A stretch of DNA of 63,724 bases, the filler included, from Licmophora abbreviata (Eukaryota): the NCBI GenBank assembly GCA_900291995.1. It is 12 parts of 12 records of this genome, joined end to end, with 100 filler letters (N's around TTAATTAATTAA, not from the genome) between each part and the next. Parts side by side here need not be neighbours in the genome. Positions count along the whole stretch, not along the records: positions 14,671 to 20,364 come from OLMU01000459.1; 11 more parts are not named here. One strand, written 5' to 3'. The notes under the pieces are model-generated. The model was not told the origin of the DNA, did not search any database, and was given only the letters and a program-made list of their open reading frames with translations. Shown piece after piece: positions 1 to 63,724 of this stretch (position 1 is the stretch's first letter; each line of letters opens with the position of its first letter). The position numbers and the translations under genes were made by a program.

Positions 1-179
1 TACGTCTAGCTATCTACAATCACTCTCCTTGAATAACGTCACCGATTCGGTGCGACGCATCGACTAGACTACGACAAGACAGGATACCGGTTTGCATACT
101 AGAGTATACATGGCGACGTTTACGTACGGTTACCTTCGCCCCGCCGTCCCTCGTACCACAACTAATTCTAACGCCGCTC

Positions 180-1332
180 TCAATTTAGAAACTTGGTTTG
201 ACTGACAAACCACATTGTGGCGAACTGCGAGGCTGCAAATCCCAAGACCATGACTTCTCGTTTCGGTCCTGTCGCTGCCGTGACGACAGGAATGTTGTTG
301 GCCATGGTCTTGAGCATGAAAAAGGATTGCGCCGACGCCGTGACCAAAAAGGTAATGTAATAGCCACGATGACCATAGTGCAGAAATCCCAAAAGTAGTC
401 CAACGAGCATGTTGACGCTCAATCCCAAATACTTGTATCCGGTATAACTAAACAAGTCCAAGAGTGCAATGGGAGCTTGCATCATGTAAAAGCCAAAGCG
501 AATGGCCAAGACCTCCAGTATCTGTGCTACGATGCATTTAGTGGTGACATCCGGCAGTACTTCTGGACTGAATTGCTGGGCTGTTCCATAGCACAAGGCA
601 CAAAGCAAGGCGTAGGTAATGAGAGACATAGAGGGCAGGTATAGGTCGGGCGCGTTTTCGTCCGAAAAGGGGAGAGAGTATTGTACTGCCGTCATGTCCT
701 GAGGCGTTGGATTGGAAGACTGCTGTGATGGTGATCAGAGGGCATGCAAAAGTGCGGGAGTCAGCGTAAGGTACGAAACAACAGCAACGCGTGCTTTTCT
801 TCCATATGACACATACCACTCGACGCCACTGTTTCGATAGAAATGGGAATAGGACCTTTTGCATTTTCCGCTTGACGTATCGATTGTCGACTGCAAAGTA
901 GGTACGCAAATGTCCCATGAAGCCTTGCATTCCAGGCATGACACGGGCCGTACCAGACTGCAGAAAGGTTTTACCAGCATTGCTCGCTAGATCCAGCATG
1001 GCGTCATTCGACAGTCCACCCGAAGAGGCCATGGTGCCCGCCACGTTCATCACGGTGGCGGCGGCTGCGGGATTCCAGAAATTTTGTTGCTGCGGTTGTT
1101 GCTGACTCGGCTGCTGCTGTTGCTGTGGTTGAGACTGCCACTGCTGTTGATTGCCACCACTGGACGACTGTTGCTGAGGTTGCTGAGGTTGCTGCTGTTG
1201 ATACTGTTGCGGAGGCTGTCCACCGCCGTAGGAACCGCCACTGCCGCCTGCATTGTTGTAGTACGAACCACCACCACCATTGGCTTGGCCGCCAGCTTGC
1301 TGCTGCTGCTGATATCCATAGTAATTTGACAT
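180..1332 (-). CDS. YIF1: YIF1/Hrf1 family ER-Golgi membrane protein (2 exons; intron ~723-816)
   Basis: Q/G-rich N-terminus, then YFAVDNRYVKRKMQKVLFPF. After a GTATGT..CAG intron come D-ENAPDLYLPSMSLITY and LDLFSYTGYKY, which are Yif1 motifs, plus several TM helices. Confidence 0.9.
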
Positions 1333-1716
1333 GGCAACAACGTATCAGGGAGAATCAAGCGAAGTGTTCAAGAATAAGCGACAACGAAGCGACGAGAAAG
1401 AATTCGACAAACTCGTCCTCAAGTTCGTTTGACCGGCATGGATGGTCATTGCCACAACACAAACACAGCGGCAGGCGGCATTCTCGTCTATTTCCGAGCT
1501 CCAAAAGTCGTCCTTCCGCGATACGCCAACATGGCGAGTCGAAGAAGTCGATTCAACGGTCTTTCCCGCGCAACACTTTTTTTGCATTACCACAAGGAAC
1601 AAAACCGCGTTGGACCATCATCTTTCGCGGATGGTGTGTGTTTGACAGCGTGTGGTCCTTGTGAGAGTCACTTTTGACTTGTTACGGCTTCAATTTGCTC
1701 CTTGAATAGAGTTGGC

Positions 1717-3313
1717 ATGGGCGCCAATGAAGGAAGTACGTCCAGTGATGTCGAATCACCGCACGGCGTTTGCGATTCGGAAGTGATGACGGAACAAATC
1801 GCACATGATGCTGACACGCCTCGGCAAGGCTCTTCCGTCCCTGCGACTATTTTCAATTTTACCAACTGCATCATTGGAGCTGGAGCGATCGGACTGGGTG
1901 GTGCCTTTGCCGCTTCGGGTGGACTCGTTTCGGTGGTGGCTCTTATTTCCTTCGGCCTATTGACTAAAATTTCGCTCGACATGATCATTTCGCTCTCGGT
2001 CGACACGGAAGGCGCCCATAATTCCTATGAAGAACTGGCCATGATTGCATACGGAAGAGTTGGGTGGACCAGTGTCATTCTTAGCAAGACACTTTACTCC
2101 TTTGGATGTCTCGTGGCGTATATCGTGGTTGTCAAGGACAATTTTGCCTCGGCCCTACTTCATCTATTCTTGGTCTCCGCGGAATCACCATCCAAATCGC
2201 AACTGACTCGATTGCTAGAACAGGACAATGTCGTGACCTTGTGTTTGAGTGTTTTTGTAATATTTCCTCTCTGCTTGCTGCGTGACATGTCATCTCTGTC
2301 CAACCTGTCCTTTGTCAGTGTCGTGTCCATGGTCTTTATCGTGGTGATTGTCCTCTATTTGTACCTTGTGAATCCTGGTGGAGATATTCGACAGCCGGGA
2401 GGAGGTGTGTACAGCGAGTGGCTGGAAGTGCGACCGGGGTTTGTGGAAAGGTACGAAAATAAATGTTTCGGGAGTACATGTGCGCAATCACCATCGACAC
2501 TATGTCCGACTCAATCATCAATGTACATCTTCGCCGTCCTACAGTCTCGGAACGTTTGTATTTACATTCGTATCGCAACATACGGTCCATCTTACCTATG
2601 AATCTCTTCACCCTGGTATCCGAACGGTTGCTACGTGGAAGAAGGTGTCGTTCTACTCTATACTCATTTCCACCACCGTCTCCTTGTCGATTGGCCTTGT
2701 CGTTTACATGACGTTCTGGGAACACACACGGAGTGATCTCTTTGAAATGTATCCGCCACTGCGCGCCATTGACATTTCAAAATTACTCTTGTGTCTTACC
2801 ATGCTCTTGACGTTTCCGTTGCCATTCTTTACCACTCGTGACATGATTGTCTTATGTCTCGTGAGTATGCTGAATCGGGGTGCGACGGACGATAGTGCTA
2901 CTGCCGGTACTGAACCTGATGAGTCGGCACGAGACGAACTCCAGGAGCCCCTGTTGACCGATGATGATGCAACGAATGGAGAAGAGACGTCCGATGCACC
3001 GGAACCTTCCTCACAATCAACATGGTTACTGCCAGACCACGAGCGACAGCTGAAACTCCCGTATCATGTTTCCATTACCTTTGTTCTGTGGAGTTTGACG
3101 ATCTTCTTGGCCATTATGGCTCCCTCTCTGGGAGATGTCTTGAATCTGGTGGGGTGCGCGACTGGCACCGTCATTGCCTTCATTCTGCCATCACTGTTCT
3201 CGTTCCGACTGCGAGGCTACTCCCACATGGCCGCACTTGTACTTGTCGTCGGTGGAGTAGTCGGCAGTCTTGGGACATATCAGAGCGTCGGAAAGTTAAT
3301 TGCCGATGTGTAG
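1717..3313 (+). CDS. Amino acid transporter, AAAP/SLC38 (Aa_trans) family, copy 1 (intron 2451-2544)
   Basis: IFNFTNCIIGAGAIGL motif and ~11 TM segments. Splicing GTACGA..CAG joins FVE-SLGTFVF, matching the neighbouring paralog. Confidence 0.9.
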
Positions 3314-3597
3314 GTTATAGAGATATTAGAGATTGCACAGTGCCGTGGCACGTCGAGGCACTATTAGCTGCTAGTAAATGAAACATGCGGGAAATCGCGT
3401 TCAAATCGAGCTAGATACGAGCTATCAAAGACGGTATCTTTAGGAGGAGATCGACAGATTCGGTTCGGGTTCGGATCAAAAATTCGGCCGGAGGAAGAAT
3501 AAGAAACATGAACCATGTTGCGTTGACTGCCGCCGATGCGTGACAAGTGAACCCCCGCACAAGACGAACTCACAATTTAACGTGATTACCCGACACA

Positions 3598-5140
3598 ATG
3601 TCACAACAAGAAGATGGAGACGTAGCAGGGGCGACCGAAACTACGGGACTCTTAGGGTCACTGAAGCCGAAGCTCGTGTTGTCGTTGAGGTCGGATATGT
3701 TCATTTCGGAACGAGAACACCAAAGCTACCGAGGCAAGTGATGATGGCACTTTCTGGTTAAATCAATGAGTTTTAATCGCCAATCTTACAGGTTTGATCC
3801 TGCTCTTCCCTTTAGAAAGCAAACCGGAGGGCTCCACGGTAAAAGGTGCCGTGTTCAATCTCACAAACTCGATTGTGAGCGCCGGCGCGATCGGCTTAGG
3901 TGGAGCTTTCGCCAACTCGGGAGGACTCGTTTCTGTGGCTGCAATGGTCGTTTTTGGGTTTCTTTCCAAGTACTCTTTTGATATGGTCATTAGTCTGGCT
4001 GTTGAGTCAGGGGGCTCTTACGAGCAGCTGGGAACGGTGGCATTTGGTCGTGTCGGTCACTTGGCGGTGCTGATTTCCAAGTTCATTTACTCGTTTGGGT
4101 GTTTGGTCGCGTACATGGTGATTGTGAAAGACAATTTCGCTCCAGCAGTCTATCACATGGTATATAGTGAAGATGTCTCTACAGAAAGTACATCGACAGT
4201 ACAGACCTTTCTCTCCAATCCGGGTGTGGTGACCTTTATCTTGAGCGCGGTGGTAGTCCTGCCCCTTTGTCTACTGCGACACATGACTCGGCTAGAAAAG
4301 GTATCAGCGGTCAAGATTGTCGCTGTGGTATTGATCCTTTTGATTGTAATCATCATGTACATGGTCAATCCCGGTGGTGACGTGCGGGTGCCGAGCGGTG
4401 GCGTCTACGAGGATTGGCTTCGAGTTCGAATCGGATTCTTTGAGAGTCTTGGAACCTTCGTCTTCGCGTTCGTCTCGCAACATACGGTTCACTTGACATA
4501 CAATTCGCTACGCCCAGATATCAAGACTGTGCAAACATGGGAAAAAGTATCGACTCTTACCATACTCTTGTCGGCAGCGCTGTCGCTTGCCTTGGGATTG
4601 TTTGTGTATCTTACGTTCTGGGATCAAACCCCAAGCGATGTGTTTGACTCGTACCCTGAGACGAAGCTCATCGATACTGCCAAGCTTCTGCTGTGTGTTG
4701 TCATGATGTTTACCTACCCTCTCCCGTTCTTTAGTTGTCGTGAAGGCGTTATTCTTTTCTTTGTGGATAGCGAGGTCGTCGTCGAAGAAGAAGATCCAGA
4801 ATGGAAGCCGATACCTCTGCATCCTTGGTGGCTGGTAGACGGCGAAGAAAACCAGCTGGTATATTCGTTGCACGTCATTTTGACGATATTGCTATGGGGT
4901 GTGACAACGTTTCTGGCAATTGTCGCCCCTTCACTGAGTGACGTGTTAGATCTGGTCGGCTGCTCTACTGGGACTTTGATTGCTTTCATTTTGCCTGGAC
5001 TGTTTTATCTCAAGTTAAAGGGATACTCGCACCTTGCCATGTCCTTCGTCGTTATTGGAAGCATTGCGGGAGTTGTTGGGTCATACTACAGCTTTGTGAA
5101 GCTCATCCAGGACGAAAAATCGACGTTGCATGTCCATTAA
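3598..5140 (+). CDS. Amino acid transporter, AAAP/SLC38 family, tandem copy 2 (probable first exon 3598-3733, GC-AG intron 3734-3815)
   Basis: VFNLTNSIVSAGAIGL motif and collinear similarity to copy 1 (e.g. SLGTFVFxFVSQHTVHLTY). The upstream ATG exon joins in frame via AG|GCAAGT. Confidence 0.88.
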
Positions 5141-5216
5141 TAGCGCGACTAAACAAGCAAAGTCACAGTTTTGAGTTCCTCTCCGCTGGGAGACTATAGA
5201 AAGTTGAATCTACTGT

Positions 5217-7067
5217 CTACGAGCTTCTAGAACCCCACGCAGGGTCGGCTATGGCAACGGCTGTGTCTTTGTCTGCCATCTGCCTAGCCTCGTCCCTCCC
5301 GATAAACGTGATTGAATCCTCGGCAGCTTTCTCCCCCTCTTCGCGAATTGCGCCCTTCGCGTCGGGTTGGTCCTCAAGATCGGGACCGGCGCTGAGAACC
5401 AAACCATCAAGAAGCTCGTCCAACTTGATCTGCTGGTCGTCTTCATCTTCATCGGCATCTTTTGCATTGGTATTGAGAGTGGCCTCGTCGTCCTCTTGCG
5501 AAACTTTCAAATCGGCCATCTTCGTAAGCACTTCACTCTTGTAGAGATTCATGTAAGCTCGCATATCGCGATCAGCTTCGACTTCTCGCATAAAGTCCTC
5601 TTCATCAATGTCATCTGCCTCAGCGTCCTTTTTGGTGCTACGTGCAGTCTTCATACTTTCCGCGACTTCGACATCCAAGCGCTGCAAGCGCCAAATCCTC
5701 GACTTGGCCGCATTGACGTCCCCAGTTGCGACGCCGCCGTATAGTTTTCGAATTACAATTACATCGGGAAGTTTATCGTTGCCACGCATCTCTTCGGCGC
5801 CATCGTCCACAAGTTGCGTTTCCGTCAGATCATAGCCAAGACAAACGTCGCCGGCCTTCATCAAGTATCCAAGATGAGAACGTTCCTCGAACTGCTCGTC
5901 GTTCACACCCAAATCGCTCTCTTTGGCCAATGTCACCGTGGCGAGACGGCTGCGCTGCTTACGTGTCGCAGAACGCTTGGATACGTTCCGCTCCAACACA
6001 ACCGGCTCCTTTCCAAGGACGACGTACCGAGTCAAGCGAGACCGCGCGGCTGTAATAATTGGACGAAGGGGGTCTCTCCAAAAGGCCTCCGGTGTCATGG
6101 ATGCCGTCTGACCCGACAAGGGATCAATGAGGTGGATGACATTCGAAATGTTCTTCACAAGGACTGTTCTCGAAATGTTACCCAGGTTTCGCGCCGTCCT
6201 TGCTGGTAGAAACAGGAGGTCGTCCTTACATAAAGGACATATCTCCACCAGATTTGTGTACTTGAAGTTGGAAATATTCGACTTGTCGTCAGTTCCAATC
6301 AGCTTCTTTGATGTTTTAACCTGAGAGCAGTAAGGCGAATATGTTAGTTTAAGAACCTCATATGAAAGAAAAAAAACTATCATCGACTGCGGACCAGAGC
6401 TTACCTTGATGGGCACAACGTTTTCCAGGAAGGAAATGAATCGTGCAGCCTTCCCCTTGTCAGGAAAGTAGAAATCCATTCCATCTCTAAACGTCTCGAT
6501 ACTTAGACATCCACGATGGGCCCCATGCTTGAGAATGAGTTGTTCCAAGTACAAAAAGGTGCGCTTGTGTCCCACCCGTTGTCGGACCTGGACCAAAGAT
6601 CTCCATGAGCCTTGACGAAATTCCGACTGGCACTCAATACATTGCTGATTTCGAACCACAAACTCAACATTAAAGGACTGTTGTAGTACCGTTCCTGCTT
6701 GTACCTCCTTCTGAACTGTAAGGCGAACTTTCAACCGCATCGAGTGCGGCTCTGTCCAGATCCAACTTGCATCAACAAGGCGCACCTTCTCTCCCGCATT
6801 GTTCTTGGATTTGAGTCCACTCACATTGCACAAGCAGAGCGACATCAGCTCTCGACTCTCCAGCTCGCAAGCGATCCATTTACCAGCTTCCTTGTGCCAA
6901 CGCTGACATCCCCGACACTGATGAAGCGTCGCTTCCGTGCTTATACCTCGGGTAACGTCGGAACGGCTGGCCAAGCACGACGGGCATGTATTGGATGGGT
7001 TTGGCGCTATTTGGACGCCGCACATGCAGCAGAGCACATTGATCAAGGTACCCCCGGTCATGGCCAT
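5217..7067 (-). CDS. NMD3: 60S ribosomal export adaptor NMD3 (intron 6321-6404)
   Basis: CCMCG..NPSNTCPSC, CRGC, WIWTEPHSMRLKV, QVRQRVGHKRTFLYLEQLILKH, VEICPLCKDDL and an acidic C-terminus. Confidence 0.95.
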   Translation of the reverse strand: MAMTGGTLINVLCCMCGVQIAPNPSNTCPSCLASRSDVTRGISTEATLHQCRGCQRWHKEAGKWIACELESRELMSLCLCNVSGLKSKNNAGEKVRLVDASWIWTEPHSMRLKVRLTVQKEVQAGTVLQQSFNVEFVVRNQQCIECQSEFRQGSWRSLVQVRQRVGHKRTFLYLEQLILKHGAHRGCLSIETFRDGMDFYFPDKGKAARFISFLENVVPIKVSSGPQSMIVFFLSYEVLKLTYSPYCSQVKTSKKLIGTDDKSNISNFKYTNLVEICPLCKDDLLFLPARTARNLGNISRTVLVKNISNVIHLIDPLSGQTASMTPEAFWRDPLRPIITAARSRLTRYVVLGKEPVVLERNVSKRSATRKQRSRLATVTLAKESDLGVNDEQFEERSHLGYLMKAGDVCLGYDLTETQLVDDGAEEMRGNDKLPDVIVIRKLYGGVATGDVNAAKSRIWRLQRLDVEVAESMKTARSTKKDAEADDIDEEDFMREVEADRDMRAYMNLYKSEVLTKMADLKVSQEDDEATLNTNAKDADEDEDDQQIKLDELLDGLVLSAGPDLEDQPDAKGAIREEGEKAAEDSITFIGRDEARQMADKDTAVAIADPAWGSRSS

Positions 7068-7438
7068 GGTAGAATAACAAGTTAGGGAGGTTGAAAGCTT
7101 CGGAAGGTCTACTCGTTCTCGGTTCTTCCTTTGAATACGAAACTGTGAGAGCATGTCAGATCAAAAAATACGCCGATGAATGCATAAAAGTGCTTCGAGA
7201 AATCGATGGCTGTCGGCGCCCTGAAAGCGGAGCGACGGCTGGACTCCCGTATGTCCGTGCGTCGCCCGAAATATGAGATACGATTCCAGCGTTTGGGGCA
7301 GCGCTCGTTCTGGTAGTCCTTGGTATCATAGAATTGGCAGATGGATATATTGTAACGACTGTGAGGGTCAAGGAAGAGGTTGGTATGTCGTTCCGAGTGT
7401 GAGTGGCGATCCGTTGGTGAGGAGTGATTCGAAGCGAA

Positions 7439-7450
7439 TTTCGCGCCAAA
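7439..7450 (+). promoter_or_regulatory. E2F-like element TTTCGCGCCAAA
   Basis: Exact double E2F consensus in the NMD3/formamidase divergent intergenic region. Confidence 0.4.
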
Positions 7451-7684
7451 CTCAAGCGTAGGTCTCAAGCCAACAAAAAGCTTTTACGTGCGACTTTGAA
7501 ACCATTGACGCTAGAAAAATACCGTCACGAAAAAACCCAAAATTCGAAACGATGACAAAACCTCCGTCGAGACGAAAGAAGATATACCACGAAGTTTGAA
7601 AGTGCCGGCAAGTATCTGTCCTGTGGCCTGAATGTGAAGCAAGACCATTGTGGTAGCCCCCATTTCTGATACACTGAGTGCATC

Positions 7685-8627
7685 ATGGTCAAAACGCTCT
7701 TGTCGGTTGATCCCAAGAAGTTGCCTTGGGAACAAGAAACGCCTCTTCATAACCGCTGGCATCCTGACATTCCTCCTGTCGCATCGGTATCGGAGGGAGA
7801 AGTATTTCGAGTGGAATGCGTCGATTGGACCGGTGGTCAAATCAAGAACGACGACAGCTCAGACGATGTTAAGAACGTGGACTTGTCGCAGGTTCACTAC
7901 CTGAGCGGTCCGATTGAGGTGGAGAATGCCGAGCCTGGGGATTTGCTCAAAGTGGAGTTCCTCAACCTCGGTACTCTGGACGGAGAAGAATGGGGCTTCA
8001 CAGGTTCGTTCGCCAAAGAAAACGGAGGAGGATTCCTCACGGATCACTTTCCAAAGGCGACCAAGGCGATCTGGGATATCGAAGGAATCTATTGTAGCAG
8101 TCGCCACATTCCGGGTGTCCGTTTCGCTGGGCTAATTCATCCTGGACTCATCGGAACGGCACCAAGCCCCGAGCTTTTAGCCATGTGGAACGAGCGCGAG
8201 AAAGCATTGTGCGACGAACTTGGAACCCCGGATGAAAAGACACTTTGCGGGTGCCTTCACACTCGTCCGCTAGCTTGTCTTCCAGAGTCCAAGGGTGCAA
8301 TGCTAGGCAAGCTTGGTCACTTCAAGGACAAGGCTGGGACTGACGAAGCCTGGGACAAGGCAGCTGCTGAAGCAGCTCGAACCGTTCCAGGACGTGAGGT
8401 GAGACCAAGAGATTGACTGTCGCTCAAGCCTTGTTCAGTCTCACTAAGTAGCAGTGGTAAATCTTGCTCTATTCCGCAGAACGGCGGAAACTGCGACATC
8501 AAGAACTTGTCGCGCGGCTGCACTGTCTACTTCCCAGTCTTCGTTCCAGGAGCCAATCTCTCGATGGGAGACATGCACTTCTCACAGGGTGATGGTGAGG
8601 TTTCATTCTGTGGAGCTATTGAAATGT
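7685..8627 (+). CDS. fmdA: Formamidase (FmdA/AmdA family), 3' end lost in gap; intron 8399-8479
   Basis: LHNRWHPDIP, ECVDWTGGQI, VHYLSGP, GGGFLTDHFP, HPGLIGTAPS, RTVPGRE|NGGNCDIKNL, GDMHFSQGDGE. Confidence 0.93.
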
Positions 8628-8727
8628 NNNNNNNNNNNNNNNNNNNNNNNNNNNNNNNNNNNNNNNNNNNNTTAATTAATTAANNNNNNNNNNNNNNNNN
8701 NNNNNNNNNNNNNNNNNNNNNNNNNNN
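8628..8727. other. Artificial contig spacer (N44-TTAATTAATTAA-N44); others at 14571, 20365, 26086, 29561, 39268, 48256, 54658, 56757, 59376 and 60864
   Basis: Identical 100-nt blocks containing a six-frame stop linker. Confidence 0.98.
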
Positions 8728-8765
8728 TTGCCTCCCATCCCATTTCTTGCTTGGCCAGGGACGCA

Positions 8766-9764
8766 TCAGCATAGCACGTGGAAATACTCCCCCGGGCGGC
8801 GATCACCCACCTTGTAGGCGACTTCATGTCCACACGCGTGACTCATGGCCTTGACCATGTCCAAGACACTGTAGCCCACACCGGTTCCTAGGTTGAAAGT
8901 AAAGGTCCCGACCGAGTGCTTGAGCATATATTGAATTGCCGACAAGTGTCCCTCCGCCAAATCCATAACGTGCAGATAGTCTCGCACCCCCGTTCCATCC
9001 GGAGTATCGTAGTCGTTACCAAAGACCGTCAAGAACTCGCGCCTTCCGACGGCGACTTGAGACACGTACGGCATGAGATTGTTGGGAGGTCCGTGAGGGT
9101 CTTCTCCGATCTTACCAGAGGGATGTGCTCCGACGGGGTTAAAGTAACGCAGAATGGTGATACTCCAGTCGTTCTCTGTGGTAGCAAGTTCCTTGCTGTT
9201 GTAGAAATCACGGAGAATCTCTTCAATCATTTGTTTCGTGCGTCCATAGGCGTTGGTAATTCCCACGCCAATGGTGGTCGTTTCCGTAATGGGCATGGTT
9301 TCCGCTGCTCCGTAGACAGTCGCACTGCTACTAAAGACAAGAGAATGACAGTCGAACTCATCCAGCAGCTTCAAGAGCACAAAGGTGCTGTTGAGATTGT
9401 TTTCGTAGTACGTGAGAGGGATACGCGTGCTTTCTCCTACGGCCTTGAGTCCCGCAAAGTGAATGCAGCACGTGAACTTGGGAGACTGTTCAAAGACAGC
9501 GCGTACGAGATGTTCCTTGCACACGTCCACGTCGTGAAAGACGAGTCGTTCCTTGCGTTCCGCCTCGGTGAGGTGGGTGATTTCCGACACTCGGTCCAGG
9601 GAGACGACGCTGCTGTTGACCAGATTGTCCATGACGACTACATTGTAGTTGTTTTCCAAAAGACAAACGATGGTGTGGGAACCAATGTAGCCGCAGCCAC
9701 CAGTCACGAGGACTGTGGGACGAGGAGTCGTGCCGTTGCCGTTCATCGTCGTCGTCGTCGTCAT
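8766..9764 (-). CDS. galE: UDP-glucose 4-epimerase; last exon probably lost in gap
   Basis: LVTGGCGYIGSH, IHFAGLKAVGES, FSSSATVYG, YGRTK, LRYFNPVGAH, PNNLMPY, DGTGVRDYLHV, RRPG. Confidence 0.95.
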   Translation of the reverse strand: MTTTTTMNGNGTTPRPTVLVTGGCGYIGSHTIVCLLENNYNVVVMDNLVNSSVVSLDRVSEITHLTEAERKERLVFHDVDVCKEHLVRAVFEQSPKFTCCIHFAGLKAVGESTRIPLTYYENNLNSTFVLLKLLDEFDCHSLVFSSSATVYGAAETMPITETTTIGVGITNAYGRTKQMIEEILRDFYNSKELATTENDWSITILRYFNPVGAHPSGKIGEDPHGPPNNLMPYVSQVAVGRREFLTVFGNDYDTPDGTGVRDYLHVMDLAEGHLSAIQYMLKHSVGTFTFNLGTGVGYSVLDMVKAMSHACGHEVAYKVGDRRPGEYFHVLC

Positions 9765-10090
9765 GGTGATGTGGTGTTGGGATGAAGGCGAAAAAAGTAC
9801 GGATGGCCCAATGCCACATGACCACCCTCGCACTGCGACTCACTCGACTCGACTTTAAATATATATGACAGATATCCATTTCGGAAGACACCAAATGAAC
9901 ATTGCTGCTCAACGGATATCGAGGTTCGGGCATTCGTAGAATCTTCACGCTCCGTCTTCAATTTTCGAGCTCTTGCCCAATGGCGGCAGCAGCGGTGACG
10001 GCGAATAATATTACACAACGCGGTGACCACGCTGGCTCTGCTCACCATCCTCCCATTGCTCCTCTTCTGCTGTCATAGTCGCCAAAGACC

Positions 10091-10312
10091 ATGGCGCAGC
10101 ATCATCATCATCAAACTCCAGGAATGGCTGGGTTTCTAGAAATGGAACAAGATCCCTCGCAGCAGCAACGACAACAAGAGGGTGACTTGCTGGGTCTTGG
10201 GCAGCATACACAAAATCATCCGGAAGAAGCCGCCATTCGGACCACGTCGGGTTTGCTCTTGACACATCGAAAGACACATGCGATGAGCAGCAGAACCACT
10301 AGAAGTGCTCCT

Positions 10313-10345
<33 letters not shown>

Positions 10346-12360
10346 TTTCATCAGATACCAGGAACACGCGTTGGCTTGAATCCTCCTACCCACAACTACC
10401 CGCAGCACCACTTCCATCATGATCTTCCTCACTTTGAGGATGAACCGCGTTCACGCAACTCAATACCATCACGATCATCTCTCGAGTTTGATCATCGCTA
10501 TTCTGCCCCTTCTTCAGCCTATCCTACTGCCTCGAGTTCCTTTTGGAGTGACTCTCCCTACTCTTCCTCTGGGAGTTCCCTCACCATGGTACGAACCAAA
10601 CGACTCTTGCGCATGGTTCGATTCTGGTTGATCTTCTTTGGATTGGTCTTGTTCCTTGGTACGTCAATGGTCTTTCGCAACATGAAACATGAATCCAATA
10701 CTACAAGTAGTACCACGGAGAGCAAGTCGAATACAGTGGCATCCATGACGAACGGGACCAGCACCACGAAGGAACAAATATTCTTGATTCCTTTTCCAAA
10801 CGCAACACTGACAACACAGCCACCACCGAAAGGTCGAACGTTGAAACGCGTTGTCCAGCCTCTGGATGCACTCCCCAATCCAACCGTAGATAGTGTGAAA
10901 CGGACACTCGCGTCGTTGCAACGTGAGTTCCATGAATGGATGGCGACGCACCAGAAAGAGTACGCAAGCGAAGAAGAAAAAGACAAGCGATTCGGTATTT
11001 GGACGGAGAATCATCATCGGTGCGTTCTTGTCTCTTCCTTTGCGAAAGTCTACTTTTAGAACAGCCAAATTCAGACTCATGCTTCTTTCCTTCGTTCGTA
11101 CACAGCACCATTGCCAAGAATGAACGCCACGGTCCGTGCAAGTTGACTGGCGAACCTGTCTTTGGCTCGAACCACTTCAAAGACTTGTCGCCCTCGGAAT
11201 TTCAATCGCACTATCTCACGGGTTACAAGGGACCGCGGCATGATGACTTGTTGCGGCTTCAACAAAGGTCAAGGCATCACTTGCTCACCACCGATGAGTT
11301 GTTCCGACGACAGAGTACGACGCCGGTATACATGGCATCATCGTCAACAGCTGCAGCACCTCACTACATGTCAATTTCGGGGTGTGCATGGACGGACGTG
11401 TCGTGTTGGTTGCGATGGCTTGCAAAGAAGTTCTTGTATGGCATTGGCAGCACACTTGTACCAAATGGTTCCTATCCGGACTCGATCGATTGGCGGGACG
11501 CCAATGCGGTGACGCAAGTTCATTCGCAAGGCAATTGTGGTGCCTGTTGGGCCATTACGGCCGTGGAGACAGTCGAGAGTGCGTATGCCATGAAGAAGGG
11601 GGCCTTGGTGGACTTGGAAGAGTCGGAAGTTATCTTGTGCGATGATACGTGCGAAATGTGCGAAGGAGGGTGGCCGCAAAATGCATATGATTACATTATG
11701 GAACACAACGGACTCCCACTGGAGGATAACTGGTCTTATGATGGGGATGTATTGCTGGAATTGTCCATGATCAAGACGGGAGAGAGCAACTACGACGAGT
11801 CGTATTTGGAAAGTTACCAACAATCGTACTGTCCCAGTGGAGGCGGCAGCCATTCCGGGGACAACAGCGGGAGTAGCTACACCAGTGCGGCGCGGTACGG
11901 AAGCATTTCTGGCTACGGATATGCGACGGATCGATGTGTTTGCTACAGCGATGGAACGGGCTGCGACTGCGACGAACAGAGCGAAAAGCTCGCGTTGCGA
12001 AACATGGCGTCCTACGGGCCTGCGACGGTGTGTTTGGAAGCGTCGACTTGGCAGGACTATGCTGGTGGCATCATGACGTCCGATATTGGCTGCAGTCCGG
12101 GATTTCTCGATATGAATCATTGTGTGCAGGCGGTCGGATATGCGTTTATGGATCTGGATGACACAGACACCGAAGGGCAGCAGCAAGGCAGTGGGAGTGG
12201 CAGTGGAAGCCAAGGGAGTCAAGACGACGGGAATCGACAAGGGTACTGGATCGTCCGGAACCAATGGTCATCAAACTGGGGCATCAATGGATATGCCTAT
12301 GTTGCTATGGGCGACAACACCTGTGGTATATTGAACGACATGACGCAAGCCTACATGTAG
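10091..12360 (+). CDS. Papain-like (C1A) cysteine protease with N-terminal membrane anchor and I29 prodomain (intron 11020-11105)
   Basis: TM segment FWLIFFGLVLFLG and prodomain EFHEWM..KEY..EEEK.KRF.IW..N / NHFKDLSPSEF. Mature domain has IDWR, QGNCGACWA, NHCVQAVGY and YWIVRNQW..WG. Confidence 0.9.
10313..10343 (+). repeat. (TCG)n microsatellite encoding a poly-Ser run
   Basis: About ten tandem TCG units inside the protease N-terminal region. Confidence 0.85.
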
Positions 12361-12440
12361 ACGGGAAGTTACAATGATGACACGTTGTTAATTGCTAGAA
12401 TCATTGTTGTACTGCAAGCGATGTACCCAAGTTTCGGTGA

Positions 12441-13661
12441 TCATTTCCGAGGTCGGACTAGTTTGTCTTTGGCAATCATTTCGACGACTCTTCCCGCCGC
12501 CGCGAAGCCAAAGGACCCCGTCACAAAGCAAGCCGTCCCGAGGGCTCCATCGCATCTTCGAAACGATGATACGCCGTCGTCGGCCGGCAAACTGTTTGTC
12601 AGTTCCGTCGAGTACACAGCCGCGATCCCCCAGTTTCGAACACGCCTTTTGTTCATTTTCTTTTCTTGAAACGAAAGACCCCGCTTCAAAACCGTGCTGT
12701 TGTCGTAGGTTCTTTCGACAAGTCGCCAGCATTCGATCCGACGAGACGCGGGTCAAGTCGTCCACAACAATCTGGGTCGCATCTCGCTTTCCAGCTGCGC
12801 CGCCGCACGTGACGATTGGAATCTCTCGTTCCACGCATGCCGCTATCAATGCAGTCTTTTCCTTGGCGCCGTCAATCGCATCCAGACACACGGTAAGTTG
12901 AGGGAGCATGACGTCAAGAGTTGCGTGAACATTGTCCACCGTGACAAAGTCGAGTATTGTCGTCACGTTGCACTGAGGATTAATGTCCAGCAATCGTCTC
13001 TTCATTTCATCCACCTTCATTTGACCTATGCTTGACGACACAGCATGCAGCTGCCGGTTGGTATTGGAGATGCACACGTCGTCGGCGTCTACCAGTATGA
13101 CATTGCCCACGCCACTCCGCACTAACGCTTCGGCAGCCCAGGAACCGACCCCGCCAACTCCAATCACGCACACAGTCGCCCCATAGAGGCGGTCTACTAC
13201 AGCAAGATGCGGTTCTCGGTCGGCGTCGTTGCGAGAAGATTGGGGGTTGTCGTCATCCGTATCAGCGTATATTCTACAGAAGAATGTACGAGTTCGTAGA
13301 GCGATGAGTTTAGAGTCGCAAACTGAGAGTGCGTGCATCCTGCAGTGGTTCGATCGTCGATGTGTTCACTGTGGTCCTGCACTCACCTCCCTATTCCAGA
13401 GAATCGAGTATAGCGCTGTGATTCGATCATTTCTTGTTCATCGTCGGCCTCAGCGATGACCGGCATGCGCTGACCATCATTCATGGAATCATGGTGCTGC
13501 TGGTGCTGTGCTCGCTCATCATGACGGGTCGGCGGAAGATTGGCGCGTGAAACGACAAACGACGCAGACGCCAGTAAGAAGCTTCGTAATAAAATCACAA
13601 GAGCAAAAAGCAAACATGGGAAACGTAAGCCTCGCCTAAGACCAACCGATTGCCCTAGCAT
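12441..13661 (-). CDS. tcdA: ThiF/E1-like tRNA threonylcarbamoyladenosine dehydratase (TcdA-like), probably plastid-targeted; intron 13274-13386; apparent +1 frameshift near 12680
   Basis: RFSGIGR|IY, VIGVGGVGSWAAEALVRSG, DDVCISNTNRQLH, DAID, GGAAGKRD. The C-terminal VYSTE..CDGALGTACFVTGSFG lies in another frame. Signal peptide ends in ASASF. Confidence 0.85.
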
Positions 13662-14077
13662 GGTGATGATGTTCCTTTTCCATGTGCACATTAAACTGTC
13701 ATGGGTCATGGTGTCGCGTCGCCGTCGGCCGCCGCGGTGTCCGCGTCTATCCGGCGATCGTACAGACAGAAAGGCGCGTCTTTCACGAAAGGTAGATGTG
13801 TAGATGTGCCTCATAGACTACTTTCTGTTACGGTACTACTTGGCTCGACTCTCTACGCTTACGACGACAAGCTTCGTCATTCTAATCAGTGTTGTTCTTT
13901 TCGAGAGCGCAACCTATACTACTTCTTGTGACAGGTGCGTTAACACGTATCTTGTTGAACGTTGGTGGTGTCACAAAGTGTTCCATCAAACGGAACCCTG
14001 TTTAAGTCTCGCGGTGGATCGAATCATCTCCTCATGAACAAACGTTTGCCTATTTTGCCGTTGTACTTCGATACAGT

Positions 14078-14570
14078 ATTAACACTCACAACCACGGAGA
14101 AGCACTTGCACTATGCCTGGCCGAGGAGATGCTTCCGCTAGATGCACCTGCACTCCTGATCTCCGATTCCAAGGTAGCGCGAAACGCCTACATGTCCATC
14201 CGGGATAGCAACCTAGGACAACGAAACCGGAAACTCATCCGCCGAACTTTTCCTGGTATCTCCAAGTCAATCTCTGTTCGGCTCAAACGCTGCATTGAAC
14301 AATGGAAAACAACGGCACAACATAACATTCCCATGGACAGGAAGGCGTCACTAATTGTTCGAACCTCGCGATTACAACAATATATCAGCAAAGAACCAGA
14401 CGCGCCGTGGCCGCTTGAAAACTGGGACAATCACATGCATCGAGCAATTATCAAGATCGATTCGCATCAGGTCGACCGTTACGGCGTCAAAGGCACGAGA
14501 TATAACCGTCTAACACCCTGCTGGAACATGGTCGCCGCCAACCAGGCAGCGGACAACGCTGCCAGCTTGG
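14078..14570 (+). mobile_element. RNase H domain fragment, probably of a non-LTR retrotransposon, running into a gap
   Basis: The frame reads NTHNHGEALALCLAEE..ALLISDSKVA..IIKIDSHQ..AANQAADNAA. This matches the RNase H E, D, H and N..AD..A motifs; the first catalytic Asp motif is missing. Confidence 0.6.
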
Positions 14571-14670
14571 NNNNNNNNNNNNNNNNNNNNNNNNNNNNNN
14601 NNNNNNNNNNNNNNTTAATTAATTAANNNNNNNNNNNNNNNNNNNNNNNNNNNNNNNNNNNNNNNNNNNN

Positions 14671-17280
14671 ACGGATCGCCCCTTTCTTCATTGTCGCCTC
14701 TTGCCGGCACAGAGTAGACGAGAATCGAAGAATTCATTTTGATATAGAACCTTCCCACTGGGATGGAATCGCTATATGGCACAAGACTGAAGCCATCGAC
14801 TTGGCTTCTGTTGTCCTGTAACGTCCACCTTCCAACGACCCGGAGCCTCTCATTTCCGTTCGGAGCACTCCACCACGCCATCTCAATTAGCTCGGTACGT
14901 GCAGGGCCGCCCGAAACAGCAAAAAGTCGGTCGCCCAAAGTTGCTAAGCCTTGTAGATGAACATCATTGATTCGAATGAGAGGCTCGACCTTGGCAGGCA
15001 CTGTCCCGTCGTCATTCATGGGCTGAATGTAAACGGACTCATTCGATGTCATGAGGAAGGAATGTCGATTGAAATCCACTACGAAAGAAGAAATACTTTC
15101 GTTGATAATCGTATTCGTTCGAATAACCTCCTGTGAACACTCCTCATATTCTTGACGTAAGACTTGAACAGGCGGTAGGGATCGTCGCAGTCTTCGATCC
15201 TTTTCTTCCTTTCCTGTAAAGGAGAAAATTTCCTTTCCAACGGAAAAGATATCATCTCCAGTGACCGAGTCTGCCCAAATGAGGAAAATGACAACTCCTA
15301 CCACTGATGTCAGAAAGATTGGATTGACTTTGTTGAAGTAGCCATAGGGTTCACGGTCTCGGAGAAGCTTTAGCCGGGCAAAGTACAGGTAGGTGGAGTA
15401 CACAACTAGACAAAGAGCCAAGAGAGATATGACCGCTGCAGTCGTCTTGAAGTGGTCGCCGGCTTTCAGCAAAAAAGCGGAGACAGAAAGTAGCAGAATC
15501 GAGGCACTGATCCACTGTACAAAAGTCCTTTCGTTTGCGAAATACGTTTTTGGCTCAATGCGAGCTGGATACTTCGGCGCAATCGCAACCCCTTCAGGTA
15601 AGATGCTAGAATCCGTTTCGTTTGACGATCCCATCAAGTTATATTCGCCTTGGAGCGCATCGTTCGAACTTGAGGAACGACTTGGAAGACCTCTTCGGTC
15701 AAGTTGAAAGAACGAGTAGAAAGCCGGATGAGCGGCCCAATATGGAAGCGTGGGTACAGCATTGAAAGCTGCTGCACCAGTTAGGAACTTCGAGAACTTG
15801 ACTGCCAGTATCATGGTAGAATCATCCTGGGCTTCTGCTAGTCCGGTCGGCATGGCACCGTCCTTCGCAAGTTTGACTTCAAATACATTGAAAGGAACTA
15901 CACACGAACGGGCCGTTTGCGCTTCCGAATCGGTCAGACACCATTGTCCCTCACTAAATTGCTGTAGTCGTTCGTTAACAACCGTGACGTTTCGATCAAG
16001 GGTAAGGCGCAGGTCTGGAGTGAATGTGACCAGCGAAGGCGTGTTAGAACGCGACATTCGAGTGCCATTGGCCCGGCCATGGCGAGCAACTCACCATTAC
16101 TTTTTGCAGACTGAAAGGCAGCCCGATCATATACGCTCCGAACGCAAGCAGTCAACTTATGCTTTACGACAAGATTGTGCATGCGGAGCAACAAATCGAT
16201 AGCGTTCGCGAGATCCTCTGGCTTCATTTTTGGCTTTGCGCGTAAGATCATCTCTCTTGCGTTGTGACTTTTCCAAGGGACTGGTGAAAGAAACTCGAGC
16301 ATATCTCTCTCTTGTATCAATGCCCTTTCCTTGACACTCTTGTTGCCAACCCATTTTTCATGGTGAGTCTTAAGTTCCACAAACATAATCTTGTCACCAG
16401 TGGGCATTGTGTTTCCATACCAGCGTACCCTTAGTAGCTTGGCCCCCTGGGCCCTTGCCAGCCTCTCTTTGTAGAGACTCATATCATCGGAATCGAAATA
16501 TATGGACGTAATTCGAGTTGCCAATGAGTCCCAAAGCTTATCACCATCGGATAGGTTTAGAGTGCTTGATTCCTTGGACGTCAATGGGCCCTTCATACCA
16601 TAGACTAGAAGAGGAGCTTCCGCGGCACAGGTCATCATCAACTTGGTCAAGTTTTCATCCTTCACCCAGTATTTGGTGGTAGATCGCTGAAAGGAAGAAG
16701 GCGCCTCCCAAAGAGTTTCGCCTCCGGCGTTGCCATGGTGGAGAATCTTTTCATGTGCCTGTCGCAGTGCATGATAGATATCGCTCACGACACATACCAA
16801 AGATGAGTTCAAATGTGCCTTGGGTAGACCTTCATGCAGCAACGGCGCGAACTCATAGGTAGGGCTAGGAAGTCTCTGGTCCGCTTTGACGGCAATCTCC
16901 GAGAGAATGTTGCGACCAAGCGTGTAAAAAGCTTGCAGGGCCAGGCAATCCTCGACCGCCTTCCGGGTCGACCGTTGGAGATAGCTCAGGGTGGTCTGGC
17001 TTTCAGGTACGATAGTTTCATCAGTGGCTAGAGCATCCGCTCTGAGGAAAAGAGTCTTGGCCGTCTGTTCCAGGCCTTCTTGTTGGATTTTCACAAACTC
17101 AGCGAGACGACGGAGCTCGCCTAGCAGGGTGGTGCGAAAGGGACGTCGGCTCCTCGTTGATACGAGTGTTCCGTCGACGACTTCGGATTGTAGTAGCTCT
17201 GTCTTCAATTTCTCTTCCGGTACCCTGTTGACATCCAAGGTGGAGAGAAAGTCGGAAGTTTCAGGGATGCCGTGGATCAT
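14671..17280 (-). CDS. VTC4-like polyphosphate polymerase: degenerate SPX-like region, VTC domain, DUF202 TM region, extra C-terminal domain (intron 16015-16094; 3' end in gap)
   Basis: FQRSTTKYWV, ITSIYFD, LYKERL, LLRVRWYG, FVELKTHHE, SVKER, YDRAAFQ, LRLTLDRNV, FEVKL, KFSKFLTG, IEPKTYFANERTF. Confidence 0.9.
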
Positions 17281-17630
17281 GCTTACGATTATTGTAAACA
17301 CTTTAGTTCAGGTCGCAGTGTGGTGGATAAAACTTGTCAATTCAGGGACCATGTTTGCGATTTGAGATGTGATTGTGACTTGTGACGCAGAAAAAGGCGT
17401 TGAGGGTGAGTGACCATTACTTATTGTCTTCAAGTTCATACCCAAGTGACATAAGTAATTTATTTATTCGACATTGAATCAATGAAACGCTCTCTGCCAA
17501 CGCATCCAACGGTCCATCCTCTGACGAGATTGCTCACAATTTGCTTCAACTTCAAAGAGAATTTCATAGAGAGGAGAAAATTGTCTCAACTCACCTTATT
17601 TTACTCAGCATTTGAGTTTGTTGATCGACG
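17281..17630. promoter_or_regulatory. Putative bidirectional promoter between the two VTC genes
   Basis: 350-bp AT-richer spacer between divergent ATGs, with clustered GTGA(C/T) motifs at ~17368-17450. Confidence 0.5.
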
Positions 17631-19095
17631 ATGAACATCCTAAACAATCTAAGATCCCGCAGATCTCCTCAGACGCTCGAAATGACGCTCATGTCTGGTG
17701 AGAGAAACGAGGAGGGAGGAGGAGAAAATCCCTCGCAGGTTCAGGTGGAGCCCAAGACGTATTTCGCTAACGAACGTACCTTCATTCAGTGGATCAGTGC
17801 GGCCTTGCTCTTGCTCACCGTATCCAGCGTTATGATGGGTAGTGGGAATTACAATGGGACGTCCAGTGTCATTGCATTCTCGTCGCTGGTCCTCGTCTGC
17901 TACGCGTCGTTTGTCTACTTCCGTCGAGTTCGGCTCTTGAGGTCGGGCAATGCCTACGGCTATCTCGATTTTGTCGGTCCTACCATTCTGGCGGTGGGAG
18001 TAGGCATTGGCGTCGCCATTGTCTTTGCGGACGCCGTCAAGGGAAGTGAGTTTCTTCCTTTTGGCAGTGAGGGCGAGGATGACGATCGGCGCTTCTTGGT
18101 GTCGCAATCGGTATCACCCGTTAAATTCCAGCAGGCACCCGAGATGCGCCCGGTCGAAGACATTTTCAAACTTCAAGAGGTGCATGGAAAATGTTCTCGC
18201 TATGCGATTGGTGGAATCAACCTCTTGGAGTATCAACCTCGTGACATCATTCTCAATGAGTACAACACCAAACAAGACTCTACCACTGGTCGCGAATTGA
18301 TCGTTGCCACGCCACAGGCCTTGGTTTCTCACCCTCTTCCGGAACGACGACAAGACCAAGCTACTTGTAGCACAATTCTATCCGAACTTCCCGACATGGA
18401 AATCGAGTCCATGATCATGGTGGGAGATAGACTCTTCGCCCTTTCTATTGGGCCCTTGAAGACGGAACTGATCGAATTCAGTGCTGCCAAGGAAATTCAG
18501 TCGACACACGTGATCCAAGACTCAACGAGTGCTTCCGGAAGCCTTGTTTTTGTGCCATCAAGTGACGAAAGTCGTGGAAAGCTATACATTTATCTCGATG
18601 GCACGATTCACACCTACCATTTGCTCCCCCACAACAACGAGTCTCCCTTGTCGCTCTCTCGCACCGGAACCATCAATATGAAAGTCATGAACCATGGTGG
18701 TCTTGACGATATCAACGATCCGATTACGGCCATGGAACATTTTGAAGGCCTCACGTATGTGTTGAGAGGAAATCGAAACATCATCGAAGCCTGGGATCTC
18801 CAGAGCGCGAGTCTTCTGGCCGAAATGCCGCTGCCAAGCGTCTCGGGTAATGACACATGGGTTGGAATGGCCTTTCAACGCCAAGACGAAGAGGAAGAAG
18901 GAGAACGATCTTCGCTACGTAAGCGCAAGATGGGTGCTACTTCAAGTGAAATGAAAACGAGCAAGCCTGTGTTCTTGCATATGCCGTTGGACTCTTTTCC
19001 TCCCCAGCTTTGGACTTTCCAGGCTGGAAAGACACGACGAAGGAAATGACGGTGATCGCAATGTTTTTAGCTTGCCTGAGTGTGATGGTGTGTAG
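17631..19095 (+). CDS. VTC1-like DUF202 protein with large C-terminal soluble domain; apparent +1 frameshift at ~19020
   Basis: VEPKTYFANERTFIQW plus 3 TM helices, and a C-terminal domain similar to that of the divergent VTC4-like gene (GDRLFA..GP..TELIE). Removing one C at ~19020 gives the end WTFRLERH..FSLPECDGV*. Confidence 0.85.
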
Positions 19096-19310
19096 ATGTA
19101 CTTTTGAGCGTGAGATGAAAAAGCAGTGACTGCTATTGTATAGCTAGTTCTGTAATTTTGTAAACACCAAGACGAAAGACCATGGCCTTGCTGTTCAATC
19201 AACTTTGTTAATCTTCACAAGGTGTGTCGTACAGACGACCCTATGTCGAAAGCGAATGCTACTGCATCGTCATGGATGCAGTGACTCGACTCGTGCCTCT
19301 GTTGTCGTTT

Positions 19311-20084
19311 CTAATGTTTCGCATGATCACCTCCCGACTGCGTGACAACTGCTTCTCCGACTTGGACAAAACTACCATTTTGTTGTTGCTGCTGCTGATG
19401 ATGATGATCTGAACTGTCGTGCTGATGTTGATGTTGTTGTTGTAACTGGGTATTGTATCGCTCAAAGCTATTTTCAAATTCGTCGAGCGATATCCCAATC
19501 GTTTCATAGTTTCCCTGCTGCGCCATGTACGTGAGTTCATCGCGTCCAATGGCAATCAACAAGGCCACGGCCGTATTGAGCCAAAAGATAATTCCACTCC
19601 AGAACCATATACCCACCATGGTCCCCCGATGGTCATCACAGAGCTCTGTAGCTGTATAATAATAGTAAGACTTTCGGTCTTCTTCTTCTTTGCTGTCGAC
19701 GTGAGTGGGACATTGCGACAATCGTCCAAAGTAAAGTGAGAGTACGAACGAGAGGATGGATCCACCGACGGCGATGCCGAGTGTGACGCCGAGCATAAAC
19801 TCCGACGGTGATAGCGCATGAAAGAAAGAGGAGTGCGGCAAGCGATTGTTGTTGAGTACAATCATGCTGATGATGTTCTGAGAACAGAGTAGGAAGGAAA
19901 TCAAGAGTGTATCTAGCCCGATATCGGGTACCACGGCGGCTTGAAAACAGGCAATGAAGAGAAAGAAATTGCAGACAACCATGGCTGTCAGCAAGTGATT
20001 TATTAATCTCGGAATGGAGTCATTGCGATGAAGAAAGGACAAGGAGTCTTGACAGTGTTGCGAGAGTGATTGGAGAGGTGACAT
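19311..20084 (-). CDS. Hypothetical protein with ~4 TM helices and Q/H-rich C-terminus
   Basis: Open frame with four hydrophobic segments and two Cys in the loop before the last TM. No family recognised. Confidence 0.65.
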   Translation of the reverse strand: MSPLQSLSQHCQDSLSFLHRNDSIPRLINHLLTAMVVCNFFLFIACFQAAVVPDIGLDTLLISFLLCSQNIISMIVLNNNRLPHSSFFHALSPSEFMLGVTLGIAVGGSILSFVLSLYFGRLSQCPTHVDSKEEEDRKSYYYYTATELCDDHRGTMVGIWFWSGIIFWLNTAVALLIAIGRDELTYMAQQGNYETIGISLDEFENSFERYNTQLQQQHQHQHDSSDHHHQQQQQQNGSFVQVGEAVVTQSGGDHAKH

Positions 20085-21078
20085 GATGATGTTGGGTCGA
20101 GTTCCGGGCGAGGTGCACAGCTCGTGTCTCTTTTCGATCCTGGCGATCTGGTCTGGCGCGGTTTTAAGACTCGGAAAAGGCAATCTAGAGGTCCCCTGAG
20201 AGAATGACCTAGTAGCAGTCAGCGAGAGCCTGTCGTTCGTCGCAGCGAGCGTCGATGCCGTCGTCGTCGTTCGTTCGAGAAATCATCGTCGCAATACTAC
20301 GAATGTGATGGATGTGGCGTTTGAGAGCGTGACGCCGTCGCGCGATATCTGAAGATGCATCGCGNNNNNNNNNNNNNNNNNNNNNNNNNNNNNNNNNNNN
20401 NNNNNNNNTTAATTAATTAANNNNNNNNNNNNNNNNNNNNNNNNNNNNNNNNNNNNNNNNNNNNATCACCGACTGCCCATAGAGAGGGTTATAGGGCTTT
20501 GTCGAAGGCAATATCAAGGCCATGGCGTTCGGCCCTTGGGAAGTTTTGCCAACAGTGGAGCATCGCGTTGAAAATGCCGTAGTTCAGTGAGTTTCTTGAA
20601 TAACTATCAAGAAACCCGTCAATGTATTAGTTCTGCATTGTCGCTGTGGGGGAGTTGACGCGTAGATAGAGACCGGAAGGCGAGAAACGCGGACAACGTC
20701 CCTTATTCTGTTTGTTAGTCGTTGAATGCATCACTCCTATTATGATTAGTCATGAGCTCAACAAACAAGTGCGCTTTCGTTTGAGCTGAGGTGCGTACCG
20801 GTATTATCTGAGTCCAAGTGGTGGCGCGAAGCAGCGTTCAAACCATTGAACATCTAATTATAAACGTTGCTGAGAGTTTTGTATGGTCGATTTTGTAGGT
20901 GTCAAGCTTTTGAGATGCCGCACACGCGACCACTACTCTTCGCTTTGGGAACAACGCCGAAGAGCACGACTGACGATCAAGGGATACCATTCCATTTCCA
21001 CTCATCTCATCATAGGATGGAGACAGACAGAATTCTGCTGGAGTTTCTGAAATTGTATTTATTCTTCTTTGGTGAGAA

Positions 21079-24000
21079 ATGGCTACGAAAGACGATCCAG
21101 AAGCGAACGATCACGACGTTCCAGAGAAGGCGACTGCGGCTGATGCCGAATCTTCGGAGGGACAAAAAGTGGAGCAAGGCTTGGCTACTTTTCGGGAAGT
21201 CTTCTCGTTTGGGGCTGGTCCAAAAAAGAGATTTTGTCTTTGCTTCGGCATGTTGGCAGCGACAGTCGCGGGGTGTGTTTTCCCTGCGATGGCATTCTAT
21301 TTCGCCAAGAGCTTCGAGGAACTGGGAGCAGTCGCCTCGAGCGACGGCTTCATGGACAGCATTCGCGACCTGGCTTTTGCCTTCATGATTCTCGGGTGAG
21401 CGAATATTATGCTTGCGTTGTCTGCCTGATCGATCGGCAGCGTCTCACATCAAAGATATGTTTCACTTGTCGCTTTTTTTCGCTTTCAACAGGCTGATTG
21501 CGTTTGGATCCATGTCAGCTTACGCCACACTACTCGAGACTGCGGCAGAAGAAATGACCATTTCGCTCAAGACTGAGTGGTTCAATGCGCTTTTGAGACA
21601 GGACCTGGCATATTTTGACATCAAAGATGTTTCCGGCACAGCCTCGATCATTTCGACGAATGGCGTGAAATACAAAAAGTGAGTTCACGTTCGTCCAGTG
21701 TTTTCGATTGGCATGTTTATCGCAACGAGGTGAATTCTGATCATCGTCGCGTCGCGCTCTCCGCTCTGCAGAGGTCTTGGGCGCAAGCTTGGGGAAGGGA
21801 CTCAGTTTCTCATTACTTTCTGTGGTGGAATGGGATACGCCTTCTGGGCTTCGTGGCGAACGAGTCTCATTGTATTGACTTGCCTGCCCGTTATGGCTCT
21901 CAGTGTTTGGTTCCTACTCAAGATGAATCAATCGCAGAGCGCTCGGAGTAACGCCAGTTATGCGGAAGCAGGATCCATTGTGTACATGACCGTCGCTGCG
22001 ATTCGTACTATTCTGTCTTTGAATGCAGTCCAGACAATGATTGACAAATTCACGACGGCCACGGAAAGGGCCTACAAAGTCGCATGCAGCCAAATTCACT
22101 GGATTGGGCTTGCAAATGGATCCATGATGGGATCCTTTCTCTTATCCTATATTGCTGTGACGCTATACGGATCCTTTCTCTTGTACGATCAGGTCCGCGA
22201 CAACGGATGCGATCCCTCTGGAACTACAGGGAACTCCAAGTGTGACCCTGCGGCGGTTGACGTCTTTGGAAGCTTAATGGGGATCACCTTTGCCGCCGCA
22301 GTGCTACCGCAAGTGTCAGCCTGTATCGAGGCATTCACAGGTATCGTATGTCGTGTAGGTCACCGACTGGTGATTTGTCTTTTGCTGCTATCATCCTCAC
22401 GAATCCTGTTCTGCTTTGGTCTGTGTGCAGGAGCTCGAGCGGCTTGCTTTCTAGCTACTGTGGCCATGAATAGAAAGCTAGGAACTGAAGGTGACGACGA
22501 CGAAACGATGCGCCAGTCTCACAGGGCGAGTCGCAGAGGTTCCACGATTGCACTCCCGAAATACGCCATTGACTCGTCTTCGCCCGATGGCTTGCGACCC
22601 AACAGCGTGGAAGGACACATCGAGTTTCGGGATGTAACGTTCTCGTATCCAACCCGAAAGGAAGTCAACGTCTTCGACGGCTTTTCGCTCGAGGTGGCTG
22701 CGGGTAGTACAGTCGCACTCGTCGGTCCGAGGTATGTGAATAGAGGCTGCGGATTCCCTGTTCAGTGAGGCCTTTGTCGCTAACTCCATCGTCTCGTCAT
22801 GCTCCTGTGTCGCAGTGGAAGCGGCAAGTCGACGAGCGTCCAGCTACTCGAACGCTTTTACGATCCGAAAATGGGTTCGATTACCATTGATGGAGTCGAT
22901 CTGCGAAAGATCAACGTAAAATGGCTTCGCCAACGTATTGGGCTTGTCAGTCAGGTCAGTCGCTGTCTCAGGACTTGGTGATAGTACTGTAGGCGGTTAC
23001 CTCGGACACGCACTGACACCTGCGTGATTTTGTCGAGTAGGAACCCAAGCTGTTTGCCTGTAGCATCAAGGAAAACATCGCGTATGGTTTGCCCGGGGCT
23101 ACTATGGAACAGATTGAAGAGGCTGCGAAAATGGCAAACGCTCATGACTTCATCAAGACATTCCCCGACGGCTACGACACACAGGTTGGCGATCTTGGCG
23201 GTAAACTCTCTGGTGGTAAGTCATTTGTATTTCTCTCTTGAAGATGCGATACGACCCGACTTGCATTGACACGCCGCGCTTCTGGTGTTCACTATGTAAC
23301 AGGTCAGAAGCAGCGAATCGCGATCGCCAGAGTCCTTGTGAAGAACCCCAAGATCATTCTCCTCGATGAGGCCACGTCTGCCCTTGACAGTGAGTCCGAA
23401 GGCGTTGTACAACAGGCTCTGGACCGTCTCATGGAAGATGGCAGCCGTACCATCATTGTGATCGCCCATCGTCTGTCGACGATTCGTAATGCTGATCTGA
23501 TCGCCGTCGTGAATGAGGGCCAAGTAGTCGAGACAGGCATGCATGGTGAACTGATCGACGCCAAAGGGCGATACTACGATCTTGTCGAAGCACAGAAGGC
23601 GCCTCTCGCGGCTCCAACTCCCACTGAAAGATCCAATTCTGACACCGCTCCCAGCTCAAGACGATCTAGTGAAGCTGATTTGGAAGCGCTGGATAGGAGC
23701 AACGCAGTACCGTTGTTGCGGCTTGGGGATGTTCACTTTTCGTATCCATCGCGACCTGACAACAAAGTGTTCCGCGGTCTGAACCTGTCTGTTTATCCCG
23801 GCGAGACTCTAGCGTTGGTGGGACCCTCGGGAGGGGGCAAGTCGACGACGGTGCAGTTGATCGAGCGTTTCTATGACCCAGACGAGGGCACAGTGGAGCT
23901 CGATGGCGAGGATCTGAAGAGTCTTAATGTGAAATGGCTTCGCGCGCAGATTGGTCTCGTTAGCCAGGAGCCCACTCTGTTCGATACGAGTATTGCTGAG

Positions 24001-25742
24001 AACATCCGGTTTGGTTACGATGGAGCGACACAAGAAGAGATCGAGGAGGCCGCTCGAGAGGCAAACGCGCACGAGTTTATTCTGAGTTTCCCGGATGGAT
24101 ACGATACTCAGGTTGGAGAGGGAGGAACGCAGGTATCGGGTGGACAGAAGCAGCGGCTCGCACTAGCTCGGGTTCTGTTAAAAAAACCGAGGATTCTGCT
24201 TCTCGATGAGGCGACGTCTGCTCTAGATACAGCGAGCGAGCGAATCGTGCAAGAGGCTCTAGACAAGGTGATGGCTTCGAAATCAAGGACGACGATTGTG
24301 ATTGCCCATCGTTTGTCGACTATTCGGAATGCCGATCGAATTGCTGTGATCGCGAGTGGAAAGGTCCGTGAAATGGGCACGCATGACGAGCTCATGGCAC
24401 TTCCGAACGGTCGCTATCGCCGTCTTCAGGCGTTCCAAAACCTCGAGAGAGAGGCACCGGCTGAGGAAGACACCAAGGTCATGAAGAAGACAAGTTTGAA
24501 GGAGTCAATCGAGAAACTCAAGGAGGCGGAACGTCCAGAGGAGCAACTCGACGAAGTGGCAGATGCCGAAGACATCGACAAGAAGCGCGTGAAGAGCGAT
24601 GCACAACGAGCGCGGATTCTCGCTAAAGACGACAAGCTATACTTCCTCATTGGAACAATCGGTGCTGTCCTCGCCGGGCTGGTCTTTCCGGCATGGGGGT
24701 TCATCTTTGCTTACATGATTGAAGTCCTGTACACACCGGTCTTCGAGTGCACGGTCCCACCCTCACCCTTTAGCAGCTGCCAAGAGTCCTGGGACTTTGA
24801 GGCCGGCGAGATGAAGGCCTTGGCAGGCAAAGTAGCATGGGGATGTTTCGGGACGATCTGTGCGACTCTGATCGGCAATATGTTGCTCTTCTACGGCTTT
24901 GGAACTGCGTCTGAGAAGATGAATAAGCGAGTGCGGGATTTGGCTTTCGTCGCCCTTGTGAGGCAAGAAGTCACCTATTTTGACCTACGACCCGTGGGCA
25001 CGATCACATCCCAAATCCAGGAGGACACGGCGTTGATCCATTCGTTTAGCGGCGAACCGATTCGAACACTAGTGATGAGCCTAGCAAGTGTGCTGGTTGG
25101 GTTGATTGTGTCGTTTGTATTCATGTGGTACGTTTACGACTCATTGCAGTCATACCTTGTTAGCACCTTCGTGCTTTTACCCATGCGCTTTGTTCCTTCG
25201 ACAGGCCGTTCGCCCTCTTGACGCTTGGTATCTTGCCTTTCATGGCCTTTGGTGCGGAGACAGAAATGCGCATGTACGTGGGCGAAGATGAAGGCGATGC
25301 CTCCGTTGAAGACGAGCACTCCCCGGGTGGGATTGTAGTTGAGACGCTTGTCAATATTCGGACTGTGGCTTCGTTGACGATCGAAGAGGCAAGGTCGGCG
25401 GAGTTTGCTGCTGCTCTGCGCGCCCAAAATCCCACCCCGTATCGAACGAACTTTGTCAAGGGCATGACCGCCGGTCTTGGACAGTTCATCCAGTTCTGGG
25501 GAATAGCTCTCATGTTTTGGTGGGGAGGCTGGCTCCTTTTCAACTACCCGAACGCCTTCGAGTACCGCGACTTTTTGATAAGCATGTTTGCTCTGTTATT
25601 CTCGCTCTCCGGCTTGGGCATTGCTGCTCAAGGCGCCACGAACCGCGAAAAAGCCAAGATTGCTGCAAACCGAATCTTTGACTTGTCAGATCGCGAGAGC
25701 TCCATCGATCCGTTAAGTGAAGAGGGCAAGAAAGATATTTGA
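21079..25742 (+). CDS. ABCB (MDR/P-glycoprotein-like) full transporter with TMD-NBD-NBD-TMD order; 7 introns (21396-21492, 21679-21771, 22341-22430, 22732-22815, 22956-23040, 23216-23302, 25128-25204)
   Basis: TMD1 ([19 protein letters not shown]), NBD1 ([28 protein letters not shown]), NBD2 ([28 protein letters not shown]), TMD2 ([17 protein letters not shown]), then stop. All introns are GT-AG and keep frame. Confidence 0.92.
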
Positions 25743-26203
25743 GGTGAATGTTGTATGTGTCACCACGTATACGGTGCACGATGTTGTTTGTGGCTTGCTT
25801 CATTTGTCGCATTGGTATGCGGATAAAATGAGGCTAGACATCGGTTCACAGGATCTAGTGCTTACCAGTACTACTAGTAGATAAGAATCTGATGCTGCAC
25901 CACAGATCGACAAACTGGTTGACGTGAGAGCTTCGCATCATCTCTTTCAAAGAACTGTGTCACTCGATCGAATCGAGTGTTGAAACAATTCTCTAAGTTT
26001 CGGTTGCAATTTAAATGACTCTGTCGGACGGGATAGGAATGGATCGGCTGGCGATCTTGTCCTTGACTGCCTTTGTCGCCCTTTANNNNNNNNNNNNNNN
26101 NNNNNNNNNNNNNNNNNNNNNNNNNNNNNTTAATTAATTAANNNNNNNNNNNNNNNNNNNNNNNNNNNNNNNNNNNNNNNNNNNNCCCAAGGGACTGTCA
26201 CCG

Positions 26204-27769
26204 ATGTTCACCATGAAATTGTTACTTCCGATGTTTCTGCTAGTAGCAGTGGTGGTGGTAGGAAAAACAAATGACGAGAAATCGTCAATTGCAGATTCGA
26301 CACAAGATTCGACTGCGACACATCACGAATTGACGATCACTCGAGAACAAACAGAATTCAGTATCGATTCGAGTGATGCCGAATCCTCTGTCGGTACATT
26401 GGATGAAGTTTCTCACAATTTAGATATTTGGCCGTTCCATGGAAAGAACAAGACCGACGAAGACCACTCTTGTGCCAGTCACACGAGCTGCTTTGACTGT
26501 TCGACGTCCTCCTACCTTTGCCACTGGTGTTCTCACGACAGTGCCTGCCATGCTGTCGGTAGTGTCCACGGATGCGTGAGAGGCGCCGATTGTGGAAACC
26601 ACACCAAGCCAGATCGAAAGAAGGACAAAAACGAAACTGCGTGTTCTATCCATGCCACATGTGCCGAGTGTGCTCTGTCGTCTACTCTTTGTCACTGGTG
26701 TGCCCATGATCAGGCGTGTCACTCCGTCGGTAGCGTGTATGGATGCCTGACGGGAGTCAACTGCTACTCGAACGATCGATGTCAACGCGCGGAGCCTGAG
26801 TTGATTAGTGGGCTTGTCTTTCCCGAAATGGGTCTCTTGCCGATCGTTGTAATTCTAATGCTCGCGTGCATGTGCTGCTGCTGTTCAACGCTTGGATACT
26901 GTGTCGCCGGTGGCGTCAAGGGAGCCTACGATGATCTTGCCCACATGGCCTCTCAACCATCACATCCTCATCCGTCCATGACGCGACCCCCTGCTCCTGC
27001 CGTGCAAGAACTTCCGCGTGACGAGGAAAACGCGGCCGAATCGAGTGCTGACGAAGATGCCGACCAGGAAGCCACACCACTACTTGCAAACGGCGATCAA
27101 GAGGTGCACGATGGTTACAATTTGATGTCGACCGAACCGCAAGTGCACCCGTTTGTGAACAGCCCTCGTCGGCCTGCCTCGAAGCATATGCAATGTCTAT
27201 TTCGTGCATGTACCTTCTGCTACGTGGTCACTTTGATTACTGTAGGGGGTTTAGCAGTCGGAGGGATTCGATACTATCCAAAGTTCCCAGAGTATAACAT
27301 TTGCAACGACGACGTGGCATGGAAGAGTCTGGTGGACAGCATGGCAGCCATGAAGTTGGAGGCGCACTTTGAGATCCTCATGTCTGTCGTGAATCCAAAT
27401 CACTTTGACGTCGCGGTCGATATGGGACGAGGTGGCTTCAAGCACGACGGTGTGCCCATTGGACGCTTTGAGATACCGCCGACGAATGTTAGAGCCATGT
27501 CCATTACAGATCTTGCCATCGTTGCGACCTTCACTCCTGAGAAATGGGAAGCGCTCTCTCTTACCACCGAGTACTACCGAGGCACTCTCGTCTTGGAGTT
27601 GGAATCGCAAGCATCCATTCGGGTTCCGATGCTTGCGAACTATTCATTCGAGGCTGACGTATCGAACATGATCGTTCATGTGAACGACCCCAAAATGTAC
27701 GACCGTCACTTGTGCTCTTGTCCGGACTGGAAGGAAGCGAAGAACCACACGCCGTTTATTGGCTGGTGA
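26204..27769 (+). CDS. Membrane protein: signal peptide, two Cys-rich PSI-like repeats, two TM helices, LEA_2/NHL-like beta domain
   Basis: Repeat C..H.SC.DC...S.LCHWC.HD.ACH.VGSV.GC occurs twice. After the second TM comes VVNPNHFDV..G.F.HDG..IG, which is LEA_2-like. Confidence 0.7.
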   Translation: MFTMKLLLPMFLLVAVVVVGKTNDEKSSIADSTQDSTATHHELTITREQTEFSIDSSDAESSVGTLDEVSHNLDIWPFHGKNKTDEDHSCASHTSCFDCSTSSYLCHWCSHDSACHAVGSVHGCVRGADCGNHTKPDRKKDKNETACSIHATCAECALSSTLCHWCAHDQACHSVGSVYGCLTGVNCYSNDRCQRAEPELISGLVFPEMGLLPIVVILMLACMCCCCSTLGYCVAGGVKGAYDDLAHMASQPSHPHPSMTRPPAPAVQELPRDEENAAESSADEDADQEATPLLANGDQEVHDGYNLMSTEPQVHPFVNSPRRPASKHMQCLFRACTFCYVVTLITVGGLAVGGIRYYPKFPEYNICNDDVAWKSLVDSMAAMKLEAHFEILMSVVNPNHFDVAVDMGRGGFKHDGVPIGRFEIPPTNVRAMSITDLAIVATFTPEKWEALSLTTEYYRGTLVLELESQASIRVPMLANYSFEADVSNMIVHVNDPKMYDRHLCSCPDWKEAKNHTPFIGW

Positions 27770-27960
27770 GTGCACCTTGTACATAAGTGGGATGTGCAGC
27801 ATAACTTCTAAGTTAGTATTTCTATAGTTACGCAAGACTTGCTTATCAGTGCAGGATGGTGCAGCTCGCCTCGTGGAGATTCTTGCTGTACGACGTATCT
27901 TTCTAGAATGTGACAGCGCAGAAAGACGTCAGCGGTTGTCTACCTTCCCTAGTCTACAAG

Positions 27961-29421
27961 TCAGTCGCTGTCGCTGTCCATCATCATTGCAGCAAAAACA
28001 TTGCCCGGGGTAGACTTCTTCTTTGCCGGCTTACTGCCCCAGGCCGATTTCTTCTGGGCACCAGGAGTCACCCACTTTGTAGCTCCAACTGTCTTGAACC
28101 CGCTCGAAGCACTCGAGGTTGTCTTCTTGGTAGCTTTCGGCTTCGTCTTTGACGCCAAAGAAGTACGACTCGCCTCTAGTCGTGCGGCGAAGTCGTCATC
28201 GTTCTCAAACCACCCACGACTCGATTCCTGTGCGAGATCAGATGAGATAGGAATGCAAGATTCGCACGAGGTCAGATAAAATGCTAATGGGACGACAAGT
28301 AGACGAGGATACGCACCTCAAGCTGAGCAATTTGCTCGAGTATCTCGTCCTTTCGAGCGAGAGTCTGAGTCTCCTTGACACTCAATAAGCGTCCTTTCGC
28401 TCCGTCTTCGATCTGCTGAAGCGGATGAAGCTCCTTCATAAGCTTTGCAATTTCGGCCTCATGTCTAAGTCGATGCGGCGCCTTGGGAGCAATGTTTTCA
28501 AGCATGTCCTTGCGCTCAGTCAATTTCGCCTCTATTGCTTTTAGCTTCTCTTGTTTCTTTGGCTTCCCGTTGGATTCTTTCTGCTCTTTGGAGATAGTCT
28601 CTAGTTTTTCCGATACTTGGCTAAGCAACGTGTCACGCTCTCGTTTCGTGACATTTCCACTTTCCACTTGGGCATGCATCTGCTTCTTGACGAACGCCTC
28701 CTTCTCGTCAAGGGCTCCCACCGACACAGTGTCGTACATGTCTTGCTCCGCATCGGTCAATGGAGTACCTTTGAGAAGCTTCGTATCCAAACTTTCCACA
28801 AGCTCCTTGACCGATTCAATCGCACCGATGCATCCTTTCTTTTGTGCCCAAGAGGGACACTTACTCTGTAACATTCGCTCGAAGACAGTTTGTGACGACG
28901 CGGCAATCATCTGCTCTGGGCTGCCGTCCGACAACAACGACTCAGTTTTTGGTTTGGATATTGACATGCCCGCCACTCCGTCTTCCAAGGCCGAAACTCC
29001 AGTTATCTTCGGAAACACTACTACAGTCTTGAGGTTCTTTCCCGTATCATGCTGCAGTTTGAAGCTACCACCGCACTCGATGACGCAACTCGCGCCTCGG
29101 TCATCCTCGTATCCTAGCTCTCGCAGTGTCGATGTGACGGCTTTGGCAGCCCCCTCGTCGTACTTTTGACGCCCCAACTTTCCTGCCCCTGTAATAAACG
29201 TGATTCGAATCATTTCCTGTAGCTGAAGCGGTTCTTCAAACGCCTGATGGATCGTGTTGGTAATGGTTGAGACATTTTGTCCTGCCAAATCAAACGTCTC
29301 GCTTTCTGTAAGAAAAGAGAAGAACGCAGTAAGTAATAAGCTTCAGAACGACATTGCCTCTCCACACAAGGGTTCCCTCACCGGAAGCGGAGCGAATGGC
29401 TGTTGCAACGGCGTGAGACAT
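27961..29421 (-). CDS. Conserved-looking hypothetical protein with coiled-coil C-terminal half (introns 29306-29381, 28228-28316)
   Basis: Spliced frame MSHAVATAIRSASESETFDLAG..ITGAGKLGRQKYD..KLQHDTGKNLKTVVVFP..ESSRGWFE..MMMDSDSD*, with canonical GT-AG sites. Confidence 0.75.
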
Positions 29422-29868
29422 GGTCTTTCGTGGCCTGCAGGAGATCCAGCATCATGGTGTGGGCGCCGCTCGTCGTCAAGTTGAAAGTCGCATGCATGTC
29501 TCATCATCACTCGCGCGATGCCGCGCGGAGGGGTGCCATTCTCTGACGGGTAGCGGACGTNNNNNNNNNNNNNNNNNNNNNNNNNNNNNNNNNNNNNNNN
29601 NNNNTTAATTAATTAANNNNNNNNNNNNNNNNNNNNNNNNNNNNNNNNNNNNNNNNNNNNTCGACTCAATCAATCGGCTGGCCTCATCGCGCGTCGACGC
29701 ATTCGACTCGACTCTCTCCCAAAAGAGAACGCAATGAGACTGACTCTTGTCGAACCGTTCACGCGAAGACACCTGCAGGAAGCAATGGAGGTTACTCTTC
29801 GTGCATGAGCATGCCATACGCTACGCAAATAGTAGCTTCTCGCTCTCGATCGCTAGTTTCTAAAGACA

Positions 29869-30552
29869 TTACACTAGCAAGGCAGTAAGGCCATAAGACA
29901 GGATCCCATTCAGTCGTCTGGAAGGCCAGTAGATGCCTCCCTGAGGCTCAATGCCGTTCCATTGCTCCTGCATTCTTTTGACTCTTATTGCAGCGTGGTG
30001 GTTCTCGTCTTCCACTGGATCTCCTACACTCGCATGCACTACCAAGATGGAGTTGAATGTGAGCCTTCCAGCGTATCGTTGATGCAATGCATATGTCACA
30101 ACCCAATCCCCACCATCCTTCTTGTCGATTTGGACGCATCGCGGGGACGATAGGGCCTCCACACCAACTTCTTTCACTGCACGGAATGCCTCGGTCACTT
30201 CTTGTGCTCCAGTACAAACCACAGCAGCGTCTTCGAAGGACACGTGCTTGTCCAGCGCCACCAAGTTCTTGTGTTCAAATTGATACTGTGGATCAATCCC
30301 ACGACCCGAATACATTTCTAGAATCAGTGTATCTAGTCCACTGCGCAGCATGACCTCTGCCCTGCTATCAAGCTTGGAAGAAGCGCTATCGTCGTCCTCA
30401 CGCTGACGCTTGTTTTCGGAAGCATCCATCGTTGAGCCCAAAGTGGTAGCAGGCCCAAAGATTCCAAATCCCAAGGATGCCCCTGTAAGAGCCACGTGAG
30501 TCGCCGCCGTTGCCTTGACAAAGTGACGTGCGAAGATGGCTCCAAGCACCAT
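29869..30552 (-). CDS. Hypothetical protein, possibly NTF2/SnoaL-like fold
   Basis: Open frame from MVLGAIFARH containing VSFEDAAV..GAQEV and I.RMQEQWNG patterns. Confidence 0.55.
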   Translation of the reverse strand: MVLGAIFARHFVKATAATHVALTGASLGFGIFGPATTLGSTMDASENKRQREDDDSASSKLDSRAEVMLRSGLDTLILEMYSGRGIDPQYQFEHKNLVALDKHVSFEDAAVVCTGAQEVTEAFRAVKEVGVEALSSPRCVQIDKKDGGDWVVTYALHQRYAGRLTFNSILVVHASVGDPVEDENHHAAIRVKRMQEQWNGIEPQGGIYWPSRRLNGILSYGLTALLV

Positions 30553-30924
30553 GATCGTGAGGTAAGGAGTACAAGTCTCCAAGAATCCCTGCGTGAGGCG
30601 AAACGAAACGTTTCGAGTTGCTGTGATGTGATGGTATGTTACGGGAGTCTGAAAAACGTCGCTCAAAAGGGATGCAGTGAAAATCACAAGCGTCGCCTCT
30701 ATACTCTCGGCGACAATAGCGACAGAGAGGAGAACAGCGACGATGACGACGGCGCCATCGTGTTAGGATGGTGTGTGTTGAAAGATGATGTTGTGTGCTG
30801 TAATGTCGCCGTCGCGCGTCTCTCGCTTTTGCGTCCGTCAGTCCGTTGCCGGGAACTGAGAATGCTCGCTGCGTGTCGCTCGAGCGTCGTCTCGCGCCTC
30901 GCATCACCCCCGCGACGGGCGACC

Positions 30925-32220
30925 ATGATGGTGGATCCTCGCAGCAGCGACGGCGACGAAGAAGACGACGAACATATTTCTCATAACAACGAAGAGGAGG
31001 AACAAGAAGTAGATCCTCGGGTGGATCCAGCCTTGGCCTTCAAATTGAGACAGGCCAAGTATCGACTCGACCCGGACGAAAAGAGTGATCTCGTTGCATC
31101 CTTGGAACACCTTGTCACTGTCGGTAGTTCCGTGAAGCATACGACCGATCGATGTGAGAAGTGGAAGAAGAGCAAGCAAGATGGGCATACGATTCACGGA
31201 AATGACTGGTCGCTCGATACTTGCAAGATGGGTCCGAGCGCGCGAGCAAAAGTAAAAGAGAGAGCTCAAGAACGACTGAACGCGGCACATGCTACTATGC
31301 CTACCCAGCTACGACCCCGCATGCTGCATGCGGAAGATGTACGTATCTTTGGAGAGGACGGTCGCGCACGCAGAGCTTGGCCGACCGTCAAGAAAGCTTG
31401 GTCCACAAAAGATGGACGTGATGAAAAGCAATGGGATCTCGAACATGGTGATGGGATACATCCATTGGCTTTTGCGGAAGCAAGGCTGGCAGAAGTTCCG
31501 TCGGCAAAGAGGCAGCGAGTGGATGCTTCAGATCATCTATCGATTGATACCACCAAGACGGGAGTCCATTCAACGGAAGTTCCGCGTGCCATGCTGCTGC
31601 GGTGCTGGCAAAGAGCAATGGATGCGGCGTCGTCGGTGATGCATTTCGAGCGCCCAAGAGAGTCGAATCAGCCAAGTACGCCCAGTAGTACCCGATCACT
31701 ATCAGAACAGTCGAATGGAAACAGACTTGTCACCCCCGCCGAGGCAGAGGCAAAGTGCGCAAGCTTGCGAATCGAGAGTTCGGGATCGGTCTGTCCCAAC
31801 TGTGAAATCCTGTTTGACTCGGAGGCAAAGCAACGAGAACACTTTTTCGGTACGTTGATTCAGCGGGGCTGCTGTTGGACTCTGATTCATAAACGCCAGT
31901 GCGAGCTGATAGGCCGAGTTCTACAAAGGGAGGTTTCCCTGGCCTGTCGAGATCTTACTCGGATGATCCTATTGGCGTGCATGAAGAAGGAGCAAGTGGA
32001 TGGGCAACTCTACAACTGGAACGACATTTACGAACTACTAGAGTCGGAAGAATCATCTTGCAACGAATTCACCGATCCGTCTCTTCGTCATGACCGCCGG
32101 ATCGATTCTGTGCTGGAGACGATTCAGGGCCCATCAGAGTCTTCTGTTGTGTTGAATGAACGCATTCTGGAGGCAGTCAAGATGAGATTGATCGAACGAT
32201 ACGCAGATCTGCCACGATAA
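30925..32220 (+). CDS. Hypothetical protein with CxxC..H..CC motif
   Basis: Long open frame (MMVDPRSS..ERYADLPR*) containing CPNC..F..Q.EHFFG..RGCCW. Confidence 0.7.
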   Translation: MMVDPRSSDGDEEDDEHISHNNEEEEQEVDPRVDPALAFKLRQAKYRLDPDEKSDLVASLEHLVTVGSSVKHTTDRCEKWKKSKQDGHTIHGNDWSLDTCKMGPSARAKVKERAQERLNAAHATMPTQLRPRMLHAEDVRIFGEDGRARRAWPTVKKAWSTKDGRDEKQWDLEHGDGIHPLAFAEARLAEVPSAKRQRVDASDHLSIDTTKTGVHSTEVPRAMLLRCWQRAMDAASSVMHFERPRESNQPSTPSSTRSLSEQSNGNRLVTPAEAEAKCASLRIESSGSVCPNCEILFDSEAKQREHFFGTLIQRGCCWTLIHKRQCELIGRVLQREVSLACRDLTRMILLACMKKEQVDGQLYNWNDIYELLESEESSCNEFTDPSLRHDRRIDSVLETIQGPSESSVVLNERILEAVKMRLIERYADLPR

Positions 32221-32733
32221 ACCTAAACTGTCGACTTACGTCTAATGTACACAACGGATAGCGCCAAGAGAATGCACATGGGGTCGTGCGAGTTGTAGAG
32301 AAGCTCACTTTGCCAACTTGCATCCGCATGCCTTTGGATAGCCGGTACCTGGTAGCCATTCAAAGGATGGCGCGAGTATGGTCGCACGACAGGATAGTCA
32401 CCAAAAATGCGCGCGCGACAACGCCGACGGAAGAGATGAGAGAAAGCATGAACACAACAACACACATTCAACATTCTGAATTCGTTGCATGTTGAAATGG
32501 TCTTGTGGTGCGCCGCTGACACCTCTGAGTTCCAAAACAAACCTATCATTTCCCTCTTTTCCCATTTGTCGAAGGAAACATAAACATTCCTTGAAGAAAT
32601 CGAAATCTTGGGAGAAATCTTGTTCGGTTCATGGGCCCGGGTTGTAGGTGCAGCCTCCTCGACAGCATCACGACGCGCTCTAAGCCCCCTCGCTTAATTT
32701 GAACGGTTTCGAGAAAGATAGGTTGAGATTGCG

Positions 32734-33724
32734 ATGCGATTCTTCCTGTCGATATGGCTACTCCTGAGTTGGACGCCCGGTTTGGTACTATTGTCGTGCG
32801 GAGCCAAACCGAATGAGACGTCTTTGATTTGGAACGAGATCAAGCGTCTTCGCCTTTCCGGGGACTGTTCTGCATCAGAAACGCAATGGGAAACACTTGA
32901 GGAGGCTCGAAAACTACGTCGAGGCTCAAAACAAGCATACCCAACCTCAATATCTACCAATCGCAGGGCATGTCGCTTCTATTTCTGGGATTTCGTCAGT
33001 GCTGGCTTGTATCATACTTGTAAATACTTGATGAAGGATCGGATATACGAGGGGCGGGGTGGTCGCAAGGTGCGATTGTGTGCCTAGCCTACCATCGGTG
33101 TCACTTTCTACCTCATCGTGACTCACGACGCTGTCCATTCTGTTTGATTCTTCTCTCTACTAGTTTGTTCGGATCGAACCCGGATCTCTGCTTCAACTGT
33201 TGCACCCCTGCAGCCGTCATAATCCAGACAAGTGTGTATTCTGTGGTGGAACGTTTCAGGATCATCTGACTCTGAGATGGTCAAAGCACCTGTACTCGCC
33301 ATATGACTTGTGTTTGGATCGAACGTACGAACGAGGCGTCTTGCGGCGGGTTCCGTCGGCGAAAACATCGAAACGAGCTAATCTGGACGACGAAGCGAGA
33401 ACGCGATATGCCTTTCACGGAAGCTACGTCTTAGATATGGGCATGTTGCTACGAGGTGTTACGAACGCACGAGGTTGCGAAAGAAAACTGCGCAAGACGA
33501 TTGCCGAGAGCGAACACATGTCCGAACCGGTAGAGATGCATGCTGTAGATCAAATACCGGCTGTCTATGTTGTTCCGTCGTTGAATGACCTACCGCGACG
33601 AGGCCTTGCCGTTTCGCTACTGAAATATGTTCGCAATCTTCTCCTCGACGAGTTAGATGCGTTGATGGTATACCAAGAGATTGAGAATCGCGAGGTGGGC
33701 AGTCGATCTGCAACGATCAGATAA
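32734..33724 (+). pseudogene. Frameshifted Cys-rich reading frame (pseudogene or assembly errors)
   Basis: Three overlapping + strand ORFs join via small shifts at ~33078 (TGTG) and ~33198 into RLC..C..RCPFC..LCFNC..DKCVFCGG. Confidence 0.35.
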
Positions 33725-33915
33725 AGGCCTTCAATTGTGGTACTCGACGGAGCTATTGCTGAACGCTGCACCATCCGAGCCGCGGTGGATGCACAATGGA
33801 ATTGTGTTTCAAGAGACTTCTAAGAAACAAATCGAACGATCGAGCGGCACCGTTAGTTTATGATTCTACGTGGTAGCTTTACGAAAGATGAAGGTCGCTT
33901 GACGTGAGTTAATCC

Positions 33916-36900
33916 TTACGGGTTTTCAGCGACATACTCGAGCACTCCATTCCAAATGCGGTCCTCGTAGACACGGCCAAATGGGAATTTGACGCCGACA
34001 CCTTTCGAGATGACCATGTCGTCGTTGGAAGCTGCCTCGTTAAGGCCATTTCCGCTCGAGTAGCGCATCCTTTCTATCGTAAGAGTGACGTAAAACGCGA
34101 CAGTGCTTCCTTGAGGAACCGGAACGGGTTCGAACATGCTTACAGGGATGGCCGATGGACTGCCGCGTCCCTCTCCCCAAACGACACCGGAAGCGATCTT
34201 GGTCCAAGCTGAAGGGATCTGTTCGAAACCGACGTACGAGCCATCTTTTACAAAGATCTCCATGTTAACGCTGTCGGCGTCTCTGATGTGCAGTTTCATC
34301 CCAGTGATTAGTAGGCCCGCGATAGCGTTGACGTCGAACATATTTCCGCCGGCTTGCTTCCCGCCAATGAAAGTTGTCGCGAGCTCCTTGGGGACCACTT
34401 TCGCTTCGTTTGTGGACGGACTCGGAGAAGGCAGAAACTCTTGTGTCCGAATCTGCGCGACGTAGCGGACGGCACCATTCCAGATGCAACCGTTATAGGT
34501 CGTACCGCATCGGTACGCCTTTCCAACCCCTTCGAACACTGCTAGGTTTGCGTCAGATGCGACGACGTCGCCTTTGCCAGACCCAAGCGTGTAACGCATT
34601 CCAGATATACCGAGGGTGATGTAGAAGGCTTGAATCCTGTAACGAGATACAGATACGAAGTTTGCGTTGGCCAGAGGAACAAAGGTGGGAACTCCTTCCC
34701 CCTTTGCGATGACAGATACCATCGCAACTAGATTCCACGCCTCACAGTCACCATCAAATCCAACGTAGCTATCCTCTTTGGTGTAGACTTCCACTGAAAC
34801 TGGGCCCGATGGTGTCAAGTGAGTGTCGAAACCTGTGATCATGATGTTGTTGAATGCCAGCATGTCAAACATATTGCCTGCTTGCTGAGTTCCGCCGATG
34901 AACGTCGTCCGAAGTTGCTGCTCGTTCATGGGCATTTGCCGGACAATTGTGGGGCTTTGCGATTGATCCTCGGTCGGGGATGCTGAGGGACTGCTGGTAT
35001 CCTGTTTGTTTACTAGGACGTACTGGATCGAGCCATTCCACTGCCTATTGGGATACGTGCGACCAAAAGCGTATGTCTTTCCGACCCCCTCAAGAATCTT
35101 CAAGTCTTCATTCTCTGCGACCAGAGTGCCGATTCCCTCTCCATTTGTGTACCGTAGACCGGCTCCGCCAGCAACGGTGACGTAAAAAGCTCGACGCTCG
35201 CCGGATATCAATACAAACGGGGTCAGCTCCAATGAAGTTCCTCGACCCATGCCAGCTGTGTACAAATCCGTCTCTTCTAAGCGCGTCCACGCTCTCTGGT
35301 CTTGTTCAAAGCCTTCGTGTGTCCCTACTTTGGTCCATATCTCAAGAGTGACCAGCTCTGTCTCTCGACTGTGAATCAGCATTCCGCGCATCACGATGTC
35401 CTTTTGAGGTATGATATCAAACATGTTGCCCGCTGCTCCATTTCCACCGACGAACGTTGTGCGGAGCTCTTTTATCGTCGACATGGTCTGCAGCGGCGTG
35501 GGAGGCGGTGACGGAGCTGACGTTGGACTACTGCTCGGATCGTTGGTAGGAGTACTCTTTTTCGATCCAAAGGTCACAGAGAATTCCATCCGCTGTTGCG
35601 AGTGTGTGATATCGAAGAGACTCACGTCTGTCCGAGTGACTATACCGCCTTGGTACGCGTCAGTGTTGGGAAAGGGCCCAGACCGCGATTCTGAAGGACC
35701 AATGTGATCGACGCCACCGGCATGGAAAACGTCTCCCGAATCGCCGCGATTGATGCCTCGTTCAAGGTCGTATCTACCGTCAGCTTGGAGCAAAGCGATA
35801 CTGTAGTGATGTCCGTTCTCTGGCCACCCCGCATATCCTGGAAATCCAGCTTGCATGTGCCCGGCCTGCTCATCGACGTGCCATACTGCCAGTCCACCTT
35901 GCGGCAGCTTGCGGTCGAATCCGACGCTTTGACGGTTCTCGATGAGAAGATACTCTGTTCCAGAATTCGAAAGGTCAATACGATACACTTCGGGGGAAGT
36001 AGCGGAAGCTTCGATCGAGTAGCGACCGGAGACTGTGATGTGTGTCGGCTGAGTCCAACCGACCTTGGATTTTCCCCATGGCGAGATATGCGGTGGCCAA
36101 CGCTGCGAGCCATCATACCCCCACGAGTTTGCCATCATGCCCCATGAGCCAATTCCGTTGCCAACGTTACCGCCGTACAGATCGGGAAGGCCGAGATAAT
36201 GCCCGATCTCGTGAGCAATCACGCCGATCCTTCCGATTTCCGCACCCGATGTTCCCCACAGACCTGGGCTGATACTGTACTTGTTCACTCGAAAGCCTGT
36301 GCTGCTTGTCCAATATCTCGATGATGGGAGCGACCACTGATGAGACCATACTCGGTTGAATCTTGACTGGCCGAAGCTGTCAGTGTTGCCCCACTCTGCG
36401 CCGTATCCTGAGTGGATCAGCGTGAACGTATCGACCGTGCGATCCTTGTTGCTATCAAACTGACTGAAATCGAAGTCTGGATCGCTATCAACAATATCAA
36501 GAGCGTCCCCCAGTATCTCAAGGAACTTATCGGTGAATCCGCTATGACCGTCGGCGTAGTACGCTTCTGTCCGGGGCAGCGTTACCCATCCGTATACGCC
36601 GGACTCAAGCTGGAGCGCTCCATATGAGTTCTTGTCGTAGACGTCTCGGATGCTGCCGCTAGGTGCGATGATCGGATGACCTCCAGGACTATTGAAGAGC
36701 ACATCATAGTCGGACAGGTCGGGAAGCTGTCGTCCGGTATGATCACTGAAGCGAATGAGGAGAACGAGATTCTTCCGATGGGGGTTGGAGTTGAAGAGTG
36801 ACCCGAGAAGTGGCATAGTGTTGATCATGTTCAGCGACATTTTGTCTCCGGCGTCGTCATACTTCTCACAAATGCGATCACACTCCTCCTCCTGAATGGT

Positions 36901-37364
36901 CATGTTCGGGAGCACTCCTTTCTGTAGTCCCATGTCGACAGGATCGACCTCGCCCACAACCATGTCACTCGCCATCATGGACCCGTTCGAATGGTCCGTC
37001 ATCATGGCGTAAACGTAGAAGCTATCGCTGTCCATCACCACCGTGTAACCTTCCATGTCTGTCATGTAGTTGAATATGGGACCACCACGAAGCATGATCG
37101 GGGGTGTCATGTTCCCGTCTGGTTGCATATACTGGAAGGGCTGCGGACTTGCCAAAGTGCTTTCGACCGTTTGCATCTTCGCAAGAAAGAGACCAATGGT
37201 CGCCGTTCCCGTCAAAGCGATTGCCAAACACCCCCTCCCAGCGATGATGCGCGCGAATCGACTTTATTGAAAGGGATAAGAGACAATGGAAGTGAGTCGC
37301 TCGTTCATGCAGCATGCATCATGTCCAAACACAGATAAAGGTTTGCGATTTCTTACCAAGCCAT
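33916..37364 (-). CDS. Secreted M6-family (immune inhibitor A-like) zinc metalloprotease with three C-terminal ~150-aa repeats; probable micro first exon 37357-37364, intron 37262-37356
   Basis: ASPQPF..QPDG, LVLLIRFSDH, NSYG, HSGYGAEWG, WSHQWSL, HEIGHYLGLPDLY, WGMMANSWG, EYLLIENR, WHVDE. Three repeats begin L.TTF.GG....GNMFD. The 5' exon is inferred. Confidence 0.88.
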
Positions 37365-38158
37365 CGTCGTCACGCAGATCGGCAACAATGACACAATTCG
37401 GATCATGGAGCGATCGCTTGTGATGTCCAATCAGAGACAACAGATAGTTGTCGTAGTGCAATTTTAGTATTCTCTATCGATCGAATGACTGATTGCATTC
37501 GTTGTCGTCGACGACATGTAGGCAGGAAATGAAACCAAATTGAAAATGAGTTCGCCAACAGCCGTTCAAAACACGAGCCGGCCCAACGACAATGAATGAC
37601 TCGTGACTGCATGATGACCTCATTCAGGACTCGAGAAGTATGCAGAAACTGTCATGACACAATTAGAAACGTCACACGGATGCACGATGCCAAGGACCAA
37701 GGAACACGAAGACGATGATGACATCCAATATCGAGGATTGTGGCTTTGTTCACGGTAGGACCAACCATGATGGCTGCGATGCGTCCCTCTGATGCGATAG
37801 ACATGACTGGAAAGAAGACAATCGGATCGTTCCTTTTAGACTTTTAGAGGTTGGCTGTTCTTGCGTCAGCTTGCGGTGTCATCTCGAATCAATCCCTCTT
37901 TCAAAATTTCGATTCGCGCGAGACCGTGAAGCACATGAATCATGACTATGAGAAAACGGAGCAAACTATGAACGCACATACAGGAAAGAGATTCCTTGAA
38001 GAGATAATACAACCTCATGAGATAAGGAGCGCCATGTGTTTAATTTTTTTGTCCCGTGAGCCCCGAAACAACAAGACCCAACTTCATGTTTCCCAGTCTC
38101 TGCGATCGACTTGCACTCACACAAACCACTGACACAACCCCAAAAAGAGAAGGCGAAA

Positions 38159-41100
38159 ATGATTTCTCTCTATATTCTGGTCTGCTTTTCGCTCTTGATT
38201 CTTTCGGGGCTACTTGTCTCGCTTGGAATGGTTCGCCATGGCGGCAATGGTACCGATCAGGAGAACAACGGACGATCGAGCCTCCGATTCGTCTCGAACG
38301 ACGTACCGGAGGCACAAACGCCGACAAGCATGTACACGCGAGAAACTCTCGTAAGTAAACTTCAAACCTTCAGTTGTTTGAAGGTAATTTGTACATCCAT
38401 GATATTTACCCGAGCCTATCTTCCTTCTCGGTGACGTTTTAGGAGACTTCCATTACTTTTGATCCGTTTAGTAAGACGAATACGCCCTGCGCAAGTCGCA
38501 TCTCGAGACACGCCATCTTCTTTCCTGGAGACTTTATCTGCTCGCCAAACAAGACCATGTTTTTCGGACTGGATGACAATGGCCACTTTGGAATATGGAG
38601 AGGCGCAAAGAATGTGTGGTCTGGAAACAACTGCTGTCAGCACGAAGTCCGCTTTGCTAACTTTCAACGAGACGGAAACCTGGTCGTCTACGACAAAGAG
38701 ATGATACCCCTCTGGGAATCTAGTACAAGTGGCCCCGGTCTTGATGGCGGGGAGCTACAGATCGACAATGACGGGATAGTCACGATCAAGAATGATTCCA
38801 TAGGAAGGGTGGTCACGCTTGAACCGTCTATTGATCTTCTCGCTGAGCCATGTGCGACTGAATTGCGGGGCGTCGCTCGCTTGGCTCCGGGCGATCATAT
38901 CTGCTCTTTGGACGCTTCTCGTCGTTTTGGCGTTTCAATCGACGGTGATTTGGGCATCTGGAACGGTCCCAAACAGATTTGGTCTGCCGGCACTTGTTGC
39001 AAGAAGGAAGAAACAATCGCGTATCTACAAATTGATGGAAACTTTGTCGTTCGCTCTGAGTCTAGTGAGGTGCTGTGGCAGTCGGAAACGTTTGACACCA
39101 CCCTGATGGGGAGAGGAGTCGTCAAAATTAGTCCCTTTGGTGTTGTAACAATCATCAACGAAGACTCGCGCAAGAGACTAACCATTATCCCGCAGTTTCC
39201 AGATGCAGAAATTATATTCGACGAATTGTCTTCTCCGAAGAACCCAAAACACTGCACCGAACAGGTCNNNNNNNNNNNNNNNNNNNNNNNNNNNNNNNNN
39301 NNNNNNNNNNNTTAATTAATTAANNNNNNNNNNNNNNNNNNNNNNNNNNNNNNNNNNNNNNNNNNNNATTGTCTTCTCCGAAGAACCCAAAACACTGCAC
39401 CGAACAGGTCCCCGAAGGATTCGGCTCCAAATGAATGACTACATTTGCTCTCCGAGTGGCGATTACCGCTTCGGGGTAAGCCCCGAGGGTGATCTTCACC
39501 TCCAGAAAGGTACTGAGACTGCATGGAGTGCCGCTACGTGCTGCGCCAACGACGATGTCTATGCAGGACTGCAGCGAGTGGATGGGAACTTGGTGGTTCG
39601 GAAAAGCAACCGCGAAGTCCTCTGGTCGTCGGGGACGGGGGACCCTCTACACTCGGATTCTTCACTGACCCTCACAGACAGTGGAGTCGTCGCCATTACG
39701 GATATCGAAGGATCGCGTGTTTGGGCTGTCACGGGGAGTTTGGCCGACTCTTCTTGTTTGTCCAGCGTCGCAGCCAAGGGGACTGACCTAGTCGAAGGAC
39801 AGTTCATGTGCTCCCCTAATATGCGCTATCGATTCGGAGTGATTGACTCTACCCTTTCGCTCTGGGATCAAAACCTGATGATCTGGTCGCTTCCAAAGTG
39901 TTGTGGCGACAAGTCGATTGTCGCTAGAATGCGAAGCAATGGCAACTTGGTGGTGGTTGCGCTCGACACTGGTGAGCCGCTCTGGATTTCTCGAACGGCA
40001 GCATCAGACGGTTGTAGAGTTCAACTGGCGGACGATGGAGTTATACGTATATTTTCCTGTGGCGGAGAGGTGCTGTGGTCTACGAGTCAAGGCATCGGCC
40101 AGCCCAGACTGACCCCACCAGCTGGCGAGCCCTCTATGGCTCCATCGACCTCTTCAGAGTGTCAAAGCTCTGGGACCGAGCAGGCTTTTGTGTGCGTTGA
40201 AATGACGAGCGGACCTATTCGTCTCGACAATGGTTCCTTTGTTTGCTCTCGTGATAGACTCTATCGCTTTGGTCTCACGACAGATGGAGATCTTGCCTTG
40301 TTGAATGCCAAGAGCGAGAGGCTCTGGTCCGCGGGGACAGCTTGTCAGGGAGTCACTCACGCCAAGCTGCAGATCGACGGTAATCTGGTCGTTTCGAGTG
40401 TTGAAGGAGCTGTGTGGACGTCGAGGACCGCCAACCAGCATCGCGGCGAGGTATCGCTTTCTATCGGAGACGATGGAATCGTCACCCTCACATGTTCTAT
40501 CAGGGGACATTTGTGGTCGACAATCGTTGCTGACGACACTGATCGCGTTGATTCGACAACCCTCGACAGCAAGGTCATGGCCGGATACCAAGGATGGTTT
40601 TTTGCTCCCGGCGACGGTGGATGGAATGAGTGGGTTCACTGGTCTACGGGACGCACTATTCCAAGCCCCGACACTATCACAATCGACTATTGGCCGGACC
40701 TTCGCGAGTTGGACGAAGACGAGCTCTATCCGACGCACTTTCGATACCAGGATGGCTCGAAGGCAGGCCTTTACAGTGCATACAATCGCAAGACAGTCGA
40801 GCGTCACTTCAAGTGGATGCACGAATACGGGATCCACGGTGTGTTTGCTCAGCGATTCATTGGAAACGCCATGAGGGTTACTGATATTGTAGACGCGGTG
40901 TTGGCGAATGTGCGGAGTGGGGCCGAAAAGTACGGTCGAGTCTTTGCCAACATGTACGACATCAGCAACCATAAGGAAGACGGCGACACGTTGGTTCAAA
41001 ATATCATGACGGACTGGATGCGTCTGGTGGACGAAAAGCATATCACTTCGAGCAAACAGTACCTGCGTCACAAAGGAAAGCCGCTCATCGGCATTTGGGG

Positions 41101-41764
41101 TTTTGGCGTCCACGATCGTACCGGTGAGCCGCATCACTTGATAAAGCTCCTGGAGTGGTTTCATTTTGACGCCGCTCCAAGGTACCGAGCCACGGTGATG
41201 GGAGGTGTTCCAGAGGGCTGGCGCGATCTCTCGCGCTCATCCAAGACGAACCACAATTGGGCATTGGCATTTCGTAGTTACGACGTGATAAGTCCTTGGA
41301 GTGTGGGACGCATTCGGAACCTTCCGGACGTTGACAAATTCCGGCAAGAGTATATCGATCCAGACAAGGTTGACTGTGATTCCTTGAATATTGACTATCT
41401 TCCCGTTGTATTCCCTGGCTTTTCGTTTCACAATCTATATCCTCACAAGGAACCGAACGAGATTCCAAGGCTCGGGGGCACATTCTTCTGGCGCCAACTC
41501 TTCAGTGTCGTCGCAGCCGGGAACCAAATGGTGTACATCGCCATGTTTGATGAGGTTGACGAGGGTACGGCAATCTTCAAGCTCGCAGAAAATGACTCCC
41601 AGACTCCGACAAAAGGCATGTTCGTGACGTTGGATGCCGACTCTGACTATCCAAACGTTCCGAGCGACTGGTATTTGCGACTCACAGGCGAGGCAGCTCG
41701 GCTCATCAGCGAAGGCCAACCTTTGCCGAAAGAAATGCCGAATGTCCCAGCGACGGCTCTATAG
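38159..41764 (+). CDS. N-terminal hydrophobic anchor, five bulb-type (B-lectin/GNA) domains and a GH71/GH99-like glycoside hydrolase; intron 38351-38442; spans a false gap at 39268-39367
   Basis: Five units ICS...RFG...G.L..W....WS..CC....LQ.DGN.VV, followed by KVMAGYQGWF, WPDLRE, VERHFKWM, GVFAQRF, MYDIS, ISPWSVGR, PVVFPGFSF, YIAMFDEVDEGTAIFK and DWYLRLTG. Confidence 0.85.
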
Positions 41765-42474
41765 GCTCATTTTGAGAAACAATACTAACGAATTTCATGG
41801 TAACTAGCTTGTAAGGTGTATGGTAGGCAGGGGAGTGGACTATTGGTAGAGTAAAGGTGATGATCATACGATACCTCCATGTTCTAGCCAGAGCTCGATT
41901 GCTCCTTGATAGCGCGACGGAGATCAGACTTTCTTTCTTCTTATCCAGCTTTATTGAACTTGCGAGGTGGCAAGGCGAGGGAGCGGATTGTGCTTAGATT
42001 AGAGGGAGCCCGAAATCGCGTCGACGCTCAAATTGTGAGACGCTCCGCGGTACTGACGCTCCGTCCTCCATGGTACACTTCTACGTATTGTACATCTAAA
42101 TAATTCAAATTGCCATTGTAGAATGTCGTAGGCACGTAGATGTACGTGCATATAGTACCACCACCAAAATATCATTGAGCAATGTCAATACCAATGCCAC
42201 TGAAAATTGGCGCGGCCCGGATCCAAAGCGACGGCGACGACGGTGGTATCGAGTGATCCACACAAAAGACGCTTCCCACGACGTCAAGAGGCATCGTTCT
42301 GCAAGACATAAAGGCCTCCTTGCCATCAAGTGATATAAACAGGACTGTTTTTGTTTGTGTCACGTCGAAAACGGAGTAGAATTCAGTGAATCTTTTGTAT
42401 TTAGAGTTGACGACTTTTTTGGATACTCTCATTTGGCTGTAGTATACCGCAAGGAAAGCAAGCGATAGTTCACC

Positions 42475-45400
42475 ATGTACATCGAAGAAGTTGTCGTCGA
42501 TGGCTTCAAGTCGTACGCTCATCGTACAGTCATTGCAGGGTACGTTGTGCTTCTCATGTTTGCCGAAACTGCAGGATTGCAAATGAATTGAACCAACACA
42601 GAATTCTCACCACCTACGTCTCTGCTCTCGTTCTACCCTTGTTCCAATAGCTTCGACCCTCACTTCAACGCAATTACAGGCCTGAACGGATCAGGCAAGT
42701 CGAATATTCTTGATGCAATCTGCTTCGTATTGGGGATCACGAACTTGAGTCAGGTCCGAGCCGGAAATCTCTCCGAACTTGTCTACAAGCAAGGACAAGC
42801 GGGCGTCAACAAGGCCAGCGTCACGGTCGTCTTCAACAACAAGGACGAATCCAGCAGTCCGGTCGGATACGAACAATCTCCCGAAGTCACCGTCACGCGT
42901 CAAGTTCTCCTGGGCGGCAAGAGCAAGTACATGATCAACGGTCGGAACGCTCCCGCTGGACAAGTGCAGAACCTCTTCCATTCTGTACAGCTCAATGTGA
43001 ATAATCCGCACTTTCTCATCATGCAGGGTAAGTATGACTCGACCGGTCTCGTTGACGACGGCGTTCGACAAAACACATATCTCATTGGTCTTTACTCACC
43101 CCCTTTTACTTTTTAGGACGCATCACCAAGGTACTCAACATGAAGCCGCAAGAAATTCTCGGCATGGTCGAGGAGGCAGCAGGAACTCGCATGTACGAAA
43201 CCAAGCGCGTCGCTGCTCTCAAGACAATCGATAAGAAGCAGATGAAGGTCGACGAGCTCAATTCGGTGCTCTCGGAAGAGATCACTCCAACGCTCGAACG
43301 GCTGCGGGGCGAAAAGCAGAGCTACCTGAAATGGAGCAAGAACAGTGCCGACATTGAGAGAATTGAGAGGTTCGTGGTGGCGAGCGAGTTCATGAAAGCT
43401 CAAAAGGCCCTCAACAGCAATACAGAAGGCGAGACGGAAATGGAAGAAAAGGTTGAAAAGCTGCAGGAGGAAGCGATGGATGTTCGCGAGGAGATTGAAG
43501 AAAAAGAGATCGAAATCACGACGCGTTCGTCGAAGCTCAACGGCGAGTTTGAAGAGTCGCATGGCAACGCGCGTTCCAAAGAAGAGAATCACTCCAAGGA
43601 GCTTGTCATGGTCACATCGGCGTGGCAGAATAGTGCGACTGTCGCGAAGGCTGCCGAGAAGGAAGTCAAGCAGGCGAAGAATGTGCTTACCGATGCGGAG
43701 ACGGCAGTGGAGGCTCAACAGGAGGAAATAGCCGGCGAGTCGGAGCGCATCGAGCTCGAGAAGGCCGAGGCCACGCAAGCAGAAACGCAGCACTCTCAGC
43801 TTCAAGCCGACTACCAGAACATGTCGGCCGGTATTAGCTCGTCTCAGGGAGACAAAGGCGGAACGCTACCTGAACAGATCAGCAATGCCCATAGCGACTC
43901 TAAGACGGCAGAGGCAAAAGCCAAGCAAGCCGAGATGAAAATCACTCACTTGAAGAAGGAGCTGAAGGTAAGATTTATCTTGTTTCGTGCATGAAGGTTC
44001 TCTTGATTTTTCAGTCTTATCTGATCCTATTGTTGCTTGACCCTGCGTAGACCGTTGGTAAGGAAATGACACGAGAGGCCAAATCGGCCGAGACGCTTGC
44101 CAAGAAGAAGAACAAGGCACAGACCAAGGTTGATGACATTCACAACAAGATGGAGTCTCTAAATTTCTCGGAAGCAATCTTCAACGGCCTTGAAGAGGAG
44201 CGAGTCGCACTCGATTCTACCGTCTCGCATCTCCAGGAGACGGTAGAAACATTGTCTGCTCAGCTCGAGGGCCGGCTTGCCTTCAAATACTCTGATCCTG
44301 TCCGTGGATTTGATCGGTCCAAGGTAAAGGGTTTAGTCGCCCGCCTGATCAACGTGAAACAGCCTGAAAACTCTACTGCGCTTGAGGTCGTTGCAGGAGG
44401 CAAATTGTACCAGGTGGTGGTCGACGAAGCAATTACCGGCAAGGCTCTTCTCAGCAGGGGCAAGTTGGAGCGCCGTGTCACCATCATTCCACTCGACAAG
44501 ATCCAGCCGCGTCGAGTTACGGCGACGGCCTGCGAAGATGCCTCCCGAATCGCTGGCGAGCTCGACTCGACCGCTGCTCCTGCGATCGAACTGGTCGGCT
44601 TCGACGAGGATGTCCGAAACGCCATGGAGTATGTGTTCGGATCGACGCTCGTCGTTGACGGCATGAAGGCAGCCAACCAAATCTGCGACGCCACCAAAAC
44701 TCGCACGGTAACTCTCGACGGTGACGTGTACGACCCATCGGGTACCATCTCCGGAGGATCTCGCAACAATCTTGGTTCGACCCTTGCGAAACTCACCGAA
44801 CTGACGCAGGCGTCGAGAGATCTCGAAGGCCATCAAGCGAAGCTTGCTGAGATTGTGACTCAACTAGAGAGTATGAAATCGGCATCCAGTCAATTCGAAA
44901 AGCTTAGTGACAAGCTGGAACTTGCTACGGTCGAGCTGGCAGGCATCGAAAAGCACTTGTCCCAAACGTCGTACGGAATGCTCGTAGAGCGCCATGAGGC
45001 CATGTCGACTGAGATCAACGAGGCGACGGAGAAGTATGAAAAGATGGAGAGAGAGAAGGACGAAAAGTGGGCTCTGTACAATGAATTGAAAGAGAAAGAG
45101 CAGGAGCTGACTCGTGAGCGTGAGTCGAGACTACAACACATTGACGAAGCCGTGAAGAAAGCCAAGCAGGTCGCGACGGAGAAAGCGAAGAGCGCCCGAG
45201 AGGTGAGTTTGCCAACGGTGTGTCACCGTCTTTGTAGCGTCAAGCAATTGTCTCATGTCATCATCGTCATACCATCTTTTCGCACCGCAGGCGGAGTCTA
45301 GATCGCAGACTCTTGGACTGCAGCTGGAGAGCTTAAAGAAAGATGTCTTGTCTGCACAGAAGGCGTTTGAAGTTGCAGAGCAGGCGCTCAACGAGGCCAC

Positions 45401-46666
45401 TGAAGAGGAACAAGTTCTTCAAATGAAGGTCGGCGAAGTGAAGGCATTGTACGACGAATCCAAGACAGAACTGGATGAAGTCGAGAAGCGTATGGCCCAC
45501 TTTTCCACGGAGCTATCTAGCCTAAACCAAGAAAAGGCTGAGCTCATCAAGAAGGCAGAAACGGCCGAGCTGGAGGCGAAGAAGCTTACCGTCGCTATCT
45601 CTCGAATCCACAAGGAGAAAGGGAATGCGGAGCGATATGTTACGAGCATGCTAAAGAAGCACTCTTGGATCGAAAGCGAAAAGAGCGCCTTCGGTGTTTC
45701 CGGTGGCGATTACGATTTCGAAGCTACCAATCCATCGGAAATGAATAGGCATCTCCAGGCGCTCAAAGGCGAGCAAGAATCGCTGGTAAGTGCTGGTATC
45801 TTGGGTATGAGCTCGCTAGTCCTGATGGAATCTTAACCCTTTTTGTCGTCGCTCAATGAACAAAAAGTCCAAGAAGATCAACAAGAAGGTGATGGGCATG
45901 ATTGAAAAGGCTGAAGGCGAGTACACCGAACTTCTCCGCAAGCGCAAGGTTGTAGAGAACGACAAGAAAAAGATTCAAGACGTCATCGAAGAACTGGATG
46001 TGAAGAAGAAGTCCGAGCTTGAACGCACGTGGGTCAAGGTGAACAGAGACTTTGGATCCATCTTTTCGACGCTTCTCCCTGGTGCCTCGTCCAAACTGGA
46101 ACCTCCTGAAGGCATGGCTGCATGGGAGGGACTCGAGGTCAAGGTCGCGTTCGGTGACGTCTGGAAAGAGAGTCTCAGTGAGCTCAGCGGTGGCCAGCGA
46201 TCCCTGTTGGCGCTGTCGTTGATTCTTTCCCTCTTGCTGTTTAAGCCAGCGCCGATGTACATCTTGGACGAGGTGGACGCTGCACTCGATTTGAGCCACA
46301 CTCAGAACATCGGCAACATGCTCAAGACACACTTTTCCCACAGCCAGTTTGTTGTCGTTTCGCTCAAGGTAGGAAGATGAACGAATTATGTCTTGTTATC
46401 TGTATCACGCCCCTCCGCTTTCTCACCAATCATATCAATATTTTTCGTTGCAGGAGGGTATGTTCAACAATGCGAATGTCATCTTTCGAACCAAGTTTGT
46501 TGAAGGTGTTTCGACAGTCACCAGAACCATTGGCACCGGCGCCAGTGCTCGGGCACGCGCTCTCGCCGAGTCCGAGAATACTGAAGAGGCTTCTCCAGTG
46601 CGAAAGCGCGCAGCGACCGGACGACGCAATCGTAAGCTGGGCAACAAGGAGAACATATCTGCGTGA
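42475..46666 (+). CDS. SMC2: Condensin subunit SMC2 (multi-exon)
   Basis: [53 protein letters not shown], hinge [53 protein letters not shown]. Confidence 0.97.
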
Positions 46667-46825
46667 TAGCAAATGGTTGAAGACATGGGGAGAATCATAT
46701 TGTTATGTATGCAGGAGCATTTTCGTGTAATCAGTTTAGTCACAGTTACGGTATTTCCTATTTTGATAGATTGCCCGATGAGCCACATGAGATTGTCGGA
46801 GAGAGAAGATTGAAACACAGCCAGT

Positions 46826-46837
46826 TTTGGCGCGAAA
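46826..46837 (-). promoter_or_regulatory. E2F-like element (TTTGGCGCGAAA on + strand)
   Basis: Reverse complement of the 12-mer at 7439, 160 bp upstream of the SDR ATG. Confidence 0.4.
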
Positions 46838-46996
46838 GGAGGTTCAAAGCAAAATTCGAAAATGTTAAAATGTCGCGCCGGCGCGTGATGTCAAAAACAA
46901 AATACCGGGCGATCTTCGACCACATGGATCTTCAACATTCTCACTTTCGTCTCGCCGTGGTGTACCATGAGGGCGATGCATCGTTCATCGTTGAAA

Positions 46997-48060
46997 ATGC
47001 TGCTACATCGGTGCTTAGTCGCGCTTTTGATGACACTGTCTTCAGGGGAGCGAACTCTAGCTTTCTCCGTGTCTCCGAACGCAGTACGGCTAATAGACGA
47101 GGCGGCGGGGGCTACTGCGCGAAGACGTTCGCCGACCCCGCGACACTTCGTATCGCCGCGTCGGTCGACGTTGGCGACATCGTTGCGAGCGACGGCGATT
47201 GTGCCGGGGGATAGAGTCTTGGTTGTAGGTGGAACGGGTGGAGTGGGACAGCTTGTGACTAAAAAGCTGGCTAGCAGCTACAAGGTGCGGGTTACATCGA
47301 GAGATGTGACTCGTGGCCGGGAGACGGTCGACGACGATGCAGTAGATGTTGTGACGCTGGACTTAGTTTCCGATGACAACAGCAAGGCCCTGGAGGATGC
47401 ATTTAAGGGTGTGGCGGCTGTAGTTGTATCAGTCGGTACGACCGCGTTTCCTACTGGAAAGTGGAAAGGAGGGAATACACCTCAGGCGATTGACAAGGTT
47501 GCCGTCGACAAGATCGCCAAGGCGGCTGCGAACGTGGCTGGAATGAAGAAGATCGTCCTTCTCACCAGTGTCGGTGTGGACCGGACCAAGGAAATGCCAT
47601 TTTTGATCCTGAATCTCTTCGGGGTGCTTGACGCCAAGAGAAGTGGCGAACACTCAGTGATGGATGCCGCCAACAAAGGAGGTTTCGATTACGCCATAAT
47701 AAGACCGGGAAGACTGGTCGGCGGTCCCTATACCAATCCTGACGTCGCAAAGCTCCTGCAGATCGAAGGCGTGAGTTACGGTTTTTATTGTTACGACAAT
47801 CTGTTTTGCGCTGTACTCTTATGACTCTAACGCTTTTAGCGCATTTCGACTTTTCGACACAGGGAGCCGAGAATGGGGTGACGGTTGAAGTAGGCGACAG
47901 CTTACTGGGCGATTGCAAACGGGACGCGTGTGCCGAAGCGGTAATTCGTTGTTTGACGATGGACGAGTGCAAGAATCTAGCGTTCTCAATTGTGTCGAAT
48001 GAAGAAAAGGCTCTGTCAACAGATGATTGGAGTCGGGAGTTTACGCGAATGACCACCTAG
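46997..48060 (+). CDS. Plastid-targeted NAD(P)-binding atypical SDR (Tic62/Ycf39-like); intron 47771-47862
   Basis: Signal peptide ending TLAF, transit-like stretch, VLVVGGTGGVG, VGTTAFPT, LNLFGVLDAKR, IIRPGRLVGGP. Confidence 0.85.
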
Positions 48061-48135
48061 CTATGTAGATAGCGCCAGACAGGCTCATTATTTCTTTTCT
48101 ATCATCCCACATTCCCTCGTAGCAGCAATTCCTCC

Positions 48136-51083
48136 CTACTGGCCAAGGCTCGCCCCCCGAGGACTCACGGGCTTTCGAGCTGAGTTTCGCGAGAGGTCGC
48201 TCCCACCTCCAACTGAATGTTCACCCGGGCTTTGTGGTGCTTGAATGCTCGTCGCNNNNNNNNNNNNNNNNNNNNNNNNNNNNNNNNNNNNNNNNNNNNT
48301 TAATTAATTAANNNNNNNNNNNNNNNNNNNNNNNNNNNNNNNNNNNNNNNNNNNNGTCGCGATTGCCTGCGACGCCATCGGCTTTCTGATCAACTTTATA
48401 TCGCCCGTTCCCCCCATGGCCACAGCCTCCTCCTTCTTTTGAAGCGCCTCTTCTTCCAGACGCACCCTTGCCTTCTTGTGCTGCTCGACAATATTGTCGA
48501 AGCGCATCAAAAGTTGGCTGGTGAGAATCGCATCAGACGTGACGGCAGTGTCCTGCTCTGCTTCGAGCGTCGGACTGATTCCAATGTTGTCGCGAAGATT
48601 GCAGACAGTCGTGAGGCGATCGTTGAGCGATCGGAAAGCGTCACTCTGTGGAAGCAACATCAAGAGGCCGTACAGTGCCTTGAGCAGTGGAGCATGGTAC
48701 GGTGCATCAACATCCAACAGTTGCAGTCGAACGTGAACAAAAATCGGGCTCTCCAGCAGCTGTACCAACTTGTCAACCTGCATCAGAAAGCCGACACTTA
48801 CATCCAATTCTGTAAAGCGCTTGATGAGCTCAAATGATAGGTCGTAAGCTTGTGCAAGCAAACACAGCGAAAACGTCGACACGGGATTGTGGCACCAGCA
48901 GTGAAACAGAATCGAAAACACCTTGATACCGTCCCGTTCCTTGTTTCCCATTCGCCTTCGCGGAGATGCGCCTTTCCGGTGTTGGTCGAAGGTCTCGGCC
49001 AACGTCGAACGCAGCTCTTGTAGTTCCGACGCCGTCAATAATATCAAATTGAGAGTTTGAACCATGGTGCTTACAAACTCCAAAGCGTCAACCGTTGTTT
49101 CATCCCCATCCATTAACTGTGCTCCACCTTCTGCGTACTTTGACAAGGCTTCCGCCATACGAATGTATACGCTCTTAGCATTCAACAAGACGCAAAGTTT
49201 ACGGATGATCAACGACCCTCGAGTCTCCAGCAACTGCCGGTCCGTCGCAAAGAGTTGCAAAATAGCACTGAGCACCAACTGAAATTGAGCTTCCTCAACT
49301 TCTACCTCCCCTGCTCCCTCCATTTCTTCTCGTTGCGCCAGAGATATTCTTGACAAGACTCGCAGATTCAACAAGACGACAGCGTCACTCGGATCGGACA
49401 ATGTCCTCAATAAGACGGGCAACAAGTCTTGAATGAACTCCACCATGTCACCCTGTCGTTTCTCTAGCAGCATATTGATCCAGCGCAGCGATGCCATTTT
49501 CGTTGGAACATCCTCTTTCCCCAACAGCTCCTCCATGAGAGTATCCAACAAAGGACGCAACTCAAAGTCGCCAGCTGTATCTTTCACCAACGTGAGCAAA
49601 TCGTCATTAGTCCGTTCCGCGACGAGACGAATTTCGACTTCCCCGTCACTTAGGCAAGATAGGATGGCTCCCAATACCTGGGCATGGAACGGCAGCAGCG
49701 CATCGCCACCCGAATACGGGTGATGAATCAGTTCAGCCATCCACGTGATGGCAGTAAGTCGATTCAAGCGTTCCTTGGAATGACATTGCCCAACTAAGAT
49801 AGATACAATCGGACCGAACTCAACCACCCGACTGACACTGACCTCGCGAAGGAACTCGGACAGAGCCGCATCGGCCGCCTGGCGAATTTCGCGATTCGAG
49901 TCGCTGAGCATCTGCAAACGTACGAGTTGGAGGGAGGAAGTGATTACTAATTAGAGTTTGCGAAGGAAAGGCACGCGTAGGGCACCCCCGAACGATAACT
50001 TACATTCAACAGCCCATCCAGATAGTCCGGAAGATAGTCAATCATATTGACATCCGGAATACTATCCAACAATGTAATCCATCCCACCAATAGCTGACGA
50101 ATGAACGGGTTTGATCGTCGAATATACGTTTGTAATAATGGTAAGAACTGCTCCACATGAAAAGATTCACTTTCGGCGACAATGTCTTTCAGCATCCGAT
50201 CCAATAGATTGGCACCATTCTTTACATCGACATCAACATCGGCAAACACTTTCGCGAGACCTTCAAAGATACTGGGAAAGTAGGGTATGACACTTGATCG
50301 ACTCGCCTTGACGATATTGAATAACGATTCACACGCATAGTACCGAACACGCGCTTCGGGGTCATCGAAACAGTGCAGTACGGGCGGAAGCAAAATGTGT
50401 AACTGCTGCGAGCTCACTCCCATGAGTCCGGTGGCCGTCGCTGCCAATCCAAGCAGTCCGCCCTTGCGATAATTGGAGTTCATACTGGTACAAAAGTCTT
50501 TGGCTAGAACATTGATGACAGACACAATCATGTTGGTATTGTTGGTTTCTTGCAACGACTTGATGAGTGCCTCAATCTCCAAAGCCGCGTTCTTTCGTTT
50601 CTCATTCGATCGGTCGCCCAGAGATCGCTGCACCATGGGTGGAAGCGACGATTCGACACTGATCGATTGCTGCTGCTGCAAGGCAGAACTAGTGTTTGAC
50701 ATGGTACTTGCCGAAGAAGCTAGTGTGGTGGGATCCTCACCGGCAGTGGAAGATGGCCGCTGAAGCGTGGAGGCGGATGTGTGACTTGTTTTGGAATCTT
50801 GTCTGGAAATCGACTGATGCGGCAGTGAAGATCGAGCTTGCTGCGAGTCACTAGTCGCCGACTGTTGGATCGGTCCTTGTCGCTGGTGGGACGACTGACG
50901 AGACACCCGATCTTTACTACGGCGACGGTGAGAAGACGACTCTTGGCTGCCGGAGGTTGACATGGCAGCCCGCTCGTCGAGCGGAGCATCGTCGTGTTCT
51001 TCACCTCTTGATGACTGTTGCTCCGATCCATCCCACTTGCGACGCTCCGCGCGACGACTACGTCGACCCGCGTAGGCCGACAT
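48136..51083 (-). CDS. VAC14: VAC14 HEAT-repeat scaffold of the PI(3,5)P2 complex (intron 49912-50003; continues across gap 48256-48355)
   Basis: EKRKNAALEIE, RKGGLLGLAA, RVRYYACESLFN, LLETRGSLIIRKLC, WCHNPVST, QLLESPIFVHVRLQLL, LLMLLPQSDAF. The 5-bp flank overlap GTCGC continues the frame to a stop at 48136. Confidence 0.93.
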
Positions 51084-51429
51084 GATGATAGTGATGAGGA
51101 GCAGTGTTGTAAGGATAGCAAAAGCACCACCGCGTCGAGGCGACAATAACAATGATGAGTGGCTCTGGATATTTTTTGATTTGAGTGGCAAATTCAGAAT
51201 GCAAGAGATGCCAAGATGCGGCTGGCACCCGCGCGTCATGTGAAGCGCGCGTGAAGGATTGATTCTCTCAACACACCGAATTTGTGAAACAGAACAAAAA
51301 GTCGACGACCGTCGCCGATGACGCACGTTGTGGTAGTCGCCTCCGTTGCAACGTTCCGCATTCATCTAGTCGCCTTACAGTTCACAAAAGCTCAAAGAGG
51401 GTTATGTCCCGTCGAAGTTTCCAGATAAA

Positions 51430-52157
51430 ATGAGCCTCCCTTCTAAGAAAACTTGGATTTTTCTGTCAGTCATTCTACTGCTAACAATCACTGCCAATAA
51501 TGCCTTTCTCGTCGGAAAGAATCGAGCACGACAAGTCACAATTGTGAAGAGAGTGAGTCGATCGCTCGCTTCCAGTGGAGATAGCACTGGCGGACCCACC
51601 TCCGACAATTTTGGCGACTCGGAATCTCCCGGTATTCCTCAGCTTCCAGCAATTGGCGGCTCTTCCTTTTGCGCGGAGTCAATGCAGCAAGCACCGAGTA
51701 CGGTGGCGGCCACTGCCAATTCGACCGACACATCGACAGCCTTTGTAGGACACAAGTTTGAGTTACAATACACATGCAAGATTTGTGATACGCGTAACTC
51801 CCACAGAGTGTCGAGAATTGGTAAGAATCTGCGATGAGTGCGCGCGCATGCATATCCATGAGTGTCGTACAATCGGCTGACCAAAAGCCGTTCTTCCTGA
51901 TCGCAGCGTATCGCAACGGTGTCGTTATAGCCATCTGTAAGGGGTGTGATAGCCAGCACTTGATTGCCGATAATCTAGGATGGACCGATTACGAAGGCGG
52001 CTTTCAAGATGACAACACTATTGAAGAATTTTTGGCGACACGGGGCCAAGCGCATGACGTGAACCGAGTATCGCCGGACGTGTTCCACTTAGAAAAGTTG
52101 CTTGAGTATGACGGGAAGACAATTGTCAGTGACGATGGCAATCCAGCTATGGAGTGA
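51430..52157 (+). CDS. DNL-type zinc-finger Hsp70 escort protein (HEP/Zim17-like), probably plastid-targeted; intron 51821-51906
   Basis: YTCKIC..R..AYRNGVVIAICKGC..HLIADNLGW, with a signal peptide ending NNAF. Confidence 0.9.
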
Positions 52158-52666
52158 TTACAAGCTATCAGTGACGGAGAAACGACGTACGACAAGAATG
52201 TGTCAGTCGCAATTACGAAGCGGGTGGTTGGGGGAGGAGAAGCACCTCCTAGTTGTAGATTTGAATGCTTCTAGTAGACCCTAAGGTTTGCATATGCCTT
52301 TGGATTAGATTGCTCCTGGGGATAAGGCGAGAATTGATGAAGAGGAGAGCGCCCCCCTTCCGTCCACGTGTTCGGGTTGCGGGCTTCGAGATGTCTTCGT
52401 TGCGGTTTCAACGTAGCGGCGAGCAGACGTTTGGTCTGGCATTCTGTCCATTTTCATAACCGGCGAGGGAGGATCTTCTCATTCTAGGATCCAGACCATG
52501 ACCGAATTACAGGTAGAGATCAATGTTTTGGTAGGCTGCGAGAGGAATGATATTGTTTGTGGTGCCTGTACTACGTCCAGTGATTCATTCATCCACAATG
52601 CTATGATTGTATCCCATAAATTAGTGTATAAATAGTTTATGGTATCTTCTTTGACCAGCGAAGCAA

Positions 52667-52672
52667 GTCGCA

Positions 52673-52712
<40 letters not shown>

Positions 52713-52739
52713 CCCTGTGTTCGATTCACAGTTGCGACA
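52667..52739 (+). tRNA. tRNA-Phe (GAA)
   Basis: 73-nt cloverleaf: GTCGCAA/TTGCGAC acceptor stem, TAGCTCAGTTGG D-arm, CTGAAGA anticodon loop, GTTCGATTC T-loop. TATAAATA lies ~40 bp upstream. Confidence 0.97.
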
Positions 52740-52743
52740 CTTC

Positions 52744-52750
52744 TTTTTTT
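52744..52750 (+). terminator. RNA polymerase III T-run terminator
   Basis: T7 run a few bases after the tRNA 3' end. Confidence 0.75.
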
Positions 52751-52897
52751 GCCAGTGGTTGGGTTGGTCTGTACAAGCGGCCGATTGCCTCCTAAATTGT
52801 TGAAGACAAAAAGAGCACCTCTCAGTGCTGTAAGCGACGTTTAGATAAGATACTAAGAATGTAGCCCCTGGCATATGGCCATCGTACTGTTATTTAC

Positions 52898-54472
52898 TTA
52901 GCTATCATTATCGCTGCTCTCGTCTGATGGGGAGTCGTCGCTGAACTCGACAGAAGGGTCTCTGTTAGTCTCCTTTTGGGAGCTTTGCTCGCTGTCCTGT
53001 TCTAGCTGCTCAGCCGTCTCTACGTTGTCAGCAACGAAAGGACTCAACCGCGCCAGCGTAATAAGGACGGCCTCCTCGGTACGAATGGTTCGGCTTCCCT
53101 GAAAGGGACAGGTGTTGACCCTAAAAGAAGTGGAAAGCGGGTGGTGAGAGTTCATAGTACGTCTAACCAGCATAGTAAGATACACAATCAGCGCGTACCA
53201 CATGTCAAACAGTTTCCTGCTCTCGGATCCTGGCATCTTGAGCGTTTCATCTGCATCGACACACTCTTCAATACCTGCTACGCCTCCAAACATAACCAAT
53301 GCGTGTCGAAACGAAGGCACCGAGAACTTCTTCTCGTCTACTGTGATGTCCCCTCGCTCACTTGTTCCAATTTTCAAGTCGTAACCCCCTGTGAACGGAC
53401 AATCGTTGAAGACAGCGTGGATGGACTCGGCCAATCGAGTCGAGTACCCCCAGTATGTGCCATTGTCCTCACGCGGCGCCGATGGCGACACAACTGTGCC
53501 TCGTATCCTCCCTGTCATGCCGTACACCTTTGGATCCAGCTGCACGGTGCATCGAATGCCCGTTGTCAACAGACGATCGATTCTGGAAGTAGAAGAATGG
53601 TCCAGCGTAAGTTGCTGTCGCCACACTCGAAATTAGTACACATCAAATATCACTTACTCAACGGGCCGTGCTCGTATCCCACAGTTCACAAGAGATTTGC
53701 CGTCCGGCCCTGTCTTGTTGAGTACAACGCCCTCGCGATACTTGCTCCGGTCTTCAGCACGAACATGGTGCGGCGCGTCGATCGGCGAAAGCAATCCAGC
53801 AAACTGCAAGTCGGGATGCATTGGAAAGAAATGCCGCCGGAGATACTGAGGACATTCGCAGTACTGCAAAACACGAGCCATGAATGTGTGCGGGTCTGAA
53901 CTCTTAGGACGCTCGCGATCAGGAAATGCCTTGTCATCGTCTACTGTTCCGCGGTCGAGGTTGTTCTCGGACCCCTTGGTCTCATTGTCTCGCCGACGAC
54001 CAGATCGCCCATGAAAATAACCTCCACGATCACTCCTATTAGCTTTAGCAAGCTTATCGTCAAAAACAATGATTTCATCGACATGGTAAACCGCAGCGGC
54101 TCTTGCAATCTGTCCAACCAGATGTGTCTTGAGCTCCCGCGTTTGACAGTTCGACACGACACTTCCTGGAATAGCGATACTGAGCGTTGACATTCGAGGT
54201 CTGTTGCGACAGGGCACATGTTCCATGACTCGCCCGAACCTGTGAGGCTGACCGCCGGCATGATGGGGACGGCTGGTGCGCGGGCCGCCACTGCGATGTT
54301 CTTTGCGAGCGGTATTCGCATGAGTGTTTCTGCCGGGACCTTGATCCTTCTTCTCGCTCTTTCGGGGGCGAACTCCACCAGAGTCTTCAATTCGTTTACG
54401 CTTGAGGTGGCGGGCCTCTTCTTTTCTCTTGCGACGCGATGCAGCGTCCTCCGCAGGCTCCTCCTCCATCAT
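52898..54472 (-). CDS. SPOUT1: SPOUT methyltransferase SPOUT1/C9orf114 (CENP-32) family (introns ~53583-53657, ~53121-53198)
   Basis: TLSIAIPGSVV, GQIARAAAVYHVDEI, YCECPQYLRR, DAPHH, YWGY, IGTSERG, NTCPFQGSRTIRTEEAV. Confidence 0.92.
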
Positions 54473-54777
54473 GGTGTGGCTAATATGGGTCTCTTGGATC
54501 GATTTTGCAGGGGGGCGAGCAAAACATTCGTGGTCACGACGAGATGATTGAATGCAGGGGTGGTGCGAAGGACGTACCGTCTGGGCGTGTCCCCCCTTTG
54601 TGTGGTCAGTCGTCGGTTCGACAATCGATGCAGGTTTATCTCATCCGTTCGAAATGTNNNNNNNNNNNNNNNNNNNNNNNNNNNNNNNNNNNNNNNNNNN
54701 NTTAATTAATTAANNNNNNNNNNNNNNNNNNNNNNNNNNNNNNNNNNNNNNNNNNNNTACAAACCTATATATTCTCA

Positions 54778-55707
54778 TCACGCAAGGTAACTTGGGTGTT
54801 CGTATTCCGTAGCTTCACATGTTGCCGCAATGACCGCGTAACACTTGTCGAGATCAAAGACGTCGATCTCATTCTTGTTGCTGCGCAAACTGCTTTCCAT
54901 GTCGATCCAAATATCATGTCCCGCTCCCGCTTTCAACACATCCTGTAATACGCTCTGAATATTGTCGGGTCCAATGCCCCCTGCATATCCGATACGACAC
55001 TCTGACGGTGGCGGTGGCCAGCTTGTCGCCAAAACGCCCGTACCCATGGACTCGTCGATGAGCATGGACACGTTGGGAGGCAACCCTGCATCTGAAAAAT
55101 GTCGCAAAACTCCTTCCCAGAGAGGTCGTGTTTCGCTGTTCTTTTGCAATATGAACTCAAGCTGGGGAAACCGCTGTATCACAGTAGCAAATACACCAAC
55201 TGATTCGGCAAGTCTGGAAGTGTCGACACCATTTACCGCAGTTGCATTGATTTGGACCCGTTGAAAGCCCCAGTCGTACAGCCTTGCCAAGAAGTTCGAT
55301 CCATCTCCCTCCAAGACTTCATTCACTCTTGTTCCGCACAAATGAGCAGCCAACTTCATATGACTTCGTTTCGCCACTACAGATAGTCGATCGACCCATT
55401 CTTTCGAAGCGTAGCGCGGTTCACCTTCCTGCGAGACGCAGTTGAGGCGACGTGACATATTGATGAGATTTTTTTAACAGAAATTACATCGTCTCGCTTT
55501 CCCTCGTACCTTGTCCGGCCGAAACAAAACACCGAACTCAACAAAGGGATAGGCTTGAGTGATCATGCCCAGTTGGTTCGGGTGCACCGAATCATCCGCT
55601 CCACAAAATCCCAAGGCACGAAGTTTGGTCGTCTTGACACGTGGCTTCTTTGTAGAAGACGGTGTCAACGATGCTCCATCGTCGTCGCTGATGTTGTTGG
55701 TCGCCAT
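54778..55707 (-). CDS. TrpF/PRAI-like TIM-barrel protein of unknown function (intron 55429-55509)
   Basis: GFCGADDSV, YPFVEFGVL, PRY, AAHLCG, RVQINAT, LIDESMGTG, GYAGGIGPDN, WIDMESSLR. Confidence 0.7.
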
Positions 55708-56082
55708 GGTCGTCAAGGAGCCTAATTCGCCGGTCGTCGCATGCAAAAGGCCTGATGGCGCCGGCATCATCATTGCAATGATTGTTTAACAGTTAAGGTG
55801 AATTTTGATATGAGTAATACAAGATCGCGTCTTATTCGTCCAAGTTTCGTCTGGCCTTCCCACCGCGCGAGTAATGCATCCCATGCCGCGCGCTGCGGCT
55901 CGCGCAGCCGATGACCGTAGAAATCTCTTCAGCATCGACACATTGAATTGTCCACCAACCATCACCACTGTACCTCGGCAGTCCCACTCACTCCTTCGCC
56001 ATCGCTCTTCCTCTTGCATATCGACTCACTTCCGTCAGCTTTGCCATACTCCAATCGCTCACGCCTCAAAACTAGAGAAACC

Positions 56083-56756
56083 ATGAGTACAACCGAAGAA
56101 GAAAGCGTCACGTCGCCCCCGACGACCGACACGGAGCCACAGCAGGAAGAAAGCACCGGTAGCCCCGACAAGAAGCCAGAGGAGGACACTGACTCGAAAC
56201 CAGCCGAAGAGATTAGCAAAACAGACGATTCAAGCCCGACTGAAGAAGACGAAGAAGCAAAGAAAAAGAGCGACGAGGATGCCGGTGAACTTACGCGTCG
56301 CTTGCAGAAACTCGCTCTTGAACGACAAAAAGAGAACCGGCACGATCGGCTTCGCGTCATTCAGGCCAACGCGGCATCGCACTTGTCTTCAGCAAAGACG
56401 TTCCAGGAACTTGACCTCCCCAAGCACTTGTTGGATGCTATCTTTGCAATGGGGTTCGATCGTCCCTCGGCTATCCAGGAGGAAGCGCTGCCTCGTATCT
56501 TGGCGGACCCTCCTCACAATGTCATTGGACAAGCGCAGTCGGGATCAGGCAAGACGGCGGCGTTCGTCTTGGGTATGCTGTATCGTATCGAAGTCAACAC
56601 GCCGGCAACGACCCAAGCACTGTGTGTGACGCCGACCCGTGAACTCGCGGTGCAGATTTTCCAAAAGGCTGTCGCTCCCATGGCGGCCAACATGAAGGGA
56701 CTCAAGGTGCAGTTGGCTCTTGCCGGTGAACAAGTCGCTCGGGGAGAAACGATTGA
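56083..56756 (+). CDS. DBP5: DEAD-box RNA helicase DBP5/DDX19, 5' part (truncated by gap)
   Basis: TFQELDL, MGFDRPSAIQEEALP, NVIGQAQSGSGKTAAF, PTRELA. Confidence 0.88.
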
Positions 56757-56856
56757 NNNNNNNNNNNNNNNNNNNNNNNNNNNNNNNNNNNNNNNNNNNN
56801 TTAATTAATTAANNNNNNNNNNNNNNNNNNNNNNNNNNNNNNNNNNNNNNNNNNNN

Positions 56857-57646
56857 CGTTGCAGAATCCCCCGAAACAGAGAAGCCGTGTTCCTTCATCG
56901 TCGTCACCTTCGACTGCATCTCCTTCAGGGAACGCGACGTCGTCCGGGGTTCCATCGTCCACGATGGCAGTAGCGCGAAGACTTGTAGCATCCTCATTAT
57001 TGTCATCTGGTGGTGGAGGTGGAATCAGATCTTCGTCGTCAGGGGTCGGAGCATCCGAATCATCATCCATGTCGGCCGTGACCGGCATCAACGGACTGTC
57101 CTCGGCGGCCTGTGGCACAACGATATCGTCCTCCTCCTGCTCCGCAAAATTGGCACGAACATCTTCAGGAGACGCAGGGATATCTTCCTCTTCGGGCGTC
57201 GCTGCAAGTTTGGGCGTGGGTGGAAGCGTTGACACGCGGCTCATTTCCGACGGACTAAATTCGCTGCCATCTGCAGTCTTGTGCATGCCCGACAAGAAAC
57301 GAGTGGTTTTGTCCTTTTCCGCAGTTTCACCTCCCGAAGACGCAGCCGATGCCACCCCACGCAACGAGAATCGAGGCTTGATAGAGCGCTTCTGGGAAGT
57401 GCCCTTCTGCACAGTGTCCTTTTTATTGCTGGGCTTCAAGACTCTCTTCTTGTTGGCTTTGACATCACTTTCGGCGGTCACAGGCGTCTCGGCGGATTCC
57501 CAGAACGATTCAACGTCTTCCATTCCATCTCCTTCCCGCGCGATCGATCCTTTCTTCCCAAAGGCGACTCCGGGACGTTTGCCGCGCATGGATGTCATGG
57601 TTCGGGCGACAGCCAACGACGGAGACGTCGACACCTTGCCGCTCAT
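56857..57646 (-). CDS. Low-complexity acidic protein, possible CENP-C/Mif2 N-terminal part (truncated by gap)
   Basis: RGKRPG...REGDGMEDVESFW resembles the Mif2/CENP-C N-terminal motif and is followed by S/T-P and acidic disorder. Confidence 0.45.
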
Positions 57647-57959
57647 GGTCCAGACCGCTTTTTGTGCGACGGAGAGCCTCGCTTCCTTCCTTGCATCACT
57701 ACGTAGGCTTATGGTAGAAAGCTACAGAAACGTATCCGTCGTAGGAAATATACCGTCATCCACGTGAAAAAGTCGGCGCGATGAGACAAACCGATCTACA
57801 GCCATTAGAACTGCATTCAAGAATCAAATTTTGAATCACGAGCCTGGACTGACTCGAGTGCGCGTTTGGGCCTTTCCACCCAAGTCTCTTGGGATGACCA
57901 TGAGATGCTGGCAAGGGCGAGAACGCGATCAACGGCTCTGGCATTGAGCACTCCAAGAC

Positions 57960-58505
57960 ATGAGGAACTTACTTTTTCGAGCGCTTGCGAATAACACGTC
58001 AATGCTTGTCATGTTAATAACTCTTTTAGTATGGCGCTTGCCAAGCAGCGCCTCGAATCCTACCGCAGAATGTTTCCCATTGGCGGCCGATCCCAACAGC
58101 TTCACGTGCGTGGACACGACCGAATACAAAGAAGTCGAAGAATCATCGGCATGTCAAGATCAGAATGGCGAATGCGCCAAATGGGCTCGCCTCGGAGAAT
58201 GCAAGAAGAACCCTGTATACATGCTGCCGAATTGCCGAGACAGTTGCAACTCGTGTCTTGATCTGCACGTTGGCGAGACACAGGCTGTCCCCGAAGTCCG
58301 GTGGCGACAGGCGATTCTCGGCAAGTTGTACGAAACACGGACCTATATTTACGAGACGGCAAGTTCGCACTCGGGAATGTTCCATAAATGCCGAAATGAA
58401 CACCCCATGTGTACGTATTGGTCGCTCACGGGCGACTGTGTCAACAATGCCGGATTCATGCAGTTGTCGTGCCGCGCGGCCTGTCAAACATGTCATAGCA
58501 AGTAA
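57960..58505 (+). CDS. Small secreted protein with two ShK domains
   Basis: Signal-like segment, then CQDQNGECAKWARLGECKKNPVYMLPNCRDSCNSC and CRNEHPMCTYWSLTGDCVNNAGFMQLSCRAACQTC. Confidence 0.85.
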   Translation: MRNLLFRALANNTSMLVMLITLLVWRLPSSASNPTAECFPLAADPNSFTCVDTTEYKEVEESSACQDQNGECAKWARLGECKKNPVYMLPNCRDSCNSCLDLHVGETQAVPEVRWRQAILGKLYETRTYIYETASSHSGMFHKCRNEHPMCTYWSLTGDCVNNAGFMQLSCRAACQTCHSK

Positions 58506-58637
58506 GATTGTATACCTACGAGTAATGTAGAGAGTTACAGATCGCAATTCTACACTCTGTTTATTGACACCGATCTGTGGTTGCCGGAAGCGATCAAACG
58601 CAGATCATCCGCCGTATCGTCACGGGACTTTAGCTAG

Positions 58638-59375
58638 CTAACGCGGACGTTTTCGTGAGCCCGTCCGTCGCGGTGACGCCTTCTGCTTCATCAGATTTCT
58701 TCGTCGTTGATGCAACTTGACATATCCATCTGGGTCCATCAAGACGTGGAGCAACGTCTTGGGATCGTGCAATTTGTCGCTGCCTTGAATATCCAAGAAA
58801 TAGTACATATCACGATCGACTGCCTTGAGGCGCAAGTGACCATGAAATTCAGCAAGACTTGTCTCTGTATTCTCCAACAGCTGCTTGGACTCTGATGACG
58901 AGACGTTCAGTGTAATCTCTCCCACATTGTACACTGGACCAAACGGAGTCGGGTGAATCAGTGGCAAGTCGTGTACGGTGATGAGGAGCTGGGGCTTGGA
59001 GCCATTCTCTGGATTATCCTGGAGCGCCACTCGCGAAATGAGATTCTTGGGATAGAGCAAAGAAACGAAGTTCAATCCTGCGGCACACGCCAGTCCAATG
59101 TAGCCCAAGTATGGGTCCACGTGCAAGTCTGGGATGGCTGCCAAGTTCAGCGCGGGAGCGAAATCGAAGACGTACCAAGTCCAATACAAAGAGTTGAACG
59201 TAGTGCCTGCCAGAAGCGACCGAGGCAGCATATTCCGACTCTTGTCGCGTTCATACAATTCAATCCGCTTGCTGGGAGCGGCGCTGTGCGATGTGGGGGA
59301 GACATCACTGGATGATGAGCGCGGCCGTGGTTGTGCGTCAGAAGCAAAACATTGAAAGATGCTGCGATGGAAAGG
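58638..59375 (-). CDS. Hypothetical membrane protein, probably mitochondrial; start lost in gap
   Basis: The frame is open from the gap, with an S/R-rich leader, two hydrophobic segments and a basic tail. Confidence 0.6.
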   Translation of the reverse strand, partial: PFHRSIFQCFASDAQPRPRSSSSDVSPTSHSAAPSKRIELYERDKSRNMLPRSLLAGTTFNSLYWTWYVFDFAPALNLAAIPDLHVDPYLGYIGLACAAGLNFVSLLYPKNLISRVALQDNPENGSKPQLLITVHDLPLIHPTPFGPVYNVGEITLNVSSSESKQLLENTETSLAEFHGHLRLKAVDRDMYYFLDIQGSDKLHDPKTLLHVLMDPDGYVKLHQRRRNLMKQKASPRRTGSRKRPR

Positions 59376-59475
59376 NNNNNNNNNNNNNNNNNNNNNNNNN
59401 NNNNNNNNNNNNNNNNNNNTTAATTAATTAANNNNNNNNNNNNNNNNNNNNNNNNNNNNNNNNNNNNNNNNNNNN

Positions 59476-60863
59476 AACATATCAACTTACCTAGTAAACC
59501 CATATTTCCGATCTCGGACGGAATATTCCCGCTGAACTCGTTACCAAACAACCACATACTCTCCATGAGAGTCACTTGACCGAGTTCAGTAGGAAGGTTA
59601 CCCGAAAATGAGCACTCTGAAATTGAGAAGCTCGTCAACGTCGTCTTCGTGCCAATAAACTCCGGAATAGGTCCCGTGAGGCCGGGATTCAGATCAGACC
59701 ACATTTCGTCGATGACCACCATTGGCTCCATGAAAGACAGATCGCCGCTCACAAAAGAATCTTCGATGTAAAAGAATCGAAGATTAGGTAAGGCCGTTAG
59801 TCCCAGAGGAACTGTCTGGTTGTACGCGTTACCGGAAAGAACCACATATTCAAGATTCTGTAGGGGTGTGAAGGCCTCTTCGCGTAGTGGACCGAAGTAC
59901 AACGTGAACGAACAATCATACTCTCTCATATTCGTGAGGAGTCCAATCTCGGTAGGGATTCCAGGGTACTCAAAGTTAGTTGAGCCATAGAATAGAAACT
60001 GAATATTCGAGAGCTGTCCAAGGAACGCATTGAATTCGTCGCCGGGATTCCACACAACGTTGTTGAAGAGATCGATGCGAAGGATTGAGTCCGACATAAT
60101 CGTAACTTCTGGCGGAAAGGATCCTGTAAGACGGTTGCTGAACTGCAATACAAGAACGAGCAACGATAAGGCACAGGTAAGACGAAGAAGAATATATCAC
60201 AACAACCTCCTCGGAATCTCGATCCATGTGAGGTCAACTTACCAATTCAATCGCCGCTACTTGTCCTGCGTTGCATGTAATCCCAAACCACTCACACTCT
60301 TCCGAGTCGGTTTCCCATAGGTCACTTCTGAACCACCCAGGAGGATCCACAGGCATGCCAATAATAGCATCTGTAAACGGAGTTCGAACAGCAAACGTCG
60401 CGTAGTAGATGCTCATCAAAGCATAGCGTTGCTGAAGCTGCGCGTCAGAGTAGCTATCCACATTCGCATTCCCTTGGAGCCATGCAAGAGCTTCTGATTG
60501 GTACGAATCAGGATCCTCGAATTCTTCGCCTCCAAAGATGGCCACTTCTAAGATTACCTGTGTAACCCTATCGAGTGTTGGAGGAGGAGACGGTGGGAGA
60601 GTTGCCATAGTAGGTCCTGGCGTTGGGGCTGGAGTCGGAGCAGGCGATGCAGGAGTTGGCATCGGCGTCGGAGCGGGAGTGGGTCCAGGAGTCGCAGCAG
60701 TAGGTTGTGGTGTGGGCTGTGCAGTGATTGGTGCCGATGATGGCTCTGGTGTTGGAGGCGGCGTCGTAGGTGTGGGTGGTGTCGTAGTTGGACCAGGCGT
60801 AGGCCCGGGTGTTGTAGGCTGAGGAGTGGGGGTTGGCGTAATAGGAGCTGGCGTTGCGACTGT
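59476..60863 (-). CDS. Leucine-rich repeat protein with Pro/Thr-rich stalk (internal fragment; intron 60143-60242)
   Basis: PT/PAPT repeats, SYQSEALAWL..QRYAL..W...ECEWFGITC cap, and plant-type LRRs (NRLTGSFPPE, FSGNLPTELG, FSGNIPSEIG). Confidence 0.88.
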
Positions 60864-60963
60864 NNNNNNNNNNNNNNNNNNNNNNNNNNNNNNNNNNNNN
60901 NNNNNNNTTAATTAATTAANNNNNNNNNNNNNNNNNNNNNNNNNNNNNNNNNNNNNNNNNNNN

Positions 60964-62044
60964 GATGCTCGTCGTACACCAGAGGGTGTATAACATTGAT
61001 CTGAAAGAGAGAAAGCAGTCGCGGCATAACGTCCTTACGCCACCAGTCTAGATCCCGAAGTCGCCTCAGGGTTGGAACGAGGACAGACAATTCGGCCGTT
61101 CGACGACGCGACAGGATGTTTTCGTTTTCTCTGGAATTGCTGAAAGAGTCGACCTCTCTCTTCTCGTCCTCGCTCATGTCCGAAAGAATGCGCTCCAGTT
61201 CATGTCGACACGAATCGAGAGGAACTGTCGACGGCAGGGTCGATTCCCACGATGAAAGTATCGCCGAGACTGATTGTATGTCAAGACTGCTCCTTTTTAT
61301 TCGCAAGCTTGTAGGTGCAGACGAAGTCAGGGGTCTCCACCTTACGGTTCGTATTCGTTCCATGATGCTTTGGACGTACGACGCCGGAGACACCAGGGGC
61401 AGCATGCGAGTGAAAAATGACCAGCAGAGGTCTTCCAGGCAGTCGGTGGTGGATTCGTGCAGTTCCTTTCCCGGATGCAACAAACTATGTAACAGACAAG
61501 CCGCCATTTCCACGGACACCATGCTAGCCTGATCTTGCCTCGACGACGTGAAGCAAAACTGAATCCAGAGGACTGCGACGGGAAGAGGCATCGACCTCCT
61601 ACTCCCATAAACCTTACCTCGCCCCAAATAGTATGCCAAGATCGGACCGTCTATATCTAATACTTTCAATAGAGACGCTTCGCCTTTCTCTCTTTTGATA
61701 ATCTCGTAGCTGCTCTGGAGGATTACCGCCGCAGCACGATCTTCCAGCGACACGTTCGATGAAATTCGAACAAGCAGCTCGCTCGCCGTGTCGTGCATCG
61801 ATGAAGTTCCGGAACTTGAATGAAAACATGGTACATCCCCTAGACATATTGTGATCGATCCATCTGGGGTCTCCAAAGAATCAGATAATACTTTCCCTGC
61901 CCCAGCGAGAGCTTGGATGCCGCTGGTCAATGCATCTTCAAACGCACCCTTCACAAACGATCGCTCGCAATCATTCACAAGGACTTGTATTTTATTGACC
62001 AGATTCTCTGTTGGTACTTTCGTTTTCTTACCCTCTCTCTGCAT
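60964..62044 (-). CDS. Hypothetical helical protein, possibly PEX26/APEM9-like (3' end in gap)
   Basis: Open frame with CERSFVKGAFEDAL, AAAVILQSSYE and YY..MPLPVAVLWIQF. Confidence 0.5.
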
Positions 62045-62343
62045 AGGTGTGTCTACGGTTTATTGGAACACGATGCACAGCAGTCACAAAGCTGTCAAAG
62101 GCCATGGTCAAAGCGACGTGACGATACGTAGACGAGCTGTGTTCCTGTTCTGTTTCTGAACACGACATATTTTACGGAGCGCGAGAGCTCACGATTAATC
62201 GAATGAATCATCAGAAATTGAGCTCCGCGTGGAAGTTACTTGTATGCAACAACCGCGCGCGACGACAAACCCTATGACTCCGGCGCGGCGCTCGTTCGTC
62301 CTCTCGTCGAGAGCGCCACGACGCCGCGACCCACTGTTGTACC

Positions 62344-63315
62344 ATGGCCTCGTCATCAACAAGGATTGCCGCTTCCTGTCTGCTGCGACAGCGTGTTCCC
62401 CGTCCAACAGCACCCTACGAATCCACCCTGGTTCGTGCCCTATCGTCGTACGCCGAAACAAAAAAGGCTGAAAAGCTCAAGCGTACCGAGCGCTTCCGAC
62501 AAGCCCAAGAACGCCTCGCGAGACAAAAGACACGCCGTGATGGTAAACCCAAGGATGAATTGAAGAACGCATTTCGAGAGTGGTTCGATAAGAAACGCGT
62601 CTACCAGGAAATTATGAATCGCAAGGCAAAACAGGCTAAGATGGAGTGGGATATCGAGGTGGCGGCTGTCGTCGAGCGATTGCCCGTCGTGACGCCTGAC
62701 AAGCCAGATTGGGAGCGAGATTATATCGATCTCAAGACGTATCTGATGCAGTTTGGAAAAGAGTATCCACGGGAACTAGGTATGCCGGAACCAGGAGACA
62801 CGCCGCTGACGGAAGAGGATCTATTGGCGATGCTTCCCGAGGGCTTTACCCCTGCACCGAGAGTGACGAAGGCGGACGAAACTGGAGACGTCAAGACGCG
62901 AGATCGACGCTTGGCAACACGTGTTTACTTGACGGTGCTTCCAGGCACAACCAATGACAAGAACTTGAAGTGGGGATTTCCGACAGTCGCTGTTGCAGCA
63001 GAAGAAACTCTTCTGGAAGCGGCCAAGCGAGCAGTGAAGGACTCTGTTGGATCGACTTTGGAGCTCTACTGCCCTTCGAACTGTCCCATCGCAGTGGATC
63101 TCAAGGTCTATTCGGAAGAGGAGCGGAAAGAGAAAGGAACCTATGGAACGACCACGTTCTTTATGAAGGTACAGCACGACGAGGGCGATGTTGCTACATC
63201 GAATGTCAATAATCCAGTCCAGGACTATGCATGGTTGGAACGATCAGAAATGACGGAGCGCGTCAAGGAAGAACGAGGCGAACACGCATCCAAGTTTTAT
63301 CATTACTTACTTTAG
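62344..63315 (+). CDS. MRPL46: Mitochondrial ribosomal protein mL46
   Basis: Mitochondrial-type leader, AAVVERLPVVTPD..WE, FTPAPRVTKADETGD..RRL..VYL, WGFP..ETLLEAAKR, DYAWL. Confidence 0.85.
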   Translation: MASSSTRIAASCLLRQRVPRPTAPYESTLVRALSSYAETKKAEKLKRTERFRQAQERLARQKTRRDGKPKDELKNAFREWFDKKRVYQEIMNRKAKQAKMEWDIEVAAVVERLPVVTPDKPDWERDYIDLKTYLMQFGKEYPRELGMPEPGDTPLTEEDLLAMLPEGFTPAPRVTKADETGDVKTRDRRLATRVYLTVLPGTTNDKNLKWGFPTVAVAAEETLLEAAKRAVKDSVGSTLELYCPSNCPIAVDLKVYSEEERKEKGTYGTTTFFMKVQHDEGDVATSNVNNPVQDYAWLERSEMTERVKEERGEHASKFYHYLL

Positions 63316-63411
63316 TATGCACTTATCGGTATTCCACATAGTTGGGCGTATGTTCCTGCCGATCGATGACCTCACTGACATGCAGCAGCCTCAGAAACCA
63401 TCGTTGTATTG

Positions 63412-63724
63412 TCATCCCGTCAAACTCGACACCGTTCCCGACTGCCAGAACAAACACATTAGGAATAGGAGAAACGCGAAACATCCAAAGATAGTGCCCA
63501 TGACGACTTGTCGAAATGCGTCTGGGTCGTCCTCGAGATGGTTCACGAGATTCATTCCAAAGATGGAGCCAATGAATGAGCCAATCGCCACGACCAGCGA
63601 TAAGAGACTGACCAGAGTGTTGATGTAAAGCAGTCGATTCCGGACGGAGTCTAGCTGCATGTCGATGAGTTCCTCAGCGGTCACCACTTGGCCTTTCATA
63701 AGGTCCAGCTGGTTAGTGGTACTC
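63412..63724 (-). CDS. MRS2/CorA-family Mg2+ transporter, C-terminal part (cut by window end)
   Basis: EELIDMQLDSVRNRLL, TM helix, IFGMNL signature and a second TM helix. Confidence 0.88.
   Translation of the reverse strand, partial: STTNQLDLMKGQVVTAEELIDMQLDSVRNRLLYINTLVSLLSLVVAIGSFIGSIFGMNLVNHLEDDPDAFRQVVMGTIFGCFAFLLFLMCLFWQSGTVSSLTG

Follow-up and report, generated by a model that had tools for sequence, protein, structure and literature searches.

Does a head-to-head gene pair in the diatom Licmophora abbreviata encode a specialized polyphosphate (polyP) synthase, and what is the extra domain that follows the transmembrane (TM) helices of both predicted proteins? PolyP synthesized by VTC, the vacuolar transporter chaperone complex, is the main phosphorus store in many microbial eukaryotes, and diatom polyP matters for marine phosphorus cycling. 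To our knowledge, the structural and mechanistic work on VTC all comes from yeast, the subunits of which have essentially no luminal part. A folded luminal propeller on both the catalytic and the channel subunit, as predicted here for diatoms in general, would offer a concrete handle on the fate of the chain at the pore exit.

The gene pair and its layout

The window, i.e., the whole stretch of 63,724 nucleotides that was analyzed, consists of short contigs strung together through N44-TTAATTAATTAA-N44 linkers; the pair resides on a single 5.7-kb contig (14671–20364). No RNA run contained the locus. Gene A (Vtc4-type, minus strand) and gene B (Vtc1-type, plus strand) are arranged head to head, with the start codons separated by a 350-bp divergent spacer (17281–17630). 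The initial annotation of the region 14671–19095 as a divergent VTC4-like/VTC1-like pair, including the size of the spacer, is thereby confirmed. The spacer is presumed to be a candidate shared promoter region; the phosphate-starvation motif GNATATNC has no match within it.

Gene A, a predicted catalytic subunit with a divergent SPX fold

Gene A consists of two exons separated by one intron and encodes 843 amino acids with no stop codon before the contig end; the gene is incomplete, with about 160 aa absent beyond that end (full-length relatives are of 990–1150 aa). Exon 1 (16095–17280, minus strand; ORF and splice model, 395 codons plus 1 nt) covers the SPX-fold domain at the N-terminus together with the greater part of the TTM/VTC catalytic tunnel; the N-terminus agrees with the transcript-derived homolog P0076, and the AlphaFold2 (AF2) model has a pLDDT of 87.6. 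The intron (16015–16094, minus strand; 80 nt, GTGAGT...CAG, phase 1) yields the spliced junction ...SAKSN/DLRLTLDRNV, in agreement with the transcript-derived homologs P0076–P0078, and the homology of the metagenomic ORFs P0036, P0037 and P0045 stops exactly before DLRLTLD, which fits this intron. Exon 2 (14671–16014, minus strand, open at the contig end) completes the TTM domain and, after a linker, continues with three TM helices (DUF202) and the initial ~155 aa of the tail.

A Pfam search identifies the VTC domain (PF09359) in both exon 1 (4.3e-31) and exon 2 (1.4e-6), which jointly span profile positions 1–234 of 235, and the TTM domain structurally matches 3g3q/3g3r (Z 12.6–12.7). In the phmmer alignments with yeast Vtc4 (8i6v_E numbering), gene A is identical at nine of the nine triphosphate/Mn-binding residues, namely K200, R264, R266, K281, Y359, R361, E426, S457 and K458; all nine are invariant or at least 90% conserved across 37 A-type sequences. 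In yeast, as described in the available text of bioRxiv 10.1101/2023.01.27.525886, these residues bind Mn-triphosphate, mutation of the eight tested reduces cellular polyP, E426 chelates Mn, and K458 is the one residue that is replaced in the inactive Vtc2/3. The same text is the source for the roles of the basic rings (Vtc4 K622/R629 and Vtc1 K24/R31) in the polyP channel. The TM region of gene A (15269–15550, minus strand; three TMs, Pfam DUF202 4e-11, aligned to 8i6v_E residues 608–704) retains the pore residues equivalent to K622 and R629, with the EPK...ER motif aligning with 8i6v_E 620–629. The complete active site, K458 included, supports the proposed assignment of gene A to the catalytic type; judging from the sequence, gene A appears to encode a catalytically competent Vtc4-type subunit that would synthesize polyP.

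The N-terminal domain (16741–17247, minus strand; residues ~12–180, six helices) was delineated by structural alignment as a divergent SPX fold. A VIA-align comparison matches it to the yeast Vtc4 SPX domain (5lnc_A; Z 11.2, rmsd 2.3 Å, 162 residues aligned) and to XPR1 and rice SPX1 (Z 11.2–11.4), all of these scores being weak for helical bundles (Z<13); Pfam SPX has no match in gene A at E<=1. The MKFG start and the KILKKHDK-type lysine run are present in five of the five fungal rows versus none of the nine diatom rows. Only one of the four lysines at Vtc4 positions K129, K132, K133 and K136 is retained in gene A, and the K137 equivalent is arginine. On this alignment, the gene A domain appears to combine an SPX fold with the loss of the lysine patch that binds inositol pyrophosphates, a loss which suggests a mode of regulation unlike that of the canonical enzyme and may also account for the observation that Vtc2 and Vtc3 of Phaeodactylum localize unlike Vtc1 and Vtc4.

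Gene B and its change of reading frame

Gene B (17631–19095, plus strand) comprises an ORF of 472 aa (17631–19049), with the conserved C-terminal 15–25 aa in the +1 frame. Pfam identifies DUF202 only (1e-7), as expected from the annotation of this gene as VTC1-type, and the N-terminus agrees with the family consensus. The TM region (17754–18041, plus strand; residues 42–137) contains three helices in the AF2 model (42–70, 75–105 and 115–137) and, when aligned to 8i6v_A, retains K/R equivalents of Vtc1 K24 and R31. The TM1–TM2 loop contains a conserved N-G-T sequon, with N75, T77 and S78 invariant or near-invariant among 29 B-type rows. The protein is not limited to the three DUF202 helices: at at least 472 aa, versus 129 aa in yeast Vtc1, it includes a propeller of ~290 aa after TM3.

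A comparison of reading frames locates a 1-nt frame change (TTTCCAGG) at 19016–19023 on the plus strand. Only the +1 frame yields the family C-terminus, ...FSLPECDGV, with a stop at 19095, the end coordinate originally given for the pair; the sole nearby unitig begins at 19032, past the site. Of the extents initially proposed, both tails are real, but the tail of gene A is incomplete and gene B changes frame near its end. The frame change may reflect either a mistake in the assembly or a genuine lesion. Because it removes the last strand and a conserved cysteine (as assembled, the ORF stops at 19049, short of the conserved FxFPxC C-terminus), gene B could be a pseudogene here, and gene B, or even the whole locus, would then be decaying in this organism. 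This reading is highly improbable in our estimation: the remainder of the gene is an uninterrupted ORF of 472 codons with 65–72% identity to orthologs and all family-invariant residues, and downstream the conserved motif can still be read in the +1 frame as far as the stop. Given that the assembly is fragmentary and the read depth for this organism is about 2–3, a 1-nt assembly error is likely.

A predicted luminal five-bladed propeller

A BLASTP comparison of gene A exon 2 with gene B detects 31% identity (E 5e-42) across 313 aa, a stretch that includes both the TM region and the tail; the tails alone are also similar (E 4e-11), in an alignment that includes the motifs from which their relationship had originally been proposed. 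The two tails are thus homologous. In yeast, only about 10–17 residues follow TM3 in Vtc4 (721 aa) and Vtc1 (129 aa), so that the diatom tails are additional to the yeast architecture. Gene A contains only the N-terminal part of this domain (14672–15136, minus strand), beginning at a conserved cysteine (YEECSQ). In gene B, the domain occupies 18186–19095 on the plus strand (residues ~186–470 onward), and the AF2 model contains, in addition to the three TM helices, a disordered linker (146–178) and 20 strands at pLDDT >90 that form a five-bladed beta-propeller, which bears out the initial suggestion that the tails might be propeller-like.

The closest structural neighbors of the gene B propeller identified with VIA-align are 3mbr (Z 21.0), YjiK of Escherichia coli (3qqz; Z 21.0) and 3nok (Z 20.1), and the next fold scores 17.1; a beta-propeller phytase of Bacillus (Z 15.3) and a Ca-activated nucleotidase (Z 14.1) are more distant. 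The superposition with 3qqz covers 214 of 243 residues with an rmsd of 2.7 Å (Foldseek TM-score, normalized to the target, 0.61). At the sequence level, hhalign compares the tails with YjiK at 68% (tail A4) and 83% with E 9.5e-6 (tail A8), with the blade motifs in register; the SdiA-regulated family PF06977 gives sub-threshold matches in 3 of 17 tails (best E 0.0032) and none for the window's own tail; and among the matches listed for a language-model search with the tail of a relative, all named clusters belong to PF06977 and/or PF13449. These remote signals point to a five-bladed propeller that is distantly SdiA-regulated/phytase-like. Homology to YjiK carries no mechanism for the diatom propeller, YjiK being of unassigned function.

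Exactly two cysteines, one at the start of the propeller and one at its C-terminus, are found in 92 of 114 tails, and both are lost together in P0043 and P0078. The near-invariance of this pair, along with the VTC topology, in which the tail follows TM3, and the N-G-T sequon in the TM1–TM2 loop of gene B, would place the tail in the lumen, presumably of the vacuole or an acidocalcisome-like compartment.

The initial annotation allowed for a luminal domain that processes polyP. One form of this idea is that a phytase-like/SdiA-regulated phosphoesterase or polyphosphatase, dependent on Ca2+, would shorten polyP chains as they are made; another is a glutaminyl cyclase. The top structural neighbors include bacterial glutaminyl cyclases (3mbr and 3nok), with the phytase and the nucleotidase scoring lower; neighboring language-model clusters bear the Pfam label 'Phytase-like'; and the wider family conserves four inner-strand E-G motifs (glutamate in 61–65 of 76 rows) that align with those of YjiK. 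However, a common fold by itself shows no function, Pfam Glu_cyclase_2 (PF05096) matches none of the 17 tails at E<=10, and the clades present in the window replace three of the four glutamates. At position 259, 26 of 29 B rows have Q and 9 of 11 A rows have Q or R; at position 303, every one of the 29 B rows has G, and D or N occurs in 9 of 11 A rows; at position 411, V or A occupies 27 of 29 B rows and T or K occupies 9 of 11 A rows. With three of the four family-wide glutamates lost in this sub-lineage, the propellers here are most likely non-catalytic, which argues against the processing role, and we consider a luminal enzyme quite improbable.

Distribution of the family and apparent recurrence of the pair

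A search with the tail profile retrieves 196 representative clusters, of which 111 score E<=1e-30; the position of the tail is C-terminal throughout. All 11 named sources are diatoms, and the range of the family extends from the centric Coscinodiscus and Skeletonema to raphid pennates. Such proteins are already present in databases, e.g., as 'Vacuolar transporter chaperone 4' (Seminavis) and 'SPX domain-containing protein' (Cylindrotheca). Literature searches found no description of a VTC subunit with a propeller tail, in keeping with the proposal that the architecture is undescribed, and these proteins seem to be an undescribed variant of polyP synthase subunits.

In the tail tree, the tail of gene A falls into a clade of 11 rows (SH-aLRT 100) and gene B belongs to a clade of 20 rows (SH-aLRT 99); the two are sisters with moderate support (SH-aLRT 90; FastTree 94). 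By this phylogeny, the TM-plus-propeller modules of A and B are each other's closest paralogs, with a local inverted duplication as their probable origin. Four further B/A pairs, drawn from these sister clades, appear to share contigs (5,681, 8,263, 8,826 and 258,999 bp), their co-location, orientation and adjacency being deduced from the equal size of the longest contig of each member. Conservation of the pair, raised as a check in the initial annotation, is backed by these four apparent cases but does not extend to L001, a more distant A-type gene that has no B-type gene within 1.2 kb upstream.

The layout at L001 would be expected if A and B were relics of the inverted duplication that do not work together, with the head-to-head layout devoid of regulatory meaning. 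Under this alternative, B would serve the canonical SPX-Vtc4 complex, or another paralog, as a generic Vtc1-like subunit, and A would use an ordinary short Vtc1. The spacer free of the phosphate-starvation motif is compatible with this reading, as is the fact that diatoms also possess canonical subunits with differing localizations (PMC7283521, Table 1). Yet the pairing of exactly these two sister clades recurs on the four other contigs, if the sharing is as deduced, and both clades keep the propeller along with common substitutions of the inner-strand glutamates, e.g., E259 to Q. Accordingly weighted, independent function of A and B is an unlikely, although not negligible, explanation.

A possible mechanism

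The reading that we favor, by a narrow measure of confidence, is that of a diatom-specific paralogous VTC set in which a competent Vtc4-type A and a Vtc1-type B co-assemble and carry luminal five-bladed propellers that are non-catalytic in this lineage. Homology to yeast Vtc4 and Vtc1, together with the gene neighborhood, suggests that A and B would form a VTC-like pentamer. In both subunits, TM3 is followed by a flexible linker of ~45 residues and then by the predicted propeller; the tethered propellers could surround the luminal exit of the pore as a ring. There they might bind or organize the emerging polyP, or counter-cations such as Ca2+, non-catalytically; alternatively, the propellers might scaffold or gate the complex. 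Under this scheme, the propeller would have a role in polyP handling and the two genes may be co-regulated. Five propellers of ~290 aa at the exit of a single pentamer may be sterically demanding.

A bolder version, which must be considered doubtful, posits a second diatom polyP synthase that has escaped inositol-pyrophosphate control through its degenerate SPX domain, and in which all subunits bear luminal YjiK/CarP-like propellers that jointly form an exit chamber which catches the growing chain together with Ca2+; the propeller would be of bacterial origin, and the separate subunit VBP2 of kinetoplastids would be a similar solution of independent origin. If true, the exit chamber could nucleate or shape polyP–cation granules, or pass polyP to a specialized compartment.

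Comparison with known systems

Gene A shares with the yeast VTC complex (PDB 7ytj, 8i6v) the succession of SPX fold, TTM tunnel and three TMs, and gene B corresponds to the three-TM DUF202 protein; all nine triphosphate/Mn-binding residues and both basic pore rings are kept. The diatom genes differ in the ~330 residues added after TM3, which form the propeller, and in the SPX domain of gene A, with its missing MKFG start and a single one of four lysines; no Vtc2/3/5-type subunit was seen at the locus.

The propeller resembles E. coli YjiK and PF06977 in its five blades and aligned inner-strand E-G motifs. The diatom domain differs in that it occurs as a fusion with a eukaryotic polyP synthase, is closed by a pair of conserved cysteines, lacks three of the four glutamates in the window's clades, shares only ~14–23% sequence identity, and in no tail attains a significant Pfam score. 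YjiK/SdiA-regulated bacterial proteins are membrane-anchored and extracytoplasmic, and the family includes CarP of Pseudomonas aeruginosa. Mutants of CarP are described as disturbed in Ca2+ homeostasis (available text of PMC10574481). With the bacterial/plant-type glutaminyl cyclases (3mbr, 3nok; PF05096), the five-bladed fold is shared and is the only feature in common, the diatom tails giving no sequence signal.

In Phaeodactylum tricornutum, Table 1 of PMC7283521 lists PtVtc1 (DUF202), PtVtc2 (DUF202), PtVtc3 (CYTH+DUF202) and PtVtc4 (SPX+CYTH); PtVtc2 is found at abutting vacuolar membranes and PtVtc3 in foci, and the two are reported as separate from PtVtc4/PtVtc1 (Dell'Aquila et al. 2020, PMC7283521). 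Compared by description alone, PtVtc3, for which no SPX domain is called, and PtVtc2 match genes A and B at the Pfam level; the available text of that paper mentions no C-terminal domain. LtVBP2 of Leishmania tarentolae, according to the available text of PMC13375126, has one TM helix and, in the lumen, a six-bladed propeller with a predicted contact to the lumenal end of Vtc4 TMH3. This beta-propeller associates physically with the VTC complex, but as a separate, single-pass protein, whereas the five-bladed diatom propeller is fused to the subunits themselves. The diatom propeller would be functionally analogous to LtVBP2, and the propeller-bearing subunits of diatoms have a parallel in the recently reported luminal propeller partner of kinetoplastid VTC.

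Gene models and locus organization

The initial annotation described a head-to-head pair of a VTC4-like and a VTC1-like gene, both with an extra C-terminal tail, and this arrangement is confirmed by the gene models, Pfam searches and BLASTP. The window strings together 12 short contigs, with N44-TTAATTAATTAA-N44 spacers in between (the linkers 8628-8727, 14571-14670, 20365-20464 and eight more), so genes that flank a linker are not neighbours; its ORF list contains X runs where frames cross the linkers. The VTC4-type gene (gene A, minus strand) begins at the ATG at 17280 and consists of exon 1 (17280-16095), an 80-nt intron (16094-16015, GTGAGT...CAG) and exon 2 (16014-14671), which reaches the contig edge without a stop codon, yielding 843 aa so far. 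Full-length relatives are 990-1150 aa long, and the tail of gene A is short of about 160 aa at the contig end. Both the N-terminus, MIHGIPETSDFLSTLDVNRV, and the splice junction, which joins ...SAKSN to DLRLTLDRNV..., agree with transcript-derived diatom homologues, e.g., P0076 (1003 aa). A mini-ORF in the spacer (MKFSLKLKQ...) was considered as a missing SPX exon of gene A and is ruled out because these homologues begin like the ATG at 17280.

The start codon of the VTC1-type gene (gene B, plus strand, 17631-19049, 472 aa) lies 350 bp from that of gene A. The frame of gene B changes at about 19016-19023, and the conserved C-terminus of the family, FSLPECDGV (stop at 19095), is found only in the +1 frame. 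This change is either an assembly error or a real lesion; the source organism is represented in four marine metagenome runs by unitigs of 151-307 nt at a depth of about 2-3, none of which, in these four runs, spans the site of the frame change or lengthens the contig 14671-20364.

Pfam assigns the VTC and DUF202 domains to gene A and DUF202 alone to gene B, with no match for either tail. The BLASTP alignment of gene A exon 2 with gene B extends over 313 aa that cover the TM region and the tail (E = 5e-42). The proposed homology of the two tails holds when they are compared alone (E = 4e-11), and the relationship between the two genes is genuine and far above chance. The next gene downstream (19311-20084, minus strand, same contig) encodes a protein of 257 aa that contains several hydrophobic helices and has a C-terminus rich in Gln and His; Pfam gives no match for it at E<=0.01. 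The neighbouring contig carries an ORF of the ThiF family (12388-13338, minus strand; E1-like, NAD/FAD-binding fold; Pfam ThiF, 1.8e-31) that is unrelated to the VTC pair.

The P1BS-like motif GNATATNC comes from work on plant PHR1. This motif is absent from the 350-bp spacer between genes A and B. Across the window, this palindrome-like sequence occurs at 19 sites (e.g., 11917, 12136 and 12289), with 8.4 +/- 2.9 expected, and none of 100 shuffles reaches 19; three copies of GGATATGC fall within 400 bp (11917-12296).

Fold and relationships of the C-terminal domain

An AF2 model of gene B, built from a 57-row alignment (mean pLDDT 77.8), contains three TM helices (residues 42-137), a disordered linker (146-178) and 20 strands (188-465), mostly with pLDDT above 90. 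In a VIA-align comparison of this model against 48,161 PDB representatives, three structures stand clearly ahead of the rest: two glutaminyl cyclases, from Xanthomonas (3mbr, Z 21.0, rmsd 3.0, 213 aligned residues) and Myxococcus (3nok, Z 20.1), and the C-terminal domain of E. coli YjiK (3qqz, Z 21.0, rmsd 2.7, 214 aligned). GH43 enzymes come next, with Z scores of at most 17.1. In the Foldseek ranking, 3mbr takes first and 3qqz fourth place. The top structural neighbours are all five-bladed propellers, and the propeller-like character anticipated for the tail stands as a prediction.

Sequence comparisons point in the direction of YjiK. The hhalign comparison with E. coli YjiK gives 68% for the A4 tail alignment and 83% for the A8 tail alignment (E = 9.5e-6, 154 columns), with the inner-strand motifs D.E..,.EG.A and.WEG.A in register. 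Among 17 tails, Pfam SdiA-regulated (PF06977) matches three (best E = 0.0032), Phytase-like one and Glu_cyclase_2 none. As leads only, the language-model neighbours of the tail of the metagenome locus L002 all belong to PF06977 and/or PF13449 (scores 0.91-0.94), and a protein-atlas search with the tail from the window itself gives low recognition (1668) and mixed propeller families. A sequence search of the PDB with the tail profile finds neither YjiK nor glutaminyl cyclase; its best match, yeast Hir2 (E = 2e-4, 150 columns), is judged to reflect generic propeller resemblance and is followed by kinase and dehydrogenase noise. From the profile alignments and the structural model, we conclude that the tail most probably belongs, as a divergent representative outside formal Pfam membership, to the YjiK/SdiA-regulated (phytase-like) propeller superfamily. 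A member of the SdiA-regulated family, CarP from P. aeruginosa, is described in the available text as a propeller under Ca2+ regulation, and Ca2+ homeostasis is disturbed when it is lost (PMC10574481).

Distribution, phylogeny and gene pairing

A search of 1.84 billion representatives with the tail-only profile A3 yields 196 clusters at E<=1e-3 (166 at <=1e-10 and 111 at <=1e-30), and among the best 150 of these 196 clusters the tail is always C-terminal. The named sources are all diatoms, both centric and pennate: Attheya septentrionalis, Attheya sp., Amphora coffeaeformis, Nitzschia sp., Cylindrotheca fusiformis, C. closterium, Seminavis robusta, Tryblionella compressa, Skeletonema menzelii, Coscinodiscus wailesii and a Bacillariaceae MAG. 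The database labels of these proteins ('Vacuolar transporter chaperone 4', 'SPX domain-containing protein', 'YidH (DUF202)') are uninformative.

Proteins were typed as A or B by the TM1 motif and by the presence or absence of the upstream FSKF catalytic motif. Discarding 12 unclassifiable rows, nine near-duplicates and all rows that extend less than 400 aa beyond TM1 leaves a tree set of 116 TM-plus-tail rows (77 A, 39 B). In the FastTree phylogeny, the clade that includes gene A (11 rows) is the sister group of the clade that includes gene B (29 rows), with a support of 94; a quick IQ-TREE search with 64 rows supports the two clades at 100 and 99, respectively, and gives their union a moderate SH-aLRT value of 90. 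Judging by these trees, in which the support for the union is moderate, genes A and B appear to carry each other's closest TM-plus-propeller modules, which fits an inverted local duplication.

The pairing recurs: four further B/A pairs (P0015/P0041, P0014/P0042, P0022/P0045 and P0001/P0051) each come from a common source, and the longest contigs of the two members are identical in size within each pair (5,681, 8,263, 8,826 and 258,999 bp). On a 5.7-kb contig, the two genes of such a pair are necessarily adjacent, in either orientation. Of the A-type partners, three have sufficient length for the tree and group within the clade of gene A; the B partners of these three belong to the clade of gene B. 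A metagenome scan with the B-type alignment, from which 80 of 284 confirmed loci were kept, detects the tail in only two of these 80, L001 and L002, the others being generic DUF202/VTC matches. In L001, a B-type gene is missing from the 1.2 kb upstream of the distant A-type gene (an ORF of 984 aa), which counts against general pairing. After this A-type gene come an ORF with a weak FHA-domain match (E = 4.7e-5) and one of 962 aa that encodes a PiggyBac-like DDE_Tnp_1_7 transposase domain (7.8e-18); the intervals concerned are L001:6891-9779 (plus strand) and L001:4301-5794 (minus strand). A complex prediction for the tails of one same-contig pair, P0042 (278-605) and P0014 (200-539), returns a score of 0.00, which is no verdict and evidence neither way.

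Outside the two window clades, six B-type rows that lack a catalytic domain (P0125_B, P0142_B, P0044_B, P0188_B, P0040_B and P0159_B) each adjoin a different VTC4-type row of the tree. Five of them do so with SH-aLRT values of 95-100, four as direct sisters and P0040 inside a small A-type group; P0159_B lies in an unresolved fork. Either B-type genes arose repeatedly from A-type genes, or some of the six rows are post-intron fragments of A-type genes. At L002:88-1653, the ORF is complete and has an in-frame stop upstream, so that at least one outlying B-type gene is probably genuine.

Catalytic core, pore and SPX region

Alignment of gene A with yeast Vtc4 (PDB 8i6v_E, native numbering) shows that K200, R264, R266, K281, Y359, R361, E426, S457 and K458 are all kept; across 37 A-type sequences, the nine residues are invariant or at least 90% conserved. 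According to the available text of the yeast cryo-EM preprint, these residues hold Mn-triphosphate and their mutation lowers cellular polyP (eight were tested; E426 chelates Mn), and K458 is the sole one of the nine that is replaced in the inactive Vtc2 (I522) and Vtc3 (L527) (10.1101/2023.01.27.525886). Retention of the complete set, including K458, identifies gene A as Vtc4-like and, by sequence, catalytically competent, in line with its original designation as a catalytic-type VTC gene.

The same text places the two basic rings of the pore at K622/R629 in Vtc4 and K24/R31 in Vtc1 (10.1101/2023.01.27.525886), and both positions are kept in genes A and B, within the motif EPKTYFANERTF, when aligned to yeast. 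In yeast, Vtc4 (721 aa) and Vtc1 (129 aa) stop 10-17 residues past TM3, so the diatom tails are additions. About 15 residues past TM3, the disordered linker contains a D-R-R-x-L motif (18066-18101, residues ~146-157 of gene B; 15196-15210 in gene A) that is common to both window clades and missing from other clades such as that of Seminavis P0093; among 29 B-type rows, R153 is near-invariant and R154 invariant. The basic residues of the linker, located at the pore exit, could contact polyP.

Pfam does not detect an SPX domain in gene A. The AF2 model of exon 1 (pLDDT 87.6) contains six helices in residues 8-180, which match the SPX domain of yeast Vtc4 (5lnc_A, Z 11.2, rmsd 2.3 A, 162 aligned), a score in the weak range, below about 13, for helical bundles; the matches to XPR1 and rice SPX1 (Z 11.2-11.4) fall in the same weak range. 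The structural match is collinear and at the expected position. The MKFG start and the KI(L/I)KKHDK lysine run are each found in 0/9 diatom A-type rows vs 5/5 fungal Vtc4 rows. In the pairwise alignment of gene A with Vtc4, only K133 is kept among K129, K132, K133 and K136, and K137 aligns with R. From the modelled fold and these substitutions, we infer that the SPX fold of gene A has probably lost the canonical mode of inositol pyrophosphate binding.

Predicted topology and role of the propeller

The N-terminal domains of yeast VTC are cytosolic. Given this orientation and an odd number of TM helices, the C-terminus, and with it the tail, would be luminal. Exactly two cysteines, one in the first strand and one in a C-terminal P.C motif, are present in 92/114 tails, and this motif lies <=30 aa from the C-terminus in 99/114 rows; gene A's two nearest relatives, P0043 and P0078, have lost both cysteines. 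Such paired presence and loss is the pattern expected of a putative disulfide that staples the propeller shut. The N-G-T sequon in the TM1-TM2 loop is invariant or near-invariant in B-type proteins.

Four inner-strand glutamates that are conserved across the rest of the family (76 rows) align with those of YjiK. In the numbering of gene B, position 259 is E in 62/76 of these rows, Q in 26/29 rows of the B clade and Q or R in 9/11 rows of the A clade; position 303 is E in 61/76, G in 29/29 and D or N in 9/11, respectively; and position 411 is E in 61/76, V or A in 27/29 and T or K in 9/11. Of the four glutamates, the window's clades thus retain only E372 (E in 65/76, 26/29 and 10/11) and carry substitutions at the other three. 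If a metal or substrate site is built from the four residues, it would have been largely lost in this sub-lineage, and the three replacements favour a non-catalytic role of the propellers in the window pair. Several basic or polar residues are conserved throughout (R267, K351, R417, R430, H450, N349 and D454).

Comparison with known VTC systems

In the available text of the Phaeodactylum study of Dell'Aquila et al. 2020, PtVtc3 is described as having CYTH and DUF202 but no SPX, and PtVtc2 as having DUF202 alone; both localise differently from PtVtc1 and PtVtc4 (PMC7283521). Matched by these published domain descriptions, PtVtc3 and PtVtc2 may be the counterparts of genes A and B, respectively. 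A C-terminal domain is mentioned neither for PtVtc2 and PtVtc3 in that portion of the study (PMC7283521) nor in the accessible parts of a 2025 review of microalgal polyP polymerase (PMC12526157), of an evolutionary essay (PMC10657179) and of Zhang et al. 2021 (PMC8233357). Searches of openly accessible full texts likewise find no mention of such a domain, C-terminal or luminal, for the VTC subunits of algae. Given this silence of the accessible literature, we rate as apparently new a predicted variant of the VTC complex with a degenerate SPX domain, in which a luminal YjiK-like propeller is fused to the catalytic as well as to the channel subunit. The interpretation in the initial annotation is supported in part: the catalytic type, the tail homology, the propeller and the recurring pair hold. 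Co-assembly of the two subunits, a ring of domains, co-regulation and a link to silica or the cell surface, all envisaged there, belong to inference or speculation. By analogy, independent support for luminal propellers as part of VTC biology comes from Leishmania, where the VTC-binding protein LtVBP2 is, in the available text, a protein that crosses the membrane once and carries, on the lumenal side, a six-bladed propeller predicted to contact the lumenal end of TMH3 of Vtc4 (PMC13375126).
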